Shown here: piece after piece, positions 1 through 64,000 of the stretch
Numbering within the stretch: position 1 is the first letter of the stretch
Layout of the letters: the number at the start of each line of letters is the position of its first letter
NCBI GenBank assembly: GCA_963745835.1
Contig: CAVUZH010000008.1
Span: forward strand, 128,001 to 192,000
DNA: 64,000 bases
Reading direction: 5' to 3'
Source: an uncultured delta proteobacterium
GTDB taxonomy: Bacteria; Desulfobacterota; Binatia; UBA9968
Made by a program: the position numbers and the translations under genes
Notes under the pieces: model-generated
The model's input: the letters and a program-made list of their open reading frames with translations, nothing else
The model's database searches: none
What the model was told of the DNA's origin: nothing

Positions 1-919
1 CGCCCGTCGTGGTATCGATCTGGGCTAAGTACGATCGGCCGGATTTTGAGTAGCTGCAGATAATTTTCGATTCGGAGTCGAAGGCGTACAGCGAACCGCC
101 GAATACCCACTGCGGCTGGCCAAACTCCGCTTCCATCGGGCACACTGCTTCTACTCGGTTTTTCGTCCAGCGATATAGATTCCACCAGCCGGTGCGATCA
201 GAAGTAAAATAGAGCGTCCCGCCCGGCGACCACTCCGGCTGGAAAATGGATTCCGCCGGCCCGCCTGCAATTGCTCTTGCCTGATTCACCGAACCGTCGG
301 GGCTCAATTCCCCGACCCAAAGTTCAGTACCGTCCCACGGCATGGCCGGATGATTCCACGTCAGCCAAGCGAGTCGAGAGCCGTCCGGGCTCAAACGTGG
401 CGAAGAGTAAAAGTCATTTCCAGAAACCAAAACTCTTCCCGAGTTTTCCTGATCGAGCTCGATGCTAACCAAAGTATTAACCGTCTGGCCAGGGACGCTA
501 TGGTCCTCGCGCACGCAAAACAATCGATTCCCATTCGGGTGAATCACACCATCTGCATAGCGCAGCTCTCCTGCTGGCGTTAGAGACTTGAGTTCGCTCC
601 CGGCACGTTGCAAATAGAGCCGCTGATCGGCAAAATTCGCGAACACAACCGTTTCGGCTAAAACCGCAAAGTCTCCGCCTCCATATTCGTGCACCCGCGT
701 CCGAGCGTTAAATGGCGAAGGCGTCACATCGACGATTGTTCCGTCGGAAGAATATCGGACGACGACCTTTCTCCCACCATCTCGAGCTCGCCTCTCGATC
801 CAATACACGTCATTGCCATCAATCTTTACCTGCTCGAGCCCAACCTCACCTCGAGCGACAAGGTCCGCGGCAATTGGCGACTTCCACGAGCCGTAATTCG
901 CTAGCTGCGCAGCGGCCAT
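1..919 (-). CDS. S9 family peptidase (dipeptidyl/acylaminoacyl peptidase), N-terminal part; runs off the left edge
   Basis: Not in the ORF track. Manual minus-strand translation from ATG 919 (AGAGGAAG upstream) gives MAAAQLANYGSWKSPI...PFNARTRVHEYGGGD...FANFADQRLY...LRYADG...GNDFYSSPRLSPDGSRLAWLTWNHPAMPWDGTE...ESIFQPEWSPGGTLYFTSDRTGWWNLY, typical of this family. Confidence 0.88.
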   Translation of the reverse strand, partial: MAAAQLANYGSWKSPIAADLVARGEVGLEQVKIDGNDVYWIERRARDGGRKVVVRYSSDGTIVDVTPSPFNARTRVHEYGGGDFAVLAETVVFANFADQRLYLQRAGSELKSLTPAGELRYADGVIHPNGNRLFCVREDHSVPGQTVNTLVSIELDQENSGRVLVSGNDFYSSPRLSPDGSRLAWLTWNHPAMPWDGTELWVGELSPDGSVNQARAIAGGPAESIFQPEWSPGGTLYFTSDRTGWWNLYRWTKNRVEAVCPMEAEFGQPQWVFGGSLYAFDSESKIICSYSKSGRSYLAQIDTTTG

Positions 920-1008
920 AAACTTCCTCTTCTTTGAAGATGCACGATCAAATTTACCATCCGACTCTGCGATGCGTTACCGGAAATTTCCGATCTGCCC
1001 AGAACTTA

Positions 1009-1290
1009 TCATAGCACCGGCGCCAGCCGCACCCACATAATCTGGAAGACGATGTTACCTGCGGCAAAAAGCGCGGCGGCACCTTGTTAACTTGTCAGGT
1101 GAATCAAGCTGTGCCCAACCCGCAGCGCGACATAGCTGCAGGCGAGCACTATGAAATTTACATCGGTGCGGCCCATGAACATGACGGCAAGACAGATGAA
1201 CTAGAACAGCGACGGCAGCTCGGTCAGATTGCGAAAAATGATTGCCGCTCTTTTGAACGGATTGCGTCTGTATTGTAAATTCTCATCACA
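1009..1290 (-). pseudogene. degraded MAPEG-family membrane protein remnant
   Basis: Minus strand reads NLTELPSLF*FICLAV...LACSYVALRVGHSLIHLT, then after frameshifts FAAGNIVFQIMWVRLAPVL*. The N-x-x-E-x-P-x-LF(Y) and R-x-x-HS-x-IH motifs resemble MAPEG; there is an in-frame TAG and the N-terminus is missing. Confidence 0.6.
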
Positions 1291-1312
1291 CCCTCTCTCC
1301 GACTTTGACGCC

Positions 1313-2341
1313 TTACGCCAGCGGCGGTAACCCATCATTTTGCGGCTCATAATCGCGATCTTCTTTGCGCCGCTTGCCCACCGATTCATCTACACTCTCG
1401 TTGCCGAATGGGCTTGCACCGATGGCGCGATAATGACGCGGGTTTTTCTTGGCGTACACGCCACCGAGAAATTTCCCGTAAGAATCGGTAAAGGCGCCGC
1501 GGTAGTTATTTGGTCCCACCGTGATCAAGTCAAGTGCCAGCCCCGCAGCGGCGGCGTTGTCTTGCATCCATCGCAGTGCGAGGTCGGATAACCGGCGATC
1601 TTCGTAGCCGCCGCCGACATCGCAGTGTGCGCCAAGAAACCAGCGCTGTTGCAGAGCCTGCTCCGGCTTTACTTCGGGATTCCACAGGCAGGCATCGTAA
1701 TCGACTCGGTGCTCGTCGACGGCGATCGCGTGACAGGCGTTTTCAACGATCGCGCTGAGTCGGGTATCGTGAAACTCATAAAAATGCATATTCCAGCGCT
1801 TCAACAAATCTAATGGGATGCCGAGCGCGCCCACAGTATCCCAAACTCCAAGAAACTTTATCTTGATTTCGCGCGAGAACCGGTTTTTGAATTGCAGCGC
1901 GGTGGGCGAATCTGGGCCATCATCTCGGGTGCGGTAAATGCCATACGCCATAGCGATTCGCAAAGGCAACTGTTTGTTCTCCACCAAGCCGCAGTTTCGA
2001 ATCATGCCAACGAGACTTCTCGCGGTATAAGCGCCGCGGCTGAAACCAAGCACGTAAACTTCATCGCCTTCACGATACTTTTGGGCGAGAAATTTGTAGC
2101 CATCGAGAATATTCTTCTCGAGTCCAACTCCAAGCCCGCCGCCGATAAACCGATCATACCATTTTGTGCCGACACCCTCATCGTACCATTTGAGCTGCTG
2201 CGCGCCGTCGGCGCCGGCCTCCTTAACCGACTTGTAAAACCGGCACACGTTGGTTTCGACCTGCTCGTTTGCAGCCAAGTTCTCATCGGCTGGTTTGTTC
2301 CAGGTGCCGTCAAAACAAAGAACTATTCTTCTCATGGTCAT
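1313..2341 (-). CDS. DUF2235 (Tle1-like) alpha/beta hydrolase domain protein
   Basis: RRIVLCFDGTWN, ETNV, YDEGVGT, GFSRGAYTAR, GVWDTVGALG, HAIAVDEHR, WFLGAHCDVGGG motifs. Confidence 0.9.
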   Translation of the reverse strand: MTMRRIVLCFDGTWNKPADENLAANEQVETNVCRFYKSVKEAGADGAQQLKWYDEGVGTKWYDRFIGGGLGVGLEKNILDGYKFLAQKYREGDEVYVLGFSRGAYTARSLVGMIRNCGLVENKQLPLRIAMAYGIYRTRDDGPDSPTALQFKNRFSREIKIKFLGVWDTVGALGIPLDLLKRWNMHFYEFHDTRLSAIVENACHAIAVDEHRVDYDACLWNPEVKPEQALQQRWFLGAHCDVGGGYEDRRLSDLALRWMQDNAAAAGLALDLITVGPNNYRGAFTDSYGKFLGGVYAKKNPRHYRAIGASPFGNESVDESVGKRRKEDRDYEPQNDGLPPLA

Positions 2342-2435
2342 CCCTTCTATGCGGAATTAAGCCATTTTTCAGCGTAGCCATTTCGAAATTCCCAACATCA
2401 TACGCCATGTGCCGGAACCGGAATGATCGCCCCCG

Positions 2436-3503
2436 CTACAATAATCTCGGCATGTGCGCAAACGCGCTCATCTCGTGGGTCAGCGCGATGGGCTGAGATT
2501 TACATAAGTACTCGGGCTTTAGCTGATCGATGCGGGTTACACCGAGAAGCGCCATGGAGGTGATGATCTCGCTTTCGAGAATTTCCAATACCCGCACTAA
2601 GCCTTGCTGTCCCCCCGCTCCGAGGCCCCAGCCTTGAAGCTTGCCGATGGCCACAGCCTGGGCGCCAAGCGCGAGCGCTTTCAACACATCGCTGCCGCGC
2701 ACGATGCCGCCGTCCAAAACCACCGCGGCTCTGCCGGCCACGGCTTCGACGATTTCCGGCAGCATCTCGAGCGTTCCCCGGTTGTGATCGAGTTGGCGTC
2801 CGCCGTGATTGGATACATAGATTGCGCTGACGCCATGTTCGACAGCCAATGCCGCGTCTTCGGCGGTCGCAACTCCCTTGAGAATAAATGGCAGACCGGC
2901 GAACTTTTTGATCGCGACCATTGTCTCCCAAGTGATCGCGGAGCGGTGCTCGTATCCCGATAAGCGCCGACTCGGCGGCAGCCAGCGATCCATCATCTGG
3001 CGCTCGCGCCTGCCGTAGTATGCGGTATCGACAGTCAAACAGAGAGCCTGATAACCCGCAGTCTTGACCCGAGCCAGAAGAGTCTCCACCCATCTCATAT
3101 CGCCTTGGACGTAAAGCTGGAAAATTTTCGGGTGCGGCGTTGCCGCAGCGGTCTCCTCGAGGCTCGGCTGGGTAACCGAGCTGACGAAGTTAAGCGTGCC
3201 GAACTCGTGCGCAGCTTTGGCGACAGCCACGGCGCCTTCAGGCGTCATAATCTGCAGCGAACCGATCGGCGCCAGCATGACCGGAATTCTGAGCCTGTTC
3301 CCGAGAAACATTGTCGACGCATCGATCTTCGGCACTTCGACGAGCACGCGGGGGCGCAATGCGAGACTATCTAGCGCGAGCCGGTTACGGCACATGGTCG
3401 TCTCCGACTCGGCGCCGCCAGTCAAATAATGCCAGACATGCTGGCTTAGATTGCGTCTCGCCTGGGTGATGATTTCCTGAGTCGTGACGAAGCTCGATGG
3501 CAT
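2436..3503 (-). CDS. FMN-dependent alpha-hydroxy acid oxidase/dehydrogenase (LldD-like)
   Basis: LRPRVL, LTVDT, ILKGV, VSNHGGRQLD, DGGIVRGSDVLKALALGA motifs. Confidence 0.92.
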   Translation of the reverse strand: MPSSFVTTQEIITQARRNLSQHVWHYLTGGAESETTMCRNRLALDSLALRPRVLVEVPKIDASTMFLGNRLRIPVMLAPIGSLQIMTPEGAVAVAKAAHEFGTLNFVSSVTQPSLEETAAATPHPKIFQLYVQGDMRWVETLLARVKTAGYQALCLTVDTAYYGRRERQMMDRWLPPSRRLSGYEHRSAITWETMVAIKKFAGLPFILKGVATAEDAALAVEHGVSAIYVSNHGGRQLDHNRGTLEMLPEIVEAVAGRAAVVLDGGIVRGSDVLKALALGAQAVAIGKLQGWGLGAGGQQGLVRVLEILESEIITSMALLGVTRIDQLKPEYLCKSQPIALTHEMSAFAHMPRLL

Positions 3504-3510
3504 AAGATTA

Positions 3511-3694
3511 CCTCGTGTTTACGTGTTCGTGTCGGGGAAGTACCGTGTTCGTGATTCGGAAGAAGCCGTGCTCGTGTACGTGACTCGCAAACCGCTGTTA
3601 TTCGCCCCCATGCCCAAATCTCTTTTTCCGCTCAGACCACGAACACGGCACTTTTCACACCACGAACACGATTTTTTTCCGAGTCACGATTACG
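3511..3694. repeat. inverted degenerate CGTG/CACG micro-repeat arrays downstream of the four-helix-bundle gene
   Basis: Left arm 3511-3590: cgtgttcgtgtcgggg, cgtgttcgtgattcggaa, cgtgctcgtgtacgtgactcgcaaa. Right arm 3623-3694: cacgaacacg twice and ttttccgagtcacgattacg, reverse complements of the left-arm units. Confidence 0.8.
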
Positions 3695-3721
3695 TCTGAA
3701 CTCGAAAACACTATATGGGTC

Positions 3722-4096
3722 TCACCGAGAATGTGATTTCGATTTCTCATTCAGCGATTGCGACAGGCGCAAAAGCATTCGGATAACGCGGTCGTAACCG
3801 GAGCGCAGTTCCAGGTAAGTTTCATTTGAAATGTACTTCAAATCCCGCGCGAGAAGCAGTTGATAACATACTTCCCCTGCCGACCCTCTAGCGATTCCAA
3901 CAAACTGCCGATATTCACGGCTACCTAACCTCATAGCTCCTTCCATCAGGTTCATGCCCACTGAAGTTGCCGCTCGTCTGGTCTGTTCAATGAGGCTGAA
4001 CAATTCTCTTTTCGGAAAAGCTTTCGTTATCAAATAAATTTTGAGCGCCAGCTCATGAGCGAGCTTGAAGACATCAAGATCTTCCACCCGATTCAT
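3722..4096 (-). CDS. four helix bundle protein (23S rRNA intervening-sequence protein family)
   Basis: EDLDVFKLAHEL...FPKRELFSLIEQTRRAATSVGMNLMEG...QFVGIARGSAGEVCYQLLLARDLKYI; strong GGAGG RBS. Confidence 0.92.
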   Translation of the reverse strand: MNRVEDLDVFKLAHELALKIYLITKAFPKRELFSLIEQTRRAATSVGMNLMEGAMRLGSREYRQFVGIARGSAGEVCYQLLLARDLKYISNETYLELRSGYDRVIRMLLRLSQSLNEKSKSHSR

Positions 4097-4159
4097 CGTT
4101 GCCTCCTGCGTTAAATCAACTCGCGATTAGATTCTTTCTCTCGCGGCCCCTCGTTCTTC

Positions 4160-4263
4160 TTTTTCCCTGACGATCACGTTGCACGAACACGTAACTTTCC
4201 CAAGACGATCACGCTTTTCGATTCACGATCACGAGCACGATATTTCTCCGATCACGATCACGT
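4160..4263. repeat. degenerate (CACGAN)n repeat modules upstream of the four-helix-bundle gene
   Basis: Four modules, each a T-run followed by gacgatcacg/cacgaacacg/cacgatcacgagcacg/gatcacgatcacg, filling most of the oppC-to-four-helix gap. Confidence 0.8.
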
Positions 4264-4265
4264 CC

Positions 4266-5135
4266 TTACCCACGCGTCTTTGTCAACCTCGGATCCAGCG
4301 CGTCCCGTAGCGCGTCACCGAGCAGATTGAAGCTCATCAGGGCGAAGAAAATGAAGATGCCCGGTAGGAACACTTGCAGCGGGGCGATGAAGATGTTGGT
4401 TGAGGCATTGGTGAGGAGATTTCCCCAGCTTGGCGTCGGCGGCTGAATACCGAGGCCAAGAAAACTCAAGGTGGTTTCGGCTCGGATAGCAGCGCCGGCG
4501 TCGAGGGTGGCGGCGACAATTAGCGGTGCCAGCGAGTTTGGCAGCAGATGACGCAGCATAACGCGCCAGCGCGATGCGCCCAGGCAGTGCGCCGCCACCA
4601 CGAACTCTTGCTCGCGAAAAGAAAGCACCGCGCTGCGCGCCAGCCGGGCGGCATTGGTCCATTCCAGTGCGACCAGAATGATGATGATGTTCAACAGCCC
4701 CGGCCCGGCTACTTTGGACAGCACCAGTAACAGGACGATACGCGGAACCGTGTAAATAGTATCCACCATGCGCATCAGGATGTTGTCCAGAGTTCCACCG
4801 ACATAACCTGCGAGAATGCCGATCAGTCCGCCCAGAACTACCGTGCTCAACCCGACGATCAGGCCTACCGCCAGCGAGACTCTGCCGCCGTGCATGATCC
4901 TGACCCAGGTATCGCGCCCCAGTTCATCGGTGCCGAACCAGTGCGTCGCGGACGGTCCATGCATGCGCTCTGCGAGCGAAACTTGATCAAGTTCGTACGG
5001 GACAAAGTGAGGACCGGCAATCACCAGAAGCAAAAGAAAAACAAAGAAAAAAAATCCCACATAGGCGACGCGGTGCTGTTTAAAGCGTCGCCAGACGATG
5101 CGCCAGTTTCCTATTGGAAGCGGGGTCGACTCCAT
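4266..5135 (-). CDS. peptide/nickel ABC transporter permease (OppC/DppC-like)
   Basis: HWFGTDELGRD, EFVVAAHCLGAS...RHLLPN, LSFLGLG, GDALRDALDP; start placed at MESTPL to avoid overlap. Confidence 0.92.
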   Translation of the reverse strand: MESTPLPIGNWRIVWRRFKQHRVAYVGFFFFVFLLLLVIAGPHFVPYELDQVSLAERMHGPSATHWFGTDELGRDTWVRIMHGGRVSLAVGLIVGLSTVVLGGLIGILAGYVGGTLDNILMRMVDTIYTVPRIVLLLVLSKVAGPGLLNIIIILVALEWTNAARLARSAVLSFREQEFVVAAHCLGASRWRVMLRHLLPNSLAPLIVAATLDAGAAIRAETTLSFLGLGIQPPTPSWGNLLTNASTNIFIAPLQVFLPGIFIFFALMSFNLLGDALRDALDPRLTKTRG

Positions 5136-5139
5136 CGGG

Positions 5140-6105
5140 TCAATTTTGGTAGCGGATGCGTGGATCAAGCCAGCCATAAAGAATGTCGGCCAGCAGATTA
5201 AAGAACACCACCGCGACGGCGAGAATCATGACCACCGTCATGGCAATGACATAATCATTGCCCATCACCGAAGTGTAGAGGAGCCGGCCCATTCCGGGAT
5301 AAGCAAAAACAGTTTCGACCACAGTCGAACCGCCGATTACCCGCGGCATCGTCACCGCGATAATGGTGACCACGGGAATGAGCGCGTTCTTCAGAGCATG
5401 ACGGCCGATCACGGTCTGTTCGCTCAATCCCTTCGCCCGAGCCGTGGTCAAATAGTCCTGCCGCAACACCTCCAGCAAACTTGAACGCATAAATCGCTGC
5501 ACCTGAATGATTTCCGAAATCGCCAGCACCGACACCGGCAATATGAGATGTTTCATCCAATCGACCGTCGCTTCCCAGGTGCCCGGCGTCAGGTCGGGAT
5601 TGACGATGCCGGAAGTGGGCAGCCATCCGAGTTTCACGGAAAAAAGGATGATCATCATCAACCCGAGCCAGAACGCCGGAACCGAATAGGCGACAAAGGT
5701 CAGCGCCGTCAGCAGGTAATCGCCGATGGAATATTGCCGAACCGCGGAAAAAATTCCCAAGGCGATTGCGATCAGTTTGCCGATGACCACCGCCGTGATC
5801 GTCAGCACCAGAGTATTTTTCAACGCCGGAATAATGATATCGATCACCGGCTGTCCATACTCGCGCGAGTAACCGGGGTTCAGTTGAAGCAACTGCCAGA
5901 GCCACTTCCAATATTGAATGTAGAAAGGATCGTCGAAACCGTAGAGCTTGCGCAACCGTTCATAATCTTCCGGACGAAGGTTGGGGATTCCCTCGAGCAT
6001 CCGGTAGAGCGGATCCCCTGGCATGGAATAGAGCAGGAAAAAAATCAGAGCGGAGACGAAGAAGAGCAGCGGCACGAGCTGGATCAGACGACGGAAAATA
6101 TACAA
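5140..6105 (-). CDS. peptide/nickel ABC transporter permease (OppB/DppB-like)
   Basis: PGDP, QDYLTTARAKGL...HALKNA, ETVFAYPGMG, LDPRIRY. Confidence 0.93.
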   Translation of the reverse strand: MYIFRRLIQLVPLLFFVSALIFFLLYSMPGDPLYRMLEGIPNLRPEDYERLRKLYGFDDPFYIQYWKWLWQLLQLNPGYSREYGQPVIDIIIPALKNTLVLTITAVVIGKLIAIALGIFSAVRQYSIGDYLLTALTFVAYSVPAFWLGLMMIILFSVKLGWLPTSGIVNPDLTPGTWEATVDWMKHLILPVSVLAISEIIQVQRFMRSSLLEVLRQDYLTTARAKGLSEQTVIGRHALKNALIPVVTIIAVTMPRVIGGSTVVETVFAYPGMGRLLYTSVMGNDYVIAMTVVMILAVAVVFFNLLADILYGWLDPRIRYQN

Positions 6106-6131
6106 AAGACATTAAAGCTCAACTGAAAGTC

Positions 6132-6258
6132 GTTCCACACGTTCCACCTGTTCCAACGGTTCCAGCCGTTTCAAGAATTGAGAACCGCTAAATCAACAGC
6201 CGATTCCGCTTCCGCTTTTAACGATTGGAACGTTTGGAACTACTTGAACGACTGGAAC
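6132..6258. repeat. intergenic element of two inverted 9-bp repeat arrays (GTTCCANNN x5 / NNNTGGAAC x4-5)
   Basis: gttccacac gttccacct gttccaacg gttccagcc gtttcaaga ... gattggaac gtttggaac tacttgaac gactggaac. Confidence 0.85.
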
Positions 6259-6266
6259 GCTTTGAT

Positions 6267-7995
6267 TTAAGTCTTATCCCACTGCTGCATGTTCCAACTG
6301 CTAGAGTTTTGCCCGCCGCTTTCCTGCCGCGGCGTCACTCCCGTGAGGCCTCTTTTCACCACGAGGATTTCCGGCGAGTAGTATAGCGGCAGGTGCGGCA
6401 GCGCTTCAGCTAAACATTTTGAGAAAGTCCAGTTGCAGCTGCTCCGAGCGCGCTTCCGGAATAATCGAGTTGATCTCGTCCAGAATCGCGTCTTTACGCG
6501 GATCATTCCAACCGGAGACGTTTTCTGGAGCATACTTGTTCTCGGCCGTGGGAATGTTCTTGGTGTGAAACCGCTCGGGCCATTCTTCCACTGTAACGTT
6601 ATGCGAACCGATGAACGCGCCGGGCCAACGATTGCGGTTATCCGCTGAGTTGAGCAATCGGTTCGGCAGATTTTTGATATTGCCGCGCACGCCGATCTTC
6701 TTCCAGTAATCGGCGATAATCGCCTCGGCCTGCTCATGGTCGCGCCGTTCGGCGGTGACACGGAATTCGAACTCCATCCGCTCGCCTTTAGCATTCGTCA
6801 AAATGCCGTCGGAGCCCGGCTTCCAGCCGGCTTCGGCGAGAAGTTTTTTTGCCCGTTCCGGGTCGTACTTATAGATGGTCACCGTCGACAGCGCTTTTTT
6901 GTAAGTCTTGCGGACCCGCGACAGCGGGATATCCGAGACCACTTTCTCTCCCCTGAACATGTTCTGCACCATCGCGTCGCGGTCTATGGCATGCAGCAAC
7001 GCACGGCGCACACTGACATCACTGAACAGTGGGTTGTCGCGGCTCAGGTTGAGCCAGGTCCAGGAGGCAGGGCTGATATGCACTTTGCCTTTTCCCGTCT
7101 TCTCCCACTGATCGCGCAGGATCATCGCGCCATCGAAAGAAATAGTGCTGCGCATGCACAGGTCCACTTCTCCGGCCAGCACCGCCGCAAGATTGGTATT
7201 GTTGTCCTCGACGGTTTTGTAAGTCACCCGGTCGATCTTGGGCTTGCCGAGCGCAAAGTCATTGAAGGCTTCGAGCTCCATGCGGCTGCCGGCGTCCCAT
7301 TCCACGACGCGGTATGCCCCGGCGCCGATGAAGTTTTTGTTCCAATAAGGCAAATTGGCAAATGCCTTCATATCGCCGGCGTTGAAGGCTTCCTGCAACA
7401 GGTGGCGCGGAAAGGCGCGCACGTGAGTGTACTGGATCGCATAAGCCTCGTTGTAGAGATCATTCCAATGAATCACGAGGGTGCGATCGTCTGGCGTTTC
7501 GATCTTTGAAATCATTTCCGGCACGAGCCGATCCGGCATAGGAAATTGCGGATGTTTCGCAATCTGCCAGCCAAACTCGAAATCTTTGGAAGTGTACGGC
7601 TTGCCGTCATGCCATTTGAGATTGGGACGGAGCTTATAGACCGTGATCATGGTTTTTTTCTGAGGATCGATCTTCCACGTTCCCTTCTTAACCGAAGGCA
7701 GTTCCTCGGCCAGCACCGGTACGCGTTCGAGAGTTGCAGGGTTTTGACCGACCAGGCCGGCATCCACCATGGACACATGCTCTGTCTCGCGACGATTGTG
7801 ATAGCCGAGACTCGTCACTTGACGCTCGCCATGAATGATGATTCTTTTTCGCGCGGGTTGAGCGGCAAAGAGTGGCGCTTTCGGCCACGGCAGAGTGCCC
7901 AGCGCCGCCGCGCTCGTGCCGGCCAATTTGATGAATTGCCGCCGGCTCAGATTCCCGCCGGTATTCCTATCTGATTTCTTGTTCCGGTCTGACAT
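6267..7995 (-). CDS. peptide ABC transporter substrate-binding protein (family 5), Tat signal; one frameshift near 6410, probably a sequencing error
   Basis: LSRRQFIKLAG Tat motif, LKWHDGKPYT, VRRALLHAIDR, AKKLLAEAGW; the C-terminus (AEALPHLPLYY...WNMQQWDKT) continues in the frame of ORF 6267..6794; GGGAGG RBS before ATG 7995. Confidence 0.88.
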
Positions 7996-8140
7996 CAAGT
8001 ATCCTCCCTTACCGCTACGATGGTCGGCATCCATATAACTAACCTCGAACTTGAGTGTCAATCGATATGGTCCGATAGCCTATTTGTTGCCGCGCTGCCG
8101 ATCACCGCCGCTTGCGGAAATATCTCTGTCACTGGCTTCC

Positions 8141-8170
8141 TTGACAAGGCTTTAATCGAGGGGATAGAAC
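8141..8170 (+). promoter_or_regulatory. putative sigma70 promoter
   Basis: TTGACA-18 bp-TAGAAC upstream of the isochorismatase gene. Confidence 0.45.
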
Positions 8171-8200
8171 AAACAATCTAATTTATTAAGGAGAAGCCCC

Positions 8201-8905
8201 ATGGCAGTGGATAATTTTGAGGATCATTGTTGGAAAGACGTTGTCACCCCGGAAATTCTTAAGACCTACACCCCGTATCATCGCGAGACCTTTATCGGCC
8301 AGAGACCGGCGCTGCTGGCCATCGATCTTTACAACCTCGCCTACGAAGGCGGCCCTAAAGAGCCTCATGAGCTGGTCGATACCCATAAGAGCTCATGCGG
8401 CGTCTACGCTTACAACGCCATCAAGCCGACCCAGGAACTGTTTGCGCTGGCGCGTTCGCTAAAAATTCCGATCTTCTACACCACGACGGAAACTCGCAAG
8501 GAAGCCAATCCTGATAAGGTTTATGCAACCAACCGGCAGCGGGTTAAGATCGATCCGCAAGCCTTTGAAATCCGCGAAGAGTTCAAACCCGAAGCCGATG
8601 ACGTGGTCATCTTCAAGGAGCGCGCCAGCGGCTTCTTCGGCACGCCGCTAATCGCTCATTTGACACAGAAAGGGATCGACAGCCTGATCGTCTGTGGCGA
8701 AAGCACCAGCGGCTGCGTCCGCGCCAGCTCAGTGGACGGTTATTCGCTGGGATATCACGTTTCGATTGTCGAAGAGTGCGTCTTTGATCGCAGCCCGCTA
8801 TCGCACAAGGTCAACCTCTTCGATATGCATCACAAGTACTGCGACGTGATGAAGCTCGATGAAGTAAAAGAAAAGATCAAACAAGAGCGCCCGCGCGCTA
8901 AGTAA
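8201..8905 (+). CDS. isochorismatase-family cysteine hydrolase (maleamate/N-carbamoylsarcosine amidase-like)
   Basis: ALLAIDL, FKERASGFFGT, CGESTSGCVRAS catalytic Asp-Lys-Cys pattern. Confidence 0.9.
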   Translation: MAVDNFEDHCWKDVVTPEILKTYTPYHRETFIGQRPALLAIDLYNLAYEGGPKEPHELVDTHKSSCGVYAYNAIKPTQELFALARSLKIPIFYTTTETRKEANPDKVYATNRQRVKIDPQAFEIREEFKPEADDVVIFKERASGFFGTPLIAHLTQKGIDSLIVCGESTSGCVRASSVDGYSLGYHVSIVEECVFDRSPLSHKVNLFDMHHKYCDVMKLDEVKEKIKQERPRAK

Positions 8906-8910
8906 TAGAC

Positions 8911-9014
8911 GTTCCAATTGTTGCAATCGTTTCAAATTGTTCCACTGAGATGGTGCTAACACCTCGCGGCGTTAGAAACACTGGAACGGCTGGAACATTT
9001 GGAACTGTTGGAAC
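8911..9014. repeat. second intergenic element of inverted 9-bp GTTCCA/TGGAAC repeat arrays
   Basis: gttccaatt gttgcaatc gtttcaaatt gttccactg ... actggaac ggctggaac atttggaac tgttggaac; inner ctaac/gttag stem. Confidence 0.85.
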
Positions 9015-9029
9015 CTGTTTTTCAATCCG

Positions 9030-9827
9030 ATGCCCTACAGCACCGCCAACGGTCTCAAAATCTACTACGAAGTCTCTGGCGAAGGATTTCCCTTCGTCAT
9101 GGTCCATGCCAATCCGTTCGATCATAACTTGTGGATGTATCAGATCGCGCACTTCTCGACCTATTTCAAAGTCATCGCCATCGATATCCGCGGTTACGGT
9201 CGTTCGGACAAGCCAAGCACACCATTCACACTAAAAGACATGGCCGACGATGTTCTTGGGGTGTGCCGCGATGAGAGCGTCACGGAAGCCATTCTGGGCG
9301 GCGTGAGTGTTGGCTCAGGAATGGCGCTTCTGCTTGGCCTGGATTATCCGGAACTGTTCAAGGCTCTGATCCTGGTCGGCGGCAGCAGTGGTCCCGGCGG
9401 CGCCATCGATGAGCGAATTCATGGTTATACAAAAATCGGCGTCGAGAAATACCACATTCAACACCTGAAGGAACTGGTCGCGCCGGATTTTCCCCAAACC
9501 AAACTCGGTAAATATCTGCTCAACACCTACGTCGAGAGGGATCCGTGGCTCTCCGGAGAATCCATCGCCCAGATCTTTCGCGCCCGTGGCGGGACCGACA
9601 TGACGCCGCGGCTCGGATCGATGAAGGTGCCGACATTGGTGATCAACGGTGAATACGACAACTCTCTCAAAGCCGGCCAACGCACCGCCTCGCTGATTCC
9701 GGGCGCCATGCACAGGATCTTGCCGAAGACCGGCCACGCCTGCTGCATCGAAGATCCAGCCGGCTTCGATGAGTTCGTCATTGAATTCTTGCGCGCCAAT
9801 CGTCTCCTGCCGAGTTCGCCGAGTTGA
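9030..9827 (+). CDS. alpha/beta fold hydrolase (enol-lactonase-like)
   Basis: DIRGYGRS, GVSVG nucleophile elbow, VPTLVINGEYD, GHACCIE. Confidence 0.88.
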   Translation: MPYSTANGLKIYYEVSGEGFPFVMVHANPFDHNLWMYQIAHFSTYFKVIAIDIRGYGRSDKPSTPFTLKDMADDVLGVCRDESVTEAILGGVSVGSGMALLLGLDYPELFKALILVGGSSGPGGAIDERIHGYTKIGVEKYHIQHLKELVAPDFPQTKLGKYLLNTYVERDPWLSGESIAQIFRARGGTDMTPRLGSMKVPTLVINGEYDNSLKAGQRTASLIPGAMHRILPKTGHACCIEDPAGFDEFVIEFLRANRLLPSSPS

Positions 9828-9884
9828 AAGAGCTCCACTGCGCTTCTCACCCCTGCGCTGCGCCTGAACGGCGAGAGGAGGAAC

Positions 9885-10440
9885 ATGACAATCAATATAG
9901 ATAAATTAAAGAGCATGAATCCTCCGCAGGGAATGGACTTTCGTATCGGTAAACTCGGTCATATCGTGCTGCAGGTCAGCGACCTGGAAAAATCCACCGC
10001 TTTTTACACCCAAGTGCTCGGCCTGAGAGTCTCCGATGTTTATCCCGAAACGATGATGCCTGGCGGGATGGTTTTCCTGCGCTGCAACCCGGACCATCAT
10101 TGCCTTGCGTTGGTCGGCGCCGGCGAGCGACAAGCGGCTAACCAAGAGCTCCATCACTTCGCCTTTGAAGTCCCGACACTCGCTGAAGTTATCCGTGCTC
10201 GTGATCGCTTGCGCGCCAATCACGTTCAGATCGATTTTGAGGGACGCCGCCGGGCCGGTTGCCAGATCGCCGTAGAGTTCCGCGATCCGGACAACCATTC
10301 GGTGGAAATCTACTGGGGCGTAGATCAAGTCGGCAGCGATGGTCGTGTCCGGCCGCAAAATGAATGGCATGGTGTGAAATCACTGGAGGAAGCTATCGCT
10401 CAATCCCGTCCCCGGTCAGGACACTCACCTTCCGAAATGA
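9885..10440 (+). CDS. VOC (glyoxalase/extradiol dioxygenase) family protein; frameshift near 10401
   Basis: KLGHIVL, DHHCLAL, LHHFAF, FRDPD. Removing one base restores EEAIANPVPG...K* (TGA 10438-10440), matching the paralog at 14517 (EEAVANPLPG). Confidence 0.85.
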
Positions 10441-11410
10441 GTTCCGCCTCTCCTTCTCTCGAGGATATAATAGGCGAATCTTCGCGCAGCCTGGTAATCG
10501 GCATCGGTGGTGGCGGCGATGTTGCCGGCGCATTGGCGACGGCCAGATTTCTCGAATTCTGCGGCCTGGAATTTGTCCTCGGCGGGCTTTCTTGGGAGCG
10601 CCGGGTTTTCGACCCGCTGCCGGGCCCGCGCATGCTGAGCGAAGTCGAGAATGTTCGCGCTCTGCATCAGTACGCATGGATGGCTAATCGCCGAGAGCCA
10701 GACCAAGACCGGCGTTTACTTCGCCGAGTCGAGGATGGCGGAATTTTTAGCGAAAGAAGTTTTACTCGTCGATATCAGCGGCGGCGTCCAAGGAGTCGTG
10801 GCGAGGGTTGGAGCGCGCTATCGAAGAACTGCAAACCGACCTGCTCGTCGGCCTGGATGTCGGCGGCGATTCCTTGGCACAAGGCACCGAACCGGGCTTG
10901 CGTAGCCCGTTAGCGGATTCCGTGATGCTGGCGAGCATTTGTCGAAGTTGGAGAAGCGCGGACTATCGCGTGTTTTGGGGAGTATTCGGCTATGGCAGCG
11001 ACGGCGAATTAACCGTCAACGAAATCGAAGCCGCGCTGAGCATATTGGCGAGCGCCGGTGGCTTGTTGGGCGCGTGGTCACTGACTCCCAAAACCGCAGC
11101 GGAGCTCGAAGAAGCGATCAAAACAGTTCCCACAGAAGCGAGCGCGATCCCAGTCCAGGGCTTCCGCGGCGCGTCGGGAGAAAGCAGAATTCGCGACGGC
11201 AGCAGACCCGTGAAGCTCACACCATTGAGCGCTCTAACCTTTTTCATTCGGCTACCAAACTGTTCGAAGCCCTTTCGCGCCCCGCTCAAGCAGTCTACGG
11301 CAGCTCCTCTCTCGATCAAGCAAACGACGCTTTGCATGCTATCGGCATCAAGACCGAGTTGGATTCCGAGCGGGAATACTACCAGACTCAGAAAGCTCTA
11401 GCGGATTTGA
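10437..11410 (+). CDS. DUF1152 domain protein, several frameshifts; 3' end approximate
   Basis: LVIGIGGGGDV, DVGGDSLA.G.E.GLRSPLAD, GYGSDGEL, TEAS pieces spread over consecutive frames; ATGA overlap with the VOC stop. Confidence 0.7.
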
Positions 11411-12655
11411 TGTTCAAAGAATTGCATCGCGATGTGGCCGTCCTCATGGCTTCACGCGGCGTCAGGGCCTTCGCTTTTTCTTATTTAAATGTGATTTTCG
11501 CAATCTACCTGACTCAACTAGGTTACTCGACAATAACGGTGGGGCTGGTGATTTCAACAGCGTATGCTAGTGGCGCCGTGCTGACGGCCTGTGGGGTTAT
11601 CTTTCGGACCGCTTCGGCCGCAAAAAGATTCTCATCCTGCTCGCCGCGCTAACGATTGTCTCCAATCTGATTTATCTTTTTTTCGATCACCTCTTTTTCA
11701 TTCTCCTCGCTGTCATCATCGCCAATGTCGGAGCTGGGGGAGCGGGTGCCGGCGGTCAAGGCGGAGGGCCTTTCAATCCGGTGGAGCAGGCCTTGCTGGC
11801 CGAGAAATGTACTGCGGCGAATCGCAACCGGATTTTCGCCACCAACTCTTTTGTCGGCTCGATTATGGGTGCGCTGGGCGCGCTTGTGAGCGGCCTCCCT
11901 GAATACCTGCAACAAAATCGGGGCTGGCCATCTGTGGCGTCATACAAGCCGCTCTTTGCATTGACGATCCTTTTCAGCATCGTGCTCATCTTCGCCTATT
12001 CCAGCATCAGCGAACAACATGTCTTTGTGCCGCGACAACGCGAACAGAAGTCGCGACGAAAAGAACCGGCGGGTTTGTCATGAAGATGTCTCTTTTGGGC
12101 ATGCTGGATAATCTGGGAGCCGGGTTGATCAGCCCATTGATCGCTTATTGGTTTTTCTTGCGTTACGGTGTCGAATTGAAATCGCTGGGACTGATGTTTT
12201 TTCTTTCTCACTTTGTCGCAGCGCTTTCTTTCCTGGCCGCTCCTGTGATCGCGCGCAAAATTGGCGTAGTTAAAACCATGGCGTTTTCTCACGGCGCCGC
12301 GTCTTTAATCTATCTGTTCGTGCCGTTTGCGCCCAACTTTACCGTGGCGGCGGCTTTGACGGTGTTTCGTTCGTTTCTGGCTTATATGGATAACCCGCTG
12401 CGCAGTTCCTTCATTATGGGCGTCGTCAGACCCGAAGATCGCGGCTCGGCGGCGGGGATCACCACCCTATCGCGCCATGTTCCCATGGCGGTAAGCCCGA
12501 CTTTGTCGGCGTACATAATGCAGGCATTTTCATTAAATGTGCCGATCTTCTTGGGCGGTTTTTTACAACTCTTTCATGACTGTGTTTTTTATTATCTGTT
12601 CCACGGCGTTAAACCGCCCGAGGAGCAGAATTCCGAACCGAGATCGGCGGCTTGA
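11410..12655 (+). CDS. MFS transporter (paralog 1), frameshifted
   Basis: MFKELHRDVAVLMASRGVRAFAFSYL, SDRFGRK, PFNPVEQALLAEK, ERG-type motif EDRGSAAG; pieces in ORFs 10939, 11781 and 12080. Confidence 0.8.
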
Positions 12656-13905
12656 TGAAATTTTTTCCAGATCTGCACCACGACGCCAAGCTGCTCATGG
12701 CATCGCGCGGTATCCGATCCTTCGCTTTTTCTTATTTAAACGTCGTGTTCGCCATCTATCTGGATCAGCTCGGCTATACCCCAGTGATGATCGGCATTAT
12801 CTTCTCTGTCGCTTACCTGGCCGGGGCGCTCCTGACTGCGGTATGGGGCTACCTATCGGACCGTTACGGGCGCCGCAAAATTCTAATGTTGTTAGCCGTG
12901 CTGACGATTATCTCCAATGGCATTTATATTTTTTTCAGCGGCCTGGTGTTTATCTTGCTGGCGGTCGTCATCGCCAATGTCGGCGCGGGCGGTTCCGGTG
13001 GCGGTGGTTCCGGCGGCGGACCGTTCAATCCGGTCGAAGAGGCGTTGCTCGCCGAAAAATGTAAGCCGGAGAACAGAAATCAGGTGTTTGCTCTGAACTC
13101 GTTTGTTGGCTCGATCATGGGCTCGGTCGGCGCCCTCGGCGCCGGCTTGCCGCAGTACCTGCAGGAGATCCGAGGCTGGACCACCGTGTCCTCCTACAAG
13201 CCGCTGTTCATGCTGACGATCATCTTCAGCGTTATCCTGCTCTATGTTTACAGCGCGATCGGGGAAGAGCATCAGCCGCATAGGACCGAAAAAAAAATCT
13301 CAAAGGCCACAGGTGTTTTCGTAACCAAAATGTCGCTGTTGTCGTTCGTCGATAATTTCGGCGCCGGTCTGGCCGGTTCATTGGTGTCATACTGGTTTTT
13401 CCTGCGTTATGGCGTGGAGTTGAAGTCTCTCGGCTTGTTGTTCTTTATCTCCTATTTTCTGGCGGCGTTGTCTTTTTTGAGCGCACCGATCATCGCGCGC
13501 TACATCGGGCTGGTTAAAACGATGGCGTTTTCCCATGGCCTGGCATCGATGATTTATCTTCTGATCCCGCTGGCCTCCACATTTAAGATCGCGGCGACCA
13601 TGCTTGCTGTGCGCTCTTATTTTGCCTACATGGACAACCCGCTGCGTTCCTCTTTTACTATGGCGATGGTGCGGTCGAGCGAGAGAGGTTCGGCGGCCGG
13701 AGTCACCAGCCTAGCGCGCATCGTTCCATTCGGCATCAGCCCGACGATCTCGACTTATCTGATGCAAAGCGTATCCCTGACTCTTCCGTTGTTCATCGGC
13801 GGCGGGTTACAATTGATCAACGATGTCGCCTTTTATCTGATGTTTCGCCACATCAGGCCGCCGGAGGAGATCCAGCAACCTGCCGTGGAAAGGAGTCCCG
13901 CGTGA
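12652..13905 (+). CDS. MFS transporter (paralog 2)
   Basis: GYLSDRYGRRKIL motif A; about 12 hydrophobic segments. Confidence 0.92.
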   Translation: MMKFFPDLHHDAKLLMASRGIRSFAFSYLNVVFAIYLDQLGYTPVMIGIIFSVAYLAGALLTAVWGYLSDRYGRRKILMLLAVLTIISNGIYIFFSGLVFILLAVVIANVGAGGSGGGGSGGGPFNPVEEALLAEKCKPENRNQVFALNSFVGSIMGSVGALGAGLPQYLQEIRGWTTVSSYKPLFMLTIIFSVILLYVYSAIGEEHQPHRTEKKISKATGVFVTKMSLLSFVDNFGAGLAGSLVSYWFFLRYGVELKSLGLLFFISYFLAALSFLSAPIIARYIGLVKTMAFSHGLASMIYLLIPLASTFKIAATMLAVRSYFAYMDNPLRSSFTMAMVRSSERGSAAGVTSLARIVPFGISPTISTYLMQSVSLTLPLFIGGGLQLINDVAFYLMFRHIRPPEEIQQPAVERSPA

Positions 13906-14273
13906 GTTACTTCTGGCGCCTCGCCGAAGAGCGGATAAAGGAAGCTCAACGGGCGGGCGCTTTCGACAATCTGCCAGGCAAGGGAAAACCGCTGGATCTC
14001 GAGGATCTGAGCTGGGTGCCCGAGGATTTGCGCATCGGCTATTTGGTTCTCAAGAACGCCCATGTGCTGCCGCCTGAAGCCCAACTGCTAAAAGACATCC
14101 ACACCATCGAAGATCTTTTGAAGCATGTAGAAGATGAAGGCGAGCGGCGCGCCCTGGCCAAGAGTATCCAGTTCAAGCTAATCCGCTTGGACATGCTCAA
14201 GCGGCGCTCCATGCCTTTGCGCTCGGTGCGAGACTACAGCCGAAAATTGGTCGACAAGCTACGCGCTAAGTAG
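13902..14273 (+). CDS. DUF1992 (DnaJ-associated) domain protein
   Basis: LAEERIKEAQRAGAFDNLPGKGKPL...LKNAHVLPP. Confidence 0.88.
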   Translation: MSYFWRLAEERIKEAQRAGAFDNLPGKGKPLDLEDLSWVPEDLRIGYLVLKNAHVLPPEAQLLKDIHTIEDLLKHVEDEGERRALAKSIQFKLIRLDMLKRRSMPLRSVRDYSRKLVDKLRAK

Positions 14274-14345
14274 GCGAAACGGGGGCCTGGCGGCGCTGCT
14301 TTTGGTTTTGCCTTGAATGTTCATCCATGATAGACAACGCTCAGT

Positions 14346-14497
14346 TAGCAGGCTGCTGAAAAATACCCATATGCTTCGTTGCGCTCAATCGCCTCGCTGC
14401 AACGTACTGTAAGTACGCCTCCGCTCGTCGATTTTCGCGCGCCTCGCCTCTGGATCTTTTTGAGCAGCCTGCGACCAGAGTTTTCAGCAGCATGCTA
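14346..14497. mobile_element. MITE-like element with 17-bp terminal inverted repeats
   Basis: TAGCAGGCTGCTGAAAA (14346-14362) and TTTTCAGCAGCATGCTA (14481-14497, 1 mismatch); internal third copy tttttgagcagcctgc; no transposase. Confidence 0.7.
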
Positions 14498-14516
14498 GAC
14501 TACGACAGGAGGACTT

Positions 14517-15026
14517 ATGGCGGACGAACAATCTCCAATCAAGATAAAAAAAATCGGCCATGTGGTTTACACGGTCAGCGACTTGGAACGGACCAGTAAA
14601 TTCTGGACTGAGATCATGGGCTTCAAATTCTCGGATCGTAATGAAACCGGCATGGTCTTCTTCCGCAATGCAACCGATCATCATACGGTTGCGTTGATGC
14701 AAGCCAAGGAAAACAGGCCGCTCCCGAAACGGGGCCAAGTGGGGTTCGATCATTTTGCTCTCGAGGTGGCCACCGTTTCAGAGCTCTTCAAAATTCGTGA
14801 TTTTCTCAAATCCAAGGGAGTGACCATCACATATGAGGGCCGCCGCGGACCGGGCGGAAATCCCGGGGTCGAATTTCTTGACCCTGACGGTTATCAAATC
14901 GAAATTTACGCTTCCATGGACCAGATTGGCGAAGACGGGAGAAGCCGTCCGGCAAACGAGTGGCGGCGCGCAACTACCCTGGAAGAGGCGGTTGCCAATC
15001 CATTACCGGGCGCCGAATATCGCTGA
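14517..15026 (+). CDS. VOC family protein
   Basis: KIGHVVY, DHHTVAL, FDHFALEV, FLDPDGYQIEIY; GGAGG RBS. Confidence 0.9.
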   Translation: MADEQSPIKIKKIGHVVYTVSDLERTSKFWTEIMGFKFSDRNETGMVFFRNATDHHTVALMQAKENRPLPKRGQVGFDHFALEVATVSELFKIRDFLKSKGVTITYEGRRGPGGNPGVEFLDPDGYQIEIYASMDQIGEDGRSRPANEWRRATTLEEAVANPLPGAEYR

Positions 15027-15199
15027 ATTTGCTCTCAAAAGATTGGCTCGTCTGGCCGGACTTGTTTCGGCCATCGACGCGTTAGTGATCTCCGGAGGTA
15101 TTTCGACAAAATCTGCGCCGACAATCCTCGCGCATGGCACGACGGAAACGATTGACAATTCGCGCCGAGACCAACACAGCAATTAGCTAGCCTCATTCT

Positions 15200-16276
15200 A
15201 TGATCTCAATCCGCCGTTTGCAGAAACGTTTCGACGTTAGCGACGGCGTCATCGCAGCCATCAGGTCTCTCGATCTTGAAATAGCGGAGGGTGAACTCTT
15301 CGTCATCGTCGGCGCCAGCGGCTCAGGAAAAACTACTCTACTGCGCTGCATTGCCGGCCTGGAAACCCCTGATGCCGGCGAAATCCGCATCGGCGACAGA
15401 GTCGTCTCCTCTGACAATCCTCCAACCTGGATCCCTCCTCAGCAGCGCAAGCTGGGCATGGTTTTTCAGTCCTACGCAGTCTGGCCGCACCTTTCCGTTT
15501 GCGAGAACATCGCGTTACCTCTGGCTGAGGGATCGCAGCGGATTCCTCGCCGCGAGGTCGCCCAACGGGTCAAGGAAGCTTTACGGCTGGTGCAATTGGA
15601 AGAACAAGCCGATCGACCCGCGACTTTGCTCAGCGGCGGGCAGCAACAGCGGGTCGCGTTGGCGCGTGCCATCGCGGTGAATTCACGGATCGTATTGATG
15701 GACGAGCCGCTAAGTAACTTGGATGCGCGGCTGCGAGAAGAAGTTCGCGGTAAAATCCGCGAGCTGGCAAAGCAGCTCGGCTCGACGATGCTCTACGTCA
15801 CCCACGACCAAATAGAGGCTATGGCGATCGCCGACAGGATTGCTCTCATGCAAGCCGGCGAACTTCTGCAAGTGGGCGCGCCCTTGGAAATCTATCACAA
15901 GCCCAGCTGCGCCGACGTAGCCGAGTTTTTCGGCTCGGTAAATTGGTTGGACGCTCAAGTGGTCGAATTTGGCGTAGCCGATTCGGCCATCGGCAAATTA
16001 AAAATCGAGAGCTCATCAAAGATCGGCGAAAAAGTGTTGCTGGGGTTTCGTCCCGAGTGTCTTTCGTTGTTCGATCCTGGCGCGCAACTCGACGGCAGTT
16101 CCTTCCGCGCCAAGATCGGTTCGAGCACGTTTCTTGGCGACCAATTTGTCTACACGGCGGTGGTAAACGGCCATCAACTGTTTGGAAAAAGCCGCACGGT
16201 TCCGGAAAGTTCCGGCGGCGCGACATTATGCCATGTGAATCCGTCCGATATCATGGTGTTTCCATCCCGAGTATAA
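15200..16276 (+). CDS. ABC transporter ATP-binding protein (Fe3+/polyamine type)
   Basis: GASGSGKT, LSGGQQQR, LMDEPLSNLD, YVTHDQ, C-terminal TOBE-like region. Confidence 0.93.
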   Translation: MISIRRLQKRFDVSDGVIAAIRSLDLEIAEGELFVIVGASGSGKTTLLRCIAGLETPDAGEIRIGDRVVSSDNPPTWIPPQQRKLGMVFQSYAVWPHLSVCENIALPLAEGSQRIPRREVAQRVKEALRLVQLEEQADRPATLLSGGQQQRVALARAIAVNSRIVLMDEPLSNLDARLREEVRGKIRELAKQLGSTMLYVTHDQIEAMAIADRIALMQAGELLQVGAPLEIYHKPSCADVAEFFGSVNWLDAQVVEFGVADSAIGKLKIESSSKIGEKVLLGFRPECLSLFDPGAQLDGSSFRAKIGSSTFLGDQFVYTAVVNGHQLFGKSRTVPESSGGATLCHVNPSDIMVFPSRV

Positions 16277-16324
16277 ACCCAGCATCAACTTGTTTTGTGA
16301 TCAATGTTAACCGAAGGAGGCTAT

Positions 16325-17428
16325 ATGATCGTGCACAAATCAATAGCGCGGCTCGCAACTTGGGCACTGACAGTGATGATGACTCTAGCCACCATGGCTG
16401 CGCTGGCTGAGGCCGAGACACTGGCCCAGATCATCGAGGGTGCCAAGAAGGAAGGCATGTTGCGCGGTCAATGGGGCCAAAACAGCTTTGGCGGGAGCGA
16501 GGGATTTAAAGAAATTCTTGCCGGCATGAACAAAAAGTACAAGCTTGACCTGAAAGGCCAGTACACGCCGGGCCCTGACATGCAGCGTTTGATGCTGCGC
16601 ATTATCCAGGAAAACGCCGCTGGCCAACCCGCCAGCACTGACGTCTATCTGGGCAACGCTCAAGCAATGTTCGATGGCTTGAAGTCGAACCTGCTAAAGC
16701 CCATGACTTATAACACCTTTATCGCAGACAAACCCAGTCCCGAAGGAAAATTCAACGCCATAGCCGCCGACGGCACCCATGTGGCGATCGCCACAGCCGT
16801 GGTCGGAATTCAGTACAATACCTCTCTGGTAAAAGGCGCCGACATTCCCCGGCGCCTCGAAGACGTCCTCAATCCGAAGTGGAAAGGCAAGATCGCTTCA
16901 ACTCCCTATGCTGCGGGCATGCGGGAATTTGCCACACCCGATTTTCTGGGGCGCGAAAAAATGATCGACTTCACCAGAAAATTATCCAAGCAGATTGGCG
17001 GCTTGATGCGATGCGGCGAGGCAGAGCGGATCACCAGCGGTGAATTCCTCATGTTGGCCTTCACCTGCGGCGGCAACGACGTCAATGTCTTGAAGCGCGC
17101 CGGCGCCCCTCTGGGTCACACGGTAATCGAGGAAGGCACCGTGCTGCACATGCGATACGCCGCCGTGCCGAAAAATTCCCGCTCGCCTAACGCCGGCGCG
17201 CTGCTGATCAACTATCTGATGAGCGCGGAAGGGCAAGAACTATTATGGAGGCATGATGGTTTGGACCTGCATCTATTTCCCGGCTCCCAGACCAAAAGAG
17301 AGCTCGAGACAGTCCGCGCCGCCAAAGGCAAGGTCATCATCAGCTCGCCTGAGTGGCTCGCCTCTTTTAAGAACTATGCGGAAACACAAAAGGAGCTGGA
17401 AGCGATTCTACGCGATGCCGGCAAGTAG
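16325..17428 (+). CDS. ABC transporter extracellular solute-binding protein (Fe3+/thiamine-like family)
   Basis: Signal peptide, EGAKKEG, YNT.LV, LNPKWKGKI, PNAGALLINYLMSAEGQ; GGAGG RBS. Confidence 0.87.
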   Translation: MIVHKSIARLATWALTVMMTLATMAALAEAETLAQIIEGAKKEGMLRGQWGQNSFGGSEGFKEILAGMNKKYKLDLKGQYTPGPDMQRLMLRIIQENAAGQPASTDVYLGNAQAMFDGLKSNLLKPMTYNTFIADKPSPEGKFNAIAADGTHVAIATAVVGIQYNTSLVKGADIPRRLEDVLNPKWKGKIASTPYAAGMREFATPDFLGREKMIDFTRKLSKQIGGLMRCGEAERITSGEFLMLAFTCGGNDVNVLKRAGAPLGHTVIEEGTVLHMRYAAVPKNSRSPNAGALLINYLMSAEGQELLWRHDGLDLHLFPGSQTKRELETVRAAKGKVIISSPEWLASFKNYAETQKELEAILRDAGK

Positions 17429-17589
17429 ACGAGCGCGGAATTTCGCTCAAGAGCGCACGGACTCTGTTCGAAAGTCGTTCCGTAGCATGTCGAGGCGAGT
17501 TTCACCATCCTTACTTTGCTTCTCAGGATGATATTGGCGGTGTAACGAAATATTCGTTTAAACAAGAGAGTTCGTTTTAGGCTACACAT

Positions 17590-19332
17590 ATGAAACAACT
17601 CTTATCGCGATTCGTCGCCGGCCTTGATCAAAGAGGTCAAACTTCCTCGGCTCTCTTGTCCATCGCCCTTGTGCCGATGGCGGCAATCCTGACGCTGGTG
17701 ATGGTAATGTTCTGGGTCAGCGTTCAGAAAGGCGCCGTCGGCACGCCCAGCGCGATCTACACACTCGGCAATTATATCGAGGTTTTCAGCGATCCTTTTG
17801 TGCTGCGTGTCGCCGCTAATACGATAATTTTCACAATCACCGCAACCGCGGTCGCGCTGATATTCGGCTTGCCGATCGCCTGGTTGGCGGAACGAAGCGA
17901 CCTTCCAGGCAAGACGCTGATCTACGGGATTATGACACTCGGGCTGCTGATTCCGGGCATCTATACGGCGATGGGATGGACGCTGATCGCCCATCCGCGC
18001 ATTGGGATTTTAAACCGCTGGCTCGTCGATATTTTCAGCCTGAATGACGCTCCGATCAATATCGCCACCCCCATCGGTATGGGTTTCGTGCAAGGATTGA
18101 GTCTCTCCGCGTTGGCGTTCATCCTGACCGCGCAGATGTTTCGCGCCATGAATCCAACTCTCGAGGAAGCGGCGCGCGTCCACGGAATGGGCTACGGTAA
18201 AATCCTTTGGCGCGTGACCCTACCCTTGGCCCGCCCGGGCATTTTGGCGGCCGTAATCTACATATTGACTATCGGGATCGCCACGTTTGACATTCCGGCG
18301 ATCCTCGGCTTGGGCAATCGAGTCTACATGCTCAGCACTTTTATCTATTTGAAAGTTCACCCGCAGGGCGCCGGCTTGCCCGAATACGGCATTACCGGAG
18401 TCGTCGGCGCGTTCATGATCATTGTCGCCGGCCTGCTCACTCTCTGGTACAGCCAGGTGCTACGGCAGGGTCATCGCTTCGAAGTCGTAACCGGAAAGGG
18501 ATACAAGCCGACGCTCTTGCCGCTTGGCAAGTGGTCCATCGCCGCGTGGTGCTTCATCGGCGCTTATACGTTGATGTCGAAGCTCCTGCCATTACTTTTA
18601 ATTACATACGCCGCTCTGACACCCTATTTCGTTCCGCCTTCGGTGGCGATGCTGGGAAACCTTTCGTTCAGCCATTTCTACGGCATGGATTGGGAACTGG
18701 TCACGCGCGGCTTGGCCAACACCGCGATTCTGGTAGCAGTGGTTCCAGTGGCGGTGTTGTTGCTGGCCTTTAGCATCTCATGGCTGATCGTGCGGTCGCG
18801 CAGCCGGGCACGTTACGCTCTCGAGTTTGGCGCGTTCCTACCTCATGCTCTGCCGGAGGTGATCCTCGCGATCGGCGCGTTGCTCCTGTCCTTGTTCGTT
18901 TTCGGCAACAGCATCCCGCTCTATGGCTCTGTCTGGCTGATCGCGGTGGTCTATGTCGTTGCCCGCCTCGCCTTTGCCACTCGCGCGCTCAACGGCTCGC
19001 TCTTGCAAATTCATCGGGAGCTCGAAGAGGCCGCTTTCGTTTCAGGTCTTTCCACCATCCGAACCGCTTGGCGCGTGCTATTTCCCTTAATTCGCCCTAC
19101 CCTGTTTTCGGTTTGGATCTGGTCCGCGCTGTTGGTGTATCGCGAGTTGACTGTGGCGGTTTTTCTCGCAGTACATGACAACATCACATTGCCTGCAGTC
19201 ATTTGGAGCTACTGGTACAGCGGCAGTATCAACAAGGCATCGGCCGTTACGTTGCTCATGACAGTGGTTCTTGCCCCGCTGATCCTGACGGCGTGGTGGT
19301 ACGGCCGGCGCAGTCAGATCTCCGCCCAGTAA
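17590..19332 (+). CDS. ABC transporter permease (FbpB-like, duplicated)
   Basis: Two EAA motifs: LEEAARVHG and LEEAAFVSG. Confidence 0.9.
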   Translation: MKQLLSRFVAGLDQRGQTSSALLSIALVPMAAILTLVMVMFWVSVQKGAVGTPSAIYTLGNYIEVFSDPFVLRVAANTIIFTITATAVALIFGLPIAWLAERSDLPGKTLIYGIMTLGLLIPGIYTAMGWTLIAHPRIGILNRWLVDIFSLNDAPINIATPIGMGFVQGLSLSALAFILTAQMFRAMNPTLEEAARVHGMGYGKILWRVTLPLARPGILAAVIYILTIGIATFDIPAILGLGNRVYMLSTFIYLKVHPQGAGLPEYGITGVVGAFMIIVAGLLTLWYSQVLRQGHRFEVVTGKGYKPTLLPLGKWSIAAWCFIGAYTLMSKLLPLLLITYAALTPYFVPPSVAMLGNLSFSHFYGMDWELVTRGLANTAILVAVVPVAVLLLAFSISWLIVRSRSRARYALEFGAFLPHALPEVILAIGALLLSLFVFGNSIPLYGSVWLIAVVYVVARLAFATRALNGSLLQIHRELEEAAFVSGLSTIRTAWRVLFPLIRPTLFSVWIWSALLVYRELTVAVFLAVHDNITLPAVIWSYWYSGSINKASAVTLLMTVVLAPLILTAWWYGRRSQISAQ

Positions 19333-19463
19333 GACGGCTAGAAGCCGAAAACATGAGCGAGGAAACCTGAACCTTGATTTTCAGGCAAGCTTGTTGTGCT
19401 TCTTACTTTCGACTTTTTATGCGATGAATTCTTTCGAGAGGGCAAAAATCAAAGGTGTCATTC

Positions 19464-20111
19464 ATGGATCCCAAGAATCTACTTGAAGTCATCCGGACAC
19501 GGCGCAGCGTCCGCGTTTACAAAAGGGGGAAAGTCACTGACCAGCAGCTCGAGACGATCTTGGAAGCAGCTCGTTGGGCGCCTTCCGGCGCCAACACTCA
19601 ACCCTGGGAGTTGGTGGTGACTCGGGACCGCGAGAAAATGAGACGTATCCGGCAGATCTATGACAATGAATGGCGGGAGAGAAAACGCGAAGATCCGATC
19701 AACTACAAAGGCTTGAAGAAGGACTACGTCGGCGATGTCAGTGTCATTGTCCTGGTCTGTGGCGACGCCAGGACCAAACAAGTTTATCTGACGACGCGGC
19801 AACCGGCAGACCGCGAGAAGCTCTTTCAGGCCAGCATCGCCAATGCGGTGCAGCAGATGATGCTCGCCGCCGCGAGTATGAATTTGGGCACCGTTTGGGT
19901 TTCCGTGCGCGAGGAAGTTGAGCCCGAACTCAGAGAGTTGTTCAAAGTTCCAACGACCCTGCGCCTTCTCTGGGTCGTGCCCATAGGGCATGCGCGCAGT
20001 TGGCCCGCCGCAAAGCCGAGGCGCAATCCCGCCGCATTCACTCATCTGGAAGTTTACGATTCGCGGAAGCTAAGGAAGGAATCCGAAATCCGAGCTTGGC
20101 CCAAGAGCTAG
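19464..20111 (+). CDS. nitroreductase family protein
   Basis: TRRSVRVY, ARWAPSGANTQPWE, MMLAAASMNLGTVW. Confidence 0.9.
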   Translation: MDPKNLLEVIRTRRSVRVYKRGKVTDQQLETILEAARWAPSGANTQPWELVVTRDREKMRRIRQIYDNEWRERKREDPINYKGLKKDYVGDVSVIVLVCGDARTKQVYLTTRQPADREKLFQASIANAVQQMMLAAASMNLGTVWVSVREEVEPELRELFKVPTTLRLLWVVPIGHARSWPAAKPRRNPAAFTHLEVYDSRKLRKESEIRAWPKS

Positions 20112-20113
20112 AC

Positions 20114-21625
20114 TCAGGTTGTGGAGATTTCGTATTGCTGGTGGCCCAATTCCTCGCTCACTTTGATGATGATTTTGTGATTGATTTCCCGCTCCAGCGC
20201 CTCTAGGCTGTTGGCCTTCTCATCATAAAGAAAATTGGCCACGCTTGGATGAAGCCGCAGCACGATGTTCTTGCCATTTTCCAAGCTCGTCTGCTGTTTC
20301 TTGACTGCGCGCAAAATATCGTAGGCGACGGTGACAGACGACTTGATGCGGCCCCGGCCATCACAATGGGGACAGGGACTTAGCAGTTGATTTTCCAAAC
20401 TCTCGCGGGTTCTTTGCCGGGTCATCTCGACTAAACCCAGCTCTGAAATCTTCAGGATGTTGGTGCGGGCTTTATCTTTCTTGAGCGCGTTCTTGAGCGC
20501 TTCATAGACCTTCTTGCGGTTTCCTTCTTTCTCCATGTCAATGAAATCGATGATGATGATTCCGCCGAGATTTCTTAACCTAAGTTGGCGCACCACCTCC
20601 GAGGTGGCTTCCATGTTGGTCTTGAGAATGGTCTCTTCTTGATCTCTTTTGCCGACGAAGCGTCCGGTATTGACATCAATAGCGGTGAGCGCCTCGGTCC
20701 TCTCGATGATGATGTAACCGCCCGAACGTAGCCAGACGCGCCGGTCCAGAGCCTTCTCGATCTTCTCTTCAATACCGTGTCGGTCAAAAAGCGCCTCTTT
20801 GTCAGAATATAACACGAGCTTGGATTTGAGCCGGGGCATGAAATGGCCGACGAAATCGGCGATGCGGCGGTGGTCTTTGGCCGAATCGATGACCACATGT
20901 TCGGTATCGGTAGTGAAGAAATCCCGTATCGTGCGCGTAATCAAGTCGAGATCCTGGTGAATCAATGCAGGCGCCGGGGCCTTGTCAGCTTTCTCCTGAA
21001 TTCGTTTCCAGAGCTTGGTGAGAAACCTGAGATCTCGGTGGATTTCCCGTTTGCTTTGTCCTTCTGAAGCCGTTCGGAGGATGAAACCGCCTTCGGTTGT
21101 ACCTAGGGATTGGGCAATCTCCTTAAGGCGTTTGCGTTCCTCTTCGCTCTCGATCCGCCTGGAAATGCCGATGTGCTTGGTGCTCGGCATAAAGACCATA
21201 TAACGGCCCGGAAGCGATACATGCGAGGTTATCCGAGCGCCTTTTGTGCCTAGTGGGTCCTTGGCAACTTGGACTAAAATTTCTTCACCCCGTGAAACCT
21301 GTTTCTCGAGCGGCAGCCGCCGGTTAGGCGCGGGTTTAGGGACGTCATCGAACTCGACGTCGTCTCCGGACGGCGAGATCAGTTGCACATCTTCGGGAAC
21401 ACTAAAGAAGTCCGATGCATGTAAAAAGGCCGCTTTGTCCATGCCGATATCGACGAACGCGGCCTGCATGCCGGGCAAAACCCGTTCGACCTTGCCCTTG
21501 TAAATGTTGCCTGCGATGCCTCGCTCCTCTTTGCGTTCAATCAAAAATTCGGCGAGAACGCCGTCTTCCATGATCGCGATGCGGCTCTCCTGGGGAGACG
21601 AGTTGATGAAAATTTCTTGCTTCAT
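20114..21625 (-). CDS. rng: ribonuclease G (Rne/Rng family)
   Basis: GNIYKGKVERVLPGMQAAFVDIG, QVAKDPLGTKGARIT, TEALTAIDVNTG, RLRNLGGIIIIDFIDM, CPHCDG; start placed at MKQEIFIN. Confidence 0.93.
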   Translation of the reverse strand: MKQEIFINSSPQESRIAIMEDGVLAEFLIERKEERGIAGNIYKGKVERVLPGMQAAFVDIGMDKAAFLHASDFFSVPEDVQLISPSGDDVEFDDVPKPAPNRRLPLEKQVSRGEEILVQVAKDPLGTKGARITSHVSLPGRYMVFMPSTKHIGISRRIESEEERKRLKEIAQSLGTTEGGFILRTASEGQSKREIHRDLRFLTKLWKRIQEKADKAPAPALIHQDLDLITRTIRDFFTTDTEHVVIDSAKDHRRIADFVGHFMPRLKSKLVLYSDKEALFDRHGIEEKIEKALDRRVWLRSGGYIIIERTEALTAIDVNTGRFVGKRDQEETILKTNMEATSEVVRQLRLRNLGGIIIIDFIDMEKEGNRKKVYEALKNALKKDKARTNILKISELGLVEMTRQRTRESLENQLLSPCPHCDGRGRIKSSVTVAYDILRAVKKQQTSLENGKNIVLRLHPSVANFLYDEKANSLEALEREINHKIIIKVSEELGHQQYEISTT

Positions 21626-21859
21626 AGATACCTTATAGAAGTCGACGGGATGTACGGAAGAGGCGGGAAATGCGGGAACGGAGTGCCGTTCGGCATCGAA
21701 AGTCCCAACAGTCATCGGGGGCGGCTGGTGTCTTTATAGAGGAAATCAGTTGCGACTTCAAGCAGCATCGCGAATTTGCGCTCGTTTGACATTGACTGAC
21801 CTGACCCGTATTTTAGCTGTAATCGCGGACTGTAATCGTCGAGCCATGCCAAAGCTTTA

Positions 21860-22492
21860 ATGAACTATTCCGCTACTATCCCGGTTTATTCCGTACTCAA
21901 CACCAAGGTACTGATTCTCAATCGTTCCTATTTACCGATCCATGTTACTTCCGTGCGCCGCGCCTTTACCCTCCTTTACCAGGGGATCGCCAAGGCGGTT
22001 AATGAACAATACCAAACTTTCGATTTTGAGAGCTGGAGCGACCTGTCGGTCACTGTGCACGACGAATCGGTGGGCATGGTCAATCGGGTAATCCGGGTCC
22101 CGCGGGTGATTCTGCTCGTCAGTTATGACCGCATGCCCAAGCGTCAGGTTCGCTTTAGTCGCTATAATATTTATGCCCGCGATAAGTGCACTTGCCAGTA
22201 TTGCGGCCACAGACGGCCGCGGCACGAACTCAACCTGGATCACGTCATACCCCGGACGCAAGGGGGCACATCCACATGGGAAAATGTCGTCTGTTCATGC
22301 CAGGACTGTAATCGATTGAAGGGCGGCTGTACCCCGCAACAGGCGGGTATGACATTGGCGCGCCGGCCGGTGAGACCCCAGTGGACCCCTTTTATGCAGG
22401 AAACCTTCAGTCTTTCTCGTTATAAGGAATGGCTACCTTTCTTGAACACCGTCGACGCATCCTACTGGAACACTGAGCTGCTCGAGAAATAG
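21860..22492 (+). CDS. HNH endonuclease (McrA-like)
   Basis: VLILNRSY, RDKCTCQYCG, LDHVIPRTQGG, WENVVCSCQDCNRLKG. Confidence 0.92.
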   Translation: MNYSATIPVYSVLNTKVLILNRSYLPIHVTSVRRAFTLLYQGIAKAVNEQYQTFDFESWSDLSVTVHDESVGMVNRVIRVPRVILLVSYDRMPKRQVRFSRYNIYARDKCTCQYCGHRRPRHELNLDHVIPRTQGGTSTWENVVCSCQDCNRLKGGCTPQQAGMTLARRPVRPQWTPFMQETFSLSRYKEWLPFLNTVDASYWNTELLEK

Positions 22493-22512
22493 GCGCCTCC
22501 GCTTCTCCTATA

Positions 22513-22560
22513 ATCCTATATATAGTAGCGAATGGCGCCTTTAGCCACTTTATATGGTCA
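22513..22560. promoter_or_regulatory. tandem NrdR-like boxes upstream of smc
   Basis: atcCtAtATaTaGtag (22513-22528) and ccaCtttATaTgGtca (22545-22560), 32 bp start-to-start; fit acaCwAtATaTwGtg. Confidence 0.65.
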
Positions 22561-22566
22561 ATTTTC

Positions 22567-22596
22567 TTGACAGTTATCCGCCTCATGGACTATATT
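22567..22596 (+). promoter_or_regulatory. sigma70 promoter of smc-ftsY
   Basis: TTGACA-18 bp-TATATT. Confidence 0.6.
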
Positions 22597-22653
22597 GCCA
22601 AACAATCCATTGATTCACTCCGTCGTTTCGTAAGTGTCTGACATTAAACGATT

Positions 22654-25600
22654 ATGCGCCTAAAACGCCTTGAGATGGTGGGCTTTAAATCGTTCGCCGA
22701 TAAAACATTGGTGGAACTCAACCCCGGAATTACCGCGATTGTTGGTCCGAATGGCTGCGGGAAATCGAATATAGTCGACGCTTTGCGCTGGGCCATGGGC
22801 GAGCAAAGCGCGCGTCACCTGCGCGGCCAACAAATGGAAGATGTGGTCTTCGCAGGCAGCGACAGCCTGTCCGCAACGGGAATGGCCGAAGTCTCGCTGA
22901 CCTTCGACAATGAAGATGCGCGCGGCCCCGTTGAATACAGCAGCTTCAGCGAAATTATGGTGACCCGGCGTCTCTTCCGCTCCGGGGAATCTGAATACGC
23001 AATCAACAAGACCCCATGCCGCCTTAAAGACGTTACTGAACTATTTCTAGGCACCGGGGTCGGCAGCAAGGCATATTCAATCGTCGAGCAAGGCCGAGTC
23101 GATGAGCTAGTCAATTCAAAACCCGAAGAACGTAGAGTTCTGATCGAAGAGGCAGCCGGCACCAGTAAATACAAAAGCCGCAAGCTAGTAGCCGAGCGAA
23201 AACTCGAGCGCACACAACAGAACCTGTTTCGAGTTACTGACATCGTTCGGGAGATTGAACGACAGATCCGCACCATGGAGTTGCAGGCCAGGAAGGCAGA
23301 GCGCTACAAGGCTCTTAAAGCGGAACTTCGAGAAAAGGATCTGCTATGCGCAAGTCTGCATCGGCAGTCTCTGAACCAGGAAATCGCCACCCAGCAAGGC
23401 TATCTCGCTGATGCGGAGAATCGCCTGGCTGAATATTTGAACAGTTTGCACGGCAAAGAATCCGAGAGCGAAGCGGTCCGCTTTTCCCTGATGGAGCTGG
23501 AGAAAGAACTCAGTTTACAACAGGAGAATGTCTACCAGGCAAAGATGCAGCTTCAATCGGAAGAGCAGCGCATCGACGTCTTCAAAAAGGATTTGTCGCA
23601 ACTAAACGAGAATGAAGCCGAAACCCTGACCGCGTTAGCGCAGCTCGATGACAAGCTCAAAACGCTCGCCCGGGAGATCGAAGAACTCAACAAAGCCAAA
23701 GAAGGCTTCATCCAGTTGTCGCTTTTTGAGGAGAGTTTTTTGCGCGAAAACGAAGCCGAGCTGGAAAAACTCCAGGCCGAGATCCAGGCTCTGCAGTCTG
23801 ACCTTGAGAGCGAAAAAGCGGCGCTCATCGACATCGCCAACCATCTTGTTTATCTGAAGAATGATCTGACTGCTAAGGAACGGCGGCGCGATGAAACCGA
23901 CCGCGCTCTGGAGCGAAGCCGGGAGGAGCACTCGGCCGCGGCCACCTCTTTGGAGCTAATCGAAAGCAAAAGAAATGAAGCCGAACGCGCTCTAGAGGCG
24001 TCTCTGGAACAATCCGGAGAGCGGAACGTTGAGTATACCCAAGTCGTCGCCCTGATCCAAAGCCTAACCCGAAGCAAAGACGAGCAGGAAAAAAAGATCG
24101 AAACTCTCAAGGAACGGATTCAAGAAAGCCGCTCTCGGTTATTATCTCTCGAAGATTTACAAAAAAACTATGAAGGTTACCAAGAGGGCGTCCGGGCCAT
24201 CATGTTAAAGCGGCAAGAGGAAGCCGCTGCCGAGGGCGTCTACGGTTTGGTAACCGAAGTGATTGAGGCTCCCGTTATCTACGAAAAAGCGTTAACTGCG
24301 GTTTTGGGAGACCGGCTGCAGTACATGATTGTTAAAGGCCATGACGAAGGCATCGAGGCCATTGAATTCCTAAAGGAAAAGGCCTCCGGGAGAGGCAGCT
24401 TTATTCCGGTCCAGATGACGCGCAAGTGTGATCGTCCGTTACCCGTGGGGGAGGCGGAGGTGGTCGCCCCATTGCTGGAATTAATCTCGGTCAAAGAAGG
24501 TTATCGAGATGTCGCCGAATATCTCCTATCAGATGTCGTTGTTGTGCAGGATCTGAGATCCGGTTTGGCCTTATGGCATCGCAATGGTTATTACAGCACT
24601 CTGGTGACTCCCGAAGGAGAGGTCATCGACCCCATGGGAGTGGTCACCGGAGGCAGCGAAGACTCGCTGGAAGGCAGCTTCTTAAGCCAGCGCCGGCGCA
24701 TGAAAGAGCTTGGGCTTCTGCTTACTGAGCTTGAAAGTGAGATGCAAGTCGAAGAGCGGGAGCTCCTTGAACTTAAAACTAATCTACAACAAGCCGAAGC
24801 TAAAAAGACGCTCTTAGGGAGTGAAATTCATCGTCTCGAATTGGAGCGGGTGCGCAACGAGCACGAACATCGTTCGACTCAACAAGATTCGCAACGGCTC
24901 AGACAAACCATTGACGTGCTGCTTCAAGAGCAACGTGATTTAAACGCGACCTTGGAAGATCTGATAGACGAAATCAAAGAAGATAATGCGGTTCGCGAAA
25001 AACGGGCGATTGAAAAGGCCGAACGGGAGGAGAAGCTCGCCGAAATCCAAGCTGGATTCCTGGAACGCAAGAAGTCATTGGAGTCCGTCGAAGCCGCGGT
25101 GACACAGTCGCGGATTCGCGCTGCCGCTTTAGGCGAAAAACGCGAAAATACTCATGTGAATCTTGATAACCGGATCAAGCTTCAGGAGGAAGCCGGCGAG
25201 CAAATTGGTAGCCGCCGCGGACAAATTGCCGATATCGAGCGGCGAAGAGGCGAAATCCAAAATGCGCTTACGCAAATGGAAGAAACAGTGGCCTCGAGCC
25301 GCGCGACGGTGCAGCAGCTAGAGGAAAAGCTGCAGAACGAGCGCCAGAGATATCGAGAAATTTCGAAACAGCTGACGGAGATTGACGAGTTGATAAAAGA
25401 GCTGCGACCTCGCGCCGAAACGTGTCAGGAGGAAAAGAACCGGCTTCAGGTGACACTTACCGAGAAGCGGCTCAATCTGCAGCATCTTGCCGATGGCGTG
25501 CGCGATAAGTACGGCGTCGATCTCGGATCGGTAGAAGCCCCGGATGGCGGCGCGGCCGCGTCAAATGAGCTGATGATCGAAATCGAAGAGCTGCGCGCGC

Positions 25601-26205
25601 GCATCGAACGTATGGGCGACGTTAACATGGCGGCTATCGGGGAGTACGAAGAACTGACTACGCGCTTCCAGTTCATGAACCGGCAAAAAGAAGATCTGGA
25701 GAAATCGATCGCCGATCTTCAGCAAACAATTGTTAAGCTCAACCGTGTCTGTCGCGTTCGTTTCAAGGAGAGCTTCGAAGAGATCAACCAGAAGTTTCAA
25801 TCGATTTTTCCGCGCATGTTCCGCGGCGGCAAAGCCAGGCTGGTGTTGACCGATGAAAATGACTATCTTGAAACAGGCGTGGACATCGTGGTTCAACCGC
25901 CCGGGAAAAAACTGCAATCGATCACACTGCTCTCCGGCGGTGAGAAAGCGTTGACGGCCGTCAGCTTGCTGTTTGCGATTTTTCTTACAAAACCAAGTCC
26001 ATTTTGCTTCCTTGACGAAGTCGACGCTCCCCTCGACGACGCCAACGTTGATCGTTTTAATGAGCTGATTAAAGAAATGAGCGAATTTTCACAGTTTGTG
26101 CTGATCACACACAACAAAAAGACCATGCAAGCCGCCGAGGTTCTCTATGGGATTACCATGGCAGAGCCCGGGATATCTAAAGTGGTTTCAGTAAGGATGA
26201 GCTAA
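22654..26205 (+). CDS. smc: chromosome segregation protein SMC
   Basis: GFKSFAD, GPNGCGKSN Walker A, long coiled coils, hinge, LSGGE, LDEVDAPLD, ITHNK; 1183 aa. Confidence 0.97.
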   Translation: MRLKRLEMVGFKSFADKTLVELNPGITAIVGPNGCGKSNIVDALRWAMGEQSARHLRGQQMEDVVFAGSDSLSATGMAEVSLTFDNEDARGPVEYSSFSEIMVTRRLFRSGESEYAINKTPCRLKDVTELFLGTGVGSKAYSIVEQGRVDELVNSKPEERRVLIEEAAGTSKYKSRKLVAERKLERTQQNLFRVTDIVREIERQIRTMELQARKAERYKALKAELREKDLLCASLHRQSLNQEIATQQGYLADAENRLAEYLNSLHGKESESEAVRFSLMELEKELSLQQENVYQAKMQLQSEEQRIDVFKKDLSQLNENEAETLTALAQLDDKLKTLAREIEELNKAKEGFIQLSLFEESFLRENEAELEKLQAEIQALQSDLESEKAALIDIANHLVYLKNDLTAKERRRDETDRALERSREEHSAAATSLELIESKRNEAERALEASLEQSGERNVEYTQVVALIQSLTRSKDEQEKKIETLKERIQESRSRLLSLEDLQKNYEGYQEGVRAIMLKRQEEAAAEGVYGLVTEVIEAPVIYEKALTAVLGDRLQYMIVKGHDEGIEAIEFLKEKASGRGSFIPVQMTRKCDRPLPVGEAEVVAPLLELISVKEGYRDVAEYLLSDVVVVQDLRSGLALWHRNGYYSTLVTPEGEVIDPMGVVTGGSEDSLEGSFLSQRRRMKELGLLLTELESEMQVEERELLELKTNLQQAEAKKTLLGSEIHRLELERVRNEHEHRSTQQDSQRLRQTIDVLLQEQRDLNATLEDLIDEIKEDNAVREKRAIEKAEREEKLAEIQAGFLERKKSLESVEAAVTQSRIRAAALGEKRENTHVNLDNRIKLQEEAGEQIGSRRGQIADIERRRGEIQNALTQMEETVASSRATVQQLEEKLQNERQRYREISKQLTEIDELIKELRPRAETCQEEKNRLQVTLTEKRLNLQHLADGVRDKYGVDLGSVEAPDGGAAASNELMIEIEELRARIERMGDVNMAAIGEYEELTTRFQFMNRQKEDLEKSIADLQQTIVKLNRVCRVRFKESFEEINQKFQSIFPRMFRGGKARLVLTDENDYLETGVDIVVQPPGKKLQSITLLSGGEKALTAVSLLFAIFLTKPSPFCFLDEVDAPLDDANVDRFNELIKEMSEFSQFVLITHNKKTMQAAEVLYGITMAEPGISKVVSVRMS

Positions 26206-26276
26206 CAGCGAACTCTGCGCGTCACCGGCATCGACTGCTGTCCTCTCCCCCTCGCAAGCGCCCCAAGGATTCAGAA

Positions 26277-27201
26277 GTGGCAGGTTCTTTCTTTCAACGA
26301 TTAAAGGACGGACTTACCAAGAGCCGGGAAACCTGGGTCCAAAAAATAGGATTCATCTTTCAGAATCGGGAATGGGATGAGCAATCGCTCGAGGAGATGG
26401 AAGAGAATCTGCTTACTGCTGATCTTGGGGTTAAAGCAACGCAGAAGTTGATGGAGACGTTGCGAGGGCTGACCCCTAGCGGCAGCGAGGATCTGGCGCG
26501 GGACATGTCATCACAATTGCAGCAGGCCATGGTAAAGCTGCTGCAAGACTCTGCCGCAGCATCACGAGTGGAAGCATTGTCTGTGCGGCCTTGGGTGGTG
26601 CTGTTTCTCGGGGTCAATGGCGTGGGCAAAACCACCACCATCGGAAAGCTCGCTGCTCAATACAAGGCCGACGGCAAGAAGGTTCTCCTAGTCGCGGGCG
26701 ACACGTTTCGCGCGGCGGCCGTCGAACAACTCGAAGCCTGGGGCCGCCGAGCCGGTGCGGAGATTGATTAAACACCGAGCCGGTGCCGATCCGTCCGCGG
26801 TCGTCTACGATGGGATGCAGGCTGCAAAGAGCAGAGGTATCGACGTACTCCTCATCGATACCGCCGGCCGTCTTCATACCAAGGTGCATCTGGTGGAGGA
26901 ATTAAAAAAGATTCGGCGGGTGATCGCACGCGAACAGCCGGGGGCGCCGCATGAAACACTCCTGGTGCTCGATGCTACCACCGGCCAAAATGGTCTCCAG
27001 CAGGCGAAAATCTTCAAAGAAGCCACGGACATTGACGGCATTGTTTTGACCAAACTGGACGGAACGGCCAAAGGCGGAGTCATCATTAGCATTCAGGAGG
27101 AGCTTGGGGTTTCGGTGCGCTACATCGGGGTAGGCGAAGACGTGGAAGACCTGCAGCCATTTGAGGCTGAGCGCTTCGTCGAGGCGCTCTTCGAGAGATA
27201 A
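26277..27201 (+). CDS. ftsY: signal recognition particle receptor FtsY; frameshift near 26762, probably a sequencing error
   Basis: GVNGVGKTTTIGKLA, DTFRAAA / DTAGRLH, DATTGQN, TKLDGTAKGG split over two frames. Confidence 0.92.
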
Positions 27202-27229
27202 AGCACGCGTTGGCTGAGTGGTTGTCGAC

Positions 27230-27258
27230 TTGACATCAGGCGAGGTCGTCGTTACGAT
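27230..27258 (+). promoter_or_regulatory. sigma70 promoter
   Basis: TTGACA-17 bp-TACGAT upstream of the iscA-like gene. Confidence 0.6.
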
Positions 27259-27283
27259 TTAGGCTCTGGGTTTTGAGGCTAAA

Positions 27284-27634
27284 ATGACGCAAACCATGGA
27301 AAGCGCGATTGATCTTAAGCTAACTGCCAAAGCTGTTGAGCAAGTAAAATCATTGCTTGCTCGTAGCGAATATATCGATCACGCATTGAGAATTTCGGTT
27401 TCTGATGGAGGTTGTTCCGGCTTTTCCTACCAGCTCAATTTTGAGAAACAACCAAAACCAAGCGACATCACTTTAGATTGCGCAAGCCTAACTGTTTACG
27501 TTGATCCTGAAAGTATCCCCTTCCTCCAAGGCACAGTTATAGACTTCGTCTCAGGACTCTATGGGGGCGGCTTTAAATTCGCCAACCCCAACGCAACCGG
27601 CACCTGCGGCTGCGGCACATCGTTTTCCGCGTGA
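27284..27634 (+). CDS. iron-sulfur cluster assembly accessory protein (IscA/ErpA/HesB family)
   Basis: GGCSGFSY and NPNATGTCGCGTSF. Confidence 0.93.
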   Translation: MTQTMESAIDLKLTAKAVEQVKSLLARSEYIDHALRISVSDGGCSGFSYQLNFEKQPKPSDITLDCASLTVYVDPESIPFLQGTVIDFVSGLYGGGFKFANPNATGTCGCGTSFSA

Positions 27635-28060
27635 CATAAGCGTTCGGCGAAGGCCCGATTCCAGCGACACTGCTATCAAACTCGGCCGTTGCTTTAATCA
27701 TTCAGATATCTCCTAACGGACAAGAAGCTGTTCGAGGGTTTGTGAAAGCAGTCTAGTTCTACGCCCATGGCATCATGGACCAGCTTTGCTAAAAAGCCAA
27801 TGGCGACCGCGATACTATGAGCGAGCCGTTATGCTAGATCTCCGCTCCTCTTCGTTAAAACCCAACGGTGTCTAGCTGCAGCGAATTCTTTAAGATTAGC
27901 CTTGCGCATGGTATTCGGCCGCGGTTCGCGCCAGGACAATGGTTGCCCGGCCCTTCGTGTTACAAACTTTGCCGTTCGCTTTGGCAAAATCATTCTTGTG
28001 CATGGAGATAAGTCACACGATGGCAAAGATAGATCGCCGAGAGAGAAGCGCTGATCCAGG

Positions 28061-28615
28061 ATGCGAGTCATAGGCGGAAACGCAAGAGGGAGGCGTCTGA
28101 AAGTACCGAAAGGACAAGCCGTGCGTCCAACATCGGACCGGGTGAAGGAATCGTTGTTTAATATCCTGCCCCACGATCTCTCCGGCATCAAGCTTTTGGA
28201 TCTCTTCTCGGGTACGGGAAACGTCAGCATCGAAGCCATCAGCCGCGGAGCTGCGGAAGCAATATTGATAGACTCGTCGGACAAATCTGGTAAGGTGATC
28301 CGCGAGAATCTCCGCAGATTAGGTTTCGCGGATCGTGCTAGTGTTCGGATTGCGCCGGTCTCCCGAGCCCTACGCTTGCTGGCACGGCGCGGGGAATCCT
28401 TTGATATGATTTTTCTCGACCCGCCCTACCAACGGAACTGGGTTCGAGCCTCCCTAGAGGCGATCGCGCGCGGAAACCTGTTGCGGGCCTCCGGAACATT
28501 GGTGGTGGAACACAGTGCCCGCGAACAACCCGGCGCGGAATATGGCTCGCTGATTTTGAAAGATCAGCGAAACTACGGCGACACTTGGCTCTCCTTCTTT
28601 GAACATAAAGCGTGA
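28061..28615 (+). CDS. rsmD: 16S rRNA m2G966 methyltransferase
   Basis: MRVIGG, RPTSDRVKESLFN, LDLFSGTG, DPPY; adjacent to coaD. Confidence 0.93.
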   Translation: MRVIGGNARGRRLKVPKGQAVRPTSDRVKESLFNILPHDLSGIKLLDLFSGTGNVSIEAISRGAAEAILIDSSDKSGKVIRENLRRLGFADRASVRIAPVSRALRLLARRGESFDMIFLDPPYQRNWVRASLEAIARGNLLRASGTLVVEHSAREQPGAEYGSLILKDQRNYGDTWLSFFEHKA

Positions 28616-28645
28616 AGGATCTCAGCTGATGGGGACACCTAGGAG

Positions 28646-29143
28646 ATGACACAAAACATTGCAATTTATCCTGGATCATTCGATCCGATCACCAACGGCC
28701 ACGTCGACCTCGTCAAACGCGCCTTGCGCGTCTTCGATAAAGTAGTAGTTGCCATCGCCACTAACGCCGGTAAGGATACTTCCCTTTTCTCGGTTGAAGA
28801 ACGTTTGGAGATGATCCGTGGAGTCTTCGAAAATCTAAAGGATCGCGTAGAGGCGGATTCTTTCCAAAAGCTGCTGGTGGATTATGCCGAACGCAAGCAA
28901 GCTCCGGTCATTATCCGAGGATTGCGAGCAGTATCGGATTTTGAATACGAGTTCCAGATGGCTATGATGAACCACCGACTCAAACCCAACGTCGAAACAT
29001 TCTTCATGATGACCGGCGAATCCGAGTTCTACATCAGCTCACGTCTGGTCAAGGAAGTCGTCAGTTTGGGTGGCAATGTCGAAGGATTAGTTCCCGATAA
29101 CGTTCTTAAGAATCTCAACCGGAAGTTCAGGCAGGAACAGTAG
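28646..29143 (+). CDS. coaD: pantetheine-phosphate adenylyltransferase
   Basis: YPGSFDPITNGH, RGLRAVSDFEYE, ISSRLVKEV. Confidence 0.97.
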   Translation: MTQNIAIYPGSFDPITNGHVDLVKRALRVFDKVVVAIATNAGKDTSLFSVEERLEMIRGVFENLKDRVEADSFQKLLVDYAERKQAPVIIRGLRAVSDFEYEFQMAMMNHRLKPNVETFFMMTGESEFYISSRLVKEVVSLGGNVEGLVPDNVLKNLNRKFRQEQ

Positions 29144-30340
29144 ATGAATACGCTGGCGGAGAGAACTCTACTCATCAAACCTTCGGTGACTTTAGCGATT
29201 GCCGCAAAAGCAGGAAAACTTCGATCCCAAGGCATCGATGTGATCAATTTCTCTGCCGGAGAGCCAGACTTTGACACTCCTGATAGAATCAAAGCGGCTG
29301 CTATTGAAGCTCTGAAAAGAGGAATGACCAAGTATACCGATGTCAGAGGAATTGAACCGCTGCGGCAAGCCATTGCGCAAAAATACCTGAGCGACTACGG
29401 GCTCAGGTATCAAATAAGCGAAATATTGGTTAGCTGCGGCGCCAAACACTCCCTCTATAATCTTTTCCAGGCAGTCGTGAATCCCGGCGATGAGGTTCTT
29501 GTCCCAGCGCCTTATTGGGTGAGTTACGCGGACATGGCACTGCTGGCGGGCGGTGTGCCCAAAATCATTCAGACCAGCGAAGCCAGCGGATTTCGCATCA
29601 CCGCGCAACAACTCGCCAAGGCACTTTCTTCGCATACACGGGTCTTCGTACTGAACAGTCCCAGCAACCCCACTGGGGCCAGCTACGAAGAGACTGAACT
29701 GATGGCCATTGCGCAGGTTCTTGAGAGACACAATTGTCTCATTGTCACTGACGATATCTACGATAAAATCGTTTACGACGGGTTCACCATCCGAAACCTT
29801 GCCACGCTGGCGCCATCGTTGCGGGACAGGATCGTTATCGTAAACGGAGTATCAAAAAGCTATGCCATGACCGGTTGGCGCATCGGTTACGCACTCGGTC
29901 CGGCTGACATCATTGGCGCTGCGGCCAAGATTCAGAGCCAGAGCACATCAAACCCGACCTCCATAGCTCAAGCCGCTGCTCTCGAGGCGATTCAGGGGCC
30001 GCAGGAGGACGTGGCAATAATGCTCGGCGAGTTTGTTAAACGGCGAAATGTTGTCGTCGAGCGCCTTAATGCCATCAGCGGCGTACAATGCCTGAAGCCA
30101 CAAGGCGCCTTTTATGTTTTTCCGAATATCGCTGCTTTCATCGGCAAGAATGTGAACGGTAAAAGCCTGACTTCGCCATGCGATATCGCAGACTATCTGC
30201 TTGAAGAAGCAAAAGTCGCCGCGGTTCCCGGGGAAGATTTCGGCTCCAACGCGCATATTCGGTTATCGTATGCGACGTCCTTGGAAAACATTGAAGAGGG
30301 ATGCCGGCGCATGCGCGACGCGTTCGCGAAGATTCATTAG
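29144..30340 (+). CDS. class I PLP-dependent (aspartate) aminotransferase
   Basis: [32 protein letters not shown]. Confidence 0.92.
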
Positions 30341-30354
30341 CCACAAGCAGCTAT

Positions 30355-30781
30355 TTAGGGTTTCGGCCGCTTGTCCGGTCTTTTTATATCTGAAATAATC
30401 CGCCAAAATCTTTGCATGATCGAAAACTATCGGACTAGGAAGCTCGTTTTCGATGAATACTTTGGCATCTTTAGCATCGTCGGCTCCCTGTGGAGCGCCG
30501 TCGGCAATCGCCAAGTAGACAGTTGAGGCCGTGTGATGTCGCGGATCCCTTTTCGGATCGGAGTAAGTATAGAACTGCTCGACGAGAGTGATATCAAGGC
30601 AGGTCTCTTCTTTGGCTTCCCGCACCGCGGCAATTTCCAGAGACTCTCCATAATCGACAAAGCCGCCCGGCAGCGCCCAGCCGTGCGGCGGATTTTTTCT
30701 TTCAACCAAGACAATTCCGCCGCTGGAGATTTCGATGATAGTATCCACCGTCGTCAATGGGGTTCGAGGTTTTTCACTCAT
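30355..30781 (-). CDS. NUDIX hydrolase; probable frameshift near the C-terminus
   Basis: [38 protein letters not shown]. Removing one base gives ...GQRPKP* and removes the overlap with the aminotransferase. Confidence 0.88.
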
Positions 30782-30844
30782 AAGCAATGCCTACCTTGAC
30801 TCCTCAGAAATCGCAAGGTACAACCAGTATCCGATACCAATTAT

Positions 30845-30921
30845 CGCGGGGTGGAGCAGTCTGGCAGCTCGCAAGGCTCATAACCTTGAGGTCCCGGGTT
30901 CAAATCCCGGCCCCGCAACCA
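30845..30921 (+). tRNA. tRNA-Met (initiator, CAT anticodon)
   Basis: cgcgggg...caagg-ctCATaa-ccttg...ggttcaaatcc...ccccgca-acca; C1:A72 mismatch, encoded CCA; TTGACT-17-TACAAC promoter upstream. Confidence 0.95.
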
Positions 30922-30924
30922 CGC

Positions 30925-30952
30925 AAGGAGGCTCCATGAGCCTCCTTTTTTT
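30925..30952 (+). terminator. rho-independent terminator after the tRNA
   Basis: aaggaggctc-cat-gagcctcctt followed by a T-run. Confidence 0.85.
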
Positions 30953-31051
30953 CAGCCAAGATAAGCCGCGAAGACTCAATGCACAAGCTCATTCGGGACT
31001 TAACCTCCCGCTATTCTAAATTGGATTGAACGCTTGCTTTCTCTAAGTTAT

Positions 31052-31696
31052 ATGGTCACCTCTCTTGCCACATGGATTTTGCTGATTCTTTTCACACCCG
31101 CAGCAGCATCGAACCACTATACGGAAAAGCAGCTTGATGCGCTGGAGGCGCGAGTCGGCAAGATCTTCTGGATATCAGCGGTTGAGGGAAAACTCCCGTC
31201 CTTCGTGAGATCTCCGACTCCTAATGCATCGGCATTAGACCCGGGAGCTAACGAATCCTTTGAAATTACTGAACTGGTCGGGCGGAAAGCTAGAAATCCT
31301 TATTACAAAGTAAAGTTTGAATCAGGAGCGGAGGGATACATTCATGCGCAAGCTTTTCACGAACAGTTTAACGCCACAATCCTCACAACTGATCCGTTAG
31401 CTGATGAAAAAAAGGCTTTGGAGGAAAAGAACCAAGCGGAAAAGGCGCGACTAGAATGGATTCAGAGTCAGCCTTGGTCGGCGGCCGTAAAGGAATCGGC
31501 CATCAAAGGCCAAGCCGTGCCTGGCATGACCGTAGGTGAGGTCAAAAGAGTTGTTGGTGATCCCCGACGGGTAAGTCGCATTAAAGGTCCGCAACATACA
31601 AGTGAGGAGCATTGGTTTTATCCGGACGGCACCCTGCTGATATTCCGCGACGGCGCGCTCAATCGTTTGGAAAGGACCAAAAAAAACGAGCGTTGA
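31052..31696 (+). CDS. hypothetical exported protein
   Basis: Signal-peptide-like N-terminus; C-terminal GMTVGEVKRVVGDP...EHWFY resembles SmpA/BamE-like folds. Confidence 0.65.
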   Translation: MVTSLATWILLILFTPAAASNHYTEKQLDALEARVGKIFWISAVEGKLPSFVRSPTPNASALDPGANESFEITELVGRKARNPYYKVKFESGAEGYIHAQAFHEQFNATILTTDPLADEKKALEEKNQAEKARLEWIQSQPWSAAVKESAIKGQAVPGMTVGEVKRVVGDPRRVSRIKGPQHTSEEHWFYPDGTLLIFRDGALNRLERTKKNER

Positions 31697-31718
31697 TTAC
31701 TGCATCACACTTCAGGAC

Positions 31719-32207
31719 TTAGAGTTTCTTCAGTCTTCCTTGACGTTGTCGTTCGGTTTTGGCAAGGCGCTTTGGGTTTCCCTTCTTGTTCGGCCGGCGC
31801 TCGCCTTCGTAGCTGCCGCCATCTGCTGTTAATTCCAGATTGCGCAGGATTCGGCTGAACTCATCTGCATAAACTGCGGCTGCGCCGAACTTTTCCACCG
31901 CCCTCCGCACCTCACGATCGGAAGTAACTACAACACATCCGCTCCCTTTTGCTCGCGCCAGCCGAACGATGACGCTGTCGGCCTTCTCTCCCTGCCGGGA
32001 AAAAACAATGCGGACTCCGTGTTTGTTTTCCGAGACCTCGTCGATCAATCCCGTTTTCCAGCCATCGAACACAAGGACAACAGTATGACCCCGAACCTGT
32101 TGGTAAAGCAAAAGGCGTTGAAGCAGCCAGTCTCTTTGGTGCTCGAGGTCACCTCTTAAACCGCGCTCGCTACCGATCAGATTGTATCCGTCTATGATGA
32201 TGTTCAT
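31719..32207 (-). CDS. NYN domain ribonuclease (YacP/Rae1-like)
   Basis: IIDGYNL, VFDG, ADSVI, VVTSDR. Confidence 0.88.
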   Translation of the reverse strand: MNIIIDGYNLIGSERGLRGDLEHQRDWLLQRLLLYQQVRGHTVVLVFDGWKTGLIDEVSENKHGVRIVFSRQGEKADSVIVRLARAKGSGCVVVTSDREVRRAVEKFGAAAVYADEFSRILRNLELTADGGSYEGERRPNKKGNPKRLAKTERQRQGRLKKL

Positions 32208-32312
32208 GGAAATACCCTACTACACTCACGATTAGAGGGCTTTTGAAATGGTTGTCAAAACTGGAAAAACCAGGTAAAACCAGTGCGATTTTACCATGGA
32301 GGATCACGGAAG

Positions 32313-33485
32313 TTGCCCATTTTGATTAAAAAAGCCAAGCGGATTAACGATTTACCGCCTTATCTGTTTGCCGAAATCGACCGGCGAAAACGTGAGGCGC
32401 TAGCCCGGGGTGTCGACCTAATCGACTTAGGCATCGGAGATCCAGACATCCCCACTCCGGCGGCGGTTGTCGAGAAGCTGATTGAAAGGGCCACTGTCCC
32501 GGTAAACCATCGTTATCCGAACAGTTCAGGTCTATCTGAGTTTCGTCAAGCAGTGGCGAATTGGTATCAGCGGCGCTTCGGTGTAAAACTCGATGCCGCG
32601 AAAGAGGTCGTATCACTGATCGGCTCCAAAGAAGGGATCGGAAACATGGCTGTGGCCTACGTCGATCCCGGCGACATTGTCCTGGTGGCCAGTCCCTGTT
32701 ACCCGGTCTACCATATTGGTACGGCGTTTAGCGCCGGCCGAAACTACTTTTTACCGCTAAAAAAAGAGAACCAGTTTCTACCCGATTTGGATTCCATCCC
32801 CGGTGACATCGCCAAACAGGCCAAACTCCTTTGGATCAACTATCCCAACAATCCGACTGCGGCGGTCGCCGACCGGGATTTCTATAAAAGAGTTATCGAT
32901 TTCGCCACCAAGAACAACGTCATCGTCTGCCACGATGCTGCGTACACGGAAATGGGTTTCGACGGATATCGGCCGATGAGTTTTCTCGAAGTCGACGGGG
33001 CCAAAGAGGTCGGTATTGAATTCCACTCATTGTCAAAGACATTCAATATGACCGGGTGGCGCATCGGTATGGCGGTCGGTAACCCGGATATCGTCAGCGG
33101 GTTGGCACAAGCGAAGTCCAACCTCGATTCAGGTATTTTCCAGGCGATCCAAGAAGCCGGTATCGAGGCGTTAAAACTGGGCGACAGCATCATCGAGCCC
33201 TCCAGAAAAATTTACCAAGAGCGACGCGACATACTCGTTTCTGGACTGCGCGCGGTAGGATTGGACTGCGAAAAACCTCGCGCCACCTTCTACGTCTGGG
33301 TGGCTACTCCGAAGGGTCTGTCTTCCGCTGAATTTACGGCTAAGCTACTGGACGAAGCGGGCGTTGTAACCACTCCCGGAAACGGCTTTGGCGATGCTGG
33401 TGAGGGCTATGTCCGCTTTACGGTATGTGTCGATCAGCAACGTTTGAGGGAGGTCGCGGAAAGAATCCGGCAGGTTAATCTTTAG
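32313..33485 (+). CDS. dapL: LL-diaminopimelate aminotransferase
   Basis: LPPYLFAEID, LGIGDPD, LIGSKEG, NYPNNPT, HDAAY, EFHSLSKTFNMTGWRIG. Confidence 0.85.
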   Translation: MPILIKKAKRINDLPPYLFAEIDRRKREALARGVDLIDLGIGDPDIPTPAAVVEKLIERATVPVNHRYPNSSGLSEFRQAVANWYQRRFGVKLDAAKEVVSLIGSKEGIGNMAVAYVDPGDIVLVASPCYPVYHIGTAFSAGRNYFLPLKKENQFLPDLDSIPGDIAKQAKLLWINYPNNPTAAVADRDFYKRVIDFATKNNVIVCHDAAYTEMGFDGYRPMSFLEVDGAKEVGIEFHSLSKTFNMTGWRIGMAVGNPDIVSGLAQAKSNLDSGIFQAIQEAGIEALKLGDSIIEPSRKIYQERRDILVSGLRAVGLDCEKPRATFYVWVATPKGLSSAEFTAKLLDEAGVVTTPGNGFGDAGEGYVRFTVCVDQQRLREVAERIRQVNL

Positions 33486-33506
33486 GATTGTTCCACCAAG
33501 GGCATC

Positions 33507-34010
33507 ATGGCAACTGCGGTCGCACATCAGGTCTACATCGGGATCGGTTCCAACCTCGGCAAGAAGAAAGACAACTTTCTCGAGGCGCTAGACCGGTTAG
33601 CGAAGCTTCCCGATACGAAAATCCTGAAGGAATCTTCTCTTTATGAAAGCGAGCCCTTGGGAGATTCAACGGATTGGTATGTTAACGGCGCCATCGAAAT
33701 AGAAACTAAATTCAAACCCGAGATGCTACTCAACAAATTCAAAAACATTGAACGGGCCATGGGACGGAAGAAGGTCAAGAAACGCTGGGGCGCTCGCATC
33801 ATCGATTTGGATATCTTGCTCTACGATGCATTGGTGATGAAGAAAAAAAACTTGCACATACCCCACCCCGAGATGCCGAACCGAAAATTTGTTTTGATAC
33901 CGCTCAGTGAAATCGCCCCTCAAGTAATTCACCCGGAGCTCGGGGTGACGATCTCAGAGCTACTTGTCAATGTCAAAGACGACAAAAAAATCCATCTCTT
34001 TCACCCTTGA
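33507..34010 (+). CDS. folK: 2-amino-4-hydroxy-6-hydroxymethyldihydropteridine diphosphokinase
   Basis: YIGIGSNLG, RWGARIIDLDIL, IPHP, RKFVLIPL. Confidence 0.95.
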   Translation: MATAVAHQVYIGIGSNLGKKKDNFLEALDRLAKLPDTKILKESSLYESEPLGDSTDWYVNGAIEIETKFKPEMLLNKFKNIERAMGRKKVKKRWGARIIDLDILLYDALVMKKKNLHIPHPEMPNRKFVLIPLSEIAPQVIHPELGVTISELLVNVKDDKKIHLFHP

Positions 34011-34279
34011 GAGTGGAACCGGGCACTGTTAGACAAACCAAAGTGTTACTTCGCTTGCTTCTATTTGTCGTCGTCGCGTGGATTGTAATTACCGCCATGC
34101 GAGCCTATTTGGTCGCCCGCAAGAGCTCTACGCGCCACCCAAATTTGGCCGAATCCAAGGGAGAAGAGATGGTGTTGGATCCGCAATGCCAGAGTTATGT
34201 TCCGAAGAGCGAGGCGTTATCACGAAAAGGAAATTACTATTGTAGTGAGAAATGCGCTGCATTGCATCTAACTGGCTAG
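34007..34279 (+). CDS. small membrane-anchored protein with TRASH/YHS-like Cys motif
   Basis: N-terminal TM; EMVLDPQCQSYVP...YYCSEKC. Confidence 0.75.
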   Translation: MRVEPGTVRQTKVLLRLLLFVVVAWIVITAMRAYLVARKSSTRHPNLAESKGEEMVLDPQCQSYVPKSEALSRKGNYYCSEKCAALHLTG

Positions 34280-35689
34280 CCCCGATAAAATTTTGTCCTG
34301 CACCCCGTCAAACGCACCGTTTGACATCACCAGTATGATATCGCCCGCGCTGGCATGGGCCGCCACATGAGCGGCAATGTTATCGGCGCCGTTGATTACG
34401 ATCCCCTGCTCGTGCCCGGCGGATTGATTGATCGATTCGACGACACGCTCCACCGATAATCGTTCTGCTTCGGGAATCTTCTCGGGCTGATGAAGGCCGG
34501 AAACGACAACCCGGTCCGCCAGGGACAATGACAGTGCGAACTCGCGCTCGAAAATATTGCGTCGGCTGGTGTTACTCCGCGGTTCGAAAACCGCCCACAC
34601 TCGTCGCCCGGTGAAGGCGTCCTTCACGGCTTTGATGGTTTCCGCAACGGCGGTCGGGTGATGCGCAAAGTCGTCTATGACTAAAACGCCGCGGTTCTCG
34701 CCTTTAAACTCCTGCCGCCGTTTGACGCCTGAAAAAGAGGCGAAGCCCTCGAGCAGTTTACTCCGGTCCATGCCTAATTCTCGGGCCAAAACATAGACGC
34801 CCAAGGCATTCTTCACGTTATGCCGGCCGATGGCGCCAAGCTCCACCTTACCCTCACTAACTTTTCTAAAGCAGGGATCAAAGTAACTCCGACGCCCTTC
34901 GGTTCGGACAGTGCGCACCGTCCAATCACAATTTTCGTCATCGCCATACGATACGACCCGGCAAGAACCGGCGTTCACGACTTCTCGCGCTGCAGGATAA
35001 TCGTAGCAGGCAACTAGCATTCCGCTGACGGGGATGAGCCGAGCCAGAGCTCGAAAAGCCTCCTTCAGGTGATCCAAATCGCGATAGATGTCTGCGTGAT
35101 CAAATTCTACGCTGGTAAGAATAACGCTTTGCGGGCGGTAGTGGAGAAACTTCGGGCCTTTATCAAAGAAGGCACTATCGTACTCGTCGCCCTCCAAAAC
35201 CACGTGATCGCTCTCACCTGGATCCCAGCCGCTGCCAAAATTAAGCGGCACGCCGCCGACAAAAAACCCCGGGTTAAGGCCGGCGCGTTTCAGCACCCAA
35301 GCCGCCAAAGCCGTCGTGGTCGTTTTGCCGTGTGTGCCAGTGACAACGATAGACTGGCGCGCGCCGATCAAGAATTTTCCGAGAGCTTGCGGGAATGAAA
35401 GATAGGGGATCTTGCCATCCAGAACAGCTTCTGCTTCAGGATTGCCCCGCGAAACAGCGTTGCCGATAATCACCAAGTCAGGCCGATCGGCAAGATGTTG
35501 CGCGTTAAATCCAATTTGTACATCGATTCCGGCTTGCGCCAGATAGGTGCTCATCGGCGGGTAGACATTCTGATCCGAGCCGGTGACACGATATCCCTGA
35601 TCCTTAAGAAGACCCGCCAATGACGCCATCCCGACTCCGCATATGGCGATCAAATGTATGTGACTTCCTGTGGCTGGTAGTTCGTTCAT
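34268..35689 (-). CDS. mpl: murein peptide ligase
   Basis: HLIAICGVGM, NVYPPMS, GTHGKTTT, EGDEYDSAFFDKGPKFLHY, DDFAHHPTA, EPRSNT. Confidence 0.93.
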   Translation of the reverse strand: MNELPATGSHIHLIAICGVGMASLAGLLKDQGYRVTGSDQNVYPPMSTYLAQAGIDVQIGFNAQHLADRPDLVIIGNAVSRGNPEAEAVLDGKIPYLSFPQALGKFLIGARQSIVVTGTHGKTTTTALAAWVLKRAGLNPGFFVGGVPLNFGSGWDPGESDHVVLEGDEYDSAFFDKGPKFLHYRPQSVILTSVEFDHADIYRDLDHLKEAFRALARLIPVSGMLVACYDYPAAREVVNAGSCRVVSYGDDENCDWTVRTVRTEGRRSYFDPCFRKVSEGKVELGAIGRHNVKNALGVYVLARELGMDRSKLLEGFASFSGVKRRQEFKGENRGVLVIDDFAHHPTAVAETIKAVKDAFTGRRVWAVFEPRSNTSRRNIFEREFALSLSLADRVVVSGLHQPEKIPEAERLSVERVVESINQSAGHEQGIVINGADNIAAHVAAHASAGDIILVMSNGAFDGVQDKILSGLAS

Positions 35690-36821
35690 GGATTGATTGC
35701 CTGCATAATCAGATCGTGAATCTTCGGTCGAAACTGTTTAATTTTTTCATTGTTTCGATTCGGGTGAACGCGATTGGTCAATAGAATCACATGACAATTC
35801 TTCTCCAAGTCCCACCATAGGGAGGTGCCGGTGAATCCAAGGTGCCCGACGGACCTGCGCGAGAAGTGCATTCCGCTGGAGGAGTTTTCCGGCGAAGGAG
35901 TGTCCCAACCCAATGCGTGCGTGAAATGAGGTACGGAATCATCCTTGGTAAAGAACTCTTGAACCAACCGCTGCGGCAGGAATGAATCGCAACCGCGCAG
36001 GCAGCGATCCAACTGAGCCACAAGTGTATGAATGTCGTGCGCGGAGGAGAACAAACCGGCATGCCCGGCAACCCCGCCCATTGCAAAAGCGTTATCATCG
36101 TGCACTTCGCCACAGAGAACTTTCTTCCGCCAAGGGCAAAGTTCTGTCGGCGCGAAGCTCATCCTCTTTAGGTTGGATTCGCGCATGTTGCAAATTGCGT
36201 CAAGTCGAGAAAAGTCGTCGAACGTAATTGAAACGGCTGGGAAATCCGCTCATGAAAGAAGGCGTCCAACTGCGAACCACTGATCGTTTCGATTATTTCG
36301 CCTAGGACCATGAATCCAAGGTCGCTGTAAACGGCTTGCGTCCCCGGCTCACTTGCTGAGGGTTCGCGGTGGACTTGTTCCAGAATGTAGTTTTTAGCCG
36401 CGCGGCTTCCGATAAATCCGGTTCTTCCACTCATTGCGCAGTGGATCACGTCCTCATAATAGGGTTTCCAGGCAGGCAGGCCGGATGTATGATTTAGCAA
36501 GTGGCGTATTTTTGTTCGGGTGTTTACGACCGGACGAAAGGTCGGCACAAATTGAGTTACCTGATCGTCAAGTTGGACTTTATTGTCATTGACCAGGAGC
36601 ATGATTGCGAGCGTCGTCGCCAAAGGCTTGGTTAAGGATGCGAGGTCAAAAATCGTCGACGAGCGCATAGGAGTCCTATCGGGAAGCAAACTGCGCCATC
36701 CAAAAGCTCGTTCATAAATTAGATCTTCTCCACGACCGATTAGCAGTACGGCGCCGGGAAATACGCCCTGCTTGACTGCTTCCTCAGTCGCGTTCTCAAC
36801 GGCATGGAAATCGATGGTCAT
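35686..36821 (-). CDS. serine hydrolase (beta-lactamase family, AmiE-like); frameshift near 36185
   Basis: FDLASLTK (SxxK), LLNHTSGL, YSDLGF / GEVHDDNA, AGHAGLFS, GHLGFTGT, LLTNRVHP over two frames. Confidence 0.85.
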
Positions 36822-36878
36822 TAGAAAATCAACTTTGGTTTGCGAGCCGGCGGGGTCTAGAGAAATGCTTTTCTAATC

Positions 36879-37790
36879 TTAACCCACTGGCGATTCGACC
36901 AACGAAAGAGATCGGCGGTTTCCGTCGAGTATCATTTTGACGCCGAACGGCAGGGTAATGTGCTCGCTTCCGTGTCCGGCCGGCATGCCCGTTAACACCG
37001 GATAAGGAGCCTGCGCAAACATCTCAGCAATGATTTGCACGACGCTCCTGGGCCCTTCGGCTTCACAGTTGGTGAAGTCGCCGAAAACCAACCCAGCGAG
37101 GCGATCGAGTTTTCCAGCCATCTTCAAATGCGTCAGCATTCGCTCTATTCGATAAGGCCGTTCACCAATGTCTTCTAAAAACAGCAGTTTGCCATCGGTT
37201 TGGATCTCGTAGGGCGTCCCGAGCGTTGTTACTAAAACAGATAAACAGCCCCCCATCATCTCACCCTCGGCTTTTCCGGTGCGTATGACCTCGCCTAACT
37301 CGATTTGCCATTCCGATTTGGCGCCGGTCAATAAGCACCAGAAACTCTTTTGAGTACGGTCGCTAAGTCCGCGCGCTAACTCCATCGCAACCATCGGTGC
37401 GTGAAATGTTACCATGCCAAACCGGCTATTGATCCAGTTCAGCAGAAACGTAATATCGCTATACCCGGCAAAAATCTTCGGAGCAGGACGAAAATTTGAC
37501 TGGATCAAATAGGGCAAAAGTTGTGCTGAACCAAATCCGCCACGAGCGCAGAAGATGGCGCTTATATCGCTTCGTTGAAAAAAATTGATTAGGTCATCGG
37601 CCCGGTTTCGTTCGTCTCCGGCAAGATAACCCTTGCTGTCGAGGATCCGAGAGGACAATTCGACTTCATAGCCCCGGTCTCGAATCGCCTGTACTCCCCT
37701 AAGCAGAGCATCTTGGTCAACACAGCCGGCCGGTGCCATAACGCCGATGCGGTGCCCTGGCCGTAACCTGGCTGGTTTTCTAAGCGTCAC
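36879..37790 (-). CDS. ldcA: LD-carboxypeptidase (S66)
   Basis: RGGFG, GYSDIT, LFLEDIGE, GHG. Confidence 0.9.
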   Translation of the reverse strand: MTLRKPARLRPGHRIGVMAPAGCVDQDALLRGVQAIRDRGYEVELSSRILDSKGYLAGDERNRADDLINFFQRSDISAIFCARGGFGSAQLLPYLIQSNFRPAPKIFAGYSDITFLLNWINSRFGMVTFHAPMVAMELARGLSDRTQKSFWCLLTGAKSEWQIELGEVIRTGKAEGEMMGGCLSVLVTTLGTPYEIQTDGKLLFLEDIGERPYRIERMLTHLKMAGKLDRLAGLVFGDFTNCEAEGPRSVVQIIAEMFAQAPYPVLTGMPAGHGSEHITLPFGVKMILDGNRRSLSLVESPVG

Positions 37791-37794
37791 TTAC

Positions 37795-38087
37795 TTGTTC
37801 ACAACCTCTCGCATACTCTTCAAAGCCGTGCGCTTTTTGCCTGTGGATAACTACGCATCGTTTGCTAGAACTGCCGGCGGGAAAGCCCATGAGCATCGAA
37901 CATAGTGACAAAAAACCCTTAGATTCACAAGCTATTTTTTCCACCTTCGGCGGTAAGCGGGGTTATCAGATGCGGCCATTCGTTCGGGTTGACATCCGCG
38001 GCTAACGCGGATAGAAATCAACTGGTTCACTGCTTCTGCCCGGTCTTCAAACTAGCTGTTCGCAATTTATCAACAGCCTTTTCCACA
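37795..38087. promoter_or_regulatory. cluster of DnaA-box-like 9-mers in a divergent intergenic region
   Basis: TGTGGATAA 37842-50 (perfect), TTTTCCACA 38079-87, TTATCAACA 38067-75, TTGTTCACA 37795-803, TTTTCCACC 37937-45. Confidence 0.55.
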
Positions 38088-38090
38088 GCC

Positions 38091-38366
38091 ATGAAAATCA
38101 AGCCGGAACAGCTCGATAAGCTCGCCAAACTGCTTCTTGAAACCTATAGGTCTAAGGAATTAGTAAAGCCTAAGTGCGAAGACACAACAATCCTGGCCAA
38201 GATCAAGGGTGTGATCAGCCAAAACTTTGCCGAAGAGGAGGCTATAGAAGATGAGGCGCGCAAGATGCTCGCGGCACATGCTCAGGCAACTCGGGAAATG
38301 GACCACTTTAAAATGTTTCTGATTGCCAAACAGAAGCTGGCAGCCAAGAAGGGCTTTATTCTATGA
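38091..38366 (+). CDS. DUF507 family protein
   Basis: MKIKPEQ...EEAIEDEARKML...MFLIAKQKLAAKKGFIL. Confidence 0.8.
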   Translation: MKIKPEQLDKLAKLLLETYRSKELVKPKCEDTTILAKIKGVISQNFAEEEAIEDEARKMLAAHAQATREMDHFKMFLIAKQKLAAKKGFIL

Positions 38367-38641
38367 GCCGACTCTCCGAAAGCCGAATCTCACATCTGAG
38401 CCATCTGGTCGTTAGCGGAATCAAACGCGACGACCTAGCCGAGCTCCCGAACGAGGGCCGGGTGCTTTCCGAAACCAAACGCGTCTTACACGAGTTTTTT
38501 GAACGGGAAGATCAGTTCGACGAGTTAGTTCGGCAAAAAATCCAATCTCTATCCCGGCATATCCCACCTGGAAGCCGAGAATGGGACGTGTTGTATCGCA
38601 AGTATCTTGAGGAAGAGATGAGGCGTCAGAAAGACAAATGA
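38363..38641 (+). CDS. DUF507 family protein
   Basis: RLSESRISHLSH...KIQSLSRHIPPGSREWDVLYRKYLEEE. Confidence 0.85.
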   Translation: MSRLSESRISHLSHLVVSGIKRDDLAELPNEGRVLSETKRVLHEFFEREDQFDELVRQKIQSLSRHIPPGSREWDVLYRKYLEEEMRRQKDK

Positions 38642-38688
38642 CGCCGCTTTCTTCTCGTTGAAAACATCCAAATTTTCGCCGGATTCTC

Positions 38689-38716
38689 TTGACACGGTGG
38701 GATTAATGCTTAGATT
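38689..38716 (+). promoter_or_regulatory. putative promoter of groES-groEL
   Basis: TTGACA-16 bp-TAGATT. Confidence 0.5.
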
Positions 38717-38812
38717 GATCCCGCTTGGTGGTCCACTTGCTTCTGACGCAGAGCTGGACGGCGTTAGTCAGAAAATAATTAACATTTAGTCTAACACGAA
38801 AGGAGGCAAAAG

Positions 38813-39103
38813 GTGAAAATTAGGCCTTTGCAGGATCGCATCATTTTGAAACGGATCGCGGAGGAGGAGAAGAGTAAGGGTGGCATCATCATCCCGGATA
38901 CCGCCAAGGAAAAGCCGCAAGAAGGGCAGATTGTCGCGGTAGGTAAGGGAAAGGTAAACGACGACGGGAAAATCACCCCTCTCGATGTCAAAGTCAATGA
39001 TCGCGTGCTTTTTGGAAAATATTCCGGCAGCGAAATAAATATCGACGGCGAAGAACATTTGATCATGCGCGAAGACGACGTTCTCGGCGTAATCGAAAAG
39101 TAG
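38813..39103 (+). CDS. groES: co-chaperonin GroES
   Basis: [24 protein letters not shown]. Confidence 0.98.
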
Positions 39104-40789
<1,686 letters not shown>

Positions 40790-40811
40790 GTAGAAAAGCT
40801 GTTAACGATCC

Positions 40812-40855
40812 AGGCCCGTTACGCCGCAGCCATGGCGTAACGGGCCTTTCTTTTT
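40812..40855 (+). terminator. rho-independent terminator after groEL
   Basis: aggcccgttacgcc / ggcgtaacgggcct 14-bp stem followed by a T-rich tail. Confidence 0.9.
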
Positions 40856-40940
40856 ACTCCGCTTGACAAGTCGATCGCTTAGTACTAGGGTTTAGTGTTA
40901 ATTTCTCCTTTTAATATCATAGCTTAGGGTAATTTCCGCG

Positions 40941-42282
40941 ATGTTCGAGTCATTGACCGAAAAATTAGAACTCACATTCAAAAGGCTCCGTGGCGAAGGA
41001 AAAATCAGCGAGAAAAACATCGATGACGCGCTCCGCGAGGTCCGCTTGGCGCTCTTGGAGGCCGATGTTCATGTAAAAGTGGTTAAGACTTTTCTCGATT
41101 CGGTCAAGGCGAAGTCACTGGGCCAAGAGGTTCTTCAAAGTTTAACTCCCGAGCAACAGTTCCTAAAAATCGTCCGTGATGAGCTAACCGACCTCCTGGG
41201 TGGCGAGCATCGTAAACTCGACCTCAAAGCGGCGCCTCCAGTTGTAATCATGCTCGTCGGCCTGCAAGGTTCCGGTAAGACCACGACGCTAGCCAAGCTG
41301 GCCAGGCATTTAAAAAGAGATCAGAAGAGAACTCCCTATCTGGTTCCAGCCGACGTATATCGCCCTGCCGCAATCGAACAGCTTAAGATTCTCGGCGCTG
41401 AAGTCGAGCTGCCAGTATATGAGTCGAATCCTCAGACCTCGCCGGTTGCCATCTGTAAACAAGCCCTCGATGAAGCGAAAAAGCGCTTCTGTGACTTGCT
41501 GCTCATTGATACGGCCGGCCGCCTACATATTGACGAAGAGCTCATGCAGGAGCTCAAACTGATCAAAAGCGCCGTTAACCCGCATCAGATTTTGTTCGTA
41601 GCCGATGCGATGACGGGTCAAGATGCAGTTAATCAAGCCATGGGCTTTGATCAGCAGCTTGGAATCAGCGGCGTTATCCTGACAAAACTTGACGGCGACG
41701 CGCGTGGCGGCGCCGCGTTATCGATTCGTCAGATGGTCGGTAAACCTATTCTGTTCGCCGGAATGGGCGAGAAACTCGATGCGCTCGAACCATTCTACCC
41801 CGACCGGCTTGCGTCAAGAATTCTCGGCATGGGCGACGTTCTCTCGCTTGATCGACAAAGTTCAGCAAAATTTCGAGCAGAAGGAGGCGGAGCGCCTCCA
41901 GAAAGTCATTCAGAAGCAACAGTTCACGCTCGAAGAGTTTCAGATTCAATTGCAGCAGATAAAAAAGATGGGATCCATGGGCAGCTTGCTTGAGTTAATA
42001 CCAGGCGGCAAGAAGCTAGCGTCGCAAGTGGATGCCGACAAAGCCGAGAAGGAATTGAAGCGGGTTGAGGCTATCATCAATTCGATGACTCTTCAGGAGC
42101 GGCGCAGTCCGGCAATTTTAAACGGCAGCCGACGGCGCAGAATCGCCCAAGGCAGCGGCACCAGCGTGGCCGATGTGAATCGCTTGATGAAGCAGTTTTT
42201 GGAAATGAAAAAAATGATGCAGCGGGTGAGCAAGGGCGGAATGAAATCGCTCTTTAGCCGAATGGCCAACCCGTTTCACTAG
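40941..42282 (+). CDS. ffh: signal recognition particle protein Ffh; frameshift near 41848, probably a sequencing error
   Basis: [41 protein letters not shown]; the M domain ([19 protein letters not shown]) is in the next frame. Confidence 0.95.
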
Positions 42283-42298
42283 AGGAGAAGGAAGACGT

Positions 42299-42544
42299 AT
42301 GAGTGTGAGAATTCGCTTGAGCAGGCATGGCGCGAAGAAGAAACCTTTTTACCGGATCGTTGTCAGCGACCAACGTTTTGCCCGTGACGGAAGATACATT
42401 GAGCAGATCGGCACCTATGATCCAACCGCGGGCGGAGGAACATTTAAGATCAATCAGGAAAAAGCCGAGACTTGGATCAAGCGCGGCGCGCAACCGACGC
42501 GGACCGTTTCCCAATTGATCGCGAAACAAAAGAAAGCCAGCTAG
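42299..42544 (+). CDS. rpsP: 30S ribosomal protein S16
   Basis: [33 protein letters not shown]. Confidence 0.97.
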
Positions 42545-42566
42545 GATTCGGCAAGTAGCGTCAACT

Positions 42567-42803
42567 ATGAAGGAACTCGTTCAATACTTGGCCAGATCCC
42601 TGGTGAGTAATCCGGAGGCCGTCGAAGTAACAGAGAGCGCAGTAGAGGACGCGGCTGTTTATGAGTTAAGGGTTGCCAAAGACGATTTGGGCCGAATCAT
42701 CGGCAAGCAGGGCCGGACTGCAAAATCGATACGCACGCTCCTCAATGCAGCAGCTTCAAAGACCAACCGTAAAGTCGTTCTGGAAATCGTAGAAGAAAAG
42801 TAG
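42567..42803 (+). CDS. khpA: KH domain RNA-binding protein
   Basis: DLGRIIGKQGRTAKSIR; lies between rpsP and rimM. Confidence 0.92.
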   Translation: MKELVQYLARSLVSNPEAVEVTESAVEDAAVYELRVAKDDLGRIIGKQGRTAKSIRTLLNAAASKTNRKVVLEIVEEK

Positions 42804-42824
42804 ACAGTCTGTTAGGTTAACGGA

Positions 42825-43337
42825 GTGCCTGACGGAATCGTCGCATTAGGGGAAATCGCTACGACCCACGGAATTGGCGGGTGGCTTAAGCTAAATCCTT
42901 ATAATCTCGAGAGCCCTCTTCTTTCTGCCCTAAGCGAAGTCATCCTAGTAAAGGACGGAGCTCGCACAGCGGTTGAGGTGGAATTGGTCCGACCGCACAG
43001 GCGACAAATTTTGCTGAAACTGCGCGGGATCGATGATATTGAAAGCGCCCGCCCTTGGGTACGATCGACCCTCGCTGTGCCCGAAGAATCATTGGCGGCT
43101 CCGGCGCCTGGCGAATACTACCATTATCAAGTGATTGGCCTCGAGGTCTTCGACACCAGCGGCGCACGGATTGGTATCCTAAAACAAATCTGGTCAACTC
43201 CCGGTAGCGAGTTATACGTGGTCGCCGGAGCTGATAAAGAACATCTCATTCCGGCGGTGAAAGAAATCATTTCCGAAGTAGATTTGGCAGCTGGCCGGAT
43301 GATCGTCGATCCTCCTGCCGGTCTACTGGATCTCTAA
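42825..43337 (+). CDS. rimM: ribosome maturation factor RimM
   Basis: HGIGGWLK, EYYHYQVIGL, LIPAV, PPAGLLDL; synteny. Confidence 0.93.
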   Translation: MPDGIVALGEIATTHGIGGWLKLNPYNLESPLLSALSEVILVKDGARTAVEVELVRPHRRQILLKLRGIDDIESARPWVRSTLAVPEESLAAPAPGEYYHYQVIGLEVFDTSGARIGILKQIWSTPGSELYVVAGADKEHLIPAVKEIISEVDLAAGRMIVDPPAGLLDL

Positions 43338-43363
43338 GCAGACCCTCGTCTGCCCTCTTATTC

Positions 43364-44638
43364 ATGCTCAACTTCACTATCGTTACTCTTTTTCCGGCGA
43401 TGTTCGAATCGCCTTTGAACCACAGCATTCTGAAAAAAGCCCAGGGAAAAGGTCTGATTTCGATTGTTTTGGTCAATCCGCGAGACTACACGACTGACCG
43501 CCATCGCATCACCGATGATTATCCATACGGCGGCGGTCAAGGCATGGTGATGAAACCGGAGCCGTTGGTGGCAGCCATTGAGGACGTTAAGATTAGAATG
43601 CCGCGAGCCAAGGTCATTCTTCTATCGCCCCAGGGTCGTGTCTTTAATCAAGCCTCGGCCGCTGAGCTGGCCAACGAAGAAGAGCTGGTGCTGATTTGCG
43701 GGCGCTATGAGGGAGTCGATGAGCGGGTCAAAGATTTTATCGACGACGAAATTTCGATTGGCGACTACACCATTAGCGGCGGCGAGCCCGCGGCTATAGT
43801 TGTCATCGATGCGGTATCACGCTTGGTCCCTGGTGTGTTGGGCAACGCCAAGTCTGCCGGCGATGAGTCTTTCAGCAATGGGCTGCTCGAATATCCTCAA
43901 TATACCCGGCCAGAAGAATTTCGCGGCGCGAAGGTGCCAGAAGCGCTACTGTCAGGTGATCATGAAATGATTCGGCAATGGCGGCGTCAAATGAGCGTTC
44001 AGCAAACCCAAAAGCGGCGACCGGATTTAGTTGGCAGAGTTGATTTATCGCCTGAAGAAAAGGAGCTGATTTGCAATCAACGAGCGCCTGTCTACGTCGC
44101 CCTGCTTCATTACCCGGTCTACGATAAGAACCGGCAGATTGTCACTACAGCGGTTACCAACATGGACATCCATGATATTGCTCGTTCGGGAAAAACATAC
44201 GGCATCAAAGGTTTTTTTGTGGTGATCCCGGTTAAAGCGCTGCAAAGGCTCGCGTTAAAGATCATTGATCATTGGGAGCGCGGCTACGGCAGTCAGTACA
44301 ACGCGACCCGAAAAGAGGCGCTGGCGCTGGCCCGAGTTAAAGACACGCTCGATGACGTCTTGATCGACTTGGAGCAGGAATACGGCGTAAAGCCGCGAAT
44401 TGTCGTGACGTCCGCAAGGCCTGGTGGTCGGCGGACCTCTTTCGCCCAGCTCCAAGACATGTTAATAAATACCACTCACCCTTTCCTGATCATCTTGGGC
44501 ACGGGCTGGGGACTCACTGAGACAATAATCTCTCAATCAGATTACGTTTTAGAGGCGCTCGAAGGATGGACCGATTACAACCATCTCTCGGTTCGATCGG
44601 CAGCGGCGATTATTCTGGATCGTCTTCTGGGACGTTAG
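43364..44638 (+). CDS. trmD: tRNA m1G37 methyltransferase TrmD fused to a C-terminal SPOUT-type RNA methyltransferase domain
   Basis: [35 protein letters not shown]; then in frame VALLHYPV...[14 protein letters not shown]...GTGWGL...[17 protein letters not shown]. Confidence 0.93.
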
Positions 44639-44660
44639 CTTTATAGAAACAGGAGTAGTC

Positions 44661-45017
44661 ATGAATATTCTAGATAAACTCGAAACCCAGCAATCCAAGC
44701 AGGAAATTCCGGCGCTCCGAGCCGGAGAAACGGTGCGGGTGCATGTTAAAGTTGTCGAAGGTGAAAAGGAACGAACTCAGGTCTTTGAGGGAATTGTCAT
44801 TGGCATCGGCGGGAAAGGCAATCGCGCAAATTTCGTCGTTCGCAAAATATCTTATGGAGTGGGCGTGGAACGTATCTTCCCTTTCCATTCTCCACGGATC
44901 GATAAAGTCGAAGTGGTGTCGCGCGGCAGAGTGCGGCGCGCAAAGCTTTATTATTTGCGGGAAAGATCAGGAAAGGCTGCTCGGCTTTTTTCCGATGAAC
45001 GATCCGGCAGCCGATAA
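44661..45017 (+). CDS. rplS: 50S ribosomal protein L19
   Basis: [38 protein letters not shown]. Confidence 0.98.
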
Positions 45018-45025
45018 ACGCTGCT

Positions 45026-45394
45026 TTATGCCTCGCCGGTTATTTTCCCTTGACCATCAAAGGTCGCGCCGGGGTGAACTCTAAGCTCCGCGGCTTGAGC
45101 GTCGCCCTTGAAATGTCCTCCCGGCATTATTTCAAAGCAACCGACCACCTGAACACTGCCGATCAACATCCCCTCTAATTGGAGATTGCGCGCGGCGACC
45201 CGCGCTTCCACGTGCGCGTTGGCGCCGACCACCAAGAGATCACTAGCCTTGACCTCGCCAGTGAATTTGCTGTCGATTTTAACCGGCAAATCATAGCTCA
45301 GTCGCCCGGAAATCGCTGAGTCTGGAAATAAAACTGTGCGCACGGTTCCTTGAACAAGAGGAGGTGTACCTTCGGTGACTGACTTTTCCGCCAT
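45026..45394 (-). CDS. bactofilin / polymer-forming cytoskeletal protein
   Basis: Repetitive beta-helix pattern: ISGRLSY, IDSKFTGEV, LVVGANAHVEA, GATFDG. Confidence 0.8.
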   Translation of the reverse strand: MAEKSVTEGTPPLVQGTVRTVLFPDSAISGRLSYDLPVKIDSKFTGEVKASDLLVVGANAHVEARVAARNLQLEGMLIGSVQVVGCFEIMPGGHFKGDAQAAELRVHPGATFDGQGKITGEA

Positions 45395-45679
45395 GGCTGC
45401 AATCCTGAAATGGCGCTTAGGATAGCATCCCTTGCCTAGGACCGAAAGTGAAACCGAAATTTCGCTAGCGGGATTCCATCAAGACAGGATCGTCTGAAAA
45501 AAGCCACGGCCGCATCGTGATCGCTAGGTCAGGGAAATTTCCGCTGCGCGAATCTAGCACTGGCCGTCGCAGGCTATCAGCGCGCACGCTTGATCTCGTG
45601 AGCTTACGCTCGAACGCTTCTGTTAATGCTGAATTGCGCCGGCTACAACGGCGCCAGGCAATTGTGCTAGCATATCAGT

Positions 45680-47008
45680 ATGGATTTGTTTGAATCCGAC
45701 CAGTCGAAGAAGCAATCGGCTCGCGCGCCGCTCGCGGAACGGATGCGCCCGCGAAACCTGGATGAATTCGTCGGACAAAAGCATCTCCTCGGACCGGGGC
45801 GAATTCTAACCGAGATGGCTGATAGCGGCCAGCTCAGGTCCTTAGTTCTTTGGGGTCCGCCGGGCAGCGGCAAAACAACTTTGGCGCAAATTCTTGCCAG
45901 CAAGACAGGTGCGCGATGCGTCCATTTCTCGGCCGTCTCCTCAAGCGTCAAGGACCTGAAGAAAATTATAGACGAGGCCGAACGGCTCCGTCGTGCGGGC
46001 AAGAATACGGTCCTCTTCGTCGACGAGATTCATCATTTTAACAAGTCACAACAAGACAATTTTCTGCCTTACGTCGAACGCGGCACGCTTGTTTTGATCG
46101 GCGCCACCACCGAGAACCCATCCTTCGAGGTCATCTCTCCCCTGCTTTCTCGGACTCAGGTTTTGGTGCTAAAAACCTTATCGACTGAGGAGATCGGTGC
46201 GATTGTCGATCGTGCCTTGCAAGATAGTGAGCGGGGGCTGGGGAACATGCATTTAAACATTTCGCCGGAAGGTCGGGACTTCTTGATCGAGCATTCCCAA
46301 GGCGATTGCCGCGTCGCCCTGAATGCCTTGGAAACCGCCGCGGCTCTGGCGCATAGCGCCAAGGTCACTGAAATCAGCCTGACACACGTGCAAGAGGCGC
46401 TGCAGTTAAGGCCGCTTCGGTATGACAAGACCGGCGAAGAGCATTACAACGTTATCTCGGCATTTATCAAAAGCCTGCGCGGCAGCGACCCTGATGCCGC
46501 TTTATATTGGATGATGCGCATGATCGAAGCGGGCGAGGATCCTTTGTTCATTGCGCGTCGGATGGTCATCTTCGCCGCCGAAGATATCGGCAATGCGGAT
46601 CCCGACGCATTGCAAGTTGCAGTGGCGGCCAAGGATGCGTTTCATTTCATCGGCCTGCCGGAAGGTAGGATACCACTTGCCCAGGCCGCGACGTATCTCG
46701 CCACCGCGCCGAAATCCAATGCCTCATATTTAGCAATGCTGGCAGCAACACAGGATGTTGAGCAATGCGGCGCTCTGCCTGTTCCTCTCCATCTTCGCAA
46801 TGCGCCGACTGGCCTGATGAAAAAACTTGGATACGGCAAGGATTACCAGTACGCCCACAACTTTCCCGATCACGTGGTCAAGCAACAGCATCTACCGGAG
46901 GAACTGAAAACACGAAAATATTATGTACCGTCAGATTCCGGGTACGAGAAGCAGATCAAAGAGCGACTCGAGCTCTGGCAAAGGAAAAAGCACACCTCGA
47001 AAAGCTAA
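45680..47008 (+). CDS. rarA: replication-associated recombination protein A
   Basis: PLAERMRP, WGPPGSGKTT, FVDEIHHFNKSQQD, GATTENPSF, ISAFIKSLRGSDPDAA, VPLHLRNAPT. Confidence 0.96.
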   Translation: MDLFESDQSKKQSARAPLAERMRPRNLDEFVGQKHLLGPGRILTEMADSGQLRSLVLWGPPGSGKTTLAQILASKTGARCVHFSAVSSSVKDLKKIIDEAERLRRAGKNTVLFVDEIHHFNKSQQDNFLPYVERGTLVLIGATTENPSFEVISPLLSRTQVLVLKTLSTEEIGAIVDRALQDSERGLGNMHLNISPEGRDFLIEHSQGDCRVALNALETAAALAHSAKVTEISLTHVQEALQLRPLRYDKTGEEHYNVISAFIKSLRGSDPDAALYWMMRMIEAGEDPLFIARRMVIFAAEDIGNADPDALQVAVAAKDAFHFIGLPEGRIPLAQAATYLATAPKSNASYLAMLAATQDVEQCGALPVPLHLRNAPTGLMKKLGYGKDYQYAHNFPDHVVKQQHLPEELKTRKYYVPSDSGYEKQIKERLELWQRKKHTSKS

Positions 47009-47237
47009 CCACGTGAAGTGATCAATCGGTCTGTAGCCGTCAATCATTGAATCTGCAGCACGACTCGCCCTGAAGTTATCCACATCGGGTGATGGCTTTG
47101 GGGCACACGACAGAGTTTCTGGGAACAAGCGATAACAACGTATTTGGCACACCCCGCACCAATTCGCTTTGCAGGCATCCTTTTTCAGAAGTCCAACATC
47201 TAAACCAGCAAAAGTTATAGTCAAAGAAGGAGCACAC

Positions 47238-47462
47238 ATGAAAGCAACAAAATCCATCAGTGCCATTTATGCTGGTTTAGCAATGATATTGGGAGTGTTT
47301 ATTGCGGGAGAGCTTTTCGGCGCCGACACAGTTCGCAGGAGCAATCCTTTCGCAAGCCCGAGTGTCGACGCAGTAATTCGTTCCAAAAACAGCAATCAAA
47401 TTGTGCTCACCCCGTCCGATGATTTCAAGGCGCGCGACGCTCGCATTCGAACTGGCCCGTGA
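47238..47462 (+). CDS. small hypothetical exported protein
   Basis: AAGGAG RBS, then MKATKSISAIYAGLAMILGVFIAG signal/TM-like start; no recognisable domain. Confidence 0.45.
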   Translation: MKATKSISAIYAGLAMILGVFIAGELFGADTVRRSNPFASPSVDAVIRSKNSNQIVLTPSDDFKARDARIRTGP

Positions 47463-48089
47463 TCGCTGCACAGGAAACGTCGTATGCTCCAGAAGCTATA
47501 GGGTGAGAAAATCAATAGGAAGATCGTTTTTGCCCTACATCACATGTCACGAGCTGCAGATGTGGCGCCTTCGGAGAGTTCTATTAGGGCCGAATTTCAA
47601 TAGCCCGATTATGTGGCAATGCAGCGCCTGCCCTATGCATTTAGAAATTTCAGGCCTTCGTCCAGGAGCCGGGCGCGCGACATAATCTCGCGAGGACGAA
47701 GGAAAGGCGATATCGAGGCGCGGCGCGCACCCTGCACCCAGAACTGCAGTACTGTGTCGACGGATGAACCGCGTGCCTCGAAGTAAAATTACAGAAGTGA
47801 AAGAGTTCAGTTTCCTTTGTTCTGCGTGGCCGAGGCAAATCTATTTTTCGAACAATTCAGCTACTGGAGCTTGCAAATCCCACCAGCCATCGCGACGCAA
47901 TAACCTAGGCGTCACGGCGTTGGCACGCTCCTTAAGATTATCGACGTGTCAATACGCTCCGAATACTTGCGTCATTGAACGCTAAATAGGACGGAGATTC
48001 TCTTCTTGCGGCATTCCATTGCTTTATAGTATGACCTCCCTATTCTGATAAAGAATTCACGATAGTCTCGCATTCTAATCGAGGCGCCA

Positions 48090-49334
48090 ATGCAACCTGT
48101 TCAATTATTCTGCTGGCATTTCATGGCATATCCATATCTGGCCGAAAATTTTGACCAGATTCACGATACCGGCTGGGTCACGGTCCCCAACAGCCTCTGG
48201 GACAACAAAAAAGCTCGCGGACTATACCAGGAGTATATCGACCAGCTGGCTTATGCGGACGAACTCGGTTTTGACGGTATGGTGCTCAACGAGCACCATC
48301 AAAATATTTACGGCCTGATGCCTTCGCCTAACATCATCGCCGCTGCCCTCACCCAAAGATCCACCCGCGGCAAGATCGTCGTGCTCGGCAATCTACTGCC
48401 GCTGCACATGAATCCGCTTCGAGTCGCCGAGGAATACGCCATGCTCGATCAGATGAGCAACGGCCGGCTGATTGCAGGGTTCGCCCCGGGCGGTGGCCCC
48501 GAAACTTTTAACTACGACATACCGTCGGCCAATACCCGGGAGAAATTCTGGGAAGCGGCGGACCTGATCGTGCGTTCTTGGACCGAAGACGGTCCGTTTG
48601 CCCACGAGGGACGGTACTTTCCACTTCGCTATGTAAACCCCTGGCCTAAACCGCTGCAAACACCCTTTCCTCCGATATGGATACCGGGCTCGCGCAGCCC
48701 GTCGACTATGACCGAGGTGGCAAAACGCGGCTACTGTTACTTCCTTTCATCGCGCAGCCACGGCGGCGAAACCCATCGCGCCCAGCAAGAGTTTGCCGCC
48801 GTGTTGGAAAGACATGGAGATCGGTATCAGCCATTCCGCTTCGGCATACTGATGTCCGCGTACGTGGCGGAAAGCGATCGGCAAGCACGAGAGGAATGTG
48901 AAGAAGGCGTTTGGTATTTCTTGAAGAACTGTTTGAAGGGTCACTTGCGCCGGGAAGGACGACAGCTCACTTTTGGCCCGGGTGTTCCCTATATCCCGGC
49001 GCCAGCCTGGAAAGAGTATCTCAAAGATTACAAGCCGGGTCGCAAGCTTTTGGGTGACGTAGAAAATTGGGACGAGCTTGAAGCTTCACAATCGATCATC
49101 GTCGGCAGTCCCGAGACCGTATATCACCGTATCTGGAACCTCATCGAACGAGCCAAGGTGGGAAACCTGTTGATCCAATTTCACATCGGCAACATGTCCA
49201 AGGAGCTCGCGCTAAAGAGCATGACTTTGTTCGCGGAACAAGTCGCGCCGCGCCTGCGCGAGCATTCATTGCCCTTCTTCGAACGGGAATATCCGGGCGT
49301 TAACATCGAACAGCCAAAGGAAGCGCGCTTGTGA
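48090..49334 (+). CDS. LLM-class flavin-dependent oxidoreductase
   Basis: ADELGFD, NEHH, PLRVAEEYAMLDQMSNGRL, PKPLQ.P.PPIW, IVGSPETV. Confidence 0.93.
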   Translation: MQPVQLFCWHFMAYPYLAENFDQIHDTGWVTVPNSLWDNKKARGLYQEYIDQLAYADELGFDGMVLNEHHQNIYGLMPSPNIIAAALTQRSTRGKIVVLGNLLPLHMNPLRVAEEYAMLDQMSNGRLIAGFAPGGGPETFNYDIPSANTREKFWEAADLIVRSWTEDGPFAHEGRYFPLRYVNPWPKPLQTPFPPIWIPGSRSPSTMTEVAKRGYCYFLSSRSHGGETHRAQQEFAAVLERHGDRYQPFRFGILMSAYVAESDRQAREECEEGVWYFLKNCLKGHLRREGRQLTFGPGVPYIPAPAWKEYLKDYKPGRKLLGDVENWDELEASQSIIVGSPETVYHRIWNLIERAKVGNLLIQFHIGNMSKELALKSMTLFAEQVAPRLREHSLPFFEREYPGVNIEQPKEARL

Positions 49335-50146
49335 GCGGCCGATTTCTGGATCTCAAACAAGGCAAGGTTTGGCTCCTGGAGAACGGCCGTGGGGCTCCGC
49401 TGCTCTACCTGCACGGTTTCGTCGATGTCCACTCCGTTAAAGAAAGCTGGATGCCTTTCCACGACCGCCTCGCTGCAAGGGCTCGGGTCATTGCTCCGGC
49501 GCATCCCGGATGCTCTCAAAGCAACGAGAACAAGGACATCGAAGCCATAGAAGATGTCGTCTTTCACTATCTCGAGTTTTTGGACGCATTGAATATACCC
49601 AAATTTTACTTGGTCGGCAGCTGCGTCGGCGGCTGGATTGCCGCAGAACTTGCCGCGCGCCAACCGGAAAAGATTCGCAAGATGGTTTTGATCGGCGCCG
49701 TAGGACTGTTCGTTCCCGGGGCGTTAATCGGCGATGTCTTCATGATGGCTCAGCCGGAGCGCGGCTCCAGTTACGCAGGACTGCGCCAGATGCTTTTCTC
49801 GCGTCAAGATCATCCAAAAGCGTTGGAGCTTTTCCCCGATGGCATGGGTGAAATTGAAGACGAGCTGCGCCGCTATCAGATGCTGCGCTTCGGCTCGCGT
49901 ATCGGCTTCAAACCGCCCTACTTCTATAACCGGCCGTTGCGCAACCGCCTCCATCGGATCACCGTGCCGGCCCTGGTGATCTGGGGAGAAGACGACCGCA
50001 TGGTGCCGTTGTCGCACGGCGAGACTTACGCCAAGTCAATGCCGCAAGCACAGCCGCTCAAAGTAATTCCCAACACGGGCCACAGCGTGCACGTCGAACA
50101 GCCCGAGCTGATGGCACAAATCGTTTCAGATTTTTTGGCAAGCTAA
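49331..50146 (+). CDS. alpha/beta fold hydrolase
   Basis: LLYLHG, LVGSCVGGWIAAE, PALVIWGEDD, GHSVHVEQP. Confidence 0.88.
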   Translation: MSGRFLDLKQGKVWLLENGRGAPLLYLHGFVDVHSVKESWMPFHDRLAARARVIAPAHPGCSQSNENKDIEAIEDVVFHYLEFLDALNIPKFYLVGSCVGGWIAAELAARQPEKIRKMVLIGAVGLFVPGALIGDVFMMAQPERGSSYAGLRQMLFSRQDHPKALELFPDGMGEIEDELRRYQMLRFGSRIGFKPPYFYNRPLRNRLHRITVPALVIWGEDDRMVPLSHGETYAKSMPQAQPLKVIPNTGHSVHVEQPELMAQIVSDFLAS

Positions 50147-50413
50147 TCATCAGTTTTTCCTCGCGATGTTCATTGCACTCGAAACAAGCCAGTGTGGGAT
50201 TGGAGTCGAAGAGGGTTTCACGAACGAGATTACAGCAGCGCAACGGCCAACAAGAGCGAGGAAGAAATCTTCAAAGCAGAGCACGCAGAGGCGAGCATTG
50301 TCATTTCGAACGGAGAGAGAAATCTTTATTAGATCGTCGCATCCGCTGACGGCTAAAGAGAAGCCCAACGTAACTTAAAACGAACCGCAGCCACAGGTTG
50401 TATTCGGAGGTTT

Positions 50414-51142
50414 ATGAAAAATAATGTCGTTCTCATTACCGGCGGGGCCAAAGGCATAGGGCGGCACGCGGCACTAACGTTAGCCCAAGCAGGCGCCAAG
50501 CTGGCGCTGGCCGACACCGATGTCCAACGCTTGCACAAGACGATCGCCGAAATCAAGAGTCGCGGCGGTGACGCATTTGCCATTCCCACTGACGTGCGCG
50601 ATGAAAAAGACGTGCGGCATATGGCGTATGAAGTTTTCGACCGGTTCGGCCGCATCGACGCATTGATCAACGACGCCGGCATCGTGCCGCATTTCAACTG
50701 GGGCATTCCGCGCTGGCCGCGCGCCCGCTTCATGAGCAAGGATTTTTGGGACAGCGTCATCGAAACCAATTTGGGCGGCACCTTTCTTTGTACCAAGTAC
50801 GTTGTCCCCTTTATGGAGGAGTGCCGTTCCGGCAATATCGTCAATCTTTGGGGCGGCGGCAGAGCCGAAAACCACGGCGCCGCCCCCTACGTCGTCAGCA
50901 AAGACGCCATCCGCACATTTACACGCTTTATCGCCGAAGAAGAGCGCGAGTGGAACGTCTGCGTGGTTGCCTTCAGCCCCAAACAAGCCATCGCCACCGA
51001 GGATGCTCCCGAAGAAGCGCGCAAGCGTTTACCGGGTCCCGAGGTTTTGGGAAACGGCTTTGTGCTGGCCGCACAAGCCGGAATGGAACTCACCGGCAAA
51101 ACGGTGGAACATCAGAATGGGAAATTAGTGGTAGTGGACTAA
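50414..51142 (+). CDS. SDR family oxidoreductase
   Basis: ITGGAKGIG, INDAG, YVVSK. Confidence 0.88.
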   Translation: MKNNVVLITGGAKGIGRHAALTLAQAGAKLALADTDVQRLHKTIAEIKSRGGDAFAIPTDVRDEKDVRHMAYEVFDRFGRIDALINDAGIVPHFNWGIPRWPRARFMSKDFWDSVIETNLGGTFLCTKYVVPFMEECRSGNIVNLWGGGRAENHGAAPYVVSKDAIRTFTRFIAEEEREWNVCVVAFSPKQAIATEDAPEEARKRLPGPEVLGNGFVLAAQAGMELTGKTVEHQNGKLVVVD

Positions 51143-51181
51143 GTCGGATTAAAAACAAAAGACAGAACGCTGGAGCGGAAC

Positions 51182-52045
51182 TCACGGCACTCGCAACTTC
51201 GGATCGAGAGCGTCACGCAAAGAGTCTCCAAAGACATTGAAAGCAAACACCGCCAGGCTGATCGCCAAGCCCGGAAACAACGCCATCCACGGAGCGCGCT
51301 CCGCGAAATCCACCGCTGCTCCACGAAGCATCAATCCCCAGGCCGCCGTCGGTTCCGCCACTCCTAAACCGAGAAACGAAAGCGAGGCTTCAAGAAGGAT
51401 CGCCTGGCCGAGAAAAGCGGTCAAAATGATCAGATAAGGCGCCACAACATTTGGCAGCATGTGACGCAATATCACACGGGCGTGACCCGCACCTAGAGTA
51501 AGCGCCGCCTCGACAAAGAGCATCTGGCGCAATGCCAGTGAGCTGCTCCGCACTACCAGAGCGGCACGGGGAATCATCGGAATAGCGATCGCCACTATGA
51601 CATTCCAGATCCCCGAGCCAAGCAGCGCGACGACAACGAGAGCCAGAACAATCAGCGGAAACGATATCAGGATATCAAGCAGCCGTTGCAGGAAAAGATC
51701 AACTTTGCCGCCGAAGTAGGCGCATGTCACACCGAGAACAGCGCCTACCGTGGTAGCAAAAAACGAAGAAGAGAATCCGACCCATAGCGCGGTGCGGGAG
51801 CCATAGAGTAGCCGCGAGAGCACGTCGCGCCCGAAGGAATCGGTTCCTAGCCAGTGAGTTGCGCCCGGAGCATGAAACATGGCGCCATAATTGTTCTGCA
51901 AAGGATCGAAAGGAGCGATGATCTCCGCTAGCAAGGCCGCTAAAGTCATCAATACAACAATCGCCGCGCCAACGGCTCCGAGAGGCCGCCTCTGAGCAAA
52001 ACGACGCACCGCCTGGCACTGCCGTCGCGCTCGGAGTGAAATCAT
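51182..52045 (-). CDS. peptide ABC transporter permease (OppC-like)
   Basis: HWLGTDSFGRD, FVEAALTLGA, LSFLGLG, GDSLRDALDP. Confidence 0.92.
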   Translation of the reverse strand: MISLRARRQCQAVRRFAQRRPLGAVGAAIVVLMTLAALLAEIIAPFDPLQNNYGAMFHAPGATHWLGTDSFGRDVLSRLLYGSRTALWVGFSSSFFATTVGAVLGVTCAYFGGKVDLFLQRLLDILISFPLIVLALVVVALLGSGIWNVIVAIAIPMIPRAALVVRSSSLALRQMLFVEAALTLGAGHARVILRHMLPNVVAPYLIILTAFLGQAILLEASLSFLGLGVAEPTAAWGLMLRGAAVDFAERAPWMALFPGLAISLAVFAFNVFGDSLRDALDPKLRVP

Positions 52046-52078
52046 CCTAGCGTCTTTCTCTGGCGCTGTGATGTTTCA

Positions 52079-53029
52079 CTAGTAGTGGATGCGCGGGTCG
52101 AGCCAGACATATAGCAAGTCCAGAAAAAAATTCATCGCGATAAAAGCAAACGAGACCAATAGCACCAAAGCCTGGGTCATCGTGTAGTCTCGATGGGTGA
52201 TCGATTCGACGAGCAGCATGCCAATGCCGTTGAGATTGAAGACTTGCTCCGTGACAACGAGCCCGCCGATCAAAAAAGCGAATTCCAAACCGATCACAGT
52301 AACGATCGGCAGCAGCGCATTCCGCAATGCATGTTTCAGGACCACCGCATTTTCCCTGAGGCCTTTGGCGCGGGCTGTGCGAACATAATCTTCACGCAAA
52401 ACTTCTAATACCGATGATCGCGTCATGCGCGTTGCCATGGCCGAATAGCGGTATCCCACCGCCAAGGCAGGCCATATCATTTGCGACAAATTGGCCACCG
52501 GATCGGTCCAGAAGGACGTAAAGGTCAATGGCGGCAGCCATCTGAAGAAGATGAGAAACATTAAAATGATCACGATGCCGAACCAGAACGACGGCACTGC
52601 CAGGCCGCCGATGGAAAAGATCCGCACCAGGTAGTCCACCCAGGTATCCTGCTTCAAAGCAGCCAAGGTGCCGCAGGGAAGCGCGATCAGAATAGCCACC
52701 AGAGTCGCCATGATCGCCAGCTGAAGACTCAGCTCGAGCCGTATTCTAATTTCTTCCGCAATAGGTCTACCCGTCCACATGGAAAGGCCAAAATCCAGGC
52801 GCACAATGCCCCACGACCAGTTCAGGAACTGCTGCCATACCGGTTTATCGAGTCCGAGCTGGACCCGCTCGCGCTCGATCGCTTCCTTCGGCGCAAACGT
52901 GCCGCTGCCGGCATACTTGAGCTCGACGATGTCTCCCGGCGCGATTCGGAGTAAGACGAAGACCAGCACGGCAACGCCGAAGAGCGTCGGAATCATCAGT
53001 AGCAGACGCTTGACAATGTATTGTCCCAT
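52079..53029 (-). CDS. peptide ABC transporter permease (OppB-like)
   Basis: APGD, EDYVRTARAKGL, HALRNA, LDPRIHY. Confidence 0.92.
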   Translation of the reverse strand: MGQYIVKRLLLMIPTLFGVAVLVFVLLRIAPGDIVELKYAGSGTFAPKEAIERERVQLGLDKPVWQQFLNWSWGIVRLDFGLSMWTGRPIAEEIRIRLELSLQLAIMATLVAILIALPCGTLAALKQDTWVDYLVRIFSIGGLAVPSFWFGIVIILMFLIFFRWLPPLTFTSFWTDPVANLSQMIWPALAVGYRYSAMATRMTRSSVLEVLREDYVRTARAKGLRENAVVLKHALRNALLPIVTVIGLEFAFLIGGLVVTEQVFNLNGIGMLLVESITHRDYTMTQALVLLVSFAFIAMNFFLDLLYVWLDPRIHY

Positions 53030-53073
53030 TGATTTGAGTTCGACCGCGGCGATGATCACTGATCATCAGGCGC

Positions 53074-54684
53074 TTACGGCGCCAACCATACGTCCCTAAG
53101 ATCCTGATTGACATAATGGCTCGGACCGATTTTCCACCCCTTGAGCCGGCTGCTATGTGGCACGATCCGCTGCCACCATAGAAGCGGAAACTGATAGGCC
53201 TGGTCGGCGATTGCGTGTCTTTCCATCTGGCGTAGCAACGGCAGCCGGTCTTTCAGATCCAGCATCCGGCTCTGCCTTTCATAAAGCTCGTCAAGCGTAG
53301 CATCCTTAAAACGCGAGTAATTGATCGGGCTCTTCTCGGTGCTCACATACTTCAGCAAGTAAAGATCGGGTTCGTCCATGAAGTCACAGGCGAAATCCAC
53401 GCCGGCATCGAAGTTTCCTTGGCGCAGATCATTAAAGTAGGGGCCGCCCTCCTGCGGCGAGTGGGTCACGTTGAGGCCGATTTTCCGCCATTGATCGACG
53501 AGAAACACACCGCTCACTTCGTAGGGCTCCTTGACATTGCGGTTCTTTAATACAAACGAGAATCCTTCCGGCACTGCCGCTTCCTTCAGCAGCCGCCGCG
53601 CTTCTTTGCGCGATGTCTCGATGTCCTTACCGAATCCGGCAAGCTTCGTCAGTTCGGCCGGCGGTGTCGCGAATTCTGAGCCCGGACGAAAGACGCCGCC
53701 TACATACTTCATCACCGAGATTTGGGACAACGCCTTCGACGCCTCGTTGCGATCGATGGCGAGGTTTAACGCCCGTCTGACACGCACATCGTTGAACGGC
53801 TTTTTCTCGTTGTTAAGAGCAACTAAGATATTGCAGGCCCAGGGGCTCTCCTGCACGAGCGCCTTGTTTCCCAGAGCTTTCACAATGTCATCCCGGGCGG
53901 CCGGATTGAACCCACGGAATTCAGCGAGCACTTGACCGCTTCTTACCGCCGCCACACGAGGAGCGGTATCCCGGATGAAGACGGCTCGGAATCCATCTAG
54001 GTAGGGCCGGCCGGCCATAAAGTAATTCGGATTTCGTTTGCCTGTCCAATGAGAACCTGCGACGTGCTCGCCGAAGATAAACGGCCCCGAGCCCAGAATG
54101 TTTTTCTCGTACCAGCGCGGGTCTTTTTTGAGTCGCTCCGCGCTATAAATGAAATTCCAAGGGGACGCTAGATTTGCCAAAAAAGACGCCGCGATGTGCT
54201 TGAGGCGAAAAACCACGGTCGCATCATCCGGCGCTTCGATCTTATCGACCATAGCAAAGGAAGCTTTGCGAGCGCTGGCAACTCCTTCGGGAGGAAAGAT
54301 GATCTTGTCATAACTGGCCTTGACGTCGCGCGCCGTCAGTGGACTCCCATCGTGAAATTTGATGTTTTTGCGGAGGGTGAACGTGGCCGTCAAGCCGTCT
54401 TTCGAGAACGACCAGCGCTCGGCAACATCGCCAACGATTTTTGGGTAGTTCTGCGGATCGAAGCGGAGCAGCGTGCTGTAATGCGGCGCTACCGGATGTA
54501 ACATGCCGAAAGTTGTTTCACGATGCCCGTCGAACGACGGTGGAAGTTCGCCGACGGCAAACACAAGCTCCCCTCCAGAGCGCGGCTGTTGCGCGGAGGG
54601 ACTCTCGGCCGCTTGGCCTAACGCCGGCCATCCGAATAAAGTTACAGCAATCACTAACAAGATTCGTCGCTTGATTTTAATCAT
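53074..54684 (-). CDS. peptide ABC transporter substrate-binding protein (family 5)
   Basis: Signal peptide, FHDGSPLTARDV, GSGPF, VRRALNLAIDR. Confidence 0.92.
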   Translation of the reverse strand: MIKIKRRILLVIAVTLFGWPALGQAAESPSAQQPRSGGELVFAVGELPPSFDGHRETTFGMLHPVAPHYSTLLRFDPQNYPKIVGDVAERWSFSKDGLTATFTLRKNIKFHDGSPLTARDVKASYDKIIFPPEGVASARKASFAMVDKIEAPDDATVVFRLKHIAASFLANLASPWNFIYSAERLKKDPRWYEKNILGSGPFIFGEHVAGSHWTGKRNPNYFMAGRPYLDGFRAVFIRDTAPRVAAVRSGQVLAEFRGFNPAARDDIVKALGNKALVQESPWACNILVALNNEKKPFNDVRVRRALNLAIDRNEASKALSQISVMKYVGGVFRPGSEFATPPAELTKLAGFGKDIETSRKEARRLLKEAAVPEGFSFVLKNRNVKEPYEVSGVFLVDQWRKIGLNVTHSPQEGGPYFNDLRQGNFDAGVDFACDFMDEPDLYLLKYVSTEKSPINYSRFKDATLDELYERQSRMLDLKDRLPLLRQMERHAIADQAYQFPLLWWQRIVPHSSRLKGWKIGPSHYVNQDLRDVWLAP

Positions 54685-54930
54685 AAACTCCTCCCTTCAG
54701 GGGATGGACTATCCATCGCTTTTAACGTCGTTAGGGTATGAGCACATAGCTGGGCGAAAATAGGTGATTCGACTTCGTGATGTCAAGCTGCTAGAGAGTT
54801 GCGGCCGTGGCAAGCGAAAGTTTTTGATTGCGCTCCTAATCAGTTGGTGGCGAAAACGGTGCGGCAGTACTGTGATCCATTGTCTCCAGGAATAATTTAG
54901 GACAAAATAGTTCTTTATCGCGCAACCGGA

Positions 54931-55893
54931 ATGTCCCCGACGACATCTAAGGCAATCCTACTGAAGGAAGATTTCACCATAGAGAGACGACAAAAACTTG
55001 CGCCACCCAAACCGCTCAGCGGCAAGGAAAGGCGCCTGCTCAATCCGAATCACGGGCTAGTCAAGCTTTTTGAGCGCAATATGGACCGGCTCATATCGCG
55101 TTTCCTGTCCCCTCATCTGTCCGCCATTTGGAATCCCTATGCCTGGGTCATCGAGCGTCGTTTCCGAGTAGCGGAGACGACCCTGTCGCCTGCCGGCTGG
55201 CCGCCAGGGCTTCCCCCTCTGCGCGTGCTACTGCTATCGGACATCCACTGCGGCATATTTCTTAAACCCCAGATCTTGGCCGAAGTCGTCAGCTTCCTGA
55301 TGCAGCTCGCACCTGATCTGGTGGTGGTGACAGGTGATATCGTCACCGGCCATTCACGTGAAGTGCGGCCATTTCTCGACGCTCTCGCGCCCCTATCGCG
55401 CGCTCCGCGAGGGGCTTGGTTCTGCTTTGGCAATCACGACTATTTTGGCGGCGATCCAGAAGAGATTCGCAAAGCTCTGCAGGGCGTCGGTATCGCTACC
55501 CTCAACAACCAATCAGTGACCGTAGCTCATGGCACGGGAAACTTTGTGCTTGGCGGGATCGATGATCTCATCCTCGGCAAGCCGGATTGGGCGCGCCTGA
55601 TGTCCGAACTCGGCGCACCGCATCTCCTATTAGCCCATAACCCCGATCACTTTTATGATGCCGCGGGTCATGGAGTAACGCTCGTCGTTTCCGGGCACAC
55701 GCATGGTGGGCAGATTCGCTTTCCTCATGGGCCGCCCATCATCAGGCAAAGCCGGTTCTGCCTGGACGAAGGAGTTTATTCTTTTCAATCGTCACTGCTG
55801 GTAGTCACACGTGGTCTCGGCAGCATTTTGCTGCCGTGGCGCTGGGGCGCCGACCCCGAGGCGGTCATGATCGAGATCGTTTCCGCAAAGTAG
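54931..55893 (+). CDS. metallophosphoesterase (calcineurin-like)
   Basis: SDIH, TGD, GNHD, LAHNP, SGHTHGGQ. Confidence 0.92.
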   Translation: MSPTTSKAILLKEDFTIERRQKLAPPKPLSGKERRLLNPNHGLVKLFERNMDRLISRFLSPHLSAIWNPYAWVIERRFRVAETTLSPAGWPPGLPPLRVLLLSDIHCGIFLKPQILAEVVSFLMQLAPDLVVVTGDIVTGHSREVRPFLDALAPLSRAPRGAWFCFGNHDYFGGDPEEIRKALQGVGIATLNNQSVTVAHGTGNFVLGGIDDLILGKPDWARLMSELGAPHLLLAHNPDHFYDAAGHGVTLVVSGHTHGGQIRFPHGPPIIRQSRFCLDEGVYSFQSSLLVVTRGLGSILLPWRWGADPEAVMIEIVSAK

Positions 55894-55899
55894 TCTCGA

Positions 55900-56250
55900 G
55901 TCATCCATTATCAACGCGGCCCAGGATGCGACGATGTTCGCGCGCTGCCGATAAAGAGAAGTGGCCACCCCTACCGAGCTCCAGCCAGCGGCAATAATAA
56001 ACGTGGTATTCAGAGCCGCTACAAACCCAGAGGGATTTGCCGTCGTGAGAGCGGTTCCGGCGATCCCGGTATGATGTTCAAAGGCTACCGACATCAGCAA
56101 ACTGCTCAACGCGATTCCCAAAACATTCCCGAAACCAAAAGTAACGTGATTCACCGCCGATGCGAAACCGCGATGCTCGGCCGGCATCATCGCGATCATT
56201 GCCATAGAATTGGCCGGATTGAAAATTCCGTTGGTGATGGCGTTCGAATC
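55900..56250 (-). pseudogene. C-terminal fragment of a DHA2-type MFS transporter (boundaries approximate)
   Basis: NGIFNPANSMAMIAMMPAEHRGFASAVNHVTFGFGNVLGIAL...GFVAALNTTF resembles the last TMs of a 14-TM MFS; no N-terminal part upstream. Confidence 0.55.
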
Positions 56251-56472
56251 CATAGCTCGGAAAACTGCGCCCCGGCAAGTAGAAGGGAGCGGCGCCATGG
56301 TTTGCGACTTGTTAATGTTCTAGTGGTTTTCGAACCTGTAGATCTTGTTGTCGCGCTCTCCGGCGGGCATCAAAAATCGCAGCATGAAGTAGCAATTAGA
56401 GATCGGTTCGCAAGTTCATTCCGTGCGCAAAATAATGTCGAAAAAGCTTTTACTGTGCTTAGACCAACTCGC

Positions 56473-57549
56473 TCACTGAACCAAAATTTTCTTCATCTTG
56501 GCTAATATCGCGGGCGGGGCTTTGAGAATGCTCTGAACGACTTCGGTCACACGTTCGCCGCTGCTTGGCGAAAATTCAATCTTGCTTTTCTTGGCGTCCG
56601 AGATAAATTCCGGATCTGCAAAAGTTGCTGAGAATCCCTTGCGCAGGGCTTCAACCCGGTCTCTGGGAACCTCGGGATGAACTACGTACGGGTTGGTGAT
56701 CTCCGAAGGGGCATGCATCGCGCGCAGCAGTAACTTCGCTTCCTCCGTCTTAGCTAATGTCTCAACGGCGGGAACTCCCTTCATAAGCGGATGATCCGGA
56801 GTTTTATCGCCCATGATCAGAAGCGGCTTTAGTGTGCCGCTCTGGATTAATTGAAGGTGCCTGCCGGTGGTTAACATCGCCAGCCAACTTGCGCAATAAC
56901 CATCCACTTCCTTGGACTCGGTGGCGTTGACGATGCTGGCAACTCCTTCGAATCCCCGCACCAGCTTCATCTGTGTTCCAAAAGCCGCATTGATAATCGC
57001 CGGTGTGTCGTAGATCGTGCTGCCCGGCGCCATGGTGCCCATGGTAAAAGGCTTGCCGGCTGTGACATCGTCAAACGACGACACCGCGGAATCGGTGCGT
57101 CCGACACATGCGATCGCAGTATTCACCGCGCTGCCGATCCATTGGTACCTTGCCGAATCAAACTCAATACCCGGCGCGCCAATCGCCTGCCGCAAAGGAA
57201 ATGTTTCGCCGAACGAGCCGATCACAGTGCCGTCCTTCGGCTCAGCATTGTAAACCGCGTTTGCGGCGATTAGGCCGCCGGCGCCCGCCCTGGGCTGAAC
57301 CAACAGAGTAGGATTGCCGGGAATAAATCGCGACATGTGACGCGAGATTAGCCGCGAGTAGATATCGTAGGTCCCCCCAGGGCCCGAGCCGATCACGATT
57401 CTGATGGTTTTTCCTCGATAGAAATCTGCCACGGCTTTCTCATCGAAAGCCGGGCTGTTGCTCTTGACCGGCTGAGCTTGTGCCTGATCGCCAAACGGAG
57501 GGAGCATCAGCATGAGTATCATCAAAGTGCTGAGTCGAAGGTGGTTCAT
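56473..57549 (-). CDS. tripartite tricarboxylate transporter substrate-binding protein (Bug/TctC-like)
   Basis: FYRGKTIRIVIGSGPGGTYD.YSR, IPGNP, GAGGLIAAN, PKDGT. Confidence 0.88.
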   Translation of the reverse strand: MNHLRLSTLMILMLMLPPFGDQAQAQPVKSNSPAFDEKAVADFYRGKTIRIVIGSGPGGTYDIYSRLISRHMSRFIPGNPTLLVQPRAGAGGLIAANAVYNAEPKDGTVIGSFGETFPLRQAIGAPGIEFDSARYQWIGSAVNTAIACVGRTDSAVSSFDDVTAGKPFTMGTMAPGSTIYDTPAIINAAFGTQMKLVRGFEGVASIVNATESKEVDGYCASWLAMLTTGRHLQLIQSGTLKPLLIMGDKTPDHPLMKGVPAVETLAKTEEAKLLLRAMHAPSEITNPYVVHPEVPRDRVEALRKGFSATFADPEFISDAKKSKIEFSPSSGERVTEVVQSILKAPPAILAKMKKILVQ

Positions 57550-58037
57550 AGATATCCTCGCATCTGAATAGACTAGTGGTCTGGGCTGCGTCTCGAGAAT
57601 CGCGTCGGTAAACTTTTCTCAATCTATCGATTCAATTTTATAGAACGCAATCGGTGAGAAAGCCCGACTCGTCCATCATATGAACGAAGGTGTTCCGATA
57701 ACATCCTCACTCTGTGCCTTGGCTAGTTTCGAAATTTAGTACTCATAAAACGGCCCGACGACGAATAGGAATCGGCCTAGTGCATGAAGGACCGTCATCA
57801 AGACTTCGCCGCTCATACGTCAAATCCAACTCAGAAAACAAACCGGTTGTAGAGCGCTTGCAGAATATTTAGGAACATATCATCCGTCAAGGTAAATCAA
57901 CTCGCCGCACTCGACCAGGGAGTTTAGCGGATTGGCCGGACCAACACCGGACGTATGTCGTTGCGGTGCCTCTTGTGATTATATTACGTGCAATCAGAAC
58001 CGTTTTATGTGTTGATAGCGCAGAAAGGAGAAGGAGC

Positions 58038-58869
58038 ATGTTGAAACCGATCGGGCTAGTGGCGGGCCATTATGAATGCCGCTCACTGCAACAAACCTTG
58101 CCTATTCTGCAAGACCTTCTGGCTCTTGAAGTGGTCGCGCGAAATGATGGTGAGATCATTCTCAAGCATCCCAATACCGACTGGAAGCTGATCGCACACG
58201 AGTCAGATGCCGATGGTCCGGATAAGCCCTTTCAACATCACTACGGCGTGCGTGTCGCGACCCACCGTGAGATCGATGAGGCGCACGAATACCTGCAAAG
58301 CAAGAAGAGAGAATACAAGATCAAAATCATCCAACCTAAAGAAAACCATAACGCGTACTCGGTCCATTTTTTTGAACCCGGAGGAAATTTCTGGGAGATC
58401 GAATCTTACGAAAAAGCCGATGAAGCCGGTATGGGTACCACGCGCCCTCACTGGCGAACTCCAATCAGCCAAGAGAAGTTTCCAGGCACGGGTACATTCC
58501 TCAGGCGCTGACGCACGGCACGGTCCAGTTTCACGACATAGAAGCCACCCGCCGTTTTTATGAGAACGTTCTCGGGTTGGAGGTTGTCCAACTGTGGCCT
58601 CCTCCATCTATGTGAAACATCCGCAAAGTCCCTGGTACATTGTCAATCTGCCTTTTCGCGCCGAACCGATTCTGCCCACTCGAGCGCAACGTTTTGTTCT
58701 TGCGCTTGAATCAGCGTCCGAAGTCCAAGAGGCGCACCACTGGCTTTCAAGTTCCGCCCAGACGCTGGGACTTAGCACATTAGACCCGATTCAAAGTTCG
58801 AATGATGTTGCTTGGTTCATTTTCTCGGACCTGAATCGCAATTGGTGGGAAGTTACCAGCGCACGCTGA
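58038..58869 (+). CDS. two-domain VOC family protein, frameshifted near 58490-58590
   Basis: HHYGVRV, FFEPGGNFWEIE; then PQALTHGT, FYENVLGLEV; then FSDLNRNWWEV; AGGAG RBS. Confidence 0.75.
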
Positions 58870-59010
58870 CGGGCCAAGTTCGTCATCGGCGTCAGAGGAT
58901 TCCGAGTGGATGGCGTGGAACAAGTCTATCTCTGGTGTTTAACCAATTCGACTTGATCCCTGGCTGAGCACATTCTGCTGCCCGGTTGGAGCAAACACGA
59001 GGAAGAAAGA

Positions 59011-59342
59011 ATGTCTGAATTCAAGAGGCGATCGCGAACTCGGAACTCGATGAAGGTTCGATCCTGGCCGTCAGAATCAACGGCGAGCGCATTGCGCTTT
59101 ACAAAATTGCCGGCGAAGTTTATGGCACCAGCGAGATGTGCTCGCATAGCGACTGCTCACTCGAAGATTTCGGCAAGATAGTCGAACACGATCAGGTGGA
59201 ATGTATCTGTCACGGCGCAAGGTTCCGCATCAAAACCGGGGAAGTGACAAGGTTACCGGCTGAGGTTCCACTCAAAACCTATTCAGTAAGGATCGATAAT
59301 GACGAGGTATGGGTCCGAGTGCCGGATCAGGCCAAGACATGA
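59011..59342 (+). CDS. Rieske 2Fe-2S ferredoxin; frameshift just after the start
   Basis: ELDEGSILAVRINGERIALYKIAGEVYGTSEMCSH...ECICHGARF..KTG...P...PLKTY (CxH...CxxH). Confidence 0.85.
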
Positions 59343-60203
59343 TGAGGACGGCAAGCGTTTTTCCCTTTTGCAGCACAACTTGCTGATTGGAACAGCAAGT
59401 ACGTTTGATCGTTAATTCGTTACTCTTGCGATCGTTGTCTTCTAACTGCCTTCCCCTCCCGCCATTCGGGCCCAAAGCCGCGTTAACATCGACAGGAACT
59501 CCTCAAAGCTATTATGGGCCCCCGACTGAAGTCGTGAGTTCCATCGTTCGGTCTCCTAAGCACGAGAAGGCTTAAAGCAGCTACGGCTGGTGTCGAACAA
59601 CTACAAATTAGATTCGCGTGAACCGAGAATTTCCTGAAGTGCCAAAGAAGACTTGTATCCTACAAGTCACCTTCTGCAAAAATTTTGTTTGAAATGAACT
59701 ACGCCAGAGCTGGAGGAGAAGCCCTTCGACCTCCACCCGTAAATCGCGCGCCGAGCCTCGTCGCAAAATTCTAGATGAAAAGATCTCCATAGGTAGGAAT
59801 GCGCAGTGCACTACCTAAATCGCTCTACGATGGCTTTCTGGCACCTTGCTTGCGTCCCACGCCTAACCGACATTGCACACTGAGTGCTCTGAGATGGAAA
59901 TCCAAACCGCATGATCCATACAGCGGCTCCAATATCGGCATCAGAAGACGCCAACCAAAATTGATTCTGATACGCTCTAGCTCCACAGAGTTCAGTTTCG
60001 CAACGTGTCATTGACCACCGTATTCTGAATGATGATTCGAATACGGCAATTCATTATCGCCGAACAACTTAAGTAAGAAACAACTCTGCTCACCAGCGCA
60101 GGACTGCGGCACTCTCACGTCTACTTCATGCCCGTGGAATTTCGTTGGCTTCCATCACAGTCGTAATTTCTGCCTGCGGAGCAGCAACACCTCAGGAGGA
60201 GCT

Positions 60204-60638
60204 ATGACTAACAGAAATACGCATCCAACGGGTATCCTAGGCGTAAGACAATCCTCCATTGCGGATAGCACCTCAAGTGAAAGGACATCTGCTGGCAAAA
60301 TCAGGTCGATACTTATGTCGTTGTTATTATCTCCCACGCTGGCTTTTGGTTACCCGTTTCAGCTCAATTGGACCGACATGAACGCGGACGAGGACGGCAC
60401 GATAATTTATCGGGAGATATCTGGTGTTTTTCATGAAGTCGGCTTCGTCGGTCGCAACGTAACGAGTTTTACCGATGACCCGCCGGGAGCCGGCGGTGAT
60501 ACATTTTGCTGGATCGTACGGGCGTTTCGTGAAGGTGACATCTCCGGCTCGTCCAATGAAACCTGCGCGAGCGTGCCAACAACATCGTCAAATCCACGAC
60601 CTTCAAAGCCAGGACAGCGCGAAGGCCAAAGAAGATGA
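60204..60638 (+). CDS. small exported fibronectin type III-like protein
   Basis: GGAGG RBS; QLNWTDMNADEDGTIIYR...NVTSFTD...FCWIVRAF...SGSSNETC. Confidence 0.65.
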   Translation: MTNRNTHPTGILGVRQSSIADSTSSERTSAGKIRSILMSLLLSPTLAFGYPFQLNWTDMNADEDGTIIYREISGVFHEVGFVGRNVTSFTDDPPGAGGDTFCWIVRAFREGDISGSSNETCASVPTTSSNPRPSKPGQREGQRR

Positions 60639-60883
60639 CACTGCCGGTCTATAGCTTAACTCGGGTGAAGTAACGCCGAACGGCAGTCACCCGAGCGCGC
60701 CGCGGTCGAAATTCTAATGGACCCACCGCATTAGTGGGATTGAGTAGATTATAGATGATGATTGGCGGTGACACTTGCCGCAGCATCAGCACCATAATTA
60801 CTAACGCGGCTGATCGCATTCCTGTGAACTCGGATTGTTCCTAAGGCAAGAGCAGCGACTCTAGCCAGCTGATTCAATCCTCG

Positions 60884-61555
60884 CTAGAAAACCATACCGT
60901 TATTCATGCGCAAAACCCGCGTGGCGCAGGAGCTGGCGAACTCCTCATCATGGGTCGCGATAACCAAGGTGCGTCCTTCACCTACCAATCCCTGAAGCAA
61001 CTCTCGCAACTCACTGCGGCGCGCGCCATCCAACGATGCGGTCGGCTCATCCATCAGCAGCAGCGGCGGATCTACAGCCAGAGCGCGCGCGATCGCAACG
61101 CGCTGCGCCTCGCCACCCGAAAGTTCGCCCGGCAGCGCGTTGGCGCGATGTTCGACGCCGAGCAGCCTGAGTAGCTCCTGTGCGCGGCGAGCGGCTTCGC
61201 GGAAAGGCACACCATGCGCGTGTACCGGAGCGAGCCAGACGTTTTTAGCCGCCGGCATATGCTCGAACAGATGGTGAAACTGAAACACCATGCCGATTCT
61301 ACGACGCAGGAGACGCAGAGTATTCGCCGAATTGCCGCTGTTGCCGACTATCGTAAGATCTTCAACCTGGACGATTCCTGATTGAAACGGCTCTAACCCG
61401 GCGATTAATCTGAGTACCGTAGTCTTGCCGGAACCTGAAGGCCCCATTAGGGCGACGATTTCCCCGCGCGGCACACCGAACGTGATACCGTCCAGCACTT
61501 CGCGTTCGCCGCGACGAAGGTGCACGTCATTGAGCTGCAGCACGTGCGCGGTCAT
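60884..61555 (-). CDS. amino acid ABC transporter ATP-binding protein
   Basis: GPSGSGKT, GMVFQFHHLF, LSGGEAQR, LMDEPT. Confidence 0.92.
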   Translation of the reverse strand: MTAHVLQLNDVHLRRGEREVLDGITFGVPRGEIVALMGPSGSGKTTVLRLIAGLEPFQSGIVQVEDLTIVGNSGNSANTLRLLRRRIGMVFQFHHLFEHMPAAKNVWLAPVHAHGVPFREAARRAQELLRLLGVEHRANALPGELSGGEAQRVAIARALAVDPPLLLMDEPTASLDGARRSELRELLQGLVGEGRTLVIATHDEEFASSCATRVLRMNNGMVF

Positions 61556-63096
61556 GCCGTCCGCCGCCGCCATCGTTGCTCAAGACGGCGCGCCAATGCC
61601 GCCAGCGGTAACGACATCGCCATATAAAGCGCGGCGCACAACGCCCCGGGAACAACCCAGCTGCCGATGTTGGTCGCGAAAATTTGCGTTTGTTTGGTCA
61701 GCTCGAGAACGGTAAGCACCGAGACCAGCGAAGAATCTTTAAGCAGGGCAACGAAATCATTGGTCATCGGCGCCAGCGCTAAACGAAACGCCTGCGGTCC
61801 GCGCACCAATGTTAGAACCTGAAGCTCATTGAAGCCGAGTATCCGTGCAGCCTCGAGTTGACCGCCCGGTACGGCCTCGAGCGCGCCGCGGTAGATTTCA
61901 CTTTCGTATGCGGCATAGTTGAGTCCGAGTCCAAGAAGCGCAGCGACGAAGGCGGGTAGCCGAATGAGTTCGACGATACCGTAGTACAAGATGAAAAGCT
62001 GAAGAAGGATCGGCGTTCCGCGGATGATTTCTACATAAGCGGTTAAAAGCGAGCGGGCGATCTTGCCGCCGTAGACGCGTCCACTGGCGATCGACACGCC
62101 GATGATGATGGCCAGCACCATCGACAAACATGAAAGCACCATCGTAATTGCGGCGGCGCGAAAAAGCGCGGGCAGGTAGGCCTGCACCGTCCGCCATTTG
62201 GAAACGGTCACTTCGCCGCCGGACAAATCGAAGCCAAGCACCGCCGGCAGTGGATTGCCTGCGAGCACCTCGGCGAACAAGGCCGGTTGATCCTCGTTCC
62301 ACACCCGCCATTTACGAAAAATCCGTTCTAGAGTGCCGTCGCGCATTGCGTTGCGTAGAATTTCGTTGACCGATTCGCGCAGTGCAGCGTTCCGGGCTGC
62401 GAGGATCCCGACGTAGTGGGCGGTCGCAACGCTTTCCGGCTGGATAGTGAACCCCGAAATCGTACGACGGCGCCGCTCGGCGAGAACATTATCGAGCAGC
62501 ACGGCATCCACACGTCCGATGATCAGATCCGTATAGGGATGCACATCGTCATCATAGGAAACGACTTTGATGCCGAAATCGCGCTCGGCGCGGAGAAGAA
62601 TCTCATAGGCGATGGTACCTCCGAGCGTGCCGATCCGTCGTCCGCGCAAATCGGCGAGGGTGCGAAAGCGTGAAGCGTCCGTGTCACGTACGCTCAACAC
62701 CTCACGAAATCTATAATACGGCACCGTCGGCGCCATCGTAGCGCGGCGCGCTGGCGTGTCTTCGATCCCTCCCAAACCGATCTCGGCATCGTCGCGCTCG
62801 ATAGACTGATCGATTGATGTAAACGCGACATTAAGGAAAGTGGCTGAGCGGTTAAGCCCCTGCGCGATGATCTCGGCGATCTCGACATCGAACCCCACCA
62901 CTCGATCAGGACGCGCCGGATCCGCTTCGACAAACGGCGCGCCACCCTCGGGGTCGGCGGCCCAGCGAAATTCTCGATCCGCCGAGGCCGCAATAGCCAA
63001 TGAGATTGGCGCAAACATAAAGAAGCTCACAAACAAAACCAGCCCTGCCAACTCCCAACGGCAATTTTGCCGCTTATCTACTCTGCGCCTAAGCAT
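61552..63096 (-). CDS. polar amino acid ABC transporter, fused substrate-binding/permease
   Basis: VGFDVEIA SBP family 3 region, then YVEIIRGTPILLQL, AAYESEIYRG, GQLEAARILG, LLKDSSL. Confidence 0.92.
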   Translation of the reverse strand: MLRRRVDKRQNCRWELAGLVLFVSFFMFAPISLAIAASADREFRWAADPEGGAPFVEADPARPDRVVGFDVEIAEIIAQGLNRSATFLNVAFTSIDQSIERDDAEIGLGGIEDTPARRATMAPTVPYYRFREVLSVRDTDASRFRTLADLRGRRIGTLGGTIAYEILLRAERDFGIKVVSYDDDVHPYTDLIIGRVDAVLLDNVLAERRRRTISGFTIQPESVATAHYVGILAARNAALRESVNEILRNAMRDGTLERIFRKWRVWNEDQPALFAEVLAGNPLPAVLGFDLSGGEVTVSKWRTVQAYLPALFRAAAITMVLSCLSMVLAIIIGVSIASGRVYGGKIARSLLTAYVEIIRGTPILLQLFILYYGIVELIRLPAFVAALLGLGLNYAAYESEIYRGALEAVPGGQLEAARILGFNELQVLTLVRGPQAFRLALAPMTNDFVALLKDSSLVSVLTVLELTKQTQIFATNIGSWVVPGALCAALYMAMSLPLAALARRLEQRWRRRTA

Positions 63097-63383
63097 TACT
63101 AGTGAATTGCAGTCCGAGTTGCTGTGTCGACAGCTAAAGGTATTTCCGGCAACTTACACCAAGAATGGTCGAGAATATTAAACGAGAAAGGGCCAGCAAT
63201 TTTTGTTTTTGCAACGGAGACTAACCGACGAGCTGCTTTCATGTCAATCGGGGAGCATCAATGAACTCTCTTACTGTCGGTAAGTGATTAAGTTAATATA
63301 CCTACGCGATTGGTGATCCTTTCATCTCATGGGAAATACTCAAGGTAGCGCGCCCGTGCAAGAATCGGAGATACGACAGAATA

Positions 63384-64000
63384 ATGCAAATTAAGCTGAA
63401 ACTCGGTTGTGCGAAAATCCTCAGTCCACTTCTCTTTGCCGTGATGACGGTTTTTACCATGCCGGCTACTGGCGGTTCATCCGTCACCGAAAGGGCCGCG
63501 CTTTCCTTTGAGGAAGCCCTCAGTAATCTGCCCCGCCTCAGGAGTTTGCTGATTTCAATTGACGGAGAACTCGTCGATGAGCGCTATTTCCACGGCGCGC
63601 GCTCTACCCACCCGGCTAATTTGAAGTCAGCTTCCAAAAGTATCATGTCGACTCTTATTGGCATCGCGCTGGATCGCGGGCAGCTCAAATCTATTACAGA
63701 TCCAATTGCCAAGTTTTTTCCGGAGCATTTCGGCGCCGACACTGATTCTGGAAAGAAGAGGATTACCATTGAAGATCTGTTAACCATGCGCTCGGGCCTA
63801 GAGACCACCAGCAACGTCAACTATGGACAATGGGTAACCAGCGCCAACTGGGTAGGTCACGTATTGACCCGCCCTCTGATCGACGAACCCGGCGGCAGGA
63901 TGATCTATAGCACCGGCAACTCCCACCTGCTCTCGGCGATACTGACGAAGGCGACGAAGATGAGCACGTTTGATTTCGCTCGGCGCTACTTAGCGGAGCC
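63384..64000 (+). CDS. serine hydrolase (class C beta-lactamase / NylB-like); runs off the right edge
   Basis: Not in the ORF track. Manual translation: MQIKLK...LPRLRSLLIS...NLKSASKS (SxxK)...ITIEDLLTMRSGL...YSTGNSHLLSAIL. Confidence 0.85.
   Translation, partial: MQIKLKLGCAKILSPLLFAVMTVFTMPATGGSSVTERAALSFEEALSNLPRLRSLLISIDGELVDERYFHGARSTHPANLKSASKSIMSTLIGIALDRGQLKSITDPIAKFFPEHFGADTDSGKKRITIEDLLTMRSGLETTSNVNYGQWVTSANWVGHVLTRPLIDEPGGRMIYSTGNSHLLSAILTKATKMSTFDFARRYLAE

What the first reader, a model, noticed from the sequence alone, without database searches (positions are those of the whole stretch)
3511..4263. Four-helix-bundle (IVS-type) gene caged by complementary micro-repeat arrays: candidate mRNA intervening element or mobile cassette
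Seen: the gene sits inside an otherwise coherent minus-strand run (oppA-oppB-oppC-[cassette]-hydroxy acid oxidase). On the mRNA the order is CGTG-type modules x4 (4263-4160), RBS and ORF, CGTG-type modules x3 (3694-3623), a loop, then complementary CACG-type modules x3 (3590-3511). The last arm can pair with the adjacent arm (local hairpin) or with the upstream arm, looping out the whole ORF. Established: this family was first found inside 23S rRNA intervening sequences, where the ORF lies in an excised stem-loop, and it is structurally related to Avd, the nucleic-acid-binding accessory protein of DGRs; its function is unknown. Inference: protein plus repeats form a unit, either an RNA-level excisable/processed insert in mRNA or a protein that recognises its own flanking repeats and spreads between intergenic sites.
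Basis: partly seen in the sequence, partly recalled or inferred. Interest (0 to 1): 0.8.

Follow-up and report, generated by a model that had tools for sequence, protein, structure and literature searches.

The report
Repeat-armed four-helix-bundle gene cassette
A small gene of the "23S rRNA intervening-sequence protein" family sits between two operon genes inside a long hairpin whose arms are runs of a 6-7-base word, and the same packaged unit with the same word follows this protein subfamily through many bacterial phyla, which points to an apparently undescribed selfish cassette and gives a 30-year-old orphan protein family a testable nucleic-acid partner.

Summary
A 124-aa PF05635 gene (3722-4096, minus strand) lies between oppC and an FMN-dependent dehydrogenase gene. 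Upstream are CGTG-word arrays; downstream are a second CGTG array and a complementary CACG array (10 of the window's 12 CGTGNNCGTG matches; 2.2 expected).

It is one copy of a widespread unit. In relatives, 45 of 60 PF05635 genes have complementary flanks. Each protein subfamily keeps its own word. This subfamily keeps NGTG upstream and CACN downstream in 79 loci from about a dozen phyla, in at least 15 operon contexts, almost always in the sense direction.

In sister species the same spacer holds a different cassette of the same kind. The swapped segment is 3507-4284. Another spacer shows decay from an intact gene to an ORF-less hairpin. ORF-less arrays far outnumber genes.

Best reading (0.6): a selfish, IVS-like cassette whose ring protein recognises its own repeat word. 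How it moves is unknown.

RNA excision is not shown: I found no G-U strand bias, no covariation and no junction reads.

This scan has noted the same design on other DNA (388 notes, at least 357 genomes). Two full-text searches found no published description.

The parts
3507..4284 (-). Whole cassette as delimited by comparison with sister species. It is the segment with no homology to the orthologous oppC/FMN-dh spacer of G004. It includes the last 6 codons and stop of oppC and the ribosome-binding region of the FMN-dh gene.
   Evidence: blastn of G000 against G004 aligns 95.8% over 718 nt up to window 4285 and 91.9% over 1866 nt from window 3506 on, with nothing between. G005 and G006 give the same left edge and right edges at 3504 and 3491.
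4160..4263 (-). Upstream arm: four CGTG-type modules (CGTGATCGTG, CGTGCTCGTGATCGTG, CGTGATCG, CGTGTTCGTG...CGTGATCG). The first CGTG lies inside the last oppC codons.
   Evidence: (family D1, 4 copies at 4161-4262).
4097..4159 (-). Leader with Shine-Dalgarno AGGAGG (4107-4102), 5 nt before the ATG. No promoter-like site upstream of the ORF.
   Evidence: sequence; 1 promoter-like site in 3300-4500 against 0.7 expected, and it lies at 3737-3710 inside the 3' end of the ORF.
3722..4096 (-). Four-helix-bundle gene, 124 aa, PF05635 (23S_rRNA_IVP).
   Evidence: E 7.3e-34. (2gsc_A, E 6.5e-16). (model, pLDDT 93.9, four helices). (2GSC TM 0.88/0.94; Avd 4DWL TM 0.77/0.88).
3623..3694 (-). Middle arm: CGTG-type modules of the same polarity as the upstream arm. 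It can pair locally with the last arm.
   Evidence: D2, D4, I2, I5, I7. (-68.2 kcal/mol with the last arm).
3511..3590 (-). Last arm: complementary CACG-type modules. It ends 8 nt before the ATG of the FMN-dh gene and overlaps its GAGG ribosome-binding site.
   Evidence: D3, I1, I3, I6. (-76.9 kcal/mol with the upstream arm).
4266..5177 (-). Context: oppC-type permease gene, upstream neighbour, same strand.
   Evidence: BPD_transp_1 and OppC_N.
2436..3503 (-). Context: FMN-dependent alpha-hydroxy-acid dehydrogenase/oxidase gene, downstream neighbour, same strand.
   Evidence: FMN_dh, E 2e-107.

Best explanation
Window 3507-4284 is one copy of a selfish, 23S-rRNA-IVS-like gene cassette. The cassette is a promoter-less four-helix-bundle (PF05635) gene with its own ribosome-binding site. 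It is enclosed by arms made of about five copies of a 6-7-nt word, here CGTGNN(N) upstream and its complement downstream.

Shown:
- The unit is inherited and relocated as a whole.
- It lies in the sense direction in intercistronic spacers of many unrelated operons.
- It can be replaced by another cassette of the same kind at the same spacer.
- It decays by internal deletion to ORF-less hairpins, which outnumber the genes.
- The word is specific to the protein subfamily and is kept across phyla while everything else in the flanks turns over.

Inferred:
- The protein is a homopentameric ring in the solved relatives and shares its fold with the RNA-binding DGR protein Avd. I propose that it binds the repeat word of its own cassette, about one word per subunit, on single-stranded RNA or DNA.
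- The cassette is transcribed by read-through from the host operon.
- In the transcript the arms can pair either to loop out the ORF or as a local 3' hairpin.

How the unit moves is unknown. RNase III-type cleavage of the stem, as in rRNA IVS, is possible but not shown.
For: (1) Complementary flanks are general. For 60 PF05635 loci of 24 related genomes, the upstream 200 nt scored against the reverse complement of the downstream 200 nt gives a mean of 15.8. Mismatched pairs give 8.3, sd 1.9. 45 of 60 loci lie above the 95th percentile and 23 of 60 above the 99th (first 27 loci).

(2) The word follows the protein subfamily.
- The four other PF05635 loci of this genome carry other words: GGCAACAGGCA, GTTCAAA, ATTTCGAAATCCGAA.
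- In 79 loci of the window's subfamily (50-84% protein identity; Binatia, Desulfobacterota, Methylomirabilota, Nitrospirota, Brocadia, WOR-3, Omnitrophota, Aminicenantes and others) the upstream 150 nt hold a median of 5 [CA]GTG against 0 of the complement. The downstream 150 nt hold a median of 4 CAC[GT] against 0.
- The polarity holds in 71 against 6 loci upstream and 61 against 11 downstream. Spacing is 6 nt (237) or 7 nt (143) in 380 of 459 intervals.
- 51 of 77 subfamily members but only 6 of 58 non-members have at least 3 words on each side.
- Within the subfamily, CGTG arms go with Leu at residue 12 (47 of 49) and AGTG arms with Lys or Arg (13 of 15).

(3) Mobility.
- The same subfamily with the same word lies in at least 15 different gene-pair contexts among the 51 of 80 loci whose neighbours I scanned. 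Examples are ubiD-ubiA, NAD kinase-recN, epimerase-DegT, glcD-glcF, mlaE-mlaF, fliC-fliW, secA-argJ and cas1-cas4.
- In G004, G005 and G006, whose flanks are 88-97% identical in DNA, the same oppC/FMN-dh spacer holds a different PF05635 gene with different arms, GATGAATGATGAAAGCGGAAAGC and its complement.

(4) Decay series in the E1alpha-E1beta spacer:
- intact gene in G012;
- pseudogene in G000;
- internally deleted genes with arms in G002 and G010;
- ORF-less hairpin of the same word in G015;
- ORF-less hairpin of another cassette's word in G017;
- no arms in G005, G006, G011 and G014.

(5) ORF-less copies.
- About 20 CGTG hairpin loci in this genome lie away from any PF05635 gene.
- There are 62 GTTCAA-array clusters against one GTTCAA-armed gene.
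- GTTCAA triple arrays number 25-197 in 18 of 19 genomes of family f1. They number 2 in G013, the only f1 genome without a PF05635 hit. They number 0 in 7 of 7 f3 genomes, which also lack PF05635. The reversed-pattern control gives 0 everywhere.

(6) Orientation. Of 126 loci with both neighbours called, 95 are ++, 19 +-, 10 -+ and 2 --. No promoter-like site lies upstream of the ORF here.

(7) Protein. The fold matches the pentameric XCC0516 (2GSC) and BT_0352 (2RLD), then Avd alone and inside DGR ribonucleoprotein structures. The pentamer and toroid statement for 2GSC comes from passages of PMC4990558.

(8) RNA-library contigs of three studies cover the ORF and the 3' arms at 94-99% identity.
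Against: - No binding was tested. The subfamily-word link is also what common descent of a unit predicts, and related loci are not independent.
- Constraint is inferred only from the word persisting while protein identity falls to 50%.
- 24 of 72 subfamily loci in the wide set, and the window's own locus under the 150-nt rule, miss the criterion of 3 words on each side. 15 of 60 loci in relatives have no complementary flanks above the 95th percentile.
- GTTCAA arrays also border toxin-antitoxin-like genes, so arrays are not exclusive to this gene family.
- The number of arrays does not track the number of PF05635 genes among f1 genomes.
- G013 is one 92%-complete MAG.
- No target-site duplication and no clean empty site was found, so insertion as an event is inferred, not seen.
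- RNA-level function lacks support: no G-U strand bias and no covariation.
- RNA-library contigs may contain DNA and show neither ends nor joints.
- A four-helix bundle has no known catalytic activity that could move DNA.
Confidence: 0.6

Rival explanations
1. This is purely an RNA device, like an rRNA intervening sequence. The arms matter only as a double-stranded stem that RNase III cuts. That cut would separate the oppC and oxidase cistrons and release the 4HB mRNA. The protein does not recognise the arms.
For: The architecture matches ORF-bearing 23S IVS: terminal inverted repeats and a sense ORF (passages of PMC4990558). The long-range pairing is strong (-76.9 kcal/mol) and is the MFE. 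Orientation is in the sense direction. There is no promoter of its own.
Against: A stem needs complementarity, not a fixed word. Yet the word and its polarity are kept across phyla. The stem of seven ubiD-ubiA cassettes shows 0 of 10 compensatory pairs. Arm mismatches are mostly transversions (173 against 136 transitions), with no sense-strand G-U excess (75 against 61). Some subfamilies have direct rather than inverted arrays (L026, L027, L102).
Confidence: 0.2
2. The arms are terminal inverted repeats used by a transposase or recombinase encoded elsewhere. The 4HB gene is a passenger or an accessory factor, as Avd is for the DGR reverse transcriptase.
For: Arrays of short sites in inverted orientation at both ends resemble multi-site transposon ends (recalled: Tn7, Mu). 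ORF-less copies are many. Arrays also border other small genes.
Against: No transposase, integrase or reverse transcriptase lies next to the cassette here or among the neighbours of the 51 loci scanned. The same enzyme would have to co-travel through a dozen phyla. Each protein subfamily has its own word, which points to the cassette's own protein as the specificity factor.
Confidence: 0.12
3. The hairpin arrays are independent host repeats (REP- or MITE-like). The 4HB genes merely land in, or survive in, their loops. The association with this gene is incidental.
For: Orphan arrays vastly outnumber genes. rRNA IVS also occupy pre-existing hairpin loops (passages of PMC4990558).
Against: Host repeats should be genome-specific. 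Here the word follows the protein subfamily through unrelated phyla and differs between subfamilies inside one genome. The swap at the oppC spacer exchanges arms and gene together. Genomes without PF05635 lack the arrays.
Confidence: 0.06
4. It is a domesticated regulator of the opp/oxidase operon. The two alternative pairings act as a switch that masks the ribosome-binding site of the oxidase gene, and the protein sets the switch.
For: The last arm overlaps the GAGG of the FMN-dh gene. The two competing pairings are of similar strength.
Against: The same unit sits in at least 15 unrelated operons. It is replaced by a different cassette in sister species, two of whose copies are broken. That is not expected of a needed regulator.
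Confidence: 0.05

Closest known systems
ORF-bearing intervening sequences (IVS) of 23S rRNA (Coxiella burnetii helix 45 with S23p; Leptospira, Xanthomonas, Brucella)
   Same: Same protein family (PF05635). The ORF is in the sense direction of the host transcript. Terminal inverted repeats enclose the ORF. ORF-less versions exist. Distribution is sporadic and suggests horizontal spread. An old proposal holds that the ORF serves mobility (Ralph and McClelland 1993, as cited in passages of PMC4990558).
   Different: It lies between protein genes of an operon, not in an rRNA helix. The arms are arrays of a short subfamily-specific word, not a unique 28-bp stem. Dozens of ORF-less copies lie in the same genome. 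Excision by RNase III is shown for the IVS and not shown here.
Avd, accessory variability determinant of diversity-generating retroelements (PDB 4DWL; DGR RNP 8UB7, 8UBE)
   Same: Four-helix-bundle fold (TM 0.77/0.88, rmsd 1.9 A). Pfam PF05635 is the family that resembles Avd (passage of PMC10053308). Avd works as a ring bound to RNA and the reverse transcriptase.
   Different: Sequence identity is 9%. There is no reverse transcriptase and no template or variable repeat next to the gene. The gene stands alone between housekeeping genes.
REPIN-RAYT systems (REP-associated tyrosine transposases flanked by their own REP hairpins) - recalled, no call
   Same: A single-copy gene is flanked in inverted orientation by the repeat family that is dispersed as hairpins through the same genome. 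Each gene subfamily has its own repeat family. The repeats are missing where the gene is missing.
   Different: RAYTs are IS200/IS605-type Y1 nucleases. The 4HB protein has no known catalytic site. The repeats here are tandem word arrays, not single palindromes.
Ring-shaped RNA-binding attenuation protein TRAP with its (G/U)AG repeat array - recalled, no call; analogy of mechanism only
   Same: A homo-oligomeric ring, and a target made of as many short words as subunits, separated by short variable spacers (median of 5 words, 6-7-nt period).
   Different: The fold is unrelated. Binding here is untested.
Gut-1 RNA motif (Rfam RF01706) and cyanobacterial short tandem repeats (STRR), as linked to this gene family by earlier notes of this scan
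   Same: Arrays of a 7-nt word and small hairpins beside PF05635 genes, according to notes e1-5206555, e1-3515250 and e1-2292430.
   Different: No Rfam family, Gut-1 included, matches window 3300-4500 up to E = 1. I did not test the link.

Membership tests
PF05635 / 23S rRNA intervening-sequence protein (four-helix-bundle, S23p) family | Match to the Pfam profile over the curated cut-off | tested here: met
   116.6 bits against a cut-off of 33.8, profile positions 1-104 of 106.
PF05635 / 23S rRNA intervening-sequence protein (four-helix-bundle, S23p) family | Four-helix-bundle fold like the solved members 2GSC and 2RLD | tested here: met
   (pLDDT 93.9, four helices). (2GSC TM 0.88/0.94; 2RLD TM 0.77/0.85).
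PF05635 / 23S rRNA intervening-sequence protein (four-helix-bundle, S23p) family | Homopentameric ring | not tested
   Both PDB entries hold 5 chains. The pentamer is stated for 2GSC in passages of PMC4990558. The window protein was not modelled as an oligomer.
rRNA intervening sequence (IVS) | Inserted in a helix of an rRNA gene | tested here: not met
   Neighbours are oppC and an FMN-dependent dehydrogenase gene. The other four copies in the genome also lie between protein-coding sequences (by eye).
rRNA intervening sequence (IVS) | Terminal inverted repeats form a stem that encloses the ORF, which is in the sense direction of the host transcript | tested here: met
   (stem). (sense orientation here; 95 of 126 loci ++, 2 --).
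rRNA intervening sequence (IVS) | Excised from the transcript by RNase III without re-ligation | not testable with these tools
   Only assembled contigs of RNA libraries were available. They show no joints and cannot show ends.
Diversity-generating retroelement (Avd as accessory gene) | Avd-like fold | tested here: met
   4DWL TM 0.77/0.88, 9% identity.
Diversity-generating retroelement (Avd as accessory gene) | Adjacent reverse transcriptase with template and variable repeats | tested here: not met
   No RT among the six genes around the locus, nor among the 102 neighbour proteins of 51 related loci.
REPIN-RAYT | Gene encodes a Y1 (IS200/IS605-type) transposase | tested here: not met
   The only Pfam family is PF05635.
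REPIN-RAYT | Gene flanked by inverted copies of a repeat that is dispersed genome-wide | tested here: met
Integron gene cassette | attC site 3' of the ORF and an IntI integrase with attI nearby | tested here: not met
   The arms lie on both sides of the ORF. The neighbours are oppC and FMN_dh, and no integrase is present. Only the six nearest genes were scanned.
MITE / IS-type transposon | Terminal inverted repeats with a target-site duplication | tested here: inconclusive
   Inverted arms are present. No clean empty site was found, so a duplication cannot be read. The sister alleles are filled with another cassette.

The most novel reading that the evidence does not exclude
Stand-alone PF05635 ring proteins are sequence-specific binders of short tandem words, and they drive a large, undescribed class of nuclease-less mobile hairpin cassettes. 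The classical ORF-bearing rRNA intervening sequences would be only the special case that landed in rRNA. Many unexplained word arrays and hairpin repeats of bacterial intergenic DNA would be their ORF-less progeny, kept up in trans by the matching protein in the manner of REPIN-RAYT. Examples here are the CGTG hairpins and GTTCAA arrays; elsewhere, possibly Gut-1 and cyanobacterial STRR. Residue 12 (Leu against Lys/Arg) would be part of a readable protein-word code.
Probability: 0.35. Interest if true: 0.85.

Novelty: new variant of a known kind. Interest (0 to 1): 0.72.

Why it matters
The PF05635 family has had no function since it was found inside rRNA intervening sequences about 30 years ago. 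Its one studied relative, Avd, is known only as a partner of a reverse transcriptase.

The anatomy shown here turns 'function unknown' into concrete binding and processing experiments:
- a fixed word per protein subfamily;
- about five words per arm, for a pentameric ring;
- sense insertion into operon spacers;
- cassette swapping at one site;
- decay to ORF-less hairpins, and loss of the arrays where the gene is missing.

It would also explain a share of the short tandem-word arrays that litter intergenic DNA of many phyla. It matters for annotation too, because the cassette supplies the stop codon of the upstream gene and the ribosome-binding site of the downstream gene.

Tried and rejected
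- RNA-strand test. In 42 loci with arm score of at least 13, mismatches that would be G-U on the sense strand numbered 75 against 61 for the antisense strand (p 0.26), with 173 transversions. This gives no sign of selection on an RNA stem.
- Covariation. RNAalifold on seven ubiD-ubiA cassettes (two of them, L110 and L037, are the same sequence) predicts the long-range stem, but 0 of its 10 pairs vary on both sides. The covariation term is 0.04 kcal/mol. This is uninformative.
- Rfam. No family matches up to E = 1 in 3300-4500 except two chance snoRNA matches far below their thresholds.
- Promoter and terminator scan: nothing above chance.
- Reads. Only contigs were available. There were no joints and no usable ends, and the DNA contigs of X1 break at the repeats. 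Parts without cover mean nothing.
- Habitat labels of the runs were not used.
- A full duplex-energy matrix timed out and was replaced by local alignment scores.
- A family-wide alignment (A1) was too diverse for the search for related loci. The scan was therefore made with the window's subfamily only (A2), so the cross-phylum result covers one subfamily.
- Copy-number link. The number of PF05635 hits and the number of GTTCAA arrays per f1 genome do not track each other by eye. Only presence and absence agree.
- Target-site duplication: none can be read without an empty site.
- Integron, DGR, RAYT and toxin-antitoxin readings were rejected on the missing defining genes.
- No oligomer or complex prediction was run.
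Full report
OBSERVATION

- oppC ends at 4266.
- Four CGTG-type modules lie at 4161-4262.
- AGGAGG lies at 4107-4102.
- A 124-codon ORF lies at 4096-3722.
- A second CGTG-type array lies at 3694-3623.
- A complementary CACG-type array lies at 3590-3511.
- The ATG of the next gene is at 3503.

Pfam calls the ORF 23S_rRNA_IVP (PF05635, E 7.3e-34). It calls the neighbours oppA/B/C-type transporter genes and an FMN-dependent dehydrogenase.

CGTGNNCGTG occurs 12 times in the 64-kb window, 10 of them in 3522-4262. The expectation is 2.19, sd 1.62, and 0 of 100 shuffles reach 12.

The last arm can pair with the upstream arm (-76.9 kcal/mol) or with the middle arm (-68.2). With a shuffled last arm the values are -42 and -38. 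The MFE of the whole region takes the long-range pairing, although the total energy is only modestly better than shuffles (z -1.76).

THE GENOME

The window is contig C8:128001-192000 of a 7.28-Mb, 54% G+C assembly. The closest named relatives of the cassette protein are 'Candidatus Binatia' MAGs.

The genome has five PF05635 loci. The other four are flanked by other words, complementary between the two sides:
- GGCAACAGGCA with TGCCTGTTG (C23);
- GTTCAAA with TTTGAAC (C14);
- ATTTCGAAATCCGAA (C15);
- C3 holds a fragment.

CGTGNNCGTG hits form 29 clusters of two or more in the genome, and the two largest are at this locus. About 20 other loci are 50-150-nt hairpins of the pattern CGTG..CGTG..CACG..CACG with no ORF and no PF05635 gene nearby. 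GTTCAA arrays form 62 clusters against one GTTCAA-armed gene.

IS THE PACKAGING GENERAL?

I took 63 PF05635 loci from 24 related genomes, of which 60 had full flanks. I scored the 200 nt upstream against the reverse complement of the 200 nt downstream.
- Matched pairs average 15.8 and mismatched pairs 8.3, sd 1.9.
- 45 of 60 loci exceed the 95th percentile and 23 of 60 the 99th percentile of mismatched pairs (27-locus pilot).
- The arms mostly lie 40-95 nt before the gene and 5-45 nt after the stop.
- High mismatched scores come from loci that share a word.
- Three of the 60 loci (L013, L039, L032) are from the unpublished genomes G012 and G018. Leaving them out would not change the picture.

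THE WORD FOLLOWS THE PROTEIN

Proteins starting EDLEIWKEAR carry GTTCAA. Those starting GLEIFHAA carry TATGGC. Those starting KDLDVYKK carry GTCAGA. The window's type, DLDVFKLAHEL, carries CGTG.

A scan of one genome per species with the window's subfamily (A2) returned 80 loci from Binatia, Desulfobacterota, Methylomirabilota, Nitrospirota, Brocadia, WOR-3, Deferribacteres, Omnitrophota, Aminicenantes, Nitrospinota, Acidobacteriota and a Marinifilum MAG.

In 79 loci with 150-nt flanks (75 of these plus 4 from the relatives):
- The upstream flank holds a median of 5 [CA]GTG against 0 of the complement.
- The downstream flank holds 4 CAC[GT] against 0. The expectation is 1.2.
- The polarity holds in 71 against 6 and in 61 against 11 loci.
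- 380 of 459 word-to-word intervals are 6 or 7 nt.

51 of 77 subfamily members and 6 of 58 non-members have at least three words on each side. The window's own locus fails this rule only because its arms lie further out.

Distant members use AGTG instead of CGTG. Residue 12 is Leu in 47 of 49 CGTG-armed loci and Lys or Arg in 13 of 15 AGTG-armed loci.

All of this is confounded by descent. What argues for constraint is that the word and its polarity persist while protein identity falls to 50% and the rest of the flanks is unalignable.

MOBILITY AND TURNOVER

The same subfamily with the same word lies between ubiD and ubiA (G011), between secA and argJ (G015), and between oppC and the oxidase gene here.

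I scanned the neighbours of 51 of the 80 wider loci. They give at least 15 different gene pairs:
- ubiD-ubiA, 6 loci;
- epimerase-DegT, 6;
- NAD kinase-recN, 4;
- Wzy-T2SSF, 3;
- glcD-glcF, 2;
- cas1-cas4, 5;
- mlaE-mlaF, fliC-fliW, a kinase-regulator pair, ABC2-Wzt and others.

Of 126 loci with both neighbours called, 95 are co-oriented with both and 2 are opposed to both. The ORF calling was crude and the loci are not independent.

In the sister species G004, G005 and G006 the oppC/FMN-dh spacer is filled by a different PF05635 gene. It is intact in G005, has two in-frame stops in G004, and is fragmentary by eye in G006. Its arms are GATGAATGATGAAAGCGGAAAGC and the complement.

Homology to G004 stops at window 4285 and resumes at 3506, with flanks 92-96% identical. 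The exchanged unit is therefore 3507-4284. It brings the last six codons and stop of oppC and the ribosome-binding region of the oxidase gene.

The E1alpha-E1beta spacer shows the life history:
- an intact gene with GGCAAYAGGCA arms in G012 (unpublished genome; this one step rests on it);
- a pseudogene in G000;
- internally deleted genes in G002 and G010;
- an ORF-less hairpin of the same word in G015;
- an ORF-less hairpin of the AGTCCTGAG word in G017, the word of a cassette seen in G016;
- no arms in G005, G006, G011 and G014.

ARRAYS AND GENE CO-OCCUR

GTTCAA triple arrays number 25-197 in 18 of 19 f1 genomes. They number 2 in G013, the only f1 genome without a PF05635 hit (92% complete). 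They number 0-1 in the five f2 genomes, which have other subfamilies, and 0 in 7 of 7 f3 genomes, which have no PF05635. The reversed pattern gives 0 everywhere. The counts for G012 and G018 are from unpublished genomes.

CGTG double arrays are most frequent in G011 (31), G015 (22), G009 (16) and G000 (14). Counts of arrays and of genes do not track each other within f1.

THE PROTEIN

The model (pLDDT 93.9) is a four-helix bundle. The best structural matches are XCC0516 (2GSC, TM 0.88/0.94) and BT_0352 (2RLD), then Avd (4DWL, TM 0.77/0.88, 9% identity) and Avd within DGR ribonucleoprotein structures.

According to passages of PMC4990558, 2GSC is a homopentameric toroid. The Coxiella IVS has a 28-bp terminal stem cut by RNase III. 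Ralph and McClelland (1993) proposed that the IVS is a mobile element whose ORF serves mobility. A passage of PMC10053308 equates PF05635 with Avd-like proteins.

RNA OR DNA?

I found no sign that the arms are kept as an RNA stem:
- Sense-strand G-U mismatches do not exceed antisense ones (75 against 61, p 0.26), and transversions dominate.
- The predicted long-range stem of the ubiD-ubiA cassettes never varies.

RNA-library contigs from three studies cover 3540-3701, 3565-3801, 3678-3949 and 3956-4112 at 94-99% identity. One contig joins the 3' end of oppC to the arm of the other cassette type, which is a relative's allele. These are contigs, DNA carry-over is possible, and no joints were seen.

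No promoter-like site precedes the ORF. No Rfam family matches.

READING

I commit to a selfish, IVS-like cassette whose ring protein recognises the word of its own arms (0.6). In this reading it is transcribed by read-through, and ORF-less hairpins are its decayed or trans-maintained progeny.

Shown: unit inheritance, relocation, swapping, decay, word specificity and orientation. Inferred: binding, read-through, pairing in vivo, and any means of movement.

The rivals are a pure RNase III device (0.2), ends for an unlinked transposase (0.12), incidental host repeats (0.06) and a domesticated operon switch (0.05).

PRIOR KNOWLEDGE

Two full-text searches returned nothing that describes PF05635 genes with word-array arms outside rRNA.
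- One search found 473 papers holding any of 4 terms.
- One search found 22 papers.
- I saw listings, and passages of PMC4990558, PMC10053308 and PMC8700078.
Subscription journals are not covered.

This scan has noted the same design many times on other DNA: 388 notes in at least 357 genomes. That includes the points that each subfamily keeps its own word (e1-2714829) and that gene-less copies exist (e1-5262017). I reached those points from my own calls before reading the notes, and they agree.

Noticed in passing
G000:C13:25500-32000 (L043); genome-wide list: GTTCAA x3-5 arrays form 62 clusters in the genome. Many start right after a stop codon and end in CGNCAGA. On C13 they lie between small toxin-antitoxin-like genes (PIN, RHH, HigA-like by eye), so word arrays may bound other small cassettes too.
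   Followed up: partly
L161, L163, L164, L174, L179 (also L158, L168, L155, L137): AGTG-armed members of this 4HB subfamily sit inside CRISPR adaptation operons, between cas1 and cas4, in Nitrospirota, Brocadiaceae, Desantisbacteria and Thermodesulfobacteriota MAGs.
   Followed up: no
residue 12 of the protein (window 4063-4061): Leu in 47 of 49 CGTG-armed loci and Lys/Arg in 13 of 15 AGTG-armed loci. This is a candidate specificity residue, confounded by descent.
   Followed up: partly
G000:C14:587058-587125, C19:176761-176827, C13:312180-312244: ORF-less CGTG hairpins lie 30-40 nt from a second conserved repeat (AGGCTGCTGAAAAAGNC or its complement). This suggests a composite dispersed element.
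   Followed up: no
G013 (whole genome): This is the only genome of family f1 without a PF05635 hit. It has 2 GTTCAA arrays and 1 CGTG double array, against 25-197 and up to 31 in its relatives.
   Followed up: partly
window 4284-4377 and RNA-library run X15: A 207-nt contig of a soil metatranscriptome library joins the 3' end of oppC (6 differences in 94 nt) to the upstream arm of the other cassette type found in G004-G006.
   Followed up: no
L108:960-1397 and 1501-1875: Two PF05635 genes stand in tandem in one MAG contig.
   Followed up: no
G000:C23:58530-59538: The E1alpha gene upstream of the C23 cassette reads as two overlapping ORFs (58530-59219 and 58936-59538). This may be a frameshift or an assembly error. 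The 4HB gene there has an in-frame TAA.
   Followed up: no
L026, L027, L102 (family f2 and G010): Some PF05635 subfamilies have the same-sense word array on both sides (direct, not inverted), for example AGACCAGACAGAC.
   Followed up: no
window 1313-2341: A T6SS Tle1-like phospholipase-domain gene (PF09994, E 1.2e-80) lies just downstream of the oxidase gene on the same strand.
   Followed up: no
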